This document shows positions 1 to 40,689 of a DNA stretch of 40,689 nt, piece after piece. The stretch is from a virus. Numbering within the stretch: position 1 is the stretch's first letter; every line of letters begins with the position of its first letter. The translations under genes were made by a program, and so were the position numbers. The stretch lies in IMG/VR virus record IMGVR_UViG_3300045988_019236, positions 1 through 40,689 of that record; one strand, given 5' to 3'. The notes under the pieces were generated by a model. The model ran no database searches, had not been told where the DNA came from, and saw only the letters and a list, made by a program, of their open reading frames with translations.

Positions 1-58
1 CACGGTCTACGGTCTGGCCGGATGCGGTATTAAACTCTAAATCTGCCATTATTTCACC
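1..58. repeat. 58-bp terminal direct repeat, identical to 40632..40689 (circular assembly overlap)
   Basis: Exact string match by eye: cacggtctacggtctggccggatgcggtattaaactctaaatctgccattatttcacc occurs at both ends. Confidence 0.95.
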
Positions 59-494
59 TCATAAATCGTTTTTTGAATTGAACGGACAGCTGTACCATGT
101 ACATTGCCGTCCCTTCTTCGTCTGCACCGTACAGAACGCCGTTCTGCGCGGTGATTTTCTCCGCCCTCGGGTCATCCCCAAAGGTGGGGGCATTGCCCAT
201 AACGGACATTTTCTGCACCCACTCCTGAAAGTCCATGACCCAGCCCGCATTTTCAGACGCTCCGGTATCATCCCCCGGGGACTTCTCGAACACGTAGTAC
301 AGCCCGAAATTGTACTGATTGATTACGGTTGTGTTCCCAAGGATATCCCGTGTTCTGGAAACCTCCACAAGCCCGGAGGGGAAAACACCGCCGTTGAACG
401 GAATTTGGTCGGTGTAATCCACATGGAAGTCCCGGAAGATATCCGCGCCGGGGTACTGTCCGAGAAAGTCCTTGATTTTTTCCAGCGCCGTCAT
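54..494 (-). CDS. Head-tail joining / tail-terminator-like protein ('minor capsid' family of Sfi11/A118-like phages)
   Basis: 146-aa ORF. It is the last gene before the major tail gene, which lies across the circular junction. It has a 4-nt ATGA overlap with 491..946. Confidence 0.6.
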   Translation of the reverse strand: MTALEKIKDFLGQYPGADIFRDFHVDYTDQIPFNGGVFPSGLVEVSRTRDILGNTTVINQYNFGLYYVFEKSPGDDTGASENAGWVMDFQEWVQKMSVMGNAPTFGDDPRAEKITAQNGVLYGADEEGTAMYMVQLSVQFKKRFMR

Positions 495-946
495 ATTCCG
501 CTCCTCCTGTTGATATAAGCCTGTAGGTCGTGCGCAATTTGGTCTTTCTCTGCCGCCATCATGCGTCTGTCCCAGAACGGTCCCGCCTGCTGGTTCTTGG
601 TGGTGTCATAGTTCAAATCCCGATCAGTCGCTCTCAGCACGGTTCCTTTTCTGTACCGGTATCCAACTCCCGGAATGAAAGCGGGGCCTTTCCCGGTTTT
701 GGCATTTACCATGACTTTGCCGTAGTACTGATACCGGGCGTATGGTGCCATAACCGTGATCTCTGTCGGGCTTGAAATATACTTAAGCTTCGTGGAAAGC
801 ACACCGGTTCGGAACGGCATGTACCGCGTTATCCGCTTGTTCACTATCCGGGTAAGCTGCATCTGCACATCGCCGGTTTTATTGACGCCAAGCCTTGTGA
901 GAATGGTGTCGACGGGTTTCATATCAACCCTTATCCGTGTTTTCAT
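491..946 (-). CDS. Head-tail joining (neck) protein, 'minor capsid protein' family
   Basis: 151-aa ORF coupled to both neighbours by overlaps. The call rests on its position in the head-tail connector block and on sequence resemblance, recalled from memory, to Firmicutes phage minor capsid/neck proteins. Confidence 0.6.
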   Translation of the reverse strand: MKTRIRVDMKPVDTILTRLGVNKTGDVQMQLTRIVNKRITRYMPFRTGVLSTKLKYISSPTEITVMAPYARYQYYGKVMVNAKTGKGPAFIPGVGYRYRKGTVLRATDRDLNYDTTKNQQAGPFWDRRMMAAEKDQIAHDLQAYINRRSGI

Positions 947-1311
947 CCGCCCGCCTCCACATGAACCAACTTGCCGCCCCAGTATTTTGGGTCAACGTAC
1001 TTCACAACAACCAGCCCGGGAACCTTCACCGGAATGAAGGACGGCCACTGCGCCGCCGTGATTTCCCCCCCGGCACCCAGCAGCACCTTATCCTCCGGAT
1101 AAACGCATACCTCTGAGCAGGGAATGACCAGCAGAAAGGAATTGACTTCCTTACTGCCGGTCTTGTCCACATTCTCGATTTTTTTGTAATCCAAAAAGGC
1201 TCTATCGTGTACTGTTCTGGTTACTTTGTCGCCGTCCCGGTGGTATACCGTGACCGCCTGATTGCACAGCCGGTAGTCTACGGGGCAGCTGCGGCGCTTG
1301 ATTCTCACCAT
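943..1311 (-). CDS. Head-closure / head-tail adaptor protein
   Basis: The track ORF 943..1320 starts at GTG. The ATG at 1311 has GGGGGTG 7 nt upstream and lies just after the TAG of 1314..1667. Confidence 0.5.
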   Translation of the reverse strand: MVRIKRRSCPVDYRLCNQAVTVYHRDGDKVTRTVHDRAFLDYKKIENVDKTGSKEVNSFLLVIPCSEVCVYPEDKVLLGAGGEITAAQWPSFIPVKVPGLVVVKYVDPKYWGGKLVHVEAGG

Positions 1312-1313
1312 AG

Positions 1314-1667
1314 CTAGCACCCCCGGTAGATATCGAGATACAGGCAGGCGCAGCGATACAATTCCCGCGACTGCCCCTTGGCGCTGACATCAACACCGTT
1401 CCCGCTGCCATAGCTCACCGAAACGGAGCCGATAGACGCAGACTGAACAGCGCCGCCCTCACCGTTGGTAATCAGATCAAAGCCGTGAATAGCCTCCGCC
1501 ATGGCGCACACGGCAAGGGCTTCGGAGTTTTCCTCCGGTGCCTTTACCGTGTATATGCGCTTGTATCTTGCCAGCTGCGCCGCCGCACGGGCTTCACACG
1601 TGTTCCAGTCCTCTGCGGGGATAGCGTCGCCCCGAAAGCTGCTTATGTAAAAATCATAGTCAATCAT
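1314..1667 (-). CDS. Head-tail connector (gp6-like adaptor) protein
   Basis: 117-aa ORF directly downstream of the major capsid gene, the typical position and size for this function. Confidence 0.55.
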   Translation of the reverse strand: MIDYDFYISSFRGDAIPAEDWNTCEARAAAQLARYKRIYTVKAPEENSEALAVCAMAEAIHGFDLITNGEGGAVQSASIGSVSVSYGSGNGVDVSAKGQSRELYRCACLYLDIYRGC

Positions 1668-1685
1668 CAGGGCGTCTCCTTTCCG

Positions 1686-2681
1686 TTACGCGGTCTTGGG
1701 TTTCAGGATAATGCCGTTCAGCGCCGCCGCCTTGAGCGTGTTCTTAAGCACGACACCGGCCACCAGCTCCACTTCGCCCTTCTTCACAGCGCCGGGGGCT
1801 TTCAGATCGGGCATATAGCTGTTGATGACACCGGTTCCGGTGGGGGAAATGCCGTGGAAACCGTCCAGGGCGATATTCACAGCGTAGATGCTGGAAGTAC
1901 CGGCGGCGGTGGTGCTGGGGGTGGAGGTGTCGATGACATCCACAGACTTGGTGCCGTTGTAGTACATACCGGCGTCCATGATGGGGATATCGCCGAAGTA
2001 CTCCACAGCCCTGCCGAAGTCGTCCTTCTTGCGGTCGTAATACCCCGCACGGCGGGCAGCCGCCCGAACTTTCAGCAGCATGGCGGTGTTCATCAGCAGC
2101 AGAGACGCGCCGCCGTCCACCATGTGGGTCAGCTGATCAAGCTGGTCAACGAAAGCATTGGCGTTGCTGTCCAGCTTGGTGGAATCGGACAGGTCAATGT
2201 CCGTAGTGAACTCGTTGGAGGTGCCCGCCAGAGCCTTTCTCAGGCCGTCGAAGGTGTTCGCGACATACCCGGTGCCGGATGCGGCGGAGGTGCCGTTGAT
2301 CACCAGATTGTGGAAATAGTTGCTGGTTGCCTTGATCTTCTGCTGCGCCTGGAATGCCAGCTCATCAATGGCTCCGGAGGTGCTCTGAATCACACGGTCA
2401 ACCTGGAAGGAACCGCCCATGATAACGGCCTTGGCGGTCTTTTCCTCCCGCTTTGCCTCGCCTGCGGTGTATTCGCTGTTGATAGCACGGACAGCCGCAG
2501 TAGAGGGGGTTTTCAGCTGAATGTAGCCGTAGGTCAGAGTAGAACCGCCGGTACCGGGGGAAATGGCGTTATCAAACACCAGTCTGTCCAGCAGCAGAGA
2601 ACTGCGCCGGAACTCGTCGACCACTTGCTGATCGACCTTGTCGGCCATGCCGACCTTTGCTTCTGCAAGAGTAATTGCCAT
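1686..2681 (-). CDS. Major capsid protein
   Basis: 331-aa ORF (MAITLAEAKVG...) immediately after the scaffold gene, with the size and composition typical of Firmicutes siphophage major capsid proteins. The long plus-strand ORF 1485..2687 is its antisense shadow. Confidence 0.85.
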   Translation of the reverse strand: MAITLAEAKVGMADKVDQQVVDEFRRSSLLLDRLVFDNAISPGTGGSTLTYGYIQLKTPSTAAVRAINSEYTAGEAKREEKTAKAVIMGGSFQVDRVIQSTSGAIDELAFQAQQKIKATSNYFHNLVINGTSAASGTGYVANTFDGLRKALAGTSNEFTTDIDLSDSTKLDSNANAFVDQLDQLTHMVDGGASLLLMNTAMLLKVRAAARRAGYYDRKKDDFGRAVEYFGDIPIMDAGMYYNGTKSVDVIDTSTPSTTAAGTSSIYAVNIALDGFHGISPTGTGVINSYMPDLKAPGAVKKGEVELVAGVVLKNTLKAAALNGIILKPKTA

Positions 2682-2698
2682 AGTTAAAAATCATCCTT

Positions 2699-3256
2699 TC
2701 ACTTCATGTTGTAATTTGCCCTGAGCGCACCGGCGAGGGTCGTCGGTTCGCCGTTAGGCTCCTGCTGCCCTGTACCGGTCTTCCCGGCATAGGGGGGCGG
2801 CGTTTTGCCGTCATCGAACAAATAGCCGCTGTCCTTCCGGAGAGCCTCCAGAGCGGCCTTAATGTCCGTTTCCTGGTTCTTGCTACTTCTCAAAGTGTCG
2901 ATGTCCAGCAGCGCCCGGATCGCCTTGGTGCTTTTACCCTTTGCGCCGGTGATGGCGGCATCCAGGGCGTGGGAGAATTCCATATCCGCGATCTTCCGGT
3001 TGCTCTCGGCAATGGCATCGTTGTACTTCTTTTCCCAATCCTTGGCGGACTGCTTGATGGTATCGATGTCCTGCTCCTTAAAGCCGGAAATGGTCTTTTG
3101 CGCCTCACTCAGCTGGCTCTTGATGGTGTCATAGTCAGCAAAAGGTTTCTTAGCCGCTTCGATATCCCGGCCATTCTCTGCCATGATCTCGTCAATAATC
3201 TCCTTGCTCAGGGGCTGGTCTCCTACCTTGAAATTCTGCAAAAACTCGCGTTTCAT
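2699..3256 (-). CDS. Capsid scaffolding protein (GP20-like)
   Basis: 185-aa helical, charged protein (MKREFLQNFKVGDQPLSKEIIDEIMAENGRDIEAAK...) directly upstream of the major capsid gene. Confidence 0.8.
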   Translation of the reverse strand: MKREFLQNFKVGDQPLSKEIIDEIMAENGRDIEAAKKPFADYDTIKSQLSEAQKTISGFKEQDIDTIKQSAKDWEKKYNDAIAESNRKIADMEFSHALDAAITGAKGKSTKAIRALLDIDTLRSSKNQETDIKAALEALRKDSGYLFDDGKTPPPYAGKTGTGQQEPNGEPTTLAGALRANYNMK

Positions 3257-3344
3257 ATACTTCCTTTCTCAGCTATGCTTTGTTATATGGGGGTTGCGTC
3301 CCCTGCTGTCGGCTTGTTTTACGCCTGCCACGGCAAAAATGGTA

Positions 3345-3382
3345 TGAAAAAAGCAACCGTTCGGAAAACCCGAATAGTTGCT
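3345..3382 (-). terminator. Rho-independent terminator after the MuF / small-ORF unit
   Basis: Minus strand reads AGCAACTATTCGG-gtttt-CCGAACGGTTGCT followed by TTTTTT. It starts 1 nt after the stop codon of 3383..3604. Confidence 0.6.
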
Positions 3383-3568
3383 TCAATCAACTTGATTATA
3401 GTGGCACTTCCCATCGTGCCATGCGCCGCACCGCTCCTTCACGCATTCTATGAATTCTGCGGTGTTGTGTTCTATCACCTGTTGTAAAGTCTGGTTGCCG
3501 ATTTCGTCGTACTCCTGCGTCGTCTGCTGAACCAGATGCCTGTTCACTGTATAGGGGCAGTACACCAT
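3383..3568 (-). CDS. Small Cys-containing hypothetical protein (candidate immunity/accessory protein)
   Basis: The track ORF is 3383..3604. The ATG at 3568 has AAGGAG 9 nt upstream, whereas the ATG at 3604 has no RBS. A terminator follows the gene. Confidence 0.5.
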   Translation of the reverse strand: MVYCPYTVNRHLVQQTTQEYDEIGNQTLQQVIEHNTAEFIECVKERCGAWHDGKCHYNQVD

Positions 3569-3624
3569 GTGTGTCATCTCCTTTTCGCAAGAAAAGAGAG
3601 CCATGTTCCCATAGCTCTATCGGC

Positions 3625-3867
3625 TTATCCGTATATTGCTTTTCTAAGGGTTCCTGCCGCATCATCCTCGACGATTTCAAATTTTCCGCCGGGGTGGTCA
3701 GGGTTTGCAATGGGGCGAGGTTTGTGTGGGTCGTAGAGATAATCTTCGCCGCTGTCATCAACAATTTGAAGTGCGCCAGAATCAGCGTCGCAGGAAAGAA
3801 TCTCATATTCCTTCCCGTCCGACAAACCATCAATTCCAAAGCTCTTACCTATGTATCGAACACGCAT
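3625..3867 (-). CDS. Small acidic hypothetical protein (candidate immunity protein for the MuF C-terminal domain)
   Basis: 80-aa ORF starting 3 nt after the MuF stop codon. AAGGGG lies upstream. The protein is rich in D/E. Confidence 0.6.
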   Translation of the reverse strand: MRVRYIGKSFGIDGLSDGKEYEILSCDADSGALQIVDDSGEDYLYDPHKPRPIANPDHPGGKFEIVEDDAAGTLRKAIYG

Positions 3868-3870
3868 ATA

Positions 3871-5406
3871 TTATTTTGCCCCTTTCAGTTTAATTTCATC
3901 AAGCGGAACACCCTTGGTATTCTCGTACCAGTGTACCACATAGTGATGGCTCTTTGCATATACCGTCCCGGATTTCTTCTTCCAGCCGCTTGCGTCCCCA
4001 TAGTCAGGGTATGTAGCATACAGGCGCTTCAAATCCCGAATTGGCGTGCTTGTCCCGTCACCGGCCATTGTGTACACCTCAACCGCCGTAGCGCCCTTTG
4101 GTACAACTCCTTGGATTTTAGGAAGGTTTACAGTCACAGTATGAGGAATTACGGTATCTGCTTCCTGCAACTTTTTCGGCAATCCGGATTCCGCCTTGAT
4201 TGTAGCATCGTTGTTGATAAATTGCAAGTTTTTCTCATTGCTTTCTGCCGTCTTTTCCGCAGCCATGGCCTGTTTTGCGCCGAACCCGGGCATTTCCATG
4301 CGCTCATGCTGCATCCGCAGCCCTGCCGCTTCGGAAAAGCGCTTATATTCCTGATCCAAAACCTGGTACTTGATCTGATCGCGCTGTAAGTTCTCTTTGT
4401 CCCCTGTGGCCTCATCAACCAGAATTCTGCGTTTCTGCTTCCGGATGGCGGATTCAAGCCGCCGCTGACGCTGGGTAGCCTCATACGTGGTGTAGTGCTT
4501 TCCGTCGTAGTCAATGCCTTTTTCGTTATCTTTCCTGAATTTGTCCAGTTCCTCCGGCGTGTATTGCGGAGAATCAACACCCAGAATAATCGGGAAAGCC
4601 GCATGGCCGCAGTTCAGCGTACCGATACGCCGCACAAGGGAGTTATTCAGTTTCTCGTATTCTGCGTCACTGTACTGCCTGCCCTGAATCGGCTCATGGT
4701 CGGGGGCGCTGGCCGCGTGAGCGGATATCTCCCAGCCGTCACAGCCGAAATCATCGTGGTTCTGCTGGCTGATCTGCTCCTGCATCAGCCCCAAGCCGCC
4801 CATAACGCTACGCCGGACAGCGGCTTCCATGGAGGTATGAACGCCGGCTTCATAGTCGATTGTGACAATCCCCTTTTCTGCCAGATTCCGGGTAGCCTCC
4901 CGGATAGCAGATGCATAATCCTGTGCCCCCGTCGAAACCTTCGTAAAGGCGAAATCGCAAGCCTGTCTGTAAGCGTCTGTAAGCCCCACAGCCTTCCCAT
5001 TTGGCATGACAGCACCCATTGTCTGGGTGATATTGCCCAGCTCAGAATCGGCAAGCTGCACCGCCGCAGACACAATCTGCTGCAAGACCTGATTGCTGCG
5101 GAATGGCAGCGACTGCACATAGGGGTGTTTCCGGATGTCATAACTGTATCCGGTTTCCCCGGCCTGTTCTATCAGCCGCCGAAGCTCCCGGTGGGATAGT
5201 TTCAGCCGCTTTCGAAGCTCCTTTTTTAACTGCCGCTGAGAAATACCCAACTGTTGAAGTCTCCACGTCTGATAAGCCGCCGTGCTGGTGAATTGGCCAG
5301 CTTCCGCAATTCGCCTTGCAATATCCTGAATCAGGAACTCTGTCACCGGGGCAATGAGCTGCTGTGCCTTATTTCCAAGGGCTTCAATCTGGTCAGCGGT
5401 CAGCAC
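3871..5406 (-). CDS. Minor capsid / head morphogenesis protein (MuF / SPP1 gp7-like, 'minor capsid protein 2' type) with a C-terminal extension of about 120 aa
   Basis: 511 aa, immediately downstream of the portal gene. The N-terminus reads MLTADQIEALGNKAQQLIAPVTEFLIQDIARRIAEAG and there is a central GWEISAHAASAPDHEPIQGRQY block. The tail from about aa 390 has no MuF-like features. Confidence 0.8.
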   Translation of the reverse strand: MLTADQIEALGNKAQQLIAPVTEFLIQDIARRIAEAGQFTSTAAYQTWRLQQLGISQRQLKKELRKRLKLSHRELRRLIEQAGETGYSYDIRKHPYVQSLPFRSNQVLQQIVSAAVQLADSELGNITQTMGAVMPNGKAVGLTDAYRQACDFAFTKVSTGAQDYASAIREATRNLAEKGIVTIDYEAGVHTSMEAAVRRSVMGGLGLMQEQISQQNHDDFGCDGWEISAHAASAPDHEPIQGRQYSDAEYEKLNNSLVRRIGTLNCGHAAFPIILGVDSPQYTPEELDKFRKDNEKGIDYDGKHYTTYEATQRQRRLESAIRKQKRRILVDEATGDKENLQRDQIKYQVLDQEYKRFSEAAGLRMQHERMEMPGFGAKQAMAAEKTAESNEKNLQFINNDATIKAESGLPKKLQEADTVIPHTVTVNLPKIQGVVPKGATAVEVYTMAGDGTSTPIRDLKRLYATYPDYGDASGWKKKSGTVYAKSHHYVVHWYENTKGVPLDEIKLKGAK

Positions 5407-5408
5407 AG

Positions 5409-6755
5409 TTATTCACCGTCCTCTACGACTTCCGGCATGTACTTCTTCCGAATTTTCGCTAACTGTGCTTCCGTATCCCGGGGCATGTTGAATTTCCACC
5501 CGAGTGCAATCTCAGGTTTCAGCAGCCCCGCCGCGACCATGTCTTTATAGTCAGCCCAGGTCTTTTCCTCATCGAACAGAACGCCGTTGCCCCAATCCAC
5601 GACAACGGAATCATCTTCCACGTCGTGGGCACCGGGTACGCGGTACATCCGCCCCAGAACGCCGCACAGCCTGACGGCCTCTCGCAGTGCGCTTTCCCAC
5701 ATCTGCTGAAAATCGATAATCGTCAGGTTGTAATCGCCCTCAGAGGACGTCACCTCGGTAGCCGTTCTTTCTGCGGCCTCCACCTCGGACAGCAGCCCGC
5801 GCTTTAAGCCTATCACGTTCTCCACATTCCGGAGATATTCCGTTTTTCTGGCAAGATATGACTGTTCCCGCAGCGCCGGGGAGAAAATAGTGATGCCTAT
5901 ATCGTCGGGGGATTCATCAACTGCGGTAAATACGCTTGCGGACAGGTTTTTCCGCCCGCCGACCTCGTCAACCTCCAGCATATCCGCGCTGGCAATAATC
6001 CGGCTTTTCCCACGCTCAAACTCTCCGTTGATCTGCGCCTCGTTCCGGTTGATATTTTCAATCAGGCCGACAGCCGCGTCATAAACGGATACCCCGTCGG
6101 GGCTCCCGTCCACACTGTTGTCAATCGGCGTTTTCAGCCATGCAACGCCGACGCTTCCCAGCGGCTCAGGGAACGTGTATTCTTCTGCGAGTTCCGCATA
6201 CTGTGGCAGCTCTGTAAGCGCCACAGTATGCCCCAAGCTGTTCTGGTCGTTCGACCGATACAGTCTGTTGGTAATGGTCAGATACCCGCTATCGTCCACC
6301 GTGCGCCGTTCCAACAGTGTGTAATAGAATCTGTCACGGATGCTGTGTGCTGCCATGCCGATGTCGGTCATATTCCCGTCCCCGTCCCGGCCAAATACTA
6401 GAATGTTTGGTCTGCTCACAACTGCGAAACGGAAACCGCTGCCCGTCGGGATAGGCTTTAAGCCGCTTTCTCCGCAGATTAAGGCTTTTTGCATGGCACT
6501 TTTCTTTTTCGCGTCTGCCGCATCGAGGATTTCGGAAACAAACGCGTCTTTGCTGGATGCCGAATACTCCGAAAATGCCGTCTTTGTCAGTTTACGGACG
6601 ATGGTATATGGAATCCGCTGGCACGGGTCATAATCCGGGGTCGCGGCCTTCTCATAATACAGATCCTGCCACCTCTGGATGGCCAATTTCATTTCCGGAG
6701 ATGTCATGTCAACGGCGCGAAACGCCATTTCATAATCACTGTTCGGATAAATCAC
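5409..6755 (-). CDS. Portal protein (SPP1 gp6-like)
   Basis: The track ORF is 5409..6797. The GTG at 6755 is preceded by AGGAGGAG with a 5-nt spacer. Size and position, between TerL and MuF, fit a portal. Confidence 0.85.
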   Translation of the reverse strand: MIYPNSDYEMAFRAVDMTSPEMKLAIQRWQDLYYEKAATPDYDPCQRIPYTIVRKLTKTAFSEYSASSKDAFVSEILDAADAKKKSAMQKALICGESGLKPIPTGSGFRFAVVSRPNILVFGRDGDGNMTDIGMAAHSIRDRFYYTLLERRTVDDSGYLTITNRLYRSNDQNSLGHTVALTELPQYAELAEEYTFPEPLGSVGVAWLKTPIDNSVDGSPDGVSVYDAAVGLIENINRNEAQINGEFERGKSRIIASADMLEVDEVGGRKNLSASVFTAVDESPDDIGITIFSPALREQSYLARKTEYLRNVENVIGLKRGLLSEVEAAERTATEVTSSEGDYNLTIIDFQQMWESALREAVRLCGVLGRMYRVPGAHDVEDDSVVVDWGNGVLFDEEKTWADYKDMVAAGLLKPEIALGWKFNMPRDTEAQLAKIRKKYMPEVVEDGE

Positions 6756-6957
6756 GCTTTTCTCCTCCTGCGTTGATCGTGATGCGCCGCAGCGCACGCG
6801 TGGCGTACTGCAATCCCTGTATATAGGCGTTCAAAGTATCCACTTCCGCCCGAAGCCGCCGATTTTCCGCTTCAAGCGTCCTGATATCGGCTTGCAGCGA
6901 CGCTTTCGCCCAGATAGGTGCCATATCCACGATCCATTTACGAATCCGTTTCCTCAT
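6736..6957 (-). CDS. Small coiled-coil protein between terminase and portal
   Basis: An internal ATG at 6957 within track ORF 6736..7041 has GGAGGA 7 nt upstream. The protein has a heptad-like sequence (LEAENRRLRAEVDTLNAYIQ). It overlaps both neighbours. Confidence 0.55.
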   Translation of the reverse strand: MRKRIRKWIVDMAPIWAKASLQADIRTLEAENRRLRAEVDTLNAYIQGLQYATRALRRITINAGGEKRDLSEQ

Positions 6958-8176
6958 CGCAAATTCCTCCAATAATCTTTCGTGCCTGGTGGTTTCTACG
7001 CATGACGGTCGCGCAGAAATACCGGATATCATCCATGGCATGATCGTTTTCCTTCACAGGCTTATCCACTTCTCCCTTGTCGTCCCAGCGGTACAGGCCA
7101 AATTCCCGAATCGCGTCCTTGCAGCCAGAGCCGATTTTGATAACACCAGCTTGGAGCATCATGGCCGTCAGGCGAATACCGTACATAACATCATTCTTCG
7201 CTTTCCTGACGGAGAAACGCTTGTGTGAGCGAATGCAGGCAATAAAAGAGGCCGCAGACGGGTCAACCACAATGTGTCGGATATCCCTGTCACCGGCTAG
7301 CTGTTCGATTGCCCGGTAGTATTCCTCATCCGTAAGCTGTCGTTGCTGTTCCCTGCCGGAATGATAAAATTCCGCAACCCGGACAGCAACGCCGTCTCTG
7401 ACGCACCACAGGCCAGCAGAGAATGGGTTCAGTGTTCCATAGTCACAGGATATATACCACTCTCCACATTCCGGCAAATCGTCCGTGACGTGCCTCTCTG
7501 GATCGAAGTCGTATACAATCCCATCGGCCAAGCACCACTCGCCCATAATGTACCGGCGGTAAAACACGCCTGTGTACATAGCCTCATATCTGGCAAGCGT
7601 TTTTTCTGAAAGTGACGGATTATCCGGCATTGTGAAATGCAGATACAGGGCGTTCCGCTCACTGCAACGCTTAATCCAGTTTACATAAAACCAGTGGTTG
7701 GGATTGTCCGGGTTGCAGGAAAACCACATCCGCGCCCCATCTACAGAGCATCTTGCAAGTGCCTGATTCACAAAACTTTCAGGCATGAGCGCCACTTCAT
7801 CCAGCAGAACACCGGCCAGTGTGCGCCCCTGAATCAGCATGAAGGAACTTTCATCCTTGCCGCCAAACACCTCGAACCAATTCACCACAGAGCCGCGCTT
7901 GACTTCCAGCAGCTTATCCGAGCGCCGCCAGCGGATTATGTACCGCTCTTTTGCGTAGCTCATTGAGATATAGGGAACGACAATATTCTTTGTGGCGGAA
8001 TCCACAGTTTTGCCGCAAATGCCGAAACGTTGCCCGCTGAACTCACGCATAGCCCAATCTATGAAAGCTACCATCATGATGGACGTTTTGCCGGATCGCA
8101 CAGCGCCATCACAAATCAGTGCATCGTAGTTAGTATATGGAAATGCAAGGATTTTTAATTGCTTCTGTGAAATCAT
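6938..8176 (-). CDS. terL: Terminase large subunit
   Basis: Walker A motif GAVRSGKTS near the N-terminus. The start MISQKQLKIL forms an ATGA overlap with the stop of 8173..8979. The track ORF extends to 8200. Confidence 0.9.
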   Translation of the reverse strand: MISQKQLKILAFPYTNYDALICDGAVRSGKTSIMMVAFIDWAMREFSGQRFGICGKTVDSATKNIVVPYISMSYAKERYIIRWRRSDKLLEVKRGSVVNWFEVFGGKDESSFMLIQGRTLAGVLLDEVALMPESFVNQALARCSVDGARMWFSCNPDNPNHWFYVNWIKRCSERNALYLHFTMPDNPSLSEKTLARYEAMYTGVFYRRYIMGEWCLADGIVYDFDPERHVTDDLPECGEWYISCDYGTLNPFSAGLWCVRDGVAVRVAEFYHSGREQQRQLTDEEYYRAIEQLAGDRDIRHIVVDPSAASFIACIRSHKRFSVRKAKNDVMYGIRLTAMMLQAGVIKIGSGCKDAIREFGLYRWDDKGEVDKPVKENDHAMDDIRYFCATVMRRNHQARKIIGGICDEETDS

Positions 8177-8979
8177 CCCAGCCCCCGGACAATCTCCCAC
8201 TCTCGCGGAGACAGCTCCCAGATTTGCGCGGCTACTCGTTCTGCGGCTGCTCGTTCTGCGGCTGCTCGTTCTGCGGCTGCTCGTTCCGAAAGAAGAAGCC
8301 CACAGCCGAAAACCGTTTTCCCCTGCTCCCGTTGCGCATCAAGTGCAGATATCAGAGTACATTCTCCACGCCGCACTTTCATATCAATGCCGTATTTGCT
8401 GTATTTTTGGAGCATTGCCGCGGTAAGAACGTGATCTGGATATGCGTACTTTGGAATTTCCCTTTTCGTTTCCGCCAGAGTTTTTTCCATGGCATCGGAG
8501 ATAGCCGCTCTAAGGCTTGACGCTGTTTGTGCGATTATATCGCCTCCATAGCTCGTTACAAATGCCGTTCGCACAGTGGCTCCGTTTTCGTATGTAATAT
8601 CGGCATCGCATATAATGTGATTCATGCGCATTGCCGTTTTTCGCCCAGAAAGTGCCGTGAGCGATGGGGCGAACAAAAAGAATGGGATACCGCGATCTAG
8701 GTAAAACTCGCAAATTTTGGTAAGTATAGAAAACGGCGGATTATCAAGGACAACTGCACCGCCCGAATAATCAAAGTGCTCATAGTCGCCGCCCGGGTAA
8801 AACGGGCGGACGATGCTTTCCGGATCAATGCCATATTCCGCGCAAGCCCATTTTTTCACAGCCTCATACACAAGCGGCGGCGTGTAGCAATCATCAGTCG
8901 TTTTCTTCGGCTTGAATTTTTCTATGAACGCGTCATATTCAGGATTATCCTGAAACAACGATATTTGATTATCCACCAT
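8173..8979 (-). CDS. DNA N6-adenine methyltransferase (DNPPF catalytic motif; Dam/EcoRI-methylase-like phage family)
   Basis: Contains DDCYTPP followed by VVLDNPPF. The gene is inserted between terS and terL. The C-terminus carries the pentapeptide repeat ERAAA x3 plus ERVAA. Confidence 0.7.
   Translation of the reverse strand: MVDNQISLFQDNPEYDAFIEKFKPKKTTDDCYTPPLVYEAVKKWACAEYGIDPESIVRPFYPGGDYEHFDYSGGAVVLDNPPFSILTKICEFYLDRGIPFFLFAPSLTALSGRKTAMRMNHIICDADITYENGATVRTAFVTSYGGDIIAQTASSLRAAISDAMEKTLAETKREIPKYAYPDHVLTAAMLQKYSKYGIDMKVRRGECTLISALDAQREQGKTVFGCGLLLSERAAAERAAAERAAAERVAAQIWELSPREWEIVRGLG
8228..8287. repeat. Four tandem 15-bp repeats (gcggctgctcgttct) inside the methyltransferase gene
   Basis: Units at 8228-8242, 8243-8257, 8258-8272 and 8273-8287, with 1 mismatch in the first and 1 in the last unit. 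They encode (ERAAA)n. Confidence 0.9.
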
Positions 8980-9406
8980 CTTCCATCTCCTTCGCTAACT
9001 CTTTCAGGCTCCTGCTCAAATCGTCTTCTTTCGCCGTATCCCCCGGCGCACCGCCTATAGCCGCCCATTTGTCAATCAGTGTGCCGATCGCCGTGGTGAT
9101 TTGTGCGGGGCTTGCATCCGCCAGCTTTCCCGGCTCATTTAGCGCCTGTAGCCCCTTGCTGATGATCTCGCACACCATGCCACGCTGTGCTTCCATGTAT
9201 GCCAGAATATCAGCGGTATCTTGCTCCTTTTTTCGTTTCGCCTTTTCCGTGAAATCGTCGCATTTAAGTACAATTCGCTTTACGCTATCATCGGAAACGC
9301 CGTTTGCTCTCGCTGTGGCGCTGTAGTTGCCTAGCCGCAAATAATCGGCAATAATTTTCTTCTTTTTCTTATCCGTTATTCGCTCAGCCATAGCACCACC
9401 GCTCAT
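8969..9406 (-). CDS. terS: Terminase small subunit (N-terminal HTH)
   Basis: 145 aa, the first gene of the packaging block. N-terminal HTH-like segment (KKIIADYLRLGNYSATARANGVSDDSVKRIV) and an acidic C-terminus. An alternative start lies at 9388. Confidence 0.65.
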   Translation of the reverse strand: MSGGAMAERITDKKKKKIIADYLRLGNYSATARANGVSDDSVKRIVLKCDDFTEKAKRKKEQDTADILAYMEAQRGMVCEIISKGLQALNEPGKLADASPAQITTAIGTLIDKWAAIGGAPGDTAKEDDLSRSLKELAKEMEDGG

Positions 9407-9490
9407 ACAAAATAATTGGCGCGAGGCCGATTCAAACGGCCTTCTGTTGGGGAGAGGGTACCCGACTCGTTATCTACCGCGCCATGCAAA

Positions 9491-9520
9491 AAGAGGCTTA
9501 GGAACAATCCCAAGCCTCTT
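9491..9520. terminator. Bidirectional terminator-like hairpin between the late regulator and terS
   Basis: 12-bp stem with 1 mismatch (aagaggcttagg/cccaagcctctt) and a 6-nt loop. An A-run lies on one side and a T-run on the other. Confidence 0.45.
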
Positions 9521-9587
9521 GCGCTTTTTCTTTTTTACCAGTATAGCACATTCAAACCGAAAAATCGTCTCATTTTTTTCTCATTTT

Positions 9588-10025
9588 TCAGCTTTCAGTC
9601 TGCCCATACAGGCATAGCGTGAAATGTCGTAGTGCTGAATCCCGGCGGCGGTAAACCTGAGCTTTTTCAACTCCAAGTTCTTCACACAGGGCATCGACGT
9701 TGCCTCTAGCCGGGCTTATGAAAAATCTGCTCAGTATCTTCTTTTCATCGACGCTAAGCGATTCAAGCCCGGAATCCACAAGCGACACCCATTTTCTCGC
9801 CTGTTCCAGCGAACGCGCCAGTTCCTCGCGGTGAACGATATTCGATAGCATCACGTCTTCCCGGCCGGAGCCACCGCCGCTTACCGGCGTACCGTCAGCC
9901 GTGGCGCTTCGGATACTCTGCATAGCGGATTCCAGCCGCGCCATTTCTTCGGGAATGCTTTTCAGGGACTGTTTCTTTGCACTGTACTCCTTTAACTTTT
10001 CAATGGCCTCATACTTCCAGTTCAT
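9588..10025 (-). CDS. Putative late-gene transcriptional activator (sigma-70 region-4-like HTH; ArpU/RinA-type position)
   Basis: 145 aa, the last gene before the packaging module. C-terminal segment LSVDEKKILSRFFISPARGNVDALCEELGVEKAQVYRRRDSALRHF resembles sigma region 4. Confidence 0.6.
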   Translation of the reverse strand: MNWKYEAIEKLKEYSAKKQSLKSIPEEMARLESAMQSIRSATADGTPVSGGGSGREDVMLSNIVHREELARSLEQARKWVSLVDSGLESLSVDEKKILSRFFISPARGNVDALCEELGVEKAQVYRRRDSALRHFTLCLYGQTES

Positions 10026-10052
10026 TCCGTTCCTCCTTGTGTATCTTATTAA

Positions 10053-10120
10053 ATCCCTGTATAGATATACACAATACGCACAAGATATAAGATTATATTT
10101 AATATATACTATACAGGGAT
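10053..10120. promoter_or_regulatory. Perfect 12-bp inverted repeat (ATCCCTGTATAG ... CTATACAGGGAT) flanking a 44-bp AT-rich spacer, upstream of the late regulator gene
   Basis: The arms are 10053-10064 and 10109-10120. The element fills most of the 99-bp gap between 10125..10307 and 9588..10025. Confidence 0.6.
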
Positions 10121-10124
10121 AAAG

Positions 10125-10307
10125 CTATAATATTAAATTCCGTCTCCTGTTCTCCGTCTTCTCCCTCCTTACGGTGCAATCCTTCCCGGGATGGCAAGGC
10201 CGCTTTTCCCCGCGGACGAATATGTAATTGCAGCACTTTCCGCCATCGTGGTACCCGAAGAAATACCGACACCCGACGCAATACTTCCTGCCGTCCTTGT
10301 ACTCCAC
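10125..10307 (-). CDS. Small Cys-rich hypothetical protein
   Basis: 60-aa ORF with a GTG start and 8 Cys (CVGC, CC, C, C). The competing ATG frame gives a Ser/Gly/Ala-rich off-frame-like product. Confidence 0.4.
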   Translation of the reverse strand: MEYKDGRKYCVGCRYFFGYHDGGKCCNYIFVRGEKRPCHPGKDCTVRREKTENRRRNLIL

Positions 10308-10324
10308 ATTACCGCCCCATTTCC

Positions 10325-10618
10325 TTATCCCGCGTCAGCCGCCGCTTTCCTGTCACGGTATCTCCTTTTAGCGGCTCTCTGAGCGTGGGCTTTCTGGCAT
10401 TCAAAACTGCAATAGATTTTCTGCTTGATCTTGCCCTGCGTGAATTCCTTCCCGCACTGGGGGCAGATTTTAGAAATGCCCTGCGGGGATTCCACATCCT
10501 CCACATCGGCCTGAATTGGCGGGTTGTATCCGTGCATTGCCATGTACTTCCCGTAGCTCGTCCCGGCCTTCTGGGCGGCTATGGAGCACAGGGTGAGATA
10601 GTCCGGTTTCTTGCTCAT
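10325..10618 (-). CDS. Zn-ribbon hypothetical protein
   Basis: 97 aa with CPQC...CSFEC. The ATG forms an ATGA overlap with the upstream small ORF, and GGAGGGA serves as RBS. Confidence 0.6.
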   Translation of the reverse strand: MSKKPDYLTLCSIAAQKAGTSYGKYMAMHGYNPPIQADVEDVESPQGISKICPQCGKEFTQGKIKQKIYCSFECQKAHAQRAAKRRYRDRKAAADAG

Positions 10619-10746
10619 GATTCCCTCCGATCACAAACTCTTACAATCCGATCACAAATTCTTACAATATCGGCAATGTAATTTGCCTCGTTCCGGGAAA
10701 GCAGAAGCTTCCCCATCAGCAGTTTGATAAAGCGCTTACGTGTCAT
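10615..10746 (-). CDS. 43-aa protein MTRKRFIKLLMGKLLLSRNEANYIADIVRICDRIVRVCDRRES (not in the ORF track)
   Basis: ATG at 10746, with AGGAGA upstream, overlaps the end of the previous gene. The TGA overlaps the ATG of 10325..10618. It contains a 21-bp tandem duplication (10627-10647 / 10648-10668). Confidence 0.5.
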   Translation of the reverse strand: MTRKRFIKLLMGKLLLSRNEANYIADIVRICDRIVRVCDRRES

Positions 10747-11116
10747 GCGTAGCTTTTCTCCTTTCTCCGTAGCTGCAAAAGCCGTTCATTTCCACGCAAA
10801 CAGCCTCGCCCTTGTAACCTCTGGCATTTGGGTAAGGCTCGGTATGCAGCATACACATAGGGTTTTCGTCTCCCTGCCGGTGGATGCAGTCCCGACAGCG
10901 GACGACATGGAGCGTTTCAATGAACCCGTCTGCGAAGCCTGCATCATACCCCGCCTTGTACTGCCCCCTATCATATTTCAGGGCTTTCAGAAGTTCTTCC
11001 CGATTCACCCGGATACCAATTTTTATGATCGCCTGTACTACGGCATCTCCGATAGCATCCTGGAAGTCGCTTAAATTCAAGCTGGCAGGTGGTGTGTAGC
11101 CGTTAAGTTCTTCCAT
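10736..11116 (-). CDS. Hypothetical protein with a C-terminal Cys cluster (VVRCRDC ... FCSYGERR)
   Basis: Lies within track ORF 10736..11290. The ATG at 11116 has AAGGTGG 6 nt upstream (alternative ATG at 11122). Its C-terminal domain is paralogous to that of 11103..11411. Confidence 0.6.
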   Translation of the reverse strand: MEELNGYTPPASLNLSDFQDAIGDAVVQAIIKIGIRVNREELLKALKYDRGQYKAGYDAGFADGFIETLHVVRCRDCIHRQGDENPMCMLHTEPYPNARGYKGEAVCVEMNGFCSYGERRKATHDT

Positions 11117-11411
11117 TTTCATCCACCTTTCGCTCCCCATAACTGCAAAAATCCGTGACATAGACAGGTGCCGGGGCTGTGGCGTGCATATCCTTGTTTT
11201 CACACATGATGCAGTCTGGATAGCCCCCATCGTCCGGACGTACTCCTCTTGAGAACCGGCATTCTCCGCAGCGAACCACGGGCACGGCATCCACTGTATC
11301 AGCCCGGTTTATCAGCATCACAATGTTTTCCACTGTCAGATATGTTGTGTTCCATCCTGTGCAAAATGCTATTATTCTTTGCTTAATGGTATCAGCATCA
11401 ATCAACCGCAT
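11103..11411 (-). CDS. Hypothetical protein with a C-terminal Cys cluster (VVRCGEC ... FCSYGERK)
   Basis: 102-aa ORF with an AGGAGG RBS. Confidence 0.65.
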   Translation of the reverse strand: MRLIDADTIKQRIIAFCTGWNTTYLTVENIVMLINRADTVDAVPVVRCGECRFSRGVRPDDGGYPDCIMCENKDMHATAPAPVYVTDFCSYGERKVDENGRT

Positions 11412-11562
11412 AAAAATCCTCCTTCCTCGGCATCCCTTTCAGCCACCGTCTGACGGCAAAGAACCGAATGCGTGACGGCTGATTCTTCGCCCACCGCTCA
11501 ATAGCGGCGGCGTAAGCAATTCTAGCGTTAAGACGCTGACGGTGTTCTCGCTTTTCACTCAT
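11398..11562 (-). CDS. 54-aa basic protein MSEKREHRQRLNARIAYAAAIERWAKNQPSRIRFFAVRRWLKGMPRKEDFYAVD (not in the ORF track)
   Basis: The ATG at 11562 forms an ATGA overlap with the stop of 11559..11783, and GGAGGAGG lies upstream. The stop overlaps the start of 11103..11411. Confidence 0.5.
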   Translation of the reverse strand: MSEKREHRQRLNARIAYAAAIERWAKNQPSRIRFFAVRRWLKGMPRKEDFYAVD

Positions 11563-11783
11563 TCCCCTGCACCTCCTCCGGCAGCTATCGTGGATTTTAC
11601 AGGATTAACCTTAACAATCTTGTATTCCGCTCTACGTTTTTTACCGCTGATTTCTGCTGTATGTTCTGATACTTTTGTAATTTTCCCATGCTCTAAGCTG
11701 GCAGAAGTTCCGTTGTAGTTCAAAAATACAACATCGTCTCCAATGCTTAATTCATTTCCCAAAAAATCATGTGCCATTTTCAC
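11559..11783 (-). CDS. Hypothetical protein
   Basis: 74-aa ORF in the gene series. It overlaps the upstream gene's end. Confidence 0.6.
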   Translation of the reverse strand: MKMAHDFLGNELSIGDDVVFLNYNGTSASLEHGKITKVSEHTAEISGKKRRAEYKIVKVNPVKSTIAAGGGAGE

Positions 11784-12018
11784 CCTCCAAATCCATCTTC
11801 GCCCCGCAGTTGGGGCAGTAATTAAATCTGTGCCTTGCGGTATGTTTGCCGCATAGTGAGCATTCCATCATTGTGGCGCTGTATCTCTTCCACCGCCCAC
11901 TCCGAAGCGCTTTCAACGCCTCCATACCCATCCGGCAGGCTTCATTTACCGGCTCGATGCTGTCATAATGCTCTCGGTGTTCGGGGTCGAGTATCTCAAT
12001 TGCTCGGTCAATTGTCAT
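11767..12018 (-). CDS. Small Zn-ribbon protein (C-terminus CSLCG...YCPNCGAKMDLEGENGT)
   Basis: Internal ATG at 12018 within track ORF 11767..12288. It starts 11 nt before the stop of the upstream gene. Confidence 0.6.
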   Translation of the reverse strand: MTIDRAIEILDPEHREHYDSIEPVNEACRMGMEALKALRSGRWKRYSATMMECSLCGKHTARHRFNYCPNCGAKMDLEGENGT

Positions 12019-12349
12019 TTGTTTCGTCCTCCAAATCCATTTTGGCGCCGCAGCGTGGGCAATATCGATACGCCTCAACAAACTTCGCAAAATATTCTTT
12101 CGCTGTTTTTCCATGCCACGTTGTATCAAACAGGCCTTTGCACTTACTGCACCAGGCAACCGAATAATCGTTTTTCTTGTGCTCCCACCGCCCATGCCGC
12201 ACCGGCTCCAGATCGGCGGCGGGAAGCCCCTCAATTTCGATTGCAATGCAATCTGCCAACCCAGTGTGCCGCCCAAGCACAGAGCCATTCACAAGCCCGT
12301 ACTTTTGGGCAATTTTTACCGCCGCTTCTCGGCTGATATAATCACTCAT
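12008..12349 (-). CDS. Small Zn-ribbon protein (C-terminus CSKC...YCPRCGAKMDLEDETNDN)
   Basis: ATG at 12349 with GGAGGA upstream, forming an ATGA overlap with the stop of 12346..12879. Its C-terminal tail is paralogous to that of 11767..12018. Confidence 0.65.
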   Translation of the reverse strand: MSDYISREAAVKIAQKYGLVNGSVLGRHTGLADCIAIEIEGLPAADLEPVRHGRWEHKKNDYSVAWCSKCKGLFDTTWHGKTAKEYFAKFVEAYRYCPRCGAKMDLEDETNDN

Positions 12350-12879
12350 TTCAATTCCTCCACATAGCACCAACTCTGGGGCGGGCGTTTAATTGTCCGG
12401 CCATCACATTCCATTTTGGTGTAGTTGTAATAAGGGCATTCCCCACACCCAACCTCAATTTTACATAGCCCCTTGAACGCGCTCAGCAGTTTCGGCGTAT
12501 CGTAGATTTGCAACTTGGAAATGTGCCAGCCGTAGCCGGTTCCCTTTAGGTAATTCACAATTTCTTCCCGTGTCAGGCAAGCTTGCTTTTCTACGTCATC
12601 CGGTGCATGGTTGAGAGGCGCAAGCTCATAAATCCGGTCACAGGTGAACTCGCCAATGACCTTGCCATTACACCGACCAACGGTATTTGTGCGATAACTG
12701 AGCTTGTCCAGTTCCCCGCAGGATATGGAAATATAAGGGTGATCCATAGTGCAATAGATATGGCACTTGAACGGTGTTTCCAGCTTCGGGCGGGTCTTTC
12801 GCACCTCAACGGTCTTTTCATTTCTGGCAATCTTCTCGCACCACTCCGGGCGGATGCTGATAAGTACCGCTTTAGCCAT
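12346..12879 (-). CDS. ASCH (PUA-like) domain protein with a C-terminal Cys cluster
   Basis: The start MAKAVLISIRPEWCEKIARNEKTVEVRKTRPK is typical of ASCH proteins. The ATG at 12879 has GGAGGG upstream. The track ORF extends to 13107. Confidence 0.6.
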   Translation of the reverse strand: MAKAVLISIRPEWCEKIARNEKTVEVRKTRPKLETPFKCHIYCTMDHPYISISCGELDKLSYRTNTVGRCNGKVIGEFTCDRIYELAPLNHAPDDVEKQACLTREEIVNYLKGTGYGWHISKLQIYDTPKLLSAFKGLCKIEVGCGECPYYNYTKMECDGRTIKRPPQSWCYVEELK

Positions 12880-13141
12880 GTTCCGCCCTCCGGTTCCATG
12901 CTTCAGCAGCTTGTTCTTCCGTTTCGTAAATATACACACGGCCCAAAATCCCGCCATCGCACTCATAGCTTGCAATCGGGCATTCCGGGTTTTCCTCGTG
13001 AGCGTGGTGAAGCATAAAGCCAAGCCCACTATAGGGATGTTCTCTATATGCCTCATCATGCAGATTTCCTTCGTCATCGCACAGAACAATGCTAACTTTA
13101 CCACCACAAAACGGGCAAGGCTTCAATTTGATTTCGTCCAT
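12872..13141 (-). CDS. Lar-family restriction-alleviation-like Zn-ribbon protein
   Basis: N-terminal KLKPCPFCGG and C-terminal EEQAAEAWNRRA, both hallmarks of the Lar family. Confidence 0.6.
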   Translation of the reverse strand: MDEIKLKPCPFCGGKVSIVLCDDEGNLHDEAYREHPYSGLGFMLHHAHEENPECPIASYECDGGILGRVYIYETEEQAAEAWNRRAEHG

Positions 13142-13197
13142 TGTTACCTCCTCATCCCTAAAATCTGGTCAATCACAGCCATACATTCGGCTACCAT

Positions 13198-13521
13198 CTA
13201 TTTGGTTGTCCACCTCTTACAGTTCCAGATATCCAGAAACGGAAGATTTCCAGAATAATCCATACTATGTGCGTAATCCCACCCCAAGAAATTTCCTTCG
13301 TGGTCAACCGTTGCCAGATGGTCGCTGTGATATGTAATACCTCCATGGCAATCAATATCACGCTCGTTGGTCGCGTATAATCCTAGCGGCGCAATGTCTA
13401 TGTAAGCGCAAGGGTGCGTGCCTAAGCTCAGAACGTAAAACGGTACACCACGATGAACTCCATCCGCCAGCCGTACCGGTGGAATCCTGTTTCCCTGATA
13501 AATCATTTCCTTCATATTCAT
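13198..13521 (-). CDS. Hypothetical protein
   Basis: ATG at 13521 with GGAAGGAG upstream. The track ORF extends to 13692. Confidence 0.6.
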   Translation of the reverse strand: MNMKEMIYQGNRIPPVRLADGVHRGVPFYVLSLGTHPCAYIDIAPLGLYATNERDIDCHGGITYHSDHLATVDHEGNFLGWDYAHSMDYSGNLPFLDIWNCKRWTTK

Positions 13522-13558
13522 GTTATCTCCTTCCCGCCCGGGTTGCCCCGGGCTTGTG

Positions 13559-14128
13559 TTATCCCCGCTGTTCCGCCATAGGTAGACAAACTGTATGATT
13601 TGTAACTTTTCTCGCCCACTCGATAAATTCCCTTTGATCCATATTGTTTTTGGCTCTGTTGCATATTTTGCAGCACGGAACAACATTATCAATGAAGTAT
13701 CCTCTTGAACTGTCGGTGCGGTCTATTCCATTGTGGTCATATCCCTCTTTGCAATTTTTCGTTACTTTGTGATTACTATTTATTGTTCCACAGTAAAAAC
13801 ACGGCTGCTGAATGAGGCGCTCGACATCTTCGTAAGATAATCCCCATGCAAGCCCTCTGTCTCTTGCGTGACGCTTATATTGGAGTATGATATGGTTAAT
13901 AACTCCTCGATTATTTGGCAGCCTGCTTTGCTTTGGCAGGCATCCACAAGATTTTGTGTTTCCACTTTTAAGATTGTGCCCAAGTACAGAAACCTCGTTC
14001 CCACAATCGCACTTGCAAAGCCACCTTCTTTCGGTCGTCCCACAAGGCTTTTTATGTACGCCGTCCTGTCTCAAAATCACAAGTTTCCCAAACCTATCTC
14101 CAACTTGAAATGCCATCCGTGAACTCAT
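13559..14128 (-). CDS. HNH endonuclease
   Basis: N-terminal CxC...CGC cluster, and HNGIDRTDSSRGYFIDNVVPCCKICNRAKN in the C-terminal half. An alternative start lies at 14113. Confidence 0.7.
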   Translation of the reverse strand: MSSRMAFQVGDRFGKLVILRQDGVHKKPCGTTERRWLCKCDCGNEVSVLGHNLKSGNTKSCGCLPKQSRLPNNRGVINHIILQYKRHARDRGLAWGLSYEDVERLIQQPCFYCGTINSNHKVTKNCKEGYDHNGIDRTDSSRGYFIDNVVPCCKICNRAKNNMDQREFIEWARKVTNHTVCLPMAEQRG

Positions 14129-14759
14129 CTCTTATGTCACCTCCATACTGTTCGGCCATAGCTTTTGCAATCCCGGGGAAGGTCTTGCTTCGCTCTTTTG
14201 CGTGATTGCTACCCAACCACCATATCCTGGCTCTTTCTTTTTCGGGGAGCGTCATCATGTACTCATGCACATTGTCCGTTTCCTGTAACAGCGGAAGATT
14301 TTTAAGCCACAAAGCCGTCTTTTTCTGCTCAGGATGACCGAATTGCCATGGATTGATGATTTGATCGGGTTTGCGATAGAGCGAACTCATAACACAAATC
14401 GGATTTTCTATTGCGATTTTTTCAACATCCGCTTCTGCGAACTTCAAGAAAAAAGCGGCGGCTTCATATTTCAAACTGAGAGGTTTAACCCCTTCCTTAA
14501 ACCATCTTGCACCTGACACCGACAAGTGGGTACACGGCGGGTGCGCAATCAGCAAATCCCACTTCCCAACATCATGCGTCTGCCCGTCCATGGTGACGAT
14601 TGTGCCGCCCTTGATGGCTTCCAGAGCGTCACCCAAAATATGCCACTCCGGGTGTCCGCCGGACGGCTCCTGAATATCGCAGGAGTATGCCTCATGCCCC
14701 CGCGCCCGGAACGCCTTGCACACGGTTTGCGATTCCTCGCAGGCTATCAAAACTCGCAT
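14094..14759 (-). CDS. Short DNA (cytosine-5) methyltransferase-like protein
   Basis: Contains MRVLIACEESQ..., AHPPCTHLSVSG (a PPC motif-IV-like block), IENP (ENV-like) and FPGIAKAMAEQ. The family assignment is from memory only. Confidence 0.45.
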   Translation of the reverse strand: MRVLIACEESQTVCKAFRARGHEAYSCDIQEPSGGHPEWHILGDALEAIKGGTIVTMDGQTHDVGKWDLLIAHPPCTHLSVSGARWFKEGVKPLSLKYEAAAFFLKFAEADVEKIAIENPICVMSSLYRKPDQIINPWQFGHPEQKKTALWLKNLPLLQETDNVHEYMMTLPEKERARIWWLGSNHAKERSKTFPGIAKAMAEQYGGDIRDEFTDGISSWR

Positions 14760-14761
14760 TT

Positions 14762-15199
14762 TTAGTAGTCACCTTCATTCCTCTTATCAAACTCCACGTT
14801 GATCTTCGGCACCCACGTATTGCTCAATGCACTTTCCACGCCCGTAAAAAAGCTATCGACAAATTTTGTGTAATTAACTTTTTTAGCCAGCTCCGCTCTG
14901 ATTGCCTGTGTAATTTCCGGTTTGCGTTCGTTTACAAGTGCTTGCAATTCCTCACGAGTGATTTCCTCAATCGCTCGCCTCACGTGGAACTCCAACAATG
15001 TATATTTATTATCATTGGAATAGCTAGAAACTTTCCCGTTTTTATCAACTTTCGTAGACAAAACCATTTTTACGATCTGGCTCACGATTTCGTTTTTCCC
15101 GTTTAAGGATTCCGAAATTCCCATCATAACGGTTTGCTTTACCGCTTCCGCCAAATAATCCTGATCGATGCTCAAGTCCAATCCTACAATATTCGCCAT
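14762..15199 (-). CDS. Hypothetical protein
   Basis: 145-aa ORF with an RBS. It is followed 3 nt later by the next gene. Confidence 0.65.
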   Translation of the reverse strand: MANIVGLDLSIDQDYLAEAVKQTVMMGISESLNGKNEIVSQIVKMVLSTKVDKNGKVSSYSNDNKYTLLEFHVRRAIEEITREELQALVNERKPEITQAIRAELAKKVNYTKFVDSFFTGVESALSNTWVPKINVEFDKRNEGDY

Positions 15200-15310
15200 T
15201 TTAATTTCCTTTCTGTTTTCCTTTATTCCCCCGAGGGACTTTCCCCCACCGGGGCGGGGTGCAATTCTTCACCGGCTTGAAACAGCCGTACATTTTCGCC
15301 TTGCTCATGC

Positions 15311-15511
15311 TCAAAAACGATCCCCTCTCTCAAAAAATTGGCGTCGTTTTTTGTGGCTCCCAATTGATTTCATGATGTTTTCGTTCCAATTCGCTACGAA
15401 ATATGCTTCCCATGCCTTGCAGCCGTCCCCGTTGGTGGGGCAATCGTCCCGCGTGCAGTTCCTGCAAAATGGGCTTGCAGAATCGATGTACTGGCCGGGT
15501 TTTTCTCTCAT
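15311..15511 (-). CDS. Small Cys-containing hypothetical protein
   Basis: 66 aa. The ATG forms an ATGA overlap with the stop of the replication gene. Confidence 0.5.
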   Translation of the reverse strand: MREKPGQYIDSASPFCRNCTRDDCPTNGDGCKAWEAYFVANWNENIMKSIGSHKKRRQFFERGDRF

Positions 15512-16398
15512 AATGCGTCCCTTCTTTCATCTGCGCCCGCCGCCAGAACCTGCCGTATGGCTTCCAGCTCAGCGTCCCCAAGCTCGCCGGACGCGCCCTT
15601 AGGAATATCAGGCTTCCCATAGCGCCTAACCGGTGGTGCTGACCCAGCGCCGCCCCTGTCCTGCTCTTTGGCAAGCCAGCCGTTGATAAATCGCTGTACC
15701 CCGCCCTTGGTTTTCCGCTTGGATGGGTTGGCGTCACACCACCCGGCCATTTTCCTTAGCTCTGCCAGGATATCAACGGCGGGGTAGAGTTCTGCCCATT
15801 TGTCCACGTCAGCCTGAAAAACAGGGTAAAGGGATTTATCATTCAGCATGATCTGGCACACCGGCGGCGTGGAGGCGGTGTCCGGCTCCGCGCCTATACT
15901 CTCCTTTACTCTACTTTTCTCTACTCTACTCTCCTCTACTCTACTATGTCTTTGGATGTCAGCATTTTTTGATAAAATGTTGACATTTCTGCTTGAAATG
16001 TTTACATTGGGGCAAATTTTGGCGCACTCGACCAGGAGGATGTTGTAATCGACTTCAAGACATTTACGGCGGCTGACTGCCTCGAAGTACCGCTTCTGAA
16101 TTCCCCGTGAAGTCAGAACGTGATACTTGTCATATATCTCTTTGTCGAACATCCCTCGTCTGATAGAAGCCTCTATTATTTCGGAAACGACGCTCCCACC
16201 CAGCCCGCATCTTCGGGCGAACAAAAGCGCAACCTCCTCTGTCCATTCAATGTAATAACCCTCCTTGCCGTATATCTCTTGCAGCAAGTGAACGATTACA
16301 CCAAATCCTGTCAAGCCATATTCTGCTTCTATCAGTTCAAATTTCTTGTCCAAGCAAACATCAAGCGGAAAGAAATCAAGCCCGCTTTTGATTGCCAT
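15508..16398 (-). CDS. Replication initiator / replisome organizer (DUF4373 Lin1244-like N-terminal domain)
   Basis: N-terminus MAIKSGLDFFPLDVCLDKKFELIEAEYGLTGFGVIVHLLQEIYGKEGYYIEW. The central linker is encoded by DNA repeats. Confidence 0.7.
   Translation of the reverse strand: MAIKSGLDFFPLDVCLDKKFELIEAEYGLTGFGVIVHLLQEIYGKEGYYIEWTEEVALLFARRCGLGGSVVSEIIEASIRRGMFDKEIYDKYHVLTSRGIQKRYFEAVSRRKCLEVDYNILLVECAKICPNVNISSRNVNILSKNADIQRHSRVEESRVEKSRVKESIGAEPDTASTPPVCQIMLNDKSLYPVFQADVDKWAELYPAVDILAELRKMAGWCDANPSKRKTKGGVQRFINGWLAKEQDRGGAGSAPPVRRYGKPDIPKGASGELGDAELEAIRQVLAAGADERRDAL
15901..16008. repeat. Candidate origin of replication: three tandem 15-bp repeats plus two AATGTnnACATT palindromes 21 bp apart
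   Basis: The 15-bp repeats are 15901-15915, 15916-15930 and 15931-15945, and encode SRVEE/SRVEK/SRVKE. The palindromes are 15976-15987 and 15997-16008, with an AT-rich segment between the two groups. Confidence 0.5.
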
Positions 16399-16401
16399 GT
16401 G

Positions 16402-16626
16402 CTACCTCACTCCGGTTGTGTGTTCCAGCGAATACCGTGCAAAGCACGTCCGCTCCCCGTACCGGTTCTTTCCGGTGACGGTTTCGCTCTTGATGGGAAC
16501 GCCCTGTGCTTTCAAATCCCAGATCCTTGCACCCAGACGGTAACAGCCGTACTCGGTAACAGCCTCGGCCTGAGTAATACTCCCATAGTCCTGCAAATGC
16601 CGCAGGATACGCTCACACTGTGTCAC
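16402..16626 (-). CDS. Winged-helix DNA-binding protein
   Basis: 74 aa: MTQCERILRHLQDYGSITQAEAVTEYGCYRLGARIWDLKAQG. Confidence 0.6.
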   Translation of the reverse strand: MTQCERILRHLQDYGSITQAEAVTEYGCYRLGARIWDLKAQGVPIKSETVTGKNRYGERTCFARYSLEHTTGVR

Positions 16627-17009
16627 GGCCTTACCTCCCGTATTTCAACCTGTATGTAATCCTCGTCGTGGAAATTGTGGGAAACGCTTTTCAGCCAGCG
16701 CCGGTTATCGTCCTCGATGACACGGCCTTTCATGGCATCCACGATCATCTTTCCCATGATTGCGTGGTTGTCGATATCCAGCCGGTCATTCCAGTAGAAC
16801 GTCACGGCTACGGGCAGCTTAAAGGGTGTTCTGCGAATGCCCTGGGCGTTCATGGCCGCCAATGTAAGCCAGTGCCATAGCTCGGCGTCTTTCTTCCGCA
16901 ATGCCCAGTGCTTCCCGGCATAGTATGCATTCATGCCGTACTCCTTCGCCCACTTCTTCTTTTCCGCGCCGGTCTTCGGGTAGGCGATTCTGAAAACTTC
17001 TTTTGCCAC
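16623..17009 (-). CDS. rusA: RusA-like Holliday junction resolvase
   Basis: Contains DIDNHAIMGKMIVDAMKGRVIEDDN. The GTG at 17009 has AAAGGAGGAG 5 nt upstream. The track ORF extends to 17066 (TTG). Confidence 0.75.
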   Translation of the reverse strand: MAKEVFRIAYPKTGAEKKKWAKEYGMNAYYAGKHWALRKKDAELWHWLTLAAMNAQGIRRTPFKLPVAVTFYWNDRLDIDNHAIMGKMIVDAMKGRVIEDDNRRWLKSVSHNFHDEDYIQVEIREVRP

Positions 17010-17109
17010 GATTCTCCTCCTTTTGGAGTTGGCGGTTTTACTTCCCACCGCCAAGGGAAAATGCAAACTATACTGTTAATCTTTTTGAGAAAAGATTGAT
17101 TTTCCCGGC

Positions 17110-17553
17110 CTAGAACGGCAATTGCGCGTCGTCGTCTTCCAACTCTACGAAGTTCACCGCAGTGGCGGGAGCCTGATACGCCGGTGCGCTGTATCCGTTG
17201 TCAGCCCCAGAGCTGGCCTGAGTGCCGCTTTCCTTGCTGCCGCAGAAATAGATACTGTTTACCAAAATCTCCGCCGTGCGGCGCTTCTGGCCGTTCTTGT
17301 CCGTCCAGTCCCGCAACTGTAATCTGCCGGTCGCTACGGCCATCTGGCCTTTATGGAAGTACTTCTCCACCATTTCGGCGGTGCCGCCCCATGCGACACA
17401 TTCAATAAAGTCAACTTCCTTCTCACCGGTCTGCTGGTTCTTGAAATCCCGGTCACAGGCCAGCGTGAAACTGGCCACAGCCTTCCCGGAATTGGTCCTC
17501 CGCAACTCCGGGTCACGGACGAGGCGGCCTTGGATTGCAACCTGATTAAGCAT
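17110..17553 (-). CDS. ssb: Single-stranded DNA-binding protein
   Basis: OB-fold N-terminus MLNQVAIQGRLVRDPELRRTNSGKAVASFTLA and an acidic tail DDDAQLPF. Confidence 0.9.
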   Translation of the reverse strand: MLNQVAIQGRLVRDPELRRTNSGKAVASFTLACDRDFKNQQTGEKEVDFIECVAWGGTAEMVEKYFHKGQMAVATGRLQLRDWTDKNGQKRRTAEILVNSIYFCGSKESGTQASSGADNGYSAPAYQAPATAVNFVELEDDDAQLPF

Positions 17554-18358
17554 TGTCTGCCTCCTGAGAAATCACCTCGCCGGTGTCTTGGTCAACGTCG
17601 ATGTACTCAGTCATGTCCGGGATATCTGTCATGTCGGAGGAAATATCCGTCTTTGTGGTGCCGTCCTGAGCCATCCCGCGCACAAAGTCGGATTTCAGCG
17701 GGGCGTATTTCAGCACCTTTTTCAGAACGGTTTTCTTTGCCATCTCGTCAAAATTGGTCTGCCACGGACCATTCCCGAAGCTCTTAGAGAACTTTCTCGC
17801 GTGCTCGGTAACTTCCTCGATGCTCATAACCTGAAATCCGTAGCCTCCGTCCTTGGTCTTGAACATGGCGTAGTAGGCAATGGGCTTGCCGCGGTTGCTC
17901 TTGGCGGGGACATGCCGCAGCTTCGGGTCAAGTCCAAGGGCATACTCAAACTCGTCGTTTTCGTATACGGTGTGCGCCTGAATGATGGAAACCTCACCGG
18001 AACGGTAGGCCAGATCGATAAGCCCCTTATAGCCAAGCTGGAATTGGCACTCCATCTGGCCGTGATTGCGGAATGGAATCAGGTAAGCCTGCCCAAGAGG
18101 GGTATTCGGCTCCAAGCCCAACTGTGCGGCGGTCATCATAGCGCCAAGGAAAGACTGAGGGGTGCATTCCTTGAGCTTCGGGTTGGCGCTCAGTGCCGAC
18201 AGGGTAATGCGGCTGAACCGCTCCGGGGTCATCACGCTGGGCAGTGCCGCCTGAATGGCGGGCTTCATCACCTCGATATAGTCCTGAATGCTGCTGGGGT
18301 TTTTCTTTTTCGCTACCGCCTGAGTAGAAGCGGCGGCATTCTGAATCACGTTTGCCAT
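17546..18358 (-). CDS. recT: RecT-family single-strand annealing protein
   Basis: Contains CTPQSFLGAMMTAAQLGLEPNTPLGQAYLIPF and QLGYKGLIDLAYRSG. The ATG at 18358 has GAGGAGGAAG upstream. The track ORF extends to 18406. Confidence 0.85.
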   Translation of the reverse strand: MANVIQNAAASTQAVAKKKNPSSIQDYIEVMKPAIQAALPSVMTPERFSRITLSALSANPKLKECTPQSFLGAMMTAAQLGLEPNTPLGQAYLIPFRNHGQMECQFQLGYKGLIDLAYRSGEVSIIQAHTVYENDEFEYALGLDPKLRHVPAKSNRGKPIAYYAMFKTKDGGYGFQVMSIEEVTEHARKFSKSFGNGPWQTNFDEMAKKTVLKKVLKYAPLKSDFVRGMAQDGTTKTDISSDMTDIPDMTEYIDVDQDTGEVISQEADNA

Positions 18359-18539
18359 TTTTATTCTTCCTCCTCGATAACTTTCATTTCTTTCTGCTTG
18401 TAGCACATGTGCGCCGCGTAGCTGATGGACTGCATGAGGTCAAGCTCCCGCGCCCCGCGGATGCTGCTCCATGCGTGAATGATTTCTTCCCCGTTGAAAA
18501 GGACCGCGAACCGTACCTTTTTGGGGCAGACGTCCAGTT

Positions 18540-18821
18540 TTACGGAGTATCCGATGGTTCCACAGCCCGAAACGGCTTCCGCATTCGCTTTTTGAGGGGG
18601 GTAACTGCCTGCTTTTTCAGCAGGTCACCTTCCGATACGCCGAGGAGCACACACAGCCTGCGGAACGCATATTCCGGAATCAGCCCTTTATTGACTGCGT
18701 AGCTGAGATAGCTGGGGCAGCGTCCGATTTCCTCGGAGAGAACTGCCAACGTCTTTCCGGAATCATACACGGCTTCTCTTGTGGCGGAAGTGTCGATTTC
18801 TACCATATTTGTTTTTCCCAT
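18540..18821 (-). CDS. HTH (XRE-like) protein, probably the N-terminal part of a frameshifted gene that continues to 18361
   Basis: TAATG overlap with the exonuclease gene. An open, start-less frame (18624..18361) follows in the -1 frame and ends 2 nt before the recT ATG. Confidence 0.55.
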   Translation of the reverse strand: MGKTNMVEIDTSATREAVYDSGKTLAVLSEEIGRCPSYLSYAVNKGLIPEYAFRRLCVLLGVSEGDLLKKQAVTPLKKRMRKPFRAVEPSDTP

Positions 18822-19759
18822 TATTGTTCATCCTTTTTGAACCGGAAAGTTCTGCTTTCCGAAGATTTGAAATAGTTCTGTGGGATTTCTCCGTGGTCTT
18901 TCTCCCACTTCTTTCTATCGAACGTGGAGCGTTTCTGCGTCTTCCATGTGACGCTGTAACTCCCGTATCCGCCCCGCTCGGCGGTTCCCATGGCCTCCAT
19001 GATACGCGCCTGAGCGGCAGCTTTCTTTTCTTCCAGCGCCTTGATCTGCTGGCTGCATTCGTCCATGATCGCCAGGTCAACGGCGCAGCCGGTCAAATCC
19101 ATCTCTGTTTCCGGCTCACTGGCCGGGAACTCTGCGTTCAGGGCGTCAATGGTGGAATCCATGCCGTCAATGGCCGGGGGCGTTTCGCTCTGAACGTTCT
19201 CCCAGAAGCTTTTCTCCGCCTCTTTCAGGGCTTCCAGCTCTGCCTCGTCCCGCTCGATGACGAACACCTTGAAGTCAATGCCCAGAACCAGAACCGCCAG
19301 ATACCAGCGATCAAGGCCGGACACAAGAAGGTAATGGCAGCACTGCGCGTAGTAAGTAGCCGGGAACTCACCGTTCTTGAATTTGCTCAAGTGGAGCGCA
19401 TTCGTGGTCTTGATCTCTAATCCTGCCCGTTCACCGATGACCAGCCGGTCGTAGTTGGCGTGGGCGTATGGCATATCGTCCCGGAATACGGTGTAGTTCT
19501 CCCGGCGCACCTTTTTCCCGGTAGCTTCTGTGAACCGCTTTGCTACGTATTCCTCCAAGTCCGTGCCAAGGCGTACCGCCTCTTTCTGGGAAATATCCTC
19601 CGGAATGACTTTCCCGGTTTTCTCCGCCCACAGGGCATATGGTGACTTGTAGGGGTTCAGCCCCAGAATGGCGGCGGCATCCGAACCACCAATGGTGGTA
19701 GAGCGTAGCGCTGTCCATTCCTCTTTGCTCATGGTCGCGGTTGGAATTTTCCGTATCAT
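18821..19759 (-). CDS. YqaJ-like (lambda Exo-type) recombination exonuclease
   Basis: Contains TIGGSDAAAILGLNPYKSPYALWAEKTG and GLEIKTT...YYAQCCHYLLVSG. The ATG at 19759 forms an ATGA overlap. The track ORF extends to 19807. Confidence 0.85.
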   Translation of the reverse strand: MIRKIPTATMSKEEWTALRSTTIGGSDAAAILGLNPYKSPYALWAEKTGKVIPEDISQKEAVRLGTDLEEYVAKRFTEATGKKVRRENYTVFRDDMPYAHANYDRLVIGERAGLEIKTTNALHLSKFKNGEFPATYYAQCCHYLLVSGLDRWYLAVLVLGIDFKVFVIERDEAELEALKEAEKSFWENVQSETPPAIDGMDSTIDALNAEFPASEPETEMDLTGCAVDLAIMDECSQQIKALEEKKAAAQARIMEAMGTAERGGYGSYSVTWKTQKRSTFDRKKWEKDHGEIPQNYFKSSESRTFRFKKDEQ

Positions 19760-19971
19760 TCCTCCACCTCCGCTTCCTCGTTGAACTCCGTCATGGAATC
19801 GATGCAATCCAGACAGTAGAACTCATCATGCGCCGGGATATATACCAGTTTGCTGCCTGTGATGGGATATCCGCACCTGGCACACTTCGGGAGTACCGCT
19901 TCCCGAAAGTCGGCGTCCGCCGCCAACTGTTCAGCCTGCCGCCACGGCTCCATGCTATCAAAAACGTCCAT
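19756..19971 (-). CDS. Small Zn-ribbon protein
   Basis: ATG at 19971 with GAAAGGAAAG upstream. Contains CARCG...CLDC. The track ORF extends to 20076. Confidence 0.55.
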   Translation of the reverse strand: MDVFDSMEPWRQAEQLAADADFREAVLPKCARCGYPITGSKLVYIPAHDEFYCLDCIDSMTEFNEEAEVEE

Positions 19972-20065
19972 TGACTTTCCTTTCTCAGTTTGATATACTG
20001 TAAATGGTAGAGATTTTTTTATCGCTTGCCGTCCCCGGTGCTGTAACATTGGGGGCGGCTTTTTA

Positions 20066-20461
20066 TTAAAGAACAACCACGACGTTCCCGCTCTGAATTT
20101 CGGATTCCAGCGCCTTTTCCAAGTATTTCTTTACCGTATTCCGGGCGGAAAGCTTCCACATGCCACCGTCGGCTTCAATGAAAGAAATGTTTCTTTCGTT
20201 GATACGAATGAGAAATTGAGATTCCGGCTGCTCAACCTCCTGGAACGTGCGGTAAGGCCGTAACTTGATAATGGGTCGGATGGACGCATTGGATTGAAGG
20301 TCGATGCCCTTCTTGGTGACAACGCTGGTAGCAATGCCATTGTCGTTGTACGTGACTTTGCTCCCAGTGGTGATATCGGATAGCAGTTTCAAGGCATACT
20401 CCGTATCCGCCGTGGGCTGGAATCTTGTGCGCAGAGCGATCAATGCCTCTTCAAACGGCAA
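20066..20461 (-). CDS. C-terminal part of a gene split by a frameshift at a G8/C8 homopolymer
   Basis: The frame is open from 20560 but has no ATG. The track start at 20461 is TTG with no RBS. Confidence 0.5.
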   Translation of the reverse strand: MPFEEALIALRTRFQPTADTEYALKLLSDITTGSKVTYNDNGIATSVVTKKGIDLQSNASIRPIIKLRPYRTFQEVEQPESQFLIRINERNISFIEADGGMWKLSARNTVKKYLEKALESEIQSGNVVVVL

Positions 20462-20525
20462 GGATACCTTCTCATTCCAGCCGGGAACATCGGTCGCATT
20501 GGCAGTATACGGGTACTCGCGGTTG

Positions 20526-20798
20526 TTACGCAGCTCCGCAGATGGGGGGGGTGAAGCACTTTACCGTTTTGTGATCGGGAATCGTGATATAAACGGTGCT
20601 GTACCTCCCTACCGCCTCCGTTTTTACAAACGCCACCATGGCGTCGAGGCTGGAAAGCTGGATATTATCTACAATTTCCAGATCAGGCTTCACCTCGGTA
20701 TAGCCGCCCTCTGCGTCCGCAATAAAATCATGGTTTCCGGACGTGAACAGGTGCGGCGCACATAGTTCCTGAATTTTTTCGATTGCTTCTTTCAACAT
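20526..20798 (-). CDS. N-terminal part of the same split gene
   Basis: ATG at 20798 with TAGGAGGAAAAACA upstream. The frame stops 16 nt after the C8 run. The track ORF extends to 20915. Confidence 0.55.
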   Translation of the reverse strand: MLKEAIEKIQELCAPHLFTSGNHDFIADAEGGYTEVKPDLEIVDNIQLSSLDAMVAFVKTEAVGRYSTVYITIPDHKTVKCFTPPICGAA

Positions 20799-20812
20799 TG
20801 TTTTTCCTCCTA

Positions 20813-21124
20813 TCAGGCCATTTTGATTATTTTCAGAGACGCGGGGGCTTCCTGCTCTTCTCCGTCCATGGACATCTGCCCCGGAACCTGGGGCACCATT
20901 TCGACAACCTGGCACTCTCCAGTGCTGTCATCCCCAGCAACCCAAAGGGTTGTTCTCGCGGGCGTAGTAGGCGCAAGTGCTGATTTCACCGCAACGCTGA
21001 CACCGATGTTCTGCCGATCATCGTCCGGTGTAAACTCGATTGTGAGCGTCAGCTTTCGTTTCTGCGTCGGTTTGGTGTTGGGGTCAAGGATATTATCAAT
21101 GACTTTCGCCATCTCCAAATCCAC
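20813..21124 (-). CDS. Hypothetical protein
   Basis: 103-aa ORF starting at GTG 21124 (alternative ATG at 21112). Confidence 0.55.
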   Translation of the reverse strand: MDLEMAKVIDNILDPNTKPTQKRKLTLTIEFTPDDDRQNIGVSVAVKSALAPTTPARTTLWVAGDDSTGECQVVEMVPQVPGQMSMDGEEQEAPASLKIIKMA

Positions 21125-21211
21125 GCGCTCCTAAAACGCGCCCCTTGCCATCTGCAAAATTGATTTTGGATCGTACATTAGAAATCCTCCTGTTTTTAAG
21201 ATGTGTATCCT

Positions 21212-21445
21212 TTATCGCCCTCTGATGCACCGTCCGATACCGGCACCCATCAGGATAGCGCACACCCACATAGCCGGGACTGCCGCCTTGTCTGCCAGCA
21301 AATCCGCCTGCTGCCACCAGAAAAGCACCAGATTCAGCCCCGCATAGGGGAGAACACGGAAAACACATTCCTTGATATTGAACGGCTTCCGGTTCTCCGG
21401 CACCGGCTCCCACCGGGCATCCACGGGCTTGCTTCTGCTTGCCAT
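21212..21445 (-). CDS. Small membrane protein
   Basis: ATG at 21445 with GGTGAGG upstream. There are two hydrophobic segments. The track ORF extends to 21466. Confidence 0.55.
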   Translation of the reverse strand: MASRSKPVDARWEPVPENRKPFNIKECVFRVLPYAGLNLVLFWWQQADLLADKAAVPAMWVCAILMGAGIGRCIRGR

Positions 21446-21449
21446 ATCC

Positions 21450-21629
21450 TCACCCCCTGACCTCATGATTTCGGTGAACTACATCAAAAAGTTCCACATT
21501 CTCATCGTCAAACGCCTTGCTTTCCTTCGATTCCAGCAAAAGGGATTCCCGCAGATGCTCATTTTCCCGGCGCAACCGGCGGTTCATTTCCGCCATGGTG
21601 CGAAGCTGGGTCGTTTCGTTGGGTGTCAT
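21450..21629 (-). CDS. 59-aa coiled-coil protein MTPNETTQLRTMAEMNRRLRRENEHLRESLLLE... (not in the ORF track)
   Basis: The ATG at 21629 forms an ATGA overlap with the stop of 21626..22228. The stop lies 4 nt before the next ATG. Confidence 0.5.
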   Translation of the reverse strand: MTPNETTQLRTMAEMNRRLRRENEHLRESLLLESKESKAFDDENVELFDVVHRNHEVRG

Positions 21630-22228
21630 TTGGCGTTCTCCTTGTAGGGACGAACCTCACTCGGGGAAAGCACTTGAGTTATGCCATCTTCATTAACCAA
21701 GCCGAAATTTCCGGTCTTGAAGATCTTTACCAACACAACGATTTCACCGACATTGAAGCAATGACCATACGTACCGTCTTTTACCGTGACAACGAACTTG
21801 TCCCCCATCTTCGGCTTGCTCTCCTTTGGCTTGTCCTCCTTGCGCTTCTTCTCAAAAAGCCGCTCAACGGCGACCCTTGCGCCCTCCGCTCTGCTGTAGG
21901 TATCCTTCGGATTGCACCGGGCTTCTGCGGTCTTCACGCACCGCCCGCCCCGTTTCAGGGTGGCCGTGGTAATCATCCCGTCAAAGCGGAGTTCCACGGT
22001 GTATTCCCGATCAGACTCTGCAAGTCCAGAAATCATGTCTTCGTACCAGCACCAATGCCCAAGATAATCGTAGCGATCCTCCCCCATGTAATAGTAAACT
22101 CCTTCACTGTTGATTCCGGATTTTATGATCGTCATGGTCTTTCCCAGATACTTGTCCATATAAGGGTTCCAGTTCCTCTGCGGCCTCTTGCTCGCAATCC
22201 GCACCTTATCCCCAACTTTGTATGCCAT
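21626..22228 (-). CDS. Hypothetical protein
   Basis: 200-aa ORF with a central motif AEARCNPKDTYSRAEGARVAVERL, which is common in phage early proteins. Confidence 0.65.
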   Translation of the reverse strand: MAYKVGDKVRIASKRPQRNWNPYMDKYLGKTMTIIKSGINSEGVYYYMGEDRYDYLGHWCWYEDMISGLAESDREYTVELRFDGMITTATLKRGGRCVKTAEARCNPKDTYSRAEGARVAVERLFEKKRKEDKPKESKPKMGDKFVVTVKDGTYGHCFNVGEIVVLVKIFKTGNFGLVNEDGITQVLSPSEVRPYKENAK

Positions 22229-22271
22229 AAATAGCTCCTTTCAATTTCGGCATTCTGCCGTAGATTTCAAA

Positions 22272-22562
22272 TCACTGCCATTCCCTTGCAAACGCCCGTA
22301 TCTCCTTCTCAGAGTACCCCAGGGTTTTCAGGATCACCGCCGGGTTGGGGTGGAGGGTGGTCACCAACTTTCGCAGGACACTTACCCGCATTTCGGTTTT
22401 CCCTTTTTGGTAGTTCAGCAGATTTTGGTACCCCTCGCCGATCTTTTTCCCAAGCGCCGACGCATTATCGCTCTGAATCCCCGCCAGGGGACAGCAGCGG
22501 TCGATTTCCTTCCAGAAATCCTCTGCCGCGTAGCGCTCGGCATATTGCCGGATTCTAGGCAT
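22272..22562 (-). CDS. HTH-containing early protein
   Basis: The ATG at 22562 (MPRIRQYAERY...) has GGAGGAG 8 nt upstream. The alternative ATG at 22604 has no RBS. The track ORF extends to 22739. Confidence 0.55.
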   Translation of the reverse strand: MPRIRQYAERYAAEDFWKEIDRCCPLAGIQSDNASALGKKIGEGYQNLLNYQKGKTEMRVSVLRKLVTTLHPNPAVILKTLGYSEKEIRAFAREWQ

Positions 22563-22614
22563 TTCATCATCTCCTCCCGTATAATCTGCAATTCGTTTAT
22601 TCATGTCTTTTTTA

Positions 22615-22643
22615 TTGCATATTGCCCATCGCTGTGCTATTCT
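22615..22643 (+). promoter_or_regulatory. Candidate promoter of the DUF4145-like gene
   Basis: TTGCAT (22615-22620), a 17-nt spacer, then TATTCT (22638-22643). Confidence 0.4.
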
Positions 22644-22671
22644 GGAAGAAAAAACAGAAAGAGGCGGTCTT

Positions 22672-23379
22672 ATGGGCAAAAAGAGTATAAAAGCATCTAG
22701 CGCGGAGTATCCGGGCGAATCGTATTTATTGCGCTGCACGTATCAGGAGGTTACCGAATGCCCGTCATGCCATTTCGCGATTGAGCCGAAGGCATTATGC
22801 GCTTACTACGTTCAGCCCGACAGCCCTTCTGATGGGAAATGCACGCTGTACCTTCTTTCCCTGTGCAAAAGGTGCAATCAGGTCTTTTTAAGCGCTTTTC
22901 AGGAAAGTACAAGTCGCCCTGTTCCTGGCTTTGCAGATTTCGATTCTGCCTCGTACTCTGTTCCTTACACGCCTAACATAAACAAATTTTCAGGCGACGT
23001 GCAACAGCTTTCACCGGACTTCGTTGAGACCTATGCGCAGGCGGAAATTGCCGAATCTCAACGGTTGTATCGCATCTGCGGGGTTGGCTATCGAAAAGCC
23101 CTGGAGTTTTTGGTAAAGGACTATTTGCGGCATAAGAATCCAGATAATACCGATAAGATACTCGCGGAGCCGCTCGGTTCGTGCATCAAAAAGCTGGAAG
23201 ACCAAAGGCTCAAGGTTCTCGCTGAGCGGTCGGCATGGATTGGAAACGACGAAACGCACTATGTAAGAAAGCACGACGATCTCGGCATTGAAGATATGAA
23301 ACGCTTCATAAAGGCCATGCTGAATTACGTAGAATCGGAACTTGCTTTCGAGGAAGCCGAAGCCATCCCCTGCAAATAG
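22672..23379 (+). CDS. Zn-ribbon + DUF4145-like (HEPN-related) protein, an antisense moron in the early operon
   Basis: ATG at 22672 with AAAGAGG upstream. Contains CPSCH...CKRC at the N-terminus, and C-terminal YRKALEFLVKDYL...WIGNDETHY, which resembles the DUF4145 GNxxxH signature. The track ORF starts at 22603. Confidence 0.65.
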   Translation: MGKKSIKASSAEYPGESYLLRCTYQEVTECPSCHFAIEPKALCAYYVQPDSPSDGKCTLYLLSLCKRCNQVFLSAFQESTSRPVPGFADFDSASYSVPYTPNINKFSGDVQQLSPDFVETYAQAEIAESQRLYRICGVGYRKALEFLVKDYLRHKNPDNTDKILAEPLGSCIKKLEDQRLKVLAERSAWIGNDETHYVRKHDDLGIEDMKRFIKAMLNYVESELAFEEAEAIPCK

Positions 23380-23537
23380 GTATCGCGCTCTGCCAGCTTC
23401 TCCCCGGCCAAAGACCAGTATTCCACGACAACCCGTGTCGGCTGATCCACTGCACCAGACCCGCGCGCAGACCGTGTTTCAATGACGGGGATTACACGTG
23501 CTGAATCACACCCTCTGGGGAATAGATAATTTTTCAT
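23325..23537 (-). CDS. Small hypothetical early protein
   Basis: ATG at 23537 with AAGGGGGTG upstream. Its 3-prime end overlaps the convergent gene 22672..23379 by 55 nt. Confidence 0.5.
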   Translation of the reverse strand: MKNYLFPRGCDSARVIPVIETRSARGSGAVDQPTRVVVEYWSLAGEKLAERDTYLQGMASASSKASSDST

Positions 23538-23569
23538 TTTTTCACCCCCTTCTAGGCTTGTCCCATTAA

Positions 23570-23591
23570 GATTCACCTTTTCAAGATAATT
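23570..23591. repeat. 22-bp direct repeat GATTCACCTTTTCAAGATAATT, copy 1 (contains the operator motif)
   Basis: Identical to 23817-23838. It lies in the 5-prime leader of 23325..23537. Confidence 0.85.
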
Positions 23592-23799
23592 ATGGTTCAA
23601 AAAAAATGTGGTCAACTTGCTCAGCAGAAAGATCGAGAATAGACTTTATGCTGCGAACTTCGCCAAGCGAGAATTCCGCTCCACCAGTTCCGTTCAATTT
23701 GGCGTTAAACCTAGACAAACTGACACCGATACTGCGGGCAACATTCTCTTGGGTCATTGCCTTCGCTCGTATTTCGCCTTTTAGCAAATTGCTATTCAT
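23590..23799 (-). CDS. Cro-like / antirepressor-like HTH protein
   Basis: ATG at 23799 with AAAGGAGGGG upstream. HTH segment MTQENVARSIGVSLSRFNAKLNG. It is divergent from the repressor gene. Confidence 0.7.
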   Translation of the reverse strand: MNSNLLKGEIRAKAMTQENVARSIGVSLSRFNAKLNGTGGAEFSLGEVRSIKSILDLSAEQVDHIFFEP

Positions 23800-23816
23800 T
23801 TTTTCCCCTCCTTTCG

Positions 23817-23838
23817 GATTCACCTTTTCAAGATAATT
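23817..23838. repeat. 22-bp direct repeat, copy 2 (operator at the transcription start of the leftward promoter)
   Basis: Identical to 23570-23591. Confidence 0.85.
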
Positions 23839-23840
23839 TC

Positions 23841-23868
23841 ATTATACACGCTCTTTTCTATTTGTCAA
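23841..23868 (-). promoter_or_regulatory. Early leftward promoter (Cro side)
   Basis: Minus strand: TTGACA (23868-23863), a 16-nt spacer, then TATAAT (23846-23841). One TCAAGATA motif overlaps the -35 box and another lies at the transcription start. Confidence 0.75.
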
Positions 23869-23878
23869 GATATTTTTA

Positions 23879-23907
23879 TTGACTTTATCAACTTTTTTTG
23901 CTATTAT
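23879..23907 (+). promoter_or_regulatory. Repressor promoter
   Basis: TTGACT (23879-23884), a 17-nt spacer, then TATTAT (23902-23907). A TCAAGATA motif at 23907-23914 abuts the -10 box. Confidence 0.7.
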
Positions 23908-23937
23908 CAAGATAGCCATATGAAAGGGGGGTAATAC

Positions 23938-24258
23938 ATGACACTTGGAGACAAAATCCGCTTCCACCGGAAACGGCTCGGCATGACGCAAACGGAATTA
24001 GGGGCGCGGCTAGGCGTTCAAGTGAACGCCGTGAGCAAGTGGGAGTGTGGGCGTGTGGAATCAATCCCGACGTCAAAAATTAAAGAGCTTGCAAAAATTT
24101 TCGGCGTAGCTCCATCCTATTTAATAGATGATGGACAGCCCGCCGATTCCAGCGAGCTGTCCGAAGCCAAGAAAGCTATGTATGATTTTGTCGATTCGCT
24201 TTCTGACGATCAGGTGCGGCGGCTTCTTCAGATAGCACACGCCGCATTTGAGAAATGA
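23938..24258 (+). CDS. XRE-family phage repressor (CI-like, no peptidase domain)
   Basis: MTLGDKIRFHRKRLGMTQTELGARLGVQVNAVSKWECGR. RBS GAAAGGGGGG. Confidence 0.8.
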   Translation: MTLGDKIRFHRKRLGMTQTELGARLGVQVNAVSKWECGRVESIPTSKIKELAKIFGVAPSYLIDDGQPADSSELSEAKKAMYDFVDSLSDDQVRRLLQIAHAAFEK

Positions 24259-24322
24259 ACCATTCAAATTGCGCCTCGTTCATTTCCGATATAAGCCGTT
24301 TCAGTTCTTCTCTTCCCTCCAT
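24176..24322 (-). CDS. Possible 48-aa ORF convergent with, and overlapping, the repressor 3-prime end
   Basis: ATG at 24322 has GGAGGGA 6 nt upstream. The last 83 nt are antisense to the repressor gene. No promoter was identified. Confidence 0.3.
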   Translation of the reverse strand: MEGREELKRLISEMNEAQFEWFISQMRRVLSEEAAAPDRQKANRQNHT

Positions 24323-24440
24323 ATTTTGTCCCTCCATTATGTATTTATAAACATTTGTTTGATTACGTAGCGTATAATAGCACGTCATGTGTCCAATAAA
24401 CTGGACTTATTAGAAATTTGCACAAAAATTTTTCTTTTCA

Positions 24441-24474
24441 TTGAAATTATATGTCGAACGTGGTATTATCTTGA
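24441..24474 (+). promoter_or_regulatory. Promoter-like element with an inverted copy of the operator motif
   Basis: TTGAAA (24441-24446), a 17-nt spacer, then TATTAT (24464-24469), overlapping TATCTTGA (24467-24474), which is the reverse complement of TCAAGATA. Confidence 0.4.
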
Positions 24475-24521
24475 ATGAAGATGACAATTGAATTCTGATT
24501 CAAAAAAATTTTTAAAAGTGG

Positions 24522-24550
24522 TTGACAACTGAATATTCAGGCTTTATAAT
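24522..24550 (+). promoter_or_regulatory. Consensus promoter of the RNA-repeat/toxin unit
   Basis: TTGACA (24522-24527), a 17-nt spacer, then TATAAT (24545-24550). Confidence 0.8.
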
Positions 24551-24570
24551 GAGGGTGTGGATAATTCCAC

Positions 24571-24670
24571 GATGATGAAGCCTTAGAGCGAGGCTTCTGC
24601 GGGAAAAAGAAAGCTCAATTGATGATTTGCTCGTAGAGCGCGAGCAGCATAATCAAAAGAAAGCTCAATT
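24571..24670 (+). ncRNA. Two tandem 50-nt repeats, a candidate type III antitoxin RNA
   Basis: Units are 24571-24620 and 24621-24670, identical at 31 of 50 positions. Each has a 7-bp hairpin with loop TAGAGCG and ends in AAAAGAAAGCTCAATT. No ORF covers the repeats. They lie between a promoter and a terminator, upstream of the toxin-like ORF. Confidence 0.7.
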
Positions 24671-24677
24671 GATTTTC

Positions 24678-24710
24678 ACGCCCTCTGTTTCGACAGGGGG
24701 CGTCTTTTTT
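24678..24710 (+). terminator. Rho-independent terminator between the RNA repeats and the toxin ORF
   Basis: ACGCCCTCTG-tttcga-CAGGGGGCGT forms a 10-bp stem with one G-U pair. It is followed by CTTTTTT, and then by the RBS AGGAGAG. Confidence 0.8.
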
Positions 24711-24723
24711 AGGAGAGAGATAG

Positions 24724-25146
24724 ATGAAGCTGATCACCCTGTCCCCGGTCTTCTACGAAAGGTATCGCGGCTGTGAAGAGATTCTGATAAAGCAGACAAG
24801 GCCGTATGTCTGTTTGGCGGTTAAAGTTGACGGCGTTACATTCGCAATTCCTTTTCGCCACCATATTCCCCACAAGTGGGCATTCTTTACCGTTGGCGAA
24901 GCTGGGCTGGATTATTCAAAAGCCGTCGTCATCTCCGAATGGCGGTTTATCAATTCAAGCACACCGACCATCGAGCAGGAAGAATTCAATATATTGAAAG
25001 GGAAAGATGCACTGATCACCAACGGAATGCGGAAATTCCTGATTGCGTACAGGAATGCCGTGAAGTATCCGGATAACAAGCATTATGACATGATCCGTTC
25101 ATGCAGTTCCCTTCAATACTTTCACCGCGAATTACGTATTCGTTAG
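24724..25146 (+). CDS. Type III toxin-antitoxin toxin-like protein (ToxN/AbiQ-TenpN-CptN superfamily-like endoribonuclease)
   Basis: 140 aa: MKLITLSPVFYERYRGCEEILIKQTRPYVCLAVKVDGVTFAIPFRHHIPHKWAFFT...GLDYSKAVVI. The call rests on locus architecture plus motif resemblance from memory. Confidence 0.65.
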   Translation: MKLITLSPVFYERYRGCEEILIKQTRPYVCLAVKVDGVTFAIPFRHHIPHKWAFFTVGEAGLDYSKAVVISEWRFINSSTPTIEQEEFNILKGKDALITNGMRKFLIAYRNAVKYPDNKHYDMIRSCSSLQYFHRELRIR

Positions 25147-25325
25147 GGCTATACGCCCCGCCACCCGTGCCACAAGGTGACGGGGCTTTGCCGCCGGAAT
25201 GGTGTGTCCCTTGCCGGTTGCAATATCACCATAGCATTTTCAGCTATAGAAAGTAAACCACACATCTGATTCCGCCGGAATCAAATGTGAACAATCCCGT
25301 ATCAAATTTAATAGGAGGGCGAATT

Positions 25326-26012
25326 ATGGATTCAAATACAGGCCAAACATTCATCGAGGAAATGCAGCCGAATTTCGATGCCCTCCCGGAAAGGCTGAAA
25401 GACGAGAAATTCCGGAACCATCTGACGAATCAGCAGCTTTCTGACGTGTCCGGCGTTCCTATCGCCACAACAAGCCGGATTCTTTCCGGTGCCGTATCGA
25501 ACCCCGGCTTTTTCCATATCGCCGCGCTGTGCGCCGCTATGGGCGTGTCAATGGATTCCGTTGCAGGTGTTCACCCAAGCGGAGATCAGGCGGAAATAGA
25601 CCAGCTCCGGCAGGAGATAGCATACAAGGACGAGATAATTGCCGAGAAGGGCGCGGCGATAGACCGCTTACTGGACAGGAGCCGCATTATGGAGGCTGGT
25701 GTCGCGGCCAGAGATGACCGCATCGGCAAACAAAATGAAGAAATAAAGAATGTCCGCAGCTCATACAAAATCCTTGTGTACGGGCTGTGCGGCGTTTGCA
25801 TTACGCTGACATTTGTGTTGGCAATCTATGTGGCTCTGGATAGCCAAGCGCCAGACCAGGGGCTGATACAGTCTGATAATGTTTCTCCGGTCGTATGGGC
25901 AGGTGCGGCGGCTGTTATTGTACTGCTGTTCGGCCTTCTGCACTTCACTGTAAGCAAATTATCAAAAAAGAGGGATACGCTATGGGAAGAAAGAAAAAAG
26001 AGCCGGGGGTAA
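25326..26012 (+). CDS. Membrane-anchored HTH protein (XRE-like HTH, coiled coil, two TM helices)
   Basis: ATG at 25326 with TAGGAGGG upstream. HTH segment LTNQQLSDVSGVPIATTSRILSG. Hydrophobic segments ILVYGLCGVCITLTFVLAIYVAL and VVWAGAAAVIVLLFGLLHF. The 3-prime end overlaps int by 31 nt. Confidence 0.65.
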   Translation: MDSNTGQTFIEEMQPNFDALPERLKDEKFRNHLTNQQLSDVSGVPIATTSRILSGAVSNPGFFHIAALCAAMGVSMDSVAGVHPSGDQAEIDQLRQEIAYKDEIIAEKGAAIDRLLDRSRIMEAGVAARDDRIGKQNEEIKNVRSSYKILVYGLCGVCITLTFVLAIYVALDSQAPDQGLIQSDNVSPVVWAGAAAVIVLLFGLLHFTVSKLSKKRDTLWEERKKSRG

Positions 26013-27049
26013 AACTCCCGGCTATAATACAACTCCCGTCAGGGTCATGGCGAACAAGAATCTATATCGACGGCCGCACAGTATCCATAACGAAAGACAC
26101 CTACGACGAATGCGCGGCGGAATACCTCGCCATGAAGCACGGGGTCATTGAAGCGAAAGCCGCCCCCATGAAGCACGGGGTGCCGCTGGGGGACGCTCTC
26201 GACAAATACATTTCGACCCGGAAGGGGTTCAAGTCACCGTCAACGATTTATGCGTATGAATCCTACCGCAAGCAGCGCTTCCAAAGCATGATGGGGGCCG
26301 ACGTGTACACCACCACGGACGAACAGTGGCAAGCCGCCATCCGCAGGGAAGCAAAATCACTGTCCCCGAAATATATTAAAAATGTGTGGATGCTGATTTC
26401 CGCAGCGATATTCGAGGAAACTGGACGCAGGCCGCGGGTGACCCTGCCGGAAAAGGAACACAACGAAAAGCCGTACCTTGATCCGGATCAGATACCGGTG
26501 TTCCTGCAAGCCATAAAAGGGGAATCGATAGAAATTGCCGCCCTGCTGGAATTATCCAGCTTGCGCAGGTCTGAGATGCTGGCGCTGACGTGGGACAAGG
26601 TCGACTTCAAGAACGAAATAATATATGTCCACGGGGCAAGAGTTGCCGGGGACGGCGGCAAGCTGGTTCACAAGAAGCAGAACAAAAACGATTCCTCCCG
26701 GCGCACGGTGCCAATTATTGAGCCGCTAATGGAAGCACTAAAGGCAGTTGATAACAAGGAAGGTTATGTCGTCAACCTGACCGGCGGGTGGATATGCACA
26801 AGGATAAACGAGATTTGTTCCGCCAACGGCCTGCCGAAAGTCGGGAACCACGGATTGCGGCACAGCTTCGCGTCTCTGGCTTATCACCTCCAGATACCGG
26901 AAAAGATAGCAATGGAAATTGGCGGGTGGGCAGATGACGGGACGATGCACAAAATATATACACATCTGGCACAGAAAGACATTGCAAAACGGGCGCAGGA
27001 TTTTCGGAACTTCTTTGTGTCAAATGCGGATGAAAAAGCGCAAATTTGA
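25982..27049 (+). CDS. int: Tyrosine integrase
   Basis: ATG at 25982 with AGAGGGA upstream. C-terminal catalytic region HGLRHSFASLAYHL...GGW...MHKIYTH. The track ORF starts at 25895. Confidence 0.9.
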   Translation: MGRKKKEPGVKLPAIIQLPSGSWRTRIYIDGRTVSITKDTYDECAAEYLAMKHGVIEAKAAPMKHGVPLGDALDKYISTRKGFKSPSTIYAYESYRKQRFQSMMGADVYTTTDEQWQAAIRREAKSLSPKYIKNVWMLISAAIFEETGRRPRVTLPEKEHNEKPYLDPDQIPVFLQAIKGESIEIAALLELSSLRRSEMLALTWDKVDFKNEIIYVHGARVAGDGGKLVHKKQNKNDSSRRTVPIIEPLMEALKAVDNKEGYVVNLTGGWICTRINEICSANGLPKVGNHGLRHSFASLAYHLQIPEKIAMEIGGWADDGTMHKIYTHLAQKDIAKRAQDFRNFFVSNADEKAQI

Positions 27050-27111
27050 CACGCCATTTGACACGGATTTTGAAAAAGCATTGTATACCAACGCTTTTTG
27101 GAATTTTAATC

Positions 27112-27139
27112 GTGGGTTCGATTCCCGTACGGGTCACCA
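27112..27139 (+). other. tRNA 3-prime fragment (T-arm + acceptor 3-prime strand + CCA), a likely attP core and not a complete tRNA gene
   Basis: GGGTTCGATTCCCGT ACGGGTC A CCA. No matching 5-prime acceptor strand (GACCCGT), D-arm or anticodon arm is found upstream. Confidence 0.6.
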
Positions 27140-27145
27140 TGGCAG

Positions 27146-27178
27146 AAAACACCCTAGAACTTGTTTCTAGGGTGTTTT
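27146..27178. terminator. Perfect 14-bp hairpin, a bidirectional terminator next to the att core
   Basis: AAAACACCCTAGAA-cttgt-TTCTAGGGTGTTTT. Confidence 0.65.
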
Positions 27179-27317
27179 TATTGGTTTTACCGCTTTATTC
27201 TGAGAACTCCGAACTTTTCCGTGGTAAAATATTTTTATGAACTATAGATTTTTGGCACACGTAATACAGTTTTTGGGTGCAAATTTGACACGCCATTTGA
27301 CACGAAATTTGCCACGC

Positions 27318-27626
27318 TTACCGCTTGTACATCCCCTGCACCACTCCGACGTTCTCCGCCCGTTCAATATCCCGCTTGTGCAGGTACTCATAGACGGCCA
27401 TCATGGCCGCAGGCGGTTCGCCCTTTTGCTTGCGGTATTCCTCGATGTGGGAAACAACGGCCTTGTGCAGGGCGTTCATGTGGTTCATTTCCTCGCCGCT
27501 CAGCCTGTAAAACAGGTCTGCCAGCTCCGGGTCGTCGTGCTTGTATTCCACGGCCAGCTCTGCGTAGGTATGCGCGTCTTCCAGCTCATCCTCAATATGC
27601 TCCATCAGCAGTTTGATTTCTTTCAT
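27318..27626 (-). CDS. Helical hypothetical protein (last gene before attP)
   Basis: 102-aa ORF with an ATGA-type overlap with 27623..27973. Confidence 0.65.
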   Translation of the reverse strand: MKEIKLLMEHIEDELEDAHTYAELAVEYKHDDPELADLFYRLSGEEMNHMNALHKAVVSHIEEYRKQKGEPPAAMMAVYEYLHKRDIERAENVGVVQGMYKR

Positions 27627-27973
27627 CTGATACCCTCCTGAATGTACGCATACAGCGTATCAATATCTTGCTTTCCCAGCTTGAGCGTAAGCCCGATTCC
27701 GGGGATTTTCACGGGCAGCGCCTCTGTCCCCATGTATGGCTTTGCGGCGTTGTACAGGGCGTCAACGTCTACCGTGCCATGCTCCATATCGTAAATACCC
27801 AGCGCCTTTACCATGGGATGATCTGCGTACTGGGCAATAATCTTCGGGAAATTTGCGGCAAGCAGCCCCCCAGCCCCGGCAACCAGAACTCTGTCCCAGC
27901 CGGAAAGACTAGGAGCAATGCTTCTGTCAATGAATCTTGCAAGCCCTGCCTGCACGTTTTCCATAGGAATCAT
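27623..27973 (-). CDS. Hypothetical protein
   Basis: 116-aa ORF with RBS AAGGAGG. Confidence 0.65.
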   Translation of the reverse strand: MIPMENVQAGLARFIDRSIAPSLSGWDRVLVAGAGGLLAANFPKIIAQYADHPMVKALGIYDMEHGTVDVDALYNAAKPYMGTEALPVKIPGIGLTLKLGKQDIDTLYAYIQEGIR

Positions 27974-28026
27974 AAATTACCTCCTTGAAAGTATGGGGCG
28001 GCGGCTGCCGCCCCAATTGTCGGGAA

Positions 28027-28650
28027 TCAACCGTTGCAGCACCCGCCGCACTTGGGCAGGGGGTTGTACAGCGTCTGTGCCGTGGTGCCGGTTCCGGTGG
28101 TCACGTCGGCAACCTGCTTCGGATAGAAGGTCGCGTTGGCGTAAGTCACGATGGAATTGTCAGCGCAGCAGCGCCGCTCTGCCTCGATCTTGATGTCCTT
28201 GGACAGTTCGGAACGAACGCATTCCACATCCTGACGAACCAGCGCGAAGCTGTCCTCAGTTCGCTGATTGTGTACAGCCTGATCGCACAGGGTCTTGCGA
28301 ATGTCCTTCAACTGCCCGTCAATGTAGGCGTACATCTCAAGGGATTTCTGATCGTTGTAGGTATTTGCCTTCAACAGTGCGATTTCGGAATCCTTGGCGG
28401 CGAGCTGCTGCTCACGATCCAGTTCATACCGACTCACGGGCATGTTCTCGCTGCACCCGCCCCAGCCGCAGCCAACCCCATAGGGCATGGCGGGCATAAC
28501 GGGAGCAGTGGGAACGGCATTGCGGTTGCCGAGAGCCAGAGCGCCCAAACCGCCCGCAGCGTTCATCACGCCCAGCGCCAGACCGGCAATACCCGTACCA
28601 AGACCGGCACCGGCTACGCCTTTGCTTGCATAATCCTTTTCTACTTCCAT
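28027..28650 (-). CDS. Gly-rich N-terminal membrane segment / coiled-coil / Cys-rich C-terminus protein
   Basis: 207 aa with RBS GAAGGAGG. Contains GVAGAGLGTGIAGLALGVMNAAGGLGALALG, CGWGGC, and the C-terminal KCGGCCNG. It has its own promoter and operator-like palindrome. Confidence 0.65.
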   Translation of the reverse strand: MEVEKDYASKGVAGAGLGTGIAGLALGVMNAAGGLGALALGNRNAVPTAPVMPAMPYGVGCGWGGCSENMPVSRYELDREQQLAAKDSEIALLKANTYNDQKSLEMYAYIDGQLKDIRKTLCDQAVHNQRTEDSFALVRQDVECVRSELSKDIKIEAERRCCADNSIVTYANATFYPKQVADVTTGTGTTAQTLYNPLPKCGGCCNG

Positions 28651-28680
28651 AGTTTAGAAGTCCTCCTTCAAAATATTAGG

Positions 28681-28692
28681 AGGTGGCCACCT
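28681..28692. promoter_or_regulatory. Perfect 12-bp palindrome AGGTGGCCACCT at the predicted transcription start of 28027..28650
   Basis: Self-complementary, extendable to 16 of 18 positions (28678-28695). It lies between the -10 element (28699-28710) and the RBS. Confidence 0.5.
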
Positions 28693-28698
28693 TCTGTC

Positions 28699-28710
28699 AT
28701 TATAATAACA
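28699..28710 (-). promoter_or_regulatory. Extended -10 promoter element (TGTTATTATAAT)
   Basis: Minus strand reads TGtTATTAT / TATAAT, directly after the terminator T-tract. Confidence 0.45.
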
Positions 28711-28748
28711 AAAAACCAGGCGAACGAATCATCATCGTTTCGCCTGGT
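28709..28748 (-). terminator. Rho-independent terminator after 28776..29012
   Basis: 13-bp stem with one bulge (ACCAGGCGAACGA/TCGtTTCGCCTGGT) and a 7-nt loop, followed by T6 on the minus strand. Confidence 0.7.
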
Positions 28749-28775
28749 TTTCGTCCGAAAATCGTCAATTTGTGG

Positions 28776-29012
28776 TCAAATAACTAGGTCATCCGGGAGT
28801 GTGGCACTGTACCCCTTGACTGCATCATATTTCTGCTGCAATCTTCGGACAACCCTGGTTATCGTGGCTTGGGACACATGGAGATTTTGTGATTGCCATA
28901 TCTGGCTTTTCCCGGCGGCACGGGTGGTTAGGACATCCATTTCCAGTGACGTTAGATACGCCAGCCTGTCAAATTCTTTCACAACCACCCGGTTTATCCG
29001 GGATTTATCCAT
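28776..29012 (-). CDS. Small sigma-70 region-4 / LuxR-like HTH protein
   Basis: 78 aa: LTSLEMDVLTTRAAGKSQIWQSQNLHVSQATITRVVRRLQQKY. Confidence 0.6.
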   Translation of the reverse strand: MDKSRINRVVVKEFDRLAYLTSLEMDVLTTRAAGKSQIWQSQNLHVSQATITRVVRRLQQKYDAVKGYSATLPDDLVI

Positions 29013-29020
29013 TTATGGCA

Positions 29021-29278
29021 TCAGTCCTCCTTGGGGGAGCTGTAAGTTCTTGCCTGTTTACTGTCAGCGATACCGGCGGTGGTGGGGTCGTTCACAACGC
29101 CCAGGATCACCAGCAGGGCAAACACGGCGTTCACCACGGCCAGCAGCTTGTCGCCGATCTCACCCAAGTCCAGCGTAAAGCCGAACAGGGCGGCCACCGT
29201 CTGCACCAGCAGCAGCAGCGCGGGAATCGCGGCCAGCCAGAAGTTCTTGTTCTTGATACGTACAATCCAGTTAATCAT
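29021..29278 (-). CDS. Holin (phi LC3-type)
   Basis: ATG at 29278 with AAGGAGGAAAACAAA upstream. MINWIVRIKNKNFWLAAIPALLLLVQ...VVNDPTTAGIADS. The track ORF extends to 29392. Confidence 0.8.
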   Translation of the reverse strand: MINWIVRIKNKNFWLAAIPALLLLVQTVAALFGFTLDLGEIGDKLLAVVNAVFALLVILGVVNDPTTAGIADSKQARTYSSPKED

Positions 29279-29291
29279 TTTGTTTTCCTCC

Positions 29292-29564
29292 TTATTCTTC
29301 CACAATTTTCCGATTTGTGGATTTGATGTAGAAGTCCTCGTAGAGTTCCTGCTTGTCTCCGTTGTATGTATATTCCACATACACACCATCACCGGAAACG
29401 GTAGTCGAAAGCAACGCTTTGTAGTTCTGCAACGTCTTGCACGCCCAAACTACAAATACATTGCTGAGGTCGATTTGCGTGGATTCTCCCGTTGTGGCAT
29501 TGTAATGCTCCACGAGCTTTCGCTTGCACACACTCTGAAAGTGATCCATTCCTGTGATAATCAT
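29292..29564 (-). CDS. Hypothetical protein in the lysis module
   Basis: 90-aa ORF with RBS AAGGAGGAAAAC. Confidence 0.65.
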   Translation of the reverse strand: MIITGMDHFQSVCKRKLVEHYNATTGESTQIDLSNVFVVWACKTLQNYKALLSTTVSGDGVYVEYTYNGDKQELYEDFYIKSTNRKIVEE

Positions 29565-29586
29565 TTTTTGTTTTCCTCCTTAAAAA

Positions 29587-29892
29587 TCAGCCCAGCCCAA
29601 GCCGGGCAAGAATAAACCCTACAACAGCGGCTACGACGATGTAGATGACCTTTTCCACAACGCCCTTCCACCGCTTGCCGGGTTCGGCTTTCAGCTCCTG
29701 CACGTCCGTGCAGAGGCCGTCAACCTTCGCCCCGGTGGTCTCCACCTTCTCCGCCATGACAGCGACGGATGTTGCCAGACGGTTTACTGCCTCCGTCTGC
29801 TTTTCCAGCGCTTCCAGCCGGTGGGAGTTGGATTTCCCCCGCTGCTCTACAGCGGAAATCCACTTAGTGATCTCAGCTTCTTCCATTGGCAT
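29587..29892 (-). CDS. xhlA: XhlA-like (haemolysin XhlA family) membrane protein
   Basis: N-terminal coiled coil (ISAVEQRGKSNSHRLEALEKQTEAVNRL) and a C-terminal TM helix (VIYIVVAAVVGFILARLGL). Confidence 0.7.
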   Translation of the reverse strand: MPMEEAEITKWISAVEQRGKSNSHRLEALEKQTEAVNRLATSVAVMAEKVETTGAKVDGLCTDVQELKAEPGKRWKGVVEKVIYIVVAAVVGFILARLGLG

Positions 29893-29901
29893 ACTCCTTT
29901 C

Positions 29902-30513
29902 TCAGCTGTTCCAACGAGCATAGCCGGGACGGGTATCCACATGAATGCCCCAGCCGTACAGCCCAATTCCTCCAGTGTGCCCCATGACTTCCTCCGCTAC
30001 GGCTTTCATCTCCGCCGGACTTGCGGCACTGTGCAGATCAGCGGCAAGCCCAAACAGATGCTGAGAATTGGACACGCCGCCGACCTCGGCATTGTGCGCC
30101 GCACACCGGACGCCGGAGCCGCCGCCGTCCACGATAGAGATGGGGACACCCAGCCGCCGTCTGATTTCGTCCACAGTGCGTACCATGGTCTCCTGCGGCT
30201 CTACCGGGAACCCGCCGCACCGGCCGCAAGGGCACCGGAATTCCTTCCGGGTGAAATACCGGATATCGTCCCAGAACGTCCCGGTTTTCGGTGCGGTGCT
30301 GTCCTCCGGCTTCTCCACCTTTACCGCCGTCCCGGCGATAGCTCCAATCAGCATTTTCTGGGTAGCCGCACCCGGAATCCCGTCCACGGTAAGCCCGTAG
30401 TCGGCCTGAAACGCCCGGATTGCCCCTTGGGTATTCCTGCCCTCGATGCCGTCAATCGTGCCGGGAGAATAGCCCAGATAGGTGAGCAAGCACTGAATTT
30501 GCTTTACCGTCAC
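29902..30513 (-). CDS. Endolysin: N-terminal peptidoglycan-binding domain + M15-type zinc peptidase
   Basis: Contains GYSPGTIDGIEGRNTQGAIRAFQADYGLTVDGIPG, then SQHLFGLAADL ... IHVD. The GTG start forms a GTGA overlap. Confidence 0.85.
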   Translation of the reverse strand: MTVKQIQCLLTYLGYSPGTIDGIEGRNTQGAIRAFQADYGLTVDGIPGAATQKMLIGAIAGTAVKVEKPEDSTAPKTGTFWDDIRYFTRKEFRCPCGRCGGFPVEPQETMVRTVDEIRRRLGVPISIVDGGGSGVRCAAHNAEVGGVSNSQHLFGLAADLHSAASPAEMKAVAEEVMGHTGGIGLYGWGIHVDTRPGYARWNS

Positions 30514-30692
30514 TCGATCACCACCCCATACTTCGCCAGAATGGCGACAATGTCGTCAGTGAGAACTTTTTTCAACTGACCAGGGGGTAACTTTGCGATG
30601 CTTGCGGCAATGGCACGCATATCCTGCTCTCCTTCCTCGGCGGCACGGATTTCCACCAGCCGCTTTTTGGCGCCGTTACTCCACTTCTTCAT
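30510..30692 (-). CDS. Small hypothetical protein
   Basis: 60-aa ORF coupled to the endolysin start. Confidence 0.55.
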   Translation of the reverse strand: MKKWSNGAKKRLVEIRAAEEGEQDMRAIAASIAKLPPGQLKKVLTDDIVAILAKYGVVIE

Positions 30693-30798
30693 CTGGCTTC
30701 ACCTCCAAAATGGTCAAGGCGTTCTGCATGTCCGCACCCTCGGCCTTCATTTCCGCAATTTTCGCAAGGATTCTCTGCTTCCGTTCTTCGATGGTCAC
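30676..30798 (-). CDS. Possible 40-aa ORF VTIEERKQRILAKIAEMKAEGADMQNALTILEVKPDEEVE (not in the ORF track)
   Basis: The GTG at 30798 forms a GTGA overlap with the stop of 30795..31052, and GGGGGTG lies upstream. The ORF fills an otherwise empty 100-nt gap. Confidence 0.35.
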   Translation of the reverse strand: MTIEERKQRILAKIAEMKAEGADMQNALTILEVKPDEEVE

Positions 30799-31052
30799 GC
30801 GTTATTCACCCCCAGAGCAGTTTCAATTTCAGACAATGCCGATTCGTATTCGGCATTCTTCTTCAACGCCTCTTCCAGCGGGGTGAGGATTTCCACCCCA
30901 TCCCGGTAGAATTTACCATTGCTGTAGGTATCGCCGATAGCCACGGGGCGGTCTGCGGGGTTGATGAGGGTATCGGTTTCAGGCTCGGAATCGGAGCACC
31001 ACAGCATATTGGCCACGGTGCCGTTTTCGATAAGTGCCATTGATTTTGCCAT
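30795..31052 (-). CDS. Small tail-fibre-associated protein
   Basis: 85-aa ORF with a TAATG overlap with the fibre gene. Confidence 0.6.
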   Translation of the reverse strand: MAKSMALIENGTVANMLWCSDSEPETDTLINPADRPVAIGDTYSNGKFYRDGVEILTPLEEALKKNAEYESALSEIETALGVNNA

Positions 31053-32095
31053 TATGCAGCCCCCCTTGCATTGCGGATGATTACGATGCCAGAGCCGCCA
31101 GAAGCGTATGTTGCAGCAGAATATAAGTTACCAAGTCCACCACCGCCGCCGCCCGTGTTTGCGTCACCGTTTTTGGGTCTTGGGTCTGCACCAGCGCCGC
31201 CACCATCACCACCGCCGCCGGCACCGCCAGATGATGTTTCATTAGTCGTTACAGCCCCGCCTCCGCCACCGCCAGCGTAAAGTGTGCCATTGGCTTCCTC
31301 AAATTCTCTTGTTGTTGTTCCCTGGCCGCTACCACCATCACCACCGCCGCCAGAAGACCCATCTGAACCGCCAGAAAAACCAGCCCCTCCAACTTTCCCT
31401 GAGCCGCCGCCAGAGCCACCTGAACTAGGATAATCACCGTTTGTGCTAGTGTCACCGCCATTGGCAGTCAAGCCAAATGCAGACGTTGTGCCACCGGCGT
31501 TTGGTGGAACTCTATTACTTGTAGTAGGGCCAACACCGCCCGCACCAACTATGATTGGGTATTCTATACCTACCTTCACGGAAACGGATTTTTGCGTCTT
31601 TGTATACCCACCACCACCGCCGCCACGTCCGCCACCGCTTGCGCCTCCGCCAACGAGGAAGCCGTCTAATTGGCCATTCCAGCCATATAGCTTGGTAACT
31701 GTGAATGTACCAGAGGTTAAAAATCTAATCTTCCAGTTGTTCTTCCAACTTGCGAAATCCGAAATAGGATTATCGCTGTCATCGACAATCTCATAATCTC
31801 CGGTGTAGGTAAAATCCGGGGTAATTCGATATACGATTGTGACGTACTCCACGGTCAGACGGGTAATGGCAACATCTTGAGTTGCGCTGTCTCCGCCCTT
31901 CGTGGATGTAATCGTCCACGTACCCAGGTCAAGCCCGCCGAATGTCCAGACACCATTTTTCTCAGTGGCCGTCTTCGTGGTAGACCCCATCTTGCAGGTT
32001 ACAGTGGAGCCTGTAGGGGCGGTCACAATTATTGTCGATTTGTTGGGGCTACCGCCGCTGGCACCAAATCCATATAAAGGCACCGCAATGCTCAT
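31052..32095 (-). CDS. Glycine-rich tail fibre / receptor-binding protein
   Basis: 347 aa. The C-terminal 200 aa are dominated by GGxGG runs and end in GGSGIVIIRNARGAA. ATGA overlap with the upstream fibre gene. Confidence 0.65.
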   Translation of the reverse strand: MSIAVPLYGFGASGGSPNKSTIIVTAPTGSTVTCKMGSTTKTATEKNGVWTFGGLDLGTWTITSTKGGDSATQDVAITRLTVEYVTIVYRITPDFTYTGDYEIVDDSDNPISDFASWKNNWKIRFLTSGTFTVTKLYGWNGQLDGFLVGGGASGGGRGGGGGGYTKTQKSVSVKVGIEYPIIVGAGGVGPTTSNRVPPNAGGTTSAFGLTANGGDTSTNGDYPSSGGSGGGSGKVGGAGFSGGSDGSSGGGGDGGSGQGTTTREFEEANGTLYAGGGGGGAVTTNETSSGGAGGGGDGGGAGADPRPKNGDANTGGGGGGLGNLYSAATYASGGSGIVIIRNARGAA

Positions 32096-33336
32096 ACGTA
32101 CACCTCCACCGTAATCGGAATGTCCACCGTGGGCTTGTCCTCAAGGCAGGTGAACGTCAGCACGTTGTTCGACCGGGAAGCGAAGCTAACCATGCCGCAG
32201 GCCTCTTTCAGCGCGATATTGGCAGGCGTGTCGCTTCCATACACCGGATAGGCCATAGCTTTCTTTGCGTCCGTCAGGCCTGTGATGGTCACAGCTTGGA
32301 CATACGGCGCACTGCCAGTCCACCCGGCAACGGTCAGTGTTGCGGAGACGGAAACTGTTTTGACACCGGCAACCGCCAAATCAACGTAGTATTTATGGAC
32401 TGCGTCATCGCCTGATATCGGGTCGGACAGACCCATAATCCGATGCCCGATCATGTTTATGGTTCCGTTCACGACGATGTCCCCGTTCACTTCTCCACCC
32501 GATGCCGCCAATGCGCCAACATCGGAAGCGGATAAATTGACGTTACCGCTGGAATTTGGGGCTACACCGCAAACGGTGGATACTGCGCCGGTGCCGTCAA
32601 TGCCCATGCGGGAGACGGAGTAGGCATAAATCGGGGTTCCGGAATTGAACGTCATTGTAACTCGCGTCCACAGGTAAGCGCCCTGTGCTACCGCGGGAAT
32701 GCTGCCTTGCCAATTTCCGGACGGTATAACATTCCCGGATGTGCTGGCTTGATATGTTACGGACTGACTGGTCAACAGAGCCGGGTTCCCGATGTCGCCC
32801 TTTTCGCCCTTGATCTCAAACCACTGGTACTGCGTCCAATCCGTTGGGGCGGTTGCGGAATTGCCGCTGTATACGCCCATCCAGTTGTCAGGGAGAACAC
32901 CGAAGTTGTGAGAAGCTGCCGTAGGTTCCTGCGCCGCGTACCGAATCCAGACGTATGCGTTGTCGCCCTTGTCACCCTTTGCGCCGTTCGTGATGGTAAA
33001 CGTGCTGGTGGTATTATCGTTGTAGGTAATGCGGTACGTGTCTACCAGCCCGCTGGTGGAGATTTTTGAAACTCCGGTAATGCCTCTGCCGTTTTTAACG
33101 GGAAAATCAAAGGTCGTGGTGTCTGCCATGGTAATGCGGTATGTATCCGTCAGGCCGCTGGTAGACTGCTTCACGATGCTGCTGATACCGCCATGGCCGT
33201 CAGCGGCGGCGGTCAGCCAGTTCAGCAGAATTTGTCCCGTCAGCTTCTTTGCCGCGCTGTCCTGTTCCAGGACGAAAAGGTCAGCAGGTTTTATCTGTTC
33301 CGCTGCAATCAGCTCGGATATTGCTTTATCTGCCAC
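32092..33336 (-). CDS. Tail fibre protein
   Basis: 414 aa with N-terminus MADKAISELIAAEQIKPADLFVLEQDSAAKKLTG and short collagen-like GxxGxxG motifs (GAKGDKGDN, GEKGDIGN). Confidence 0.7.
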   Translation of the reverse strand: MADKAISELIAAEQIKPADLFVLEQDSAAKKLTGQILLNWLTAAADGHGGISSIVKQSTSGLTDTYRITMADTTTFDFPVKNGRGITGVSKISTSGLVDTYRITYNDNTTSTFTITNGAKGDKGDNAYVWIRYAAQEPTAASHNFGVLPDNWMGVYSGNSATAPTDWTQYQWFEIKGEKGDIGNPALLTSQSVTYQASTSGNVIPSGNWQGSIPAVAQGAYLWTRVTMTFNSGTPIYAYSVSRMGIDGTGAVSTVCGVAPNSSGNVNLSASDVGALAASGGEVNGDIVVNGTINMIGHRIMGLSDPISGDDAVHKYYVDLAVAGVKTVSVSATLTVAGWTGSAPYVQAVTITGLTDAKKAMAYPVYGSDTPANIALKEACGMVSFASRSNNVLTFTCLEDKPTVDIPITVEVYV

Positions 33337-33514
33337 GCTTCTTTACCCCCTTATTCCATATAGCAACGCTTTCTGCCGATGTTTTTGCGGGAGCGCGATC
33401 TGTACTGACGTATACGGTTCGCCCGCATATGGGGCATTCCAGCGCTACGAGGTATCTACCGTCTGCGTGCGCGATTGGGATTTCCCCGCAGCACCTCTTA
33501 ATTAATACTTCCAT
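33326..33514 (-). CDS. Small Zn-ribbon protein with a Lar-like C-terminus
   Basis: ATG at 33514 with AGGAGG 9 nt upstream. MEVLIKRCCGE...CPICGR...SAESVAIWNKG. It overlaps both neighbours. The track ORF extends to 33649. Confidence 0.5.
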   Translation of the reverse strand: MEVLIKRCCGEIPIAHADGRYLVALECPICGRTVYVSTDRAPAKTSAESVAIWNKGVKKRGR

Positions 33515-33689
33515 CAGGCGGTACCTCCTGTTCAGTCTCTTTTTCGGGCGCAGGAGGCGCAGACAGCGCCTGCACCACTTCTTCAATGGCTTGCATGCTT
33601 CCCAGCATCCTGTCCCAGTTTTCCCGGCCTGCGACCTGAACGCCCTCAAGGGTATTCAGGACTGCCCTAAGTTTCATTACAGGGTTCAT
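33498..33689 (-). CDS. Small hypothetical tail-module protein
   Basis: 63-aa ORF. Confidence 0.5.
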   Translation of the reverse strand: MNPVMKLRAVLNTLEGVQVAGRENWDRMLGSMQAIEEVVQALSAPPAPEKETEQEVPPDGSIN

Positions 33690-33692
33690 TTT

Positions 33693-33938
33693 CTACTCCT
33701 TTCCCAGCACCACACGCACCGCGCCGGTTTCCGGTACGATAGCGATTATCTTCGTATATTGGGCGGCGTACTGCCCTTCCCACCACATTTGCACCGTCTC
33801 AGCGGGATTTGCAAATACCGTGGCAATCGTCGCCAGGGATTCCCCGAGAATACGGATGTTTATCTGCCCCGCCTGGGGGAATGGGTTGAAGTAGTCGCAG
33901 TCGAATTCTTTGCCTGTTGCGGTTTTCAGTTTTTCCAT
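33693..33938 (-). CDS. Small hypothetical tail-module protein
   Basis: ATG at 33938 with GTGAGGG upstream. The track ORF extends to 33998. Confidence 0.55.
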   Translation of the reverse strand: MEKLKTATGKEFDCDYFNPFPQAGQINIRILGESLATIATVFANPAETVQMWWEGQYAAQYTKIIAIVPETGAVRVVLGKE

Positions 33939-33940
33939 AC

Positions 33941-35143
33941 TTAAGCCCTCACTAATACAGTTTGTGATAATCCGTTTCCGTCCTTGATTGTTCGCCAAGC
34001 CACCTCTTTGTCTTTGAAATAGAAGCTCGACGCGAATAGTACGGAGGTATCAACGTAGCTTGCGGTATTCCACCCATTGAACACACCATTTGCAAAATCC
34101 GCATACCCAAGCGAGGTATTGATACCTCCGCTGGTATAGGCCGTGGATATGGTGTTGTAGCCGATTTCCGAGCCGTAGACACTGTGACTGGCAAGGCCTG
34201 ACCCGTCAAGGTACCCGTCGTCACCACCATAGTCAATTCTTCCGGCGCTGACGCTTCCCCGGAAATAGCCATTCTCAGCGTACAGATTGCCGGTCGGCGT
34301 AATCTGCACGCCGTTAGCCTCTGAGCCGCACTGAATGCCGTTGACACCAATGTAAATACCCCGGCTGTTGGTGCCGTTCCAGACCTGATTGTTATAGCTT
34401 AGGTAGTCGGATTGAATGTCAAAACCGCCGATTTTGCCGCTAAGGGCGGTGATCTTTCCCCGAACTTCTGCGCCGGATTTGGTGATCCGGAACACCGTGG
34501 TATTATTGGCCTTGACCATCCAGGAATCGTCAAGCAGCTCCCAGCCGAAGGACGAGCTGCTCCCGCCGGTTTTGGTCACCCGCGCGGAGATCTGGTCACT
34601 CTGAATGTCCAGCCGTGATGTGAGTTCGTTCCCCTGTTCGATACGGGCAGAGACTTCGGCGGAAATCTGGTCGGCCTGAACCTTGAACGTGGACTTCATT
34701 TCGGAATAGTGGCGTTCAATTTTGCGCTGCGTAGGTGTTTTGTACTCATACTTATAATTGATTTTTTCGCCGCCGGGTGCGGATACATTCGCCGTGTACA
34801 GTGCTCCGTGGGAAATGTTTTTGGAGTATATCCCGCTGTATAAGTTTCCGGCGGCAAATCCGTCTCCGATCTCCGCCGCCGGGTCGATATGTGCGCCATC
34901 AGCGGTATACGGCTGGTATTGGAAGCCTTGGATTCTCGATAGAATATCCTCAGCCATTTTCTGCGTTCCCCACGGGCAGTCCAGAGTAAGTGTTCGCCCG
35001 CTGTCGGTTCCGGCTGAGTATTCCATTTCATCTGACACGGCAACAACGACTTTTGAATATCCGTTGAAAGTGTCTTGCTTTTCCAGCGACGAAAGCGATT
35101 TTCGGACATTGATCACGTCAGACAACGATCCTGTCACCTCCAA
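33941..35143 (-). CDS. Tail tip / baseplate structural protein
   Basis: 400-aa ORF with a central coiled-coil-like repeat (QADQISAEVSARIEQGNELTSRLDIQSDQISARV). The start is uncertain: TTG 35143, or GTG 35116 one nt after the upstream stop. Confidence 0.6.
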   Translation of the reverse strand: MEVTGSLSDVINVRKSLSSLEKQDTFNGYSKVVVAVSDEMEYSAGTDSGRTLTLDCPWGTQKMAEDILSRIQGFQYQPYTADGAHIDPAAEIGDGFAAGNLYSGIYSKNISHGALYTANVSAPGGEKINYKYEYKTPTQRKIERHYSEMKSTFKVQADQISAEVSARIEQGNELTSRLDIQSDQISARVTKTGGSSSSFGWELLDDSWMVKANNTTVFRITKSGAEVRGKITALSGKIGGFDIQSDYLSYNNQVWNGTNSRGIYIGVNGIQCGSEANGVQITPTGNLYAENGYFRGSVSAGRIDYGGDDGYLDGSGLASHSVYGSEIGYNTISTAYTSGGINTSLGYADFANGVFNGWNTASYVDTSVLFASSFYFKDKEVAWRTIKDGNGLSQTVLVRA

Positions 35144-35903
35144 ACGTAATGGCGTAGCCGTGGGTATCGATCAGGTAGCGGGTTTCTTTTGGGATATTCC
35201 AGAAGCATACCAGAAGCAATTCCCCCGATTCGCTCATGAGAAAGCACCCGGCGTACATGGCGGCGATATATCCAAGATATTCCCGGCAAGTATATTCCGG
35301 ATTGTACTGGACAGGATAGGCGTTGCGCATAATCTCCGCCGTCCTTGGGTCTAGCGTCACGCCCATTGCCTGGGCAATTTCCCGCACAACGTCTATATCC
35401 TTTGCAGGCCATGTCAATTTGCTGTCTGCGGGGTAATCCTGCTCAGCGAACAGAATAGCGTCGTAGCCGTGGATTTTAAGCCACTGTACATCGTCCTCGT
35501 CAGCGTCCTGGTCAATGGAATCCGCATAAAATACGCCCTGCGGGAGCCACTCGGAGCATTCGCCGCCGCTACCGACAAGCCTTACATAAACCGCAAGCCG
35601 GGACATTCCTTCAATGTTCCCGGATGGTTTCAGCATTTTAATGTCGCACTCCCGGCTTATTACATTGCCGACGGTCGGCTCGTTCCCATCGAAAATCGCG
35701 CCGGTAGTTTCTACCGACGCGAGGATGTTCATTCCGTATCCGGCATCTGCGCCGGAAGCCCCAACCAGAATGCGGGTTCCGCCGAACGTGATTCCGTTCC
35801 CCCGTTTGTCCACAAGAAAACCCGTATCGCCGATAGAAACCCGCGTTTCCTTCGTGTGGATGCCCGCAAGGATTTTTCTATACAGAGCAGATGTTTTCTG
35901 CAT
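35118..35903 (-). CDS. Tail-associated (Tal-like N-terminal) protein
   Basis: 261-aa ORF. The call rests on its position after the Dit-like gene. Confidence 0.5.
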   Translation of the reverse strand: MQKTSALYRKILAGIHTKETRVSIGDTGFLVDKRGNGITFGGTRILVGASGADAGYGMNILASVETTGAIFDGNEPTVGNVISRECDIKMLKPSGNIEGMSRLAVYVRLVGSGGECSEWLPQGVFYADSIDQDADEDDVQWLKIHGYDAILFAEQDYPADSKLTWPAKDIDVVREIAQAMGVTLDPRTAEIMRNAYPVQYNPEYTCREYLGYIAAMYAGCFLMSESGELLLVCFWNIPKETRYLIDTHGYAITFGGDRIVV

Positions 35904-35912
35904 ATTGCCTCC

Positions 35913-36290
35913 TTACTGCTCGATCAGCGGGAAGGAAATACCCGTCCATACCGATTCCCCGGTATCGGGGTCAACGTAGGAGATCGAAGCGGGAACGTTG
36001 TTGGAATAATATTGCGCCGTCTGGCTCTCGTATAGCGGGTGTAGGTTCGTTTCCACTGTGACAAACTCCGGGTTTATCAGAGCCATAAGCGCAAGCTCTT
36101 CCGCGCGGTTCATATCCATGCACGTGATATCAGCCCGGTATTTCTGCGCCACCCGGCCACGGTGCATGGTAGCGTCCATGGTTCGCCCAGCGTTGGGGCT
36201 TTCCACATCGTTGCGCTGCCACTTTATGCCGCCCTCCTGAGTGAGGTGGAGGATGTCCACGCCATTGATTTTGAAATATGGTTTTGCCAT
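35913..36290 (-). CDS. Distal tail protein (Dit)-like
   Basis: 125-aa ORF starting 2 nt after the tape measure stop. The call rests on position and size. Confidence 0.5.
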   Translation of the reverse strand: MAKPYFKINGVDILHLTQEGGIKWQRNDVESPNAGRTMDATMHRGRVAQKYRADITCMDMNRAEELALMALINPEFVTVETNLHPLYESQTAQYYSNNVPASISYVDPDTGESVWTGISFPLIEQ

Positions 36291-36291
36291 A

Positions 36292-38781
36292 CTACCCCCC
36301 CAATGCCCGCTGTGTCCGGCGCTGCTGACGGGTGATCTCAGGTGTCAGCACCCGCGCAAGCGTCGCAAGGTCGCCGGTGAACTTGATCGTGATTTCCCCG
36401 CCGAAACCGTTCTGCGAAAGCACCTCCGCAACAGCCTGTTTAATGGTTTCCAGAGGGGCTTCAACGTTTGTGCCGCGCTTCTGGTCGCCCAATACTGCCA
36501 TAAATGGGGCATTCGGCGGAATCACTGCGCCCTGCGCCAAGTACGGTATCTGTGGAGCCGTAAACTGCGGGAGATTCCACCCAACATTTCCTATGCCAGG
36601 AATGCTGATATTGAAGCTCAGCATATTAAACAAGGAATTGATGCCGTTAACAACGGCGCTTATCATTCTGTTGATAACGCCGATTACGCCATTGACCGCG
36701 CCTCTTATTGTAGAAACAATTCCGTCCCAAATGTTCCTTGTAGTTTCGCGCACAGAATCCCATGTATTTGCAATTCCATCTTTGATGTCAGAAAGCGCAG
36801 TAGAAAACCAAGTGGTAACGGATTTCCACTTTTCGGTGATACCATTCAGGAGCCCCTGAATGATATACCGGCCTTGTTCCGCCATAACAGTGGACGGGGA
36901 ATGGATGCCAAATGCGGCGCAAAATCCATCAATAAATGGCTTAAAGATATTATTCCATATCCAAGCGCCAATATCTTTCACTGCATTTAGGATTCCTTCT
37001 AAAAGCCCCTCTAATGTGAATTCGCCGTCCTCGTAGGCCACATCGTACCACCACTGCACTACTTCTTCCCAAGCGTCGTGGATAAGCCCCCACAAAAATG
37101 CAGTCAATGCGCCAAAAGCGGAGCCAATCGCCTCGAATACTGCTGTGGCGACACCGACCCAGTCTACGTTTACAAGAAACGTTTTGACCTGCTCACCAAG
37201 GGTAAACCAGTCAATGCTTTGAATCGTCTCTGACATAGAGTTGAAGAAGCTTATAGCAATGTTGCTTGCAGCCTGTGCGAGTTGTGCCATATCCAAATTG
37301 GTAAGGAATCCGGCAAGCATTTCCAGCGCGATCTTGAATTTCGCCCACAGAAGCACGCCTAAATTTGACCAATCCACGTTTGAGACTATGCTGTTGACGC
37401 TATCCGCAAGTCTACTCCCAAGCCCCGCCCAGTCAAACGTCTGAACTGCGGTAGCAAGAAACATCATTGCTCCATCTAGGGATTTCCCAATTTTTTCTCC
37501 AATGCCAGCCCAATCCGCCTGCGCGACCATGTCATTTAACGCCGCTGTCAATGTCTTCGCAGCATCCGCGAATTGCGCATTTTTCAATTGCTCGGCAACA
37601 AGTTGCGCCCAATCCGGTAGCGAAACATTTAATGCCCCCCCAGACCCACCAGCTCCGCCGCCGGAATCTCTTTCTGTATCGCTCAGAACATTAAGCTCGT
37701 CAAACGACATAAGCTGTTTTTTCAGCTTGTCTGTTTCCTTTTTTGCGGCACTTCCTGCGCTGCTGATTTGCTTCGAGGCGGTTTTCCCGGTCAATCCTAT
37801 CAAACTAAGGAACTTCGAAACATAGCCGATTGCGGAGGCTATCAGATTAACTACTTTTGTGATTATCGGCCCCAATACATTCCCCAGCTGTGACCAAGCG
37901 TTTGAAAGCGTATTCGAAAGCTGCTGATTCTGCTCCATGAATGCGCTTACAGCTTTTCGGAGTATCCCAATAACACCTCTAACCCCCAGAAGCACTGGGA
38001 TGAGCCTTTTTGCACCGGAATATAAACCGCCAAAGGATTTTGAAATTGATTTGCTCCCGGTAAGCATTTTCCCGATGCTGGATGCCCCGGATTTCAGCGC
38101 CGACGCGAACTTTTTTACCGCACCAGACGCAATATCCCACATTGTTTTGGCAACAGTTTTCGTAATATTGGATATTGCGCTAAATACGCCGCGGATAAGC
38201 TCGGCCTTCGACTCAAAAACGTCAGCGTCCTCTTGCAACCCGTGGAACGTATCACGTACTCTTGCAATCATGGATTGCAACCCCGTAGCGGCCTGTTCCG
38301 AACCCTGAATAGATTCTTCACCAATGCTTGGCGTTGCAGTCCCCGCCTCTTGCGCAAGTTCGGAATATCTAGCCTTAACGCCGTCAAGTGCCATCTGCGT
38401 AGTTACAAGCGTTCGGTTATTCTTTTCAAGTTGCGTTTGGAGCAACCCGATTGCATTTTGCAGTGCCTGTATGCGCTCTACATTTTCGGGCGAATTTTCG
38501 AAAACGCCGTTGACGCCTTTTTTTGCTTGATTTTGTAGTGAAGTCAGTTCTTGTTGAGCCGCCTTAAGATTCTCTGTAAGAGAGTTCTTCGCAATATTGC
38601 CAGCTGTCAGGTCTTCTTCGAGGCGAAGCATTTTCTTTTTCAGCCTGCCAAGTTCTTTGTCAACATCACCCGTTGACAGGTCTACAGAAATTACAACGGA
38701 ACCGTCTGCCAAATTACCACCTTCTTCGCCATTGTGATATAAAAATTCACGCTCCGCCAAATTGCTAGTCTTCCTTGACAC
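36292..38781 (-). CDS. Tail tape measure protein
   Basis: 829 aa with long helical and hydrophobic repeats, and a position typical of a tape measure gene. The start is uncertain: GTG 38781, or TTG 38712 with GAAGGTGG upstream. Confidence 0.85.
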   Translation of the reverse strand: MSRKTSNLAEREFLYHNGEEGGNLADGSVVISVDLSTGDVDKELGRLKKKMLRLEEDLTAGNIAKNSLTENLKAAQQELTSLQNQAKKGVNGVFENSPENVERIQALQNAIGLLQTQLEKNNRTLVTTQMALDGVKARYSELAQEAGTATPSIGEESIQGSEQAATGLQSMIARVRDTFHGLQEDADVFESKAELIRGVFSAISNITKTVAKTMWDIASGAVKKFASALKSGASSIGKMLTGSKSISKSFGGLYSGAKRLIPVLLGVRGVIGILRKAVSAFMEQNQQLSNTLSNAWSQLGNVLGPIITKVVNLIASAIGYVSKFLSLIGLTGKTASKQISSAGSAAKKETDKLKKQLMSFDELNVLSDTERDSGGGAGGSGGALNVSLPDWAQLVAEQLKNAQFADAAKTLTAALNDMVAQADWAGIGEKIGKSLDGAMMFLATAVQTFDWAGLGSRLADSVNSIVSNVDWSNLGVLLWAKFKIALEMLAGFLTNLDMAQLAQAASNIAISFFNSMSETIQSIDWFTLGEQVKTFLVNVDWVGVATAVFEAIGSAFGALTAFLWGLIHDAWEEVVQWWYDVAYEDGEFTLEGLLEGILNAVKDIGAWIWNNIFKPFIDGFCAAFGIHSPSTVMAEQGRYIIQGLLNGITEKWKSVTTWFSTALSDIKDGIANTWDSVRETTRNIWDGIVSTIRGAVNGVIGVINRMISAVVNGINSLFNMLSFNISIPGIGNVGWNLPQFTAPQIPYLAQGAVIPPNAPFMAVLGDQKRGTNVEAPLETIKQAVAEVLSQNGFGGEITIKFTGDLATLARVLTPEITRQQRRTQRALGG

Positions 38782-38803
38782 TTTCCCGCAAGCGTGATAT
38801 TCT
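38775..38803 (+). promoter_or_regulatory. Candidate promoter of the TM2-domain gene
   Basis: TTGACA (38775-38780), a 17-nt spacer, then TATTCT (38798-38803). The RBS GGGGGGA lies before the ATG at 38841. Confidence 0.5.
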
Positions 38804-38840
38804 TTAATTGATTGTAAACTTTATTTGGGGGGAATAGAAT

Positions 38841-39140
38841 ATGCCAAAGTACACAACAGCTACCAGCGATAAGAAAAAGAAAACCGCTCTGAAATGGTGG
38901 GCTATCGGATTCCTCGGACTTTTTGGGGTTGAGAATTTCTACGTCGGGAAAATCAAGAAGGGCATCATCAGATTTATTGTCGGCATCTTTATCTTGCTGT
39001 CGCTCTATGCAATGGGCGGAGACTTCGAGGGGCGTGTACCGGTCTGCATCATTTTCTGGGCAATCGTTGCTCTACCTAACTTCTTCAAGATCGTTATGGG
39101 CGTTTTTAGGGATAACGTCGGAGAACCACTAAGAGAATGA
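38841..39140 (+). CDS. TM2-domain membrane protein, an antisense moron between the tail chaperone and tape measure genes
   Basis: 99 aa: KKKKTALKWWAIGFLGLFGVENFYVGKIKKGIIRFIVGIFILL. There are two or three hydrophobic helices. The 3-prime end overlaps the convergent gene 39129..39698 by 12 nt. Confidence 0.7.
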   Translation: MPKYTTATSDKKKKTALKWWAIGFLGLFGVENFYVGKIKKGIIRFIVGIFILLSLYAMGGDFEGRVPVCIIFWAIVALPNFFKIVMGVFRDNVGEPLRE

Positions 39141-39698
39141 TTTACCGCCTCCAACCCACATCTTGAGGGTGTCTTCCTCTTCGCCAGTAGTTTTTACCTT
39201 CAAATCAACCAAGCGCCTGTTTTTTTCATACCATTCTCTGGTTGTCTTATCCAGTTTCTTTCCTTTTGCCTTTTGGCTCCGAATGTAGAGCACGTTTGAA
39301 AATGTGGAATCTCCAATTTCCATAAACCAGCCGAAAAACGTCCACCAATGGAGGTTCGGGGTTGCCCTGACCTCCATATTTGCTACACGGTTCACAGCTG
39401 GAATAATCAATGACGCATCCTGTTCCCAGTCAACCATACACGGGTGCTTTTTCCCGTCGCTTTTCTGCCCGCAGTCAATAAACTCGGCCGCTTTCTGTAA
39501 TGCCTCCTGCAAATCATCTTGTGGGATTGCCCTCCATTCCGGGTACATTATCCTCAAAATCACATTTGATTTGCCGTGATCGTCCAAATCTGGGTCATTC
39601 ATGGCAATCAGAATATCAAGTACTGCCCGAAAATCGCTGCGGATTTTGTAGCTCACGCCACCGATGGTCAGTGAGGTGGGAAGATCATACACCATCAT
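39129..39698 (-). CDS. Gp15-family tail assembly protein
   Basis: 189 aa: MMVYDLPTSLTIGGVSYKIRSDFRAVLDILIAMNDPDL. The call also rests on its position after the chaperone gene. Confidence 0.65.
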   Translation of the reverse strand: MMVYDLPTSLTIGGVSYKIRSDFRAVLDILIAMNDPDLDDHGKSNVILRIMYPEWRAIPQDDLQEALQKAAEFIDCGQKSDGKKHPCMVDWEQDASLIIPAVNRVANMEVRATPNLHWWTFFGWFMEIGDSTFSNVLYIRSQKAKGKKLDKTTREWYEKNRRLVDLKVKTTGEEEDTLKMWVGGGKSFS

Positions 39699-40104
39699 AC
39701 TTTGCGGTATACTTTTTTACCGCGTCATCGGACTTTTTAGCACGCTTTTCGGATTCAGACTTGACAGCTTTTGCGATTGTATCCAAAACAACCATTGCAA
39801 ACAAGTCTCCATTTGGGAGAACCGTTGCAGCCGAAACCTCCCCAAAAATACTATCTCTTGCATCATAACCCAAGATATAGCAGATTTTTTCTTCCAATTC
39901 CTTGTTAAACAAGAGCACGCCTTCGATGCTTTCGCCAGAAATATCTTCGTGCTTGCTGAAATACTCGGAAACCTCCGAACATCGTGCGGCAATGCTGAAG
40001 TCAGCCGGATTCATCCGAAATGAAGAAAACGCATTTCCGTCTTCATCCGTGAAAGTGAAATTCAGTTTCCCAACGGAAACGCTGGTGTTGATGGTGTTGC
40101 TCAT
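39685..40104 (-). CDS. Tail assembly chaperone
   Basis: ATG at 40104 with GGAGGGA upstream. It is acidic and lies between the major tail and Gp15-like genes. The track ORF extends to 40140. Confidence 0.6.
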   Translation of the reverse strand: MSNTINTSVSVGKLNFTFTDEDGNAFSSFRMNPADFSIAARCSEVSEYFSKHEDISGESIEGVLLFNKELEEKICYILGYDARDSIFGEVSAATVLPNGDLFAMVVLDTIAKAVKSESEKRAKKSDDAVKKYTAKYDGV

Positions 40105-40155
40105 ACAATATCCCTCCAAAGATTTCGGGGCGGCTCTCACCGCCCCGTATTTGCA

Positions 40156-40680
40156 TCAGGTATCAGCCGTGAACGTAACGGTTCCGGCGCTTACCGCCGC
40201 AGTACCCACCGTGCGTGCGCCGCCGTATGTAATGTCCATAGGCATTCCCACAAAGCCGCCGCCCTCGCCGCCAAGGCTGGACGGCTTGACCATACAGGAG
40301 CTGTAGCGCTCTGCAAAGGCCGCCGTGTCCTTAGTACCGGCGTACAGATGCACGATCAGCATATCCTGATTGGTCAGTGCTGCCACGTTCTGCTCCTTGA
40401 CAGCCAGGTTCCAAATTTTCAGAACCGCAGCGTCTCCGGCGTCCAGATCGCACGGGTCAAAGGTCTGCGTGATGATGGGCTTTTTCATCGTGCTTCTGGT
40501 CGTACCGAGGATATCCTTGCTGGATTCCTCCTGCCAGTCGTATTCCATGCTGGAATCCGTGACGCGGCTACCAAGCGGCGACCACACAGGAGCAGAGGTT
40601 GTCCCGGTGTTCAGGTACGCAATCAGCAGCTCACGGTCTACGGTCTGGCCGGATGCGGTATTAAACTCTAAATCTGCCAT
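40156..40680 (-). CDS. Major tail protein
   Basis: 174 aa. Its start lies inside the terminal repeat. It is preceded, across the junction, by the head-tail joining genes. Confidence 0.75.
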   Translation of the reverse strand: MADLEFNTASGQTVDRELLIAYLNTGTTSAPVWSPLGSRVTDSSMEYDWQEESSKDILGTTRSTMKKPIITQTFDPCDLDAGDAAVLKIWNLAVKEQNVAALTNQDMLIVHLYAGTKDTAAFAERYSSCMVKPSSLGGEGGGFVGMPMDITYGGARTVGTAAVSAGTVTFTADT

Positions 40681-40689
40681 TATTTCACC
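40632..40689. repeat. Second copy of the 58-bp terminal repeat
   Basis: Identical to 1..58. It contains the ATG (40680) and 5-prime end of the major tail protein gene. Confidence 0.95.

Follow-up and report, generated by a model that had tools for sequence, protein, structure and literature searches.

[quoted passage not shown] The single member of this family with experimental support, TenpIN from Photorhabdus luminescens TT01, encodes a toxin (TenpN) that is neutralised by its own repeats, and the system aborts coliphages (Blower et al. 2012, PMC3401426). The same study gives a mean of 50.9 nt (39–57) for the length of tenpIN repeats, 2.2 (1.9–3.0) for their copy number and 164 aa for the mean length of the toxins. 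Nadig et al. (2025, PMC12283969) have catalogued 722 TenpN sequences and 42 tenpIN operons in Caudoviricetes from human metagenomes. They describe the tenpI repeats as non-identical, with up to 35% divergence, and as being missed by Tandem Repeats Finder (TRF). These repeats contain a conserved A-stretch and fold as an H-type pseudoknot whose stem 2 shows covariation, and AlphaFold gives TenpN a ToxN-like core.

In the window, by which we mean the whole 40.7-kb stretch of viral DNA that was analysed, we found what is very probably a type III TA module of the TenpIN family. It forms an accessory cassette within the lysogeny region of a gut phage that is temperate and siphovirus-like. The elements of the locus are the following.

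24522–24550, + strand: tenpIN promoter, with the −35 element TTGACA (24522–24527), a 17-nt spacer and the −10 element TATAAT (24545–24550)
24571–24620, + strand: tenpI unit 1, 50 nt, from sequence and covariance model
24577–24583 / 24591–24597, + strand: unit 1 stem 1, GAAGCCT/AGGCTTC
24584–24590 and 24604–24612, + strand: unit 1 loop UAGAGCG and unit 1 A-run
24586–24589 : 24613–24616, + strand: unit 1 pseudoknot stem 2, GAGC:GCUC
24621–24670, + strand: tenpI unit 2, 50 nt, from sequence and Rfam/covariance model
24627–24633 / 24641–24647, + strand: unit 2 stem 1, TTGCTCG/CGAGCAG
24634–24640 and 24655–24662, + strand: unit 2 loop UAGAGCG and unit 2 A-run
24636–24639 : 24663–24666, + strand: unit 2 pseudoknot stem 2, GAGC:GCUC
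24678–24710, + strand: intrinsic terminator in the interval between antitoxin repeats and toxin, with hairpin (24678–24703) and T-run (24705–24710)
24711–24717, + strand: ribosome-binding site AGGAGAG, 6 nt before the ATG, read from the sequence
24724–25146, + strand: tenpN toxin gene, 140 aa, predicted endoribonuclease, NCBIfam match

The promoter agrees with the consensus at 12 of 12 positions. The array closes with the first letters of a third unit (GAT, 24671–24673) and amounts to about 2.06 copies of 50 nt, and the terminator hairpin has 11 pairs, 7 of them G-C, followed by CTTTTTT. A first-pass annotation, made from the sequence alone, had listed the promoter, the repeats, the hairpin with its T-run, the ribosome-binding site and the 140-aa ORF, and all are present where it had placed them. 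It had also recognised the canonical layout of a type III TA locus. This reading is borne out by the sequence here and by the homologous loci described below, which have the same order of a single promoter, tandem direct repeats, a Rho-independent terminator and a toxin ORF.

This layout, with a promoter, about two repeats of about 50 nt, a terminator and a toxin, is also that of P. luminescens TT01 TenpIN and its family. Further features shared with the family are non-identical repeats missed by TRF, the A-stretch, the H-type pseudoknot and a residence in gut Caudoviricetes prophages. The suggestion that a 50-nt unit in only two copies might be a new RNA variant fell away, because both repeat length and copy number lie within the published tenpIN ranges and are the norm of the family (Blower 2012, PMC3401426); together with Nadig 2025, that work already reports the features that had seemed possibly new. 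The system in the window is only a distant sequence relative of the tested one from P. luminescens and, unlike it, belongs to a clade from Clostridia, Collinsella and Treponema with an RNA that matches the Rfam family 6A. Judged by its sequence, the locus is an ordinary, previously uncharacterised member of the known TenpIN family, and it leaves the knowledge of type III systems unchanged. The gain is one of annotation: a gut-phage ORF can be given the name TenpN toxin, with tenpI in two units as its antitoxin, in a place where the toxin is missed by Pfam and PADLOC, the repeats are missed by TRF and one of the units is filed in Rfam as an orphan sRNA.

Two other type III families provide useful comparisons. 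ToxIN (P. atrosepticum, B. thuringiensis) and AbiQ have the same operon logic, a pseudoknot RNA antitoxin and the closest predicted toxin fold, but the similarity is one of fold only, with no match at the sequence level (no Pfam ToxN_toxin). ToxI units are about 36 nt long and almost the same as one another, with as many as 5.5 copies, whereas the window contains two unlike 50-nt units. CptIN from Eubacterium rectale (PDB 4RMO) resembles the locus in its occurrence in gut Firmicutes, in its approximately two repeats of 40–48 nt and in an A-rich strand, proposed for A-minor contacts with stem 1, that recalls the A-run in the window. The CptI repeats are near-identical (Nadig 2025, PMC12283969), unlike the units described here. 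By analogy, the closed heterotetramer of CptIN, which contains two RNAs, would be a plausible model for a two-unit array.

The family assignment rests first on the toxin. Its sequence matches NCBIfam NF047358 ("type III toxin-antitoxin system TenpIN family toxin"), an equivalog model, with 124.2 bits (cutoff 90, E = 4.5e-36) across profile positions 1–141 of 141, and the same model is matched by 44 of 44 aligned homologues. This profile search, which the first-pass annotation had proposed as a check, returned TenpIN as the sole NCBIfam match at E ≤ 1. The earlier description of the ORF as a TenpN/CptN-like toxin therefore stands in its first half; for the second half no CptN profile match was obtained in NCBIfam, a weak negative given that a CptN model in that release is unconfirmed. 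The motifs quoted with that description are present in the 140-aa ORF, and the conserved residues of the toxin sit in RPY, PFR..H and GLDYxK. In the alignment of 44 homologues R26, P43, R45, G61, D63 and K66 are invariant, and Y28 and H50 are nearly so. Through the motifs, by eye and not by alignment, we equate these eight positions with the conserved TenpN residues R36, Y38, P53, R55, H60, G75, D77 and K80 (Nadig 2025, PMC12283969).

The toxin is predicted to adopt a ToxN-like endoribonuclease fold. An AlphaFold2 model (pLDDT 95.5, pTM 0.90) has as its three best fold matches in the PDB ToxN (2XD0), ToxN-Bt (4ATO) and AbiQ (4GLK), all with probabilities of 0.98–1.00, and MazF-type toxins follow far behind. 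The Foldseek toxin matches have TMq values of 0.52–0.61 and weak E-values (3e-3 to 4e-2). Other searches with the toxin were negative: a Pfam scan gave no family at E ≤ 1, PADLOC had no matching model and did not recognise the protein, a sequence search of the PDB, which contains no structure of TenpN or TenpIN, gave no relative, and neither blastn nor tblastn found a match among the phage records of GenBank (INPHARED). An identical protein is public as DAD99010.1 / UniRef A0A8S5NXR4 (Siphoviridae sp. ctVzN31), under the names "toxin" or "protein AbiQ". We counted 48 contigs with the identical toxin and 102 with a near-identical one.

The two repeat units upstream of the toxin are alike at one end and different at the other. 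Their 3′ 19-nt block AAAAGAAAGCTCAATTGAT is 100% identical, identity over the 5′ 20 nt is 70%, and over the whole unit it comes to 62–64%. The stem-1 sequences differ between the units, and the differences are compensated around the common loop TAGAGCG. This level of repeat identity was reached by 0 of 500 shuffles but also by 5 of 174 real tiles of the window at some period, and the repeat in the window taken alone is therefore only moderately above chance. TRF run over the window did not call the 50-nt repeat, which is no evidence against it, since the same difficulty has already been published for tenpI.

What makes the repeat convincing is its recurrence, with a period of 50–53 nt and at the same offset, in homologous loci. 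From genomes and IMG/VR we gathered 91 loci that encode relatives of TenpN, with sources including Oscillospiraceae, Lachnospiraceae, Collinsella and Treponema, among others; these loci contain 78 distinct upstream regions. Most of the 78 contain a tandem duplication with this period that starts about 140–180 nt before the ATG. A unit with a hairpin and an A-run occurs in 74 of the 78, and exactly two such units occur in 58. A covariance model built from 87 distinct units (R1) matched 85 of the 91 loci; of its 118 matches, 115 end 37–137 nt before the toxin ATG, all on the toxin strand. The check proposed in the first-pass annotation, that the repeats should precede homologues of the ORF, was thereby borne out. 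In the window R1 scores unit 2 with 71.4 bits and unit 1, which is among its seed sequences, with 40.0 bits, and the rest of the 40.7 kb contains no R1 score above 10 bits. The terminator recurs as well. By a criterion based on energy (hairpin at or below −10 kcal/mol with a T-rich tail), 77 of 78 homologous loci have a terminator in the stretch that separates the repeats from the toxin, compared to 5 of 78 shuffles. This test replaced a stricter detector (perfect stems, loops of at most 8 nt) which had given 46 of 78.

The statement that no ORF covers the repeats needs a qualification. Two mechanical ORFs overlap unit 2 (49 aa, + strand, TTG start, 24627–24776; 40 aa, − strand, 24615–24737) and neither is conserved; what stands is that the homologues have no consistent reading frame across the region. 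We also considered and rejected a leader peptide, in view of a stop-free frame in only 6 of 78 homologous loci, none of it consistent. By this comparison the tenpI repeat region is non-coding.

The same units were used to examine the structure of the RNA, which had been described earlier as a simple hairpin. On the alignment of 87 units we tested a fold composed of a 7-bp stem 1 and a 4-bp pseudoknot between GAGC in the loop and GCUC in the 3′ block. In this structure 95% of the cells are paired, compared to 33–42% when the partners are slid. Changes on both sides occur in all 7 pairs of stem 1. Of the pseudoknot pairs, 17:46 goes from AU to GC in 25 units and 18:45 switches in 5 units, and A37, A38 and A40 are invariant. 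The statistics for stem 1 are partly biased because the units had been chosen for having a hairpin; the pseudoknot was no selection criterion. Covariation therefore supports a hairpin with a pseudoknot between loop and 3′ block, that is, an H-type pseudoknot as the likely fold of the tenpI unit, in place of the simple hairpin. An alternative register, in which the loop pairs with the 3′ block of the previous unit, was examined in 14 loci in which the pseudoknot sequence differs between the two units, and it was rejected: the loop forms 3.86 Watson–Crick pairs with the block of its own unit compared to 2.07 with that of the preceding one. Pairing within the own unit fixes the register and would point to the single-stranded AAUUGAUGAU junction as the likely place of processing. 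A minimum-free-energy fold of the transcript places a long-range helix around unit 2; we do not rely on this fold because the method cannot model pseudoknots.

From what is known of the family we infer toxicity, processing, neutralisation, leakiness of the terminator and biological role for this locus, and the following mechanism is proposed on this basis. A strong constitutive promoter would transcribe the two tenpI units of about 50 nt, and the intrinsic terminator would stop most transcripts while some read through into tenpN. Since most transcripts would stop and only some read through, the RNA would be in excess over the toxin. Each unit may fold as an H-type pseudoknot with the 7-bp stem 1 and the loop GAGC paired to GCUC of the 3′ block, and the A-rich linker may cross stem 1. 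TenpN, as a putative endoribonuclease with ToxN fold, would cut the precursor in the single-stranded AAUUGAUGAU junctions and stay on the processed pseudoknots as an inactive closed complex. If the labile RNA were no longer replenished, either because an infecting phage shuts off transcription or because the prophage is lost, free TenpN would degrade RNA and stop growth. The outcome could be abortive infection or retention of the prophage.

The window is a tailed temperate phage with genes for major head, minor head, portal, large terminase, tape-measure and tail-fibre proteins on the − strand, and its host is probably a species of Oscillospiraceae or related Clostridia. The features of the lysogeny region are as follows.

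23841–23868 (− strand) and 23879–23907 (+ strand): divergent pair of consensus promoters
23938–24258, + strand: XRE-family HTH repressor-like gene upstream of tenpIN (Pfam HTH_3, E = 1.9e-10)
24473–25150, + strand: tenpIN-specific cassette, from blastn breakpoints against L107/L152 (other cargo)
25895–27049, + strand: tyrosine integrase downstream of tenpIN (Pfam Phage_integrase, E = 2.4e-16)

The XRE HTH gene faces a gene for a DUF739 Cro-like protein across the divergent promoters. On the + strand it is followed by tenpIN, an HTH-plus-membrane protein and the integrase, which agrees with the earlier placement of the module between repressor and integrase on the lysogeny strand. Relatives with 58–63% identity in other prophages follow a CI/LexA-type repressor and precede a serine integrase, and other relatives in this range of identity lie near a tyrosine integrase together with other defence-like genes.

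Just 3 of 68 related phage contigs from IMG/VR contain tenpN; all 68 share the integrase family and have 3 kb or more of sequence upstream. Two contigs (L107, L152) with backbones 93–98% identical to the window lose homology after 24472 and regain it at 25151, and the slot between these positions is filled in them by a gene for a 399-aa protein with a Phage_min_cap2 domain. Alleles with an empty site (L101, L105) put the insertion at about 24433–25154; in L101 the flanks 24432 and 25155 are joined with 5 nt between them. Based on these breakpoints against alleles with other cargo or an empty site, tenpIN occupies a variable cargo slot as a discrete cassette of about 0.7 kb, and it carries its own promoter, which lies inside the segment that the related phages lack.

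A real, if doubtful, possibility is that this same TenpIN module serves mainly in prophage addiction or stabilisation, through post-segregational killing, and not in abortive infection of other phages. A place beside the integrase suits prophage stabilisation and defence equally well. Against stabilisation as the main role, the cassette is missing from 65 of the 68 related phages, which evidently persist without tenpIN. Moron positions in lysogeny modules are, furthermore, typical of superinfection defences. The published record points both ways: passages in Nadig 2025 (PMC12283969) and Blower 2012 (PMC3401426) report type III systems in plasmid maintenance too, and Blower 2012 (PMC3401426) saw no resistance to phages from CptIN loci in the assays used there, but the abortion of coliphages by P. 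luminescens TenpIN comes from that same work. By analogy with the latter, a role of the window module in phage defence is plausible. The natural alleles, which on near-identical backbones carry tenpIN, other cargo or no insert at all, provide a system in which defence and prophage stabilisation could be tested against each other.

A second alternative concerns the RNA. Unit 2 matches the Rfam family RF02925 (6A RNA) over its full length with 63.1 bits (gathering score 41.2), whereas unit 1 gave no reported match to this family even at E ≤ 10. RF02925 has the same hairpin and A-run as unit 2. Rfam types it as "Gene; sRNA" and models no pseudoknot, whereas the RNA described here forms a candidate pseudoknot upstream of a TenpN gene; the Rfam model also misses unit 1 of this clade. 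Of 13 sources searched, 12 have 6A matches only just upstream of TenpN homologues. From these matches, the orphan 6A sRNA appears to correspond to the tenpI repeat of this clade. The link would give an orphan family a function and provide tenpI with a ready-made covariance model. The candidate 6A sRNA reportedly comes from the 2017 work of Weinberg and co-workers, the main text of which does not mention the 6A motif. Our literature search, which for this presumed original description covered the main text, returned no paper that ties 6A or RF02925 to TA systems.

Its classification as an sRNA could suggest that the repeats act in cis as a leader or attenuator, or in trans as an sRNA, and regulate the ORF or other targets without binding the toxin as an antitoxin. 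A terminator directly after a structured RNA is also what attenuators have, and one array without a recognisable toxin (L068) weakly favours an independent activity of the RNA. We nevertheless consider regulation very unlikely, because in 85 of 91 loci tandem copies of the motif directly precede a toxin of the TenpN family, an arrangement that defines type III TA systems. In addition, no alternative anti-terminator pairing is evident at the tenpI repeats, and in the tested P. luminescens member the repeats do neutralise the toxin (Blower 2012, PMC3401426).

The antitoxin reading of the repeats leaves the difference between the two units to be explained. They have tails, loop, A-run and pseudoknot strand in common, but their stem-1 sequences are mutually incompatible and their linkers are different. 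Within the clade of the window, identity is 0.84 between first units and 0.90 between second units compared to 0.66 between a first and a second unit, and three other clades show the same pattern of higher identity within than between types. Both types keep stem 1 and the pseudoknot, with 93–94% of positions paired for unit 1 and 96–97% for unit 2. We argue that both units are functional, since each type is conserved across loci and retains its pairing, a pattern that argues against random decay. That the cassette is a decaying remnant, with an inactive toxin or a degenerating unit 1, is hardly credible: the modest identity between the units, a unit 1 below the Rfam 6A threshold and truncated tenpN remnants elsewhere (L071) would fit such decay, but the toxin ORF is full length with every family-invariant residue in place and recurs, identical or nearly so, on the contigs counted above, the stem differences of unit 1 are fully compensated with pseudoknot and A-run intact, and the unit-1 type is itself conserved and paired across loci.

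The separate conservation of the unlike repeats bears on a question raised in 2025, namely whether both repeats are functional. An unlikely but specific answer is that the antitoxin of this clade may be an obligate pair of different pseudoknot RNAs, with 6A re-assigned from sRNA to type III antitoxin. If so, the TenpIN complex would contain one RNA of each kind, for example as a CptIN-like closed assembly of 2 TenpN, TenpI-a and TenpI-b. The mutual incompatibility of the stems may instead serve solely to keep the tandem precursor from misfolding. When clades are compared, conservation is higher in the unit nearer the toxin (identity 0.70) than in the other (about 0.53).

The slot that holds the tenpIN toxin-antitoxin cassette in the window is polymorphic among near-identical phage backbones. 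The following contents were found at this position in four related phage contigs from IMG/VR:

L107, 1925-3124 (also in L152): gene in the tenpIN slot whose 399-aa product includes a partial Phage_min_cap2 domain
L101, around 3171-3177: empty slot
L105, around 3148-3175: empty slot

At its beginning the slot has ~58 nt (24415-24472 in the window) in common between the window and L107, and a second promoter-like site (24441-24469) lies inside this shared stretch. Both edges of the cassette carry TTAG, which may be a matter of chance.

Two sites that resemble promoters stand back to back in the window:

23841-23907, - and + strands: promoter-like pair

This pair, which separates a DUF739 Cro-like gene (23590-23823, - strand) from an XRE HTH gene (23938-24258, + strand), is probably the lysis-lysogeny switch. 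By promoter consensus scoring in the window, the - strand site agrees with the consensus at 12 of 12 positions and the + strand site at 10 of 12, with an extended TG.

The interval between tenpN and the tyrosine integrase gene is occupied by another open reading frame, which runs into the start of the integrase reading frame:

25287-26012, + strand: gene for a protein of 241 aa, weakly matching HTH_3 at its N-terminus

The C-terminal half of this protein is hydrophobic. Its gene adjoins the integrase in most related phages too, where the protein occurs in at least three variants by sequence (about 42%, 75% and 93-100% identity). At the integrase stop codon begins a set of short direct repeats:

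27043-27066, + strand: two tandem copies of the 12-mer AATTTGACACGC
27282-27317, + strand: three tandem copies of the same 12-mer

A terminator-like hairpin (27145-27179) sits between the two arrays. These arrays could be arm-type sites of attP for integrase binding. The window-wide count of the 12-mer (8 versus 4.6 expected) is not above chance, and its clustering alone is notable.

Additional tenpI-like units, separate from the main locus, and other RNA and gene neighborhoods were observed on contigs with TenpN relatives:

L068 (Collinsella), 8210-8314: orphan tenpI-like array of two units and a hairpin
L071 (Collinsella), 23-75: tenpI-like unit, followed by a terminator and an ORF with a TenpN-like start
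L005 (Oscillospiraceae MAG), 1464-1682, + strand: FuFi-1 RNA (RF02986, 84.8 bits)

No recognizable TenpN lies downstream of the L068 array. The L071 locus is probably a remnant because its ORF begins like TenpN (MSSQIVFLSDSFYGDY...) and diverges thereafter. The FuFi-1 RNA is located ~1 kb upstream of a tenpIN locus. In another prophage (L095/L096, 6001-9499), a tenpN homologue with 63% identity lies immediately 3' of a CI/LexA-type repressor gene (HTH and Peptidase_S24) and is followed by genes for a Fic-domain protein and a large serine recombinase, with Cas1/Cas2 genes shortly beyond.

Two further elements map to the head and terminase region of the window:

3274-3335, - strand: match to GP20-b RNA (Rfam RF03003; 43.3 bits versus a gathering score of 36.2)
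8228-8286: near-perfect 15-nt tandem repeat GCGGCTGCTCGTTCT (3.9 copies, 97% matches)

GP20-b RNA is a cis-regulatory candidate. The match lies within the head-gene block, flanked by the genes for a minor (3871-5406) and the major head protein (1686-2681), and the tandem repeat adjoins the large terminase gene (6938-8200, - strand) at its start.

Follow-up and report, generated by a model that had tools for sequence, protein, structure and literature searches.

Two predicted pseudoknot repeats very probably form the RNA antitoxin of a TenpIN operon in a temperate gut siphovirus

Analysis of a 40.7-kb stretch of viral DNA (hereafter the window) led us to conclude with high confidence that positions 24571–24670 encode the antitoxin of a TenpIN operon (type III toxin-antitoxin, abortive infection), which forms part of the lysogeny module of a temperate siphovirus of the gut. 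Here we describe the anatomy of this operon, the family of its toxin, the covariation of both RNA helices, and the old age of the two repeat types. The finding flags an unannotated RNA antitoxin beside a gene that is labeled only "toxin" or "AbiQ" in public records, and it locates an abortive-infection module of the TenpIN type among the lysogeny genes of a prophage that is common in the human gut.

RESULTS

Overall organization of the repeat array and its operon

The region 24571–24670 consists of two 50-base repeats, whose parts are listed in Table 1. Unit 1 reads GATGAT-GAAGCCT-TAGAGCG-AGGCTTC-TGCGGGAA-AAAGAAAGCTCAATT, and unit 2 reads GATGAT-TTGCTCG-TAGAGCG-CGAGCAG-CATAATCA-AAAGAAAGCTCAATT. 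The first stem (S1) of unit 1 contains seven Watson-Crick pairs, and that of unit 2 contains six Watson-Crick pairs and one U-G pair. As the original prediction had claimed, direct reading of the sequence confirmed that six of the seven S1 pairs differ between the units with every pairing retained (row L082 of the comparative set, whose sequence is that of the window), and that three elements are shared without change: the 5′ GATGAT, the TAGAGCG loop, and the 16-nt tail AAAAGAAAGCTCAATT. Beyond the GAT that follows unit 2 in the window, GATGA is found 3′ of unit 2 in most loci of the window's clade. The covariance model R1, described below, matched unit 1 with an E-value of about 1e-11 and unit 2 with an E-value of 3.5e-13, and it gave no further match in the 40.7-kb window beyond the two units. 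The pattern is not a product of chance. Tandem Repeats Finder did not report the unit pair; non-identical tenpI repeats are known to escape this program (PMC12283969).

The repeats are preceded by a sigma-70-type promoter and followed by an intrinsic terminator, behind which lie the ribosome-binding site and the toxin gene. Judging from the motif match, transcription would start from this promoter. Both the promoter and the terminator, the latter a hairpin at 24678–24703 followed by a T-run (motif match), are found at the equivalent places in related loci. A small leader hairpin lies directly 3′ of the expected transcription start and adjoins unit 1. By inspection, the stem of this hairpin varies among related loci with its pairing retained (TGGA/TCCA, CAGG/CCTG, CAAGG/CCTTG, and TAAGG/CCTTA), and the hairpin is absent from the termite-gut clade; it may serve in 5′-end protection or provide a processing context. 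The RNA region as a whole folds far better than shuffled sequences (z = −4.5). Tandem repeats 5′ of the toxin gene (here two 50-nt units plus GAT), with a single promoter 5′ of the repeats and a Rho-independent terminator before the toxin (here motif matches), are features by which TenpIN loci are recognized. Published TenpIN arrays hold 1.9–3.0 copies of 39–57-nt repeats, and the toxin of P. luminescens has 143 amino acids (PMC3401426). The window array (50 nt × 2.06) and its 140-aa toxin are within the published ranges, which supports the TenpIN identity.

The neighboring genes include two XRE-type repressor-like genes of the lysogeny module, a gene for a DNA-binding HTH protein, and a tyrosine integrase gene. 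IMG/VR UViGs of 34–48 kb show 99–100% identity over the locus. From the integrase and repressor neighbors, together with these viral genomes of 34–48 kb that carry the locus, it follows that the phage is temperate and that the TenpIN module lies in its lysogeny region. Elsewhere in the window, positions 3274–3335 (−) match the Rfam GP20-b RNA (RF03003, cis-regulatory) with 43.3 bits against a gathering score of 36.2, and GP20-b (RF03003) is also matched by positions 7788–7847 of contig L114, one of the contigs discussed below.

Table 1. Coordinates of the features of the tenpIN locus in the window and of toxin-less units in other contigs
Feature	Sequence	Position	Strand	Basis or remark
XRE-type repressor-like gene	Window	23590–23823	−	Lysogeny module
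XRE-type repressor-like gene	Window	23938–24258	+	Lysogeny module
Sigma-70-type promoter of the tenpIN operon, TTGACA-17 nt-TATAAT	Window	24522–24550	+	12/12 consensus match
5′ leader hairpin, GTGGA-TAAT-TCCAC	Window	24557–24570	+	In MFE fold
TenpI unit 1	Window	24571–24620	+	Model R1 match, 68.8 bits; S1 and S2 covariation
Unit 1, 5′ tail GATGAT	Window	24571–24576	+	
Unit 1, S1	Window	24577–24583 with 24591–24597	+	Loop 24584–24590
Unit 1, S2	Window	24586–24589 with 24613–24616	+	GAGC with GCTC
Unit 1, A-rich loop	Window	24598–24612	+	
Unit 1, 3′ tail AATT	Window	24617–24620	+	
TenpI unit 2	Window	24621–24670	+	Model R1 match, 75.6 bits; Rfam RF02925 (6A), 63.1 bits
Unit 2, 5′ tail	Window	24621–24626	+	
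Unit 2, S1	Window	24627–24633 with 24641–24647	+	Loop 24634–24640
Unit 2, S2	Window	24636–24639 with 24663–24666	+	GAGC with GCTC
Unit 2, A-rich loop	Window	24648–24662	+	
Unit 2, 3′ tail	Window	24667–24670	+	
GAT, beginning of partial third repeat	Window	24671–24673	+	Sequence; array of 2.06 repeats
Intrinsic terminator	Window	24678–24710	+	11-bp stem with 7 G-C pairs, T-run; between repeats and toxin gene
Ribosome-binding site AGGAG of toxin gene	Window	24711–24715	+	Sequence
tenpN toxin gene, 140 aa, predicted endoribonuclease	Window	24724–25146	+	NCBIfam NF047358
HTH protein gene	Window	25326–26012		Hydrophobic C-terminal stretch (by eye)
Tyrosine integrase gene	Window	25982–27049		phrog_1, E = 3e-45
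Full array and terminator, without toxin gene	L123	1031–1130		Position is that of the units; three contigs
Full array and terminator, without toxin gene	L140			
Full array and terminator, without toxin gene	L109			
Promoter, leader, and one unit	L097	630–679	−	Position is that of the unit; two contigs
Promoter, leader, and one unit	L108			
Single unit-2-type copy and ~85-nt element	Nine contigs			Upstream of terminase small-subunit or ParB-methyltransferase genes
Solo unit, example	L106	10561–10610		
Solo unit, example	L127	1297–1346	−	
Solo unit, example	L129	6823–6872	−	
Conserved ~85-nt element	L106	10611–10705		After solo unit
Unit in other context	L128			Before endolysin gene; one of four contigs
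Unit in other context	L122			Before HNH endonuclease gene
Unit in other context	L124			
Unit in other context	L100			

The downstream gene encodes a TenpN toxin

The product of the gene downstream of the repeats matched the NCBIfam NF047358 TenpIN equivalog with 124.2 bits against a cut-off of 90, over profile positions 1–141 of 141, and this was its sole NCBIfam match. An AlphaFold2 model built from 44 homologs reached a pLDDT of 95.7. Comparison of the model with PDB structures by Foldseek gave ToxN (2XD0, prob 1.00 and TM 0.55; 4ATO, TM 0.61) and AbiQ (4GLK, TM 0.52) as the best folds, followed by MazF toxins. The model thus predicts a ToxN/AbiQ endoribonuclease fold, with a sequence identity of 12–14% to the ToxN and AbiQ structures. 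By sequence, the toxin did not fall into the ToxN/AbiQ or CptN families (no match in a Pfam scan, and TenpIN only in NCBIfam). A PADLOC scan gave no match, and PHROG 8049 (function not assigned) matches the toxin. A phmmer search of PDB sequences returned noise only, and no solved structure of TenpN or TenpIN turned up in the phmmer and Foldseek searches of the PDB.

The exact toxin sequence is on public record as DAD99010.1, "toxin [Siphoviridae sp. ctVzN31]", with the name "protein AbiQ" in one source. The exact protein is found on about 50–100 contigs of up to 48 kb. Protein searches yielded 111 homologs, the named ones from Oscillospiraceae and Lachnospiraceae MAGs. In a protein-pattern scan of GTDB genome representatives, the sole match was L001 (CAZLVK010000140.1, 1063 bp), which is binned to an "uncultured Bacteroidaceae" MAG, a binning that is doubtful for so short a contig.

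Both helices of the TenpI units covary

The units were compared across 92 related loci with flanking DNA (about 400 kb searched) and the window. The covariance model R1, which was built from 13 units with the hairpin as its sole structure, found 160 units in these loci, usually two per locus, and all 160 share the strand of the toxin gene and immediately precede it. An alignment of 95 distinct units was used for the pairing counts. Pairing is conserved in the related loci, and so the covariance check put forward with the original prediction came out in its favor: S1 was 99.1% paired, formed 41 distinct helices, and showed double changes at all seven pairs.

A second helix (S2), formed by loop positions 3–6 with the four bases 3′ of the A-run, was 100% paired in the 95 distinct units. 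Its variants are GAGC/GCUC (54 units), GAAC/GUUC (18), GGGC/GCCC (16), and GGUC/GACC (1), plus six G-U variants. S2 showed 40 double-change cells compared with 8.1 ± 2.2 in shuffles, a count inflated by shared ancestry, the S2 variants amounting to ~5–6 independent changes rather than 40. Controls with slid partners gave 2–37% pairing. Because S2 was absent from the model and the alignment was not fitted to it, the S2 test is independent. Among 48 distinct two-unit loci, 24 have units unlike in S2, and in all 24 each loop matches its own downstream tail, which fixes the pseudoknot register. Pairing of the loop with the tail of the upstream neighbor was rejected, as loci with unlike S2 always match the downstream tail. 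An extra helix between the 5′ UGAU and the AUCA of the unit-2 long loop, given by RNAfold and RNAalifold, was also rejected, as it is lost where these bases vary.

Analysis of the covariation indicated that each unit would form an H-type pseudoknot with an A-rich third loop. The predicted pseudoknot consists of S1 (7 bp), L1 (2 nt), S2 (4 bp), a one-base junction, and a long A-rich loop of about 15 nt. Across the 95 distinct units, the bases invariant in the whole family are A15-G16 of the loop, A36–38, A40–41, and G43, that is, A-G and AAA-N-AA(A)-G. A pseudoknot RNA, here supported by the covariation of S1 and S2, with a conserved A stretch, here A36–38 and A40–41, is a further feature by which TenpIN is recognized. 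The original prediction had proposed that selection acts on RNA structure together with specific single-stranded sequence. The structural part is upheld by the S1 covariation, while the single-stranded part did not stand: the loop and the tail GCTC pair as a covarying 4-bp stem, so that neither the "invariant loop" nor the GCTC of the "invariant tail" is a free single strand.

The Rfam 6A RNA as a TenpI unit

Rfam 6A (RF02925) matched unit 2 end to end at 24623–24673, with 63.1 bits against a gathering score of 41.2, and the match spans the hairpin and its conserved loop as well as the A-rich 3′ part. Unit 1 was not listed by 6A even at E-values up to 10, yet it scored 68.8 bits with R1, and the 6A seed therefore appears to be dominated by the unit-2 type. 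Above-threshold 6A matches were found upstream of tenpN in 17 of the 20 diverse related loci tested. These sequence matches indicate that Rfam 6A is a TenpI unit, which ties a function-less Rfam "sRNA" family to a defined function. The 6A model contains the hairpin only, without the loop-tail helix of the TenpI units, and Rfam types 6A as Gene; sRNA rather than as antitoxin. An earlier paper is said to be the source that describes the 6A motif. Within the searchable literature, no paper was found that ties the 6A RNA or RF02925 to toxin-antitoxin systems, and 6A is unmentioned in the main text of PMC5737381.

Divergence of the two unit types

Within the clade of the window (20 distinct loci, with toxins down to about 50% identity), the nearest relative of unit 1 was the unit 1 of another locus in 18 of 20 cases, and that of unit 2 was another unit 2 in 20 of 20. 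The mean identity was 0.91 among unit 2s and 0.78 among unit 1s, of which the clade holds 16 distinct sequences, compared with 0.67 between the units of one locus. Comparison of the units thus indicates that units 1 and 2 represent old, separate lineages that are orthologous across loci, in line with the earlier argument against a recent DNA duplication, and the retained pairing indicates that both are under structural constraint. In L001, the closest outside relative (toxin 76% identical), each unit carries one fresh compensatory change, the stems being GAAGTCT/AGACTTC and TTGTTCG/CGAACAG. Among the 48 distinct two-unit loci, the units differ in S1 only (18 loci), in S2 only (16), in both helices (8), or in neither (6). 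Compensatory differences between units would arise if pairing alone is constrained in S1 and the units have evolved separately for long. In the termite-gut loci (L048–L081), S2 is GAAC/GUUC in unit 1 and GGGC/GCCC in unit 2, and GGGC stands in both units of a few loci.

Toxin-less units in other phages

Scanning IMG/VR for the pattern of the loop-to-tail motif gave 49 contigs (within L093–L141). In 23 of them tenpN lies just downstream, and eight were rejected as chance matches without a model match. The remaining 18 contain genuine units with 49–74 bits (R1), above the 6A threshold where tested, and no TenpN in the fetched stretch; their contexts are given in Table 1. The group of nine contigs that carry a single unit-2-type copy has several different upstream flanks. 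In this group, the solo unit is followed by a conserved ~85-nt element (L106, with equivalents in L127, L103, L141, L107, L132, L129, L126, and L114), which always lies 3′ of the solo unit, before different genes and behind different upstream flanks. The ~85-nt element has no Rfam match, and its predicted hairpins show no covariation. Among seven distinct solo sequences, the seven variable columns all lie outside the 22 paired positions (Fisher p = 0.014). A blastn search of INPHARED phages gave no match for the locus, the RNA region, or the solo-unit module.

In L129, a tRNA-Trp gene (6871–6947, −) ends exactly where the solo TenpI-like unit begins, and tRNA processing could set the 5′ end of this unit. 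The view of solo units as tRNA-linked elements was rejected, as a tRNA adjoins the unit in one of 13 contigs checked. Three Rfam RNAs of "sRNA" type, with no function given, lie near TenpI units: DUF3800-I in L097 (1485–1595, −; 100 bits), skipping-rope in L108 (9371–9441; 57.8 bits), and FuFi-1 in L109 (2613–2771, −; 75.6 bits).

DISCUSSION

Proposed mechanism and candidate cutting site

By analogy with known systems, we infer the processing, inhibition, stoichiometry, and anti-phage role of the window module as follows. Transcription from the single promoter would give an RNA with a small hairpin followed by the two 50-nt TenpI units; most transcripts would end at the terminator, and a minority would read through into tenpN. 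Each unit would fold by itself into an H-type pseudoknot, in which the loop GAGC pairs with the downstream GCUC to form S2, the A-rich 15-nt long loop lies along S1, and the core carries a short single-stranded tail on either side, GAUGAU (5′) and AAUU (3′). As in ToxIN and CptIN, TenpN would cut the precursor into units, which would then keep it inactive by enclosing it in a closed ring of protein and RNA, their tails occupying its active site. When an incoming phage stops host transcription, the labile RNA would be lost, and the freed TenpN would cleave RNA. The infected cell would then die or stop growing, and the lysogen population would be protected or the prophage stabilized. In P. luminescens, TenpIN is a toxin-antitoxin pair that aborts coliphages, as shown in E. 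coli (PMC3401426).

Type III toxins are known to cut at A-rich sites (PMC5086642), so that the suggestion in the original prediction of a toxin cleavage or recognition site in the A-rich tail is a reasonable one. However, the only A-rich site of the TenpI units is enclosed in the predicted pseudoknot: S1 precedes it, and the 3′ strand of S2 follows it. Since the A-run forms the long loop of this pseudoknot, as it does in CptI and ToxI, it is a less likely cutting site than the linker between the units, and it is probably structural. As the candidate processing site we favor the 10-nt linker (C-A/G-A-Y-N-G-A-U-G-A-U), with the cut most likely in CAAU-N-GAUGAU, because the pseudoknot core of ToxI and CptI stays intact while single-stranded tails are presented to the toxin, because loci of the window's clade retain GAUGA after unit 2 without a third unit, and because the solo copies retain just AUGAU...CAAU.

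Alternative explanations

The repeats lie in the 5′ untranslated region directly before an intrinsic terminator, and weak sub-threshold Rfam leader matches (PyrR and rnk leader) overlap the region, as might be expected if the repeats and terminator were a cis-acting leader of the downstream gene (attenuator or riboswitch-like) rather than a trans-acting antitoxin. We consider this very improbable, given that the downstream gene encodes a TenpN toxin, of a family whose repeats act as antitoxin in trans (PMC3401426), that the same units occur alone, without gene or terminator, in other phage contigs, and that the PyrR and rnk matches are far below their gathering scores. It is scarcely credible that the repeats are DNA-level elements, such as iterons or operators for the neighboring XRE-type regulators, although they do form a pair of direct repeats between genes, beside repressor-like ones. 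The changes between units are compensatory for RNA pairing and include strand-specific G-U pairs, the long-range loop-tail helix covaries, every unit is found between promoter and terminator on the strand of the toxin gene, and the stem arms vary in sequence, with 41 distinct helices. The original prediction had also argued against protein-binding DNA iterons, and the RNA-pairing changes and the covarying loop-tail helix bear this out.

Within this antitoxin, the structural constraint on both repeats bears on a question raised by the 2025 survey, namely whether both non-identical repeats work (PMC12283969). The difference between the units may itself be selected, for autonomous folding, against slippage deletion, or for non-equivalent places in the complex. 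This would suit the 42 of 48 distinct two-unit loci that are unlike in at least one helix, and the termite-gut units, which have the same S1 and long loop yet differ at exactly the two middle S2 pairs. We hold such selection to be doubtful: six distinct loci (L020, L040, L046, L056, L069, and L081) have the same helices in both units, so that the difference is not obligatory, ToxI and CptI function although their repeats are near-identical (PMC12283969), the same pattern is expected from independent neutral drift as long as pairing is constrained, and the clades yield a handful of independent events. Improbable, too, is the view that unit 2 is the sole working antitoxin and that unit 1 is decaying or otherwise employed (as processing substrate, spacer, or dosage buffer), a question that PMC12283969 also asks. 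Unit 2 is the better conserved across loci (0.91 versus 0.78 identity), it alone is reported by Rfam 6A in the window and in most loci, all toxin-less solo copies in phages are of its type, and the unit 1 of about 20 loci is too divergent to be among the best 150 model matches. However, unit 1 retains full S1 and S2 pairing through many compensatory variants, every family-invariant base (A15-G16, A36–38, A40–41, and G43), and the 5′ and 3′ tails that it shares with unit 2, and a decaying copy would not retain such features while the toxin diverged to about 50% identity.

Toxin-less units as possible antitoxin mimics

The lead given by these orphan units is of greater interest than the window module itself. 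By analogy with the pseudo-ToxI of phage PhiTE, which acts against ToxIN (PMC3475682), the toxin-less 6A/TenpI units may mimic RNA antitoxins in nature. Such unit-2-type copies would then neutralize TenpN during infection, as the PhiTE pseudo-ToxI does ToxN. If the solo units do act in this way, mimicry of type III antitoxin RNAs would be an anti-defense strategy that recurs in nature, rather than a laboratory curiosity. It is a tentative and somewhat unlikely extension of this idea that the 6A/TenpI fold serves as a shared currency in gut-phage conflicts, with full modules set against toxin-less mimics, the fast-evolving unit 1 non-equivalent to unit 2, which evolves slowly and is widely copied, and their divergence partly the outcome of an arms race.

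Comparison with known type III systems

The module has the order of published TenpIN systems, that is, promoter, ~2 repeats of ~50 nt, terminator, and ~140-aa toxin (PMC3401426; Nadig et al. 2025, PMC12283969). Published tenpI repeats show up to 35% variation and a conserved A stretch, and an H-type pseudoknot was proposed for them by manual inspection (PMC12283969); the window repeats likewise differ from each other, share the conserved A stretch, and are predicted to fold as a stem 1/stem 2 H-type pseudoknot. TenpIN is reported in Caudoviricetes from human microbiomes (PMC12283969), and the window module is a Clostridia-type gut prophage member. In contrast to the manual inspection of the 2025 survey, the pseudoknot is here backed by counted covariation with controls, and the unit types of the window's clade are resolved as separate old lineages.

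CptIN of Eubacterium rectale (PDB 4RMO; Rao et al. 2015, PMC4627078) also has ~2 repeats (45 nt) and comes from gut Firmicutes. The TenpI unit resembles CptI, whose H-type pseudoknot has an L1 of a single base and a long A-rich loop in A-minor contact with S1 (PMC4627078). In CptIN, single-stranded RNA tails enter the toxin (PMC4627078), and two RNAs and two proteins form a closed ring, an arrangement that would suit a two-unit array. CptIN differs in its toxin family (CptN), in its near-identical repeats, and in having a solved structure. ToxIN of Pectobacterium atrosepticum and AbiQ/antiQ share the predicted toxin fold of the window module (2XD0, 4ATO, and 4GLK), and they have the operon logic, repeat-precursor processing, and abortive-infection role that we propose for it; they differ in having 36-nt units in 2.8–5.5 identical copies and a heterohexameric triangle. 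In phage PhiTE, toxin-less antitoxin-like repeats (pseudo-ToxI) neutralize a type III toxin (Blower et al. 2012, PMC3475682). That case concerns ToxIN and escape mutants of one laboratory phage, whereas the solo TenpI-like units are natural, occur in several contexts, and lie outside the window.

The kind of system is thus already described, and the window module is an ordinary, nicely resolved TenpIN. To the published systems, the present analysis adds the counted covariation of both helices, the pseudoknot register, the orthology of the unit types, and the assignment of Rfam 6A as a TenpI unit on sequence grounds, and the TenpI family thereby gains a covariation-tested pseudoknot model comprising S1, S2, and their register.
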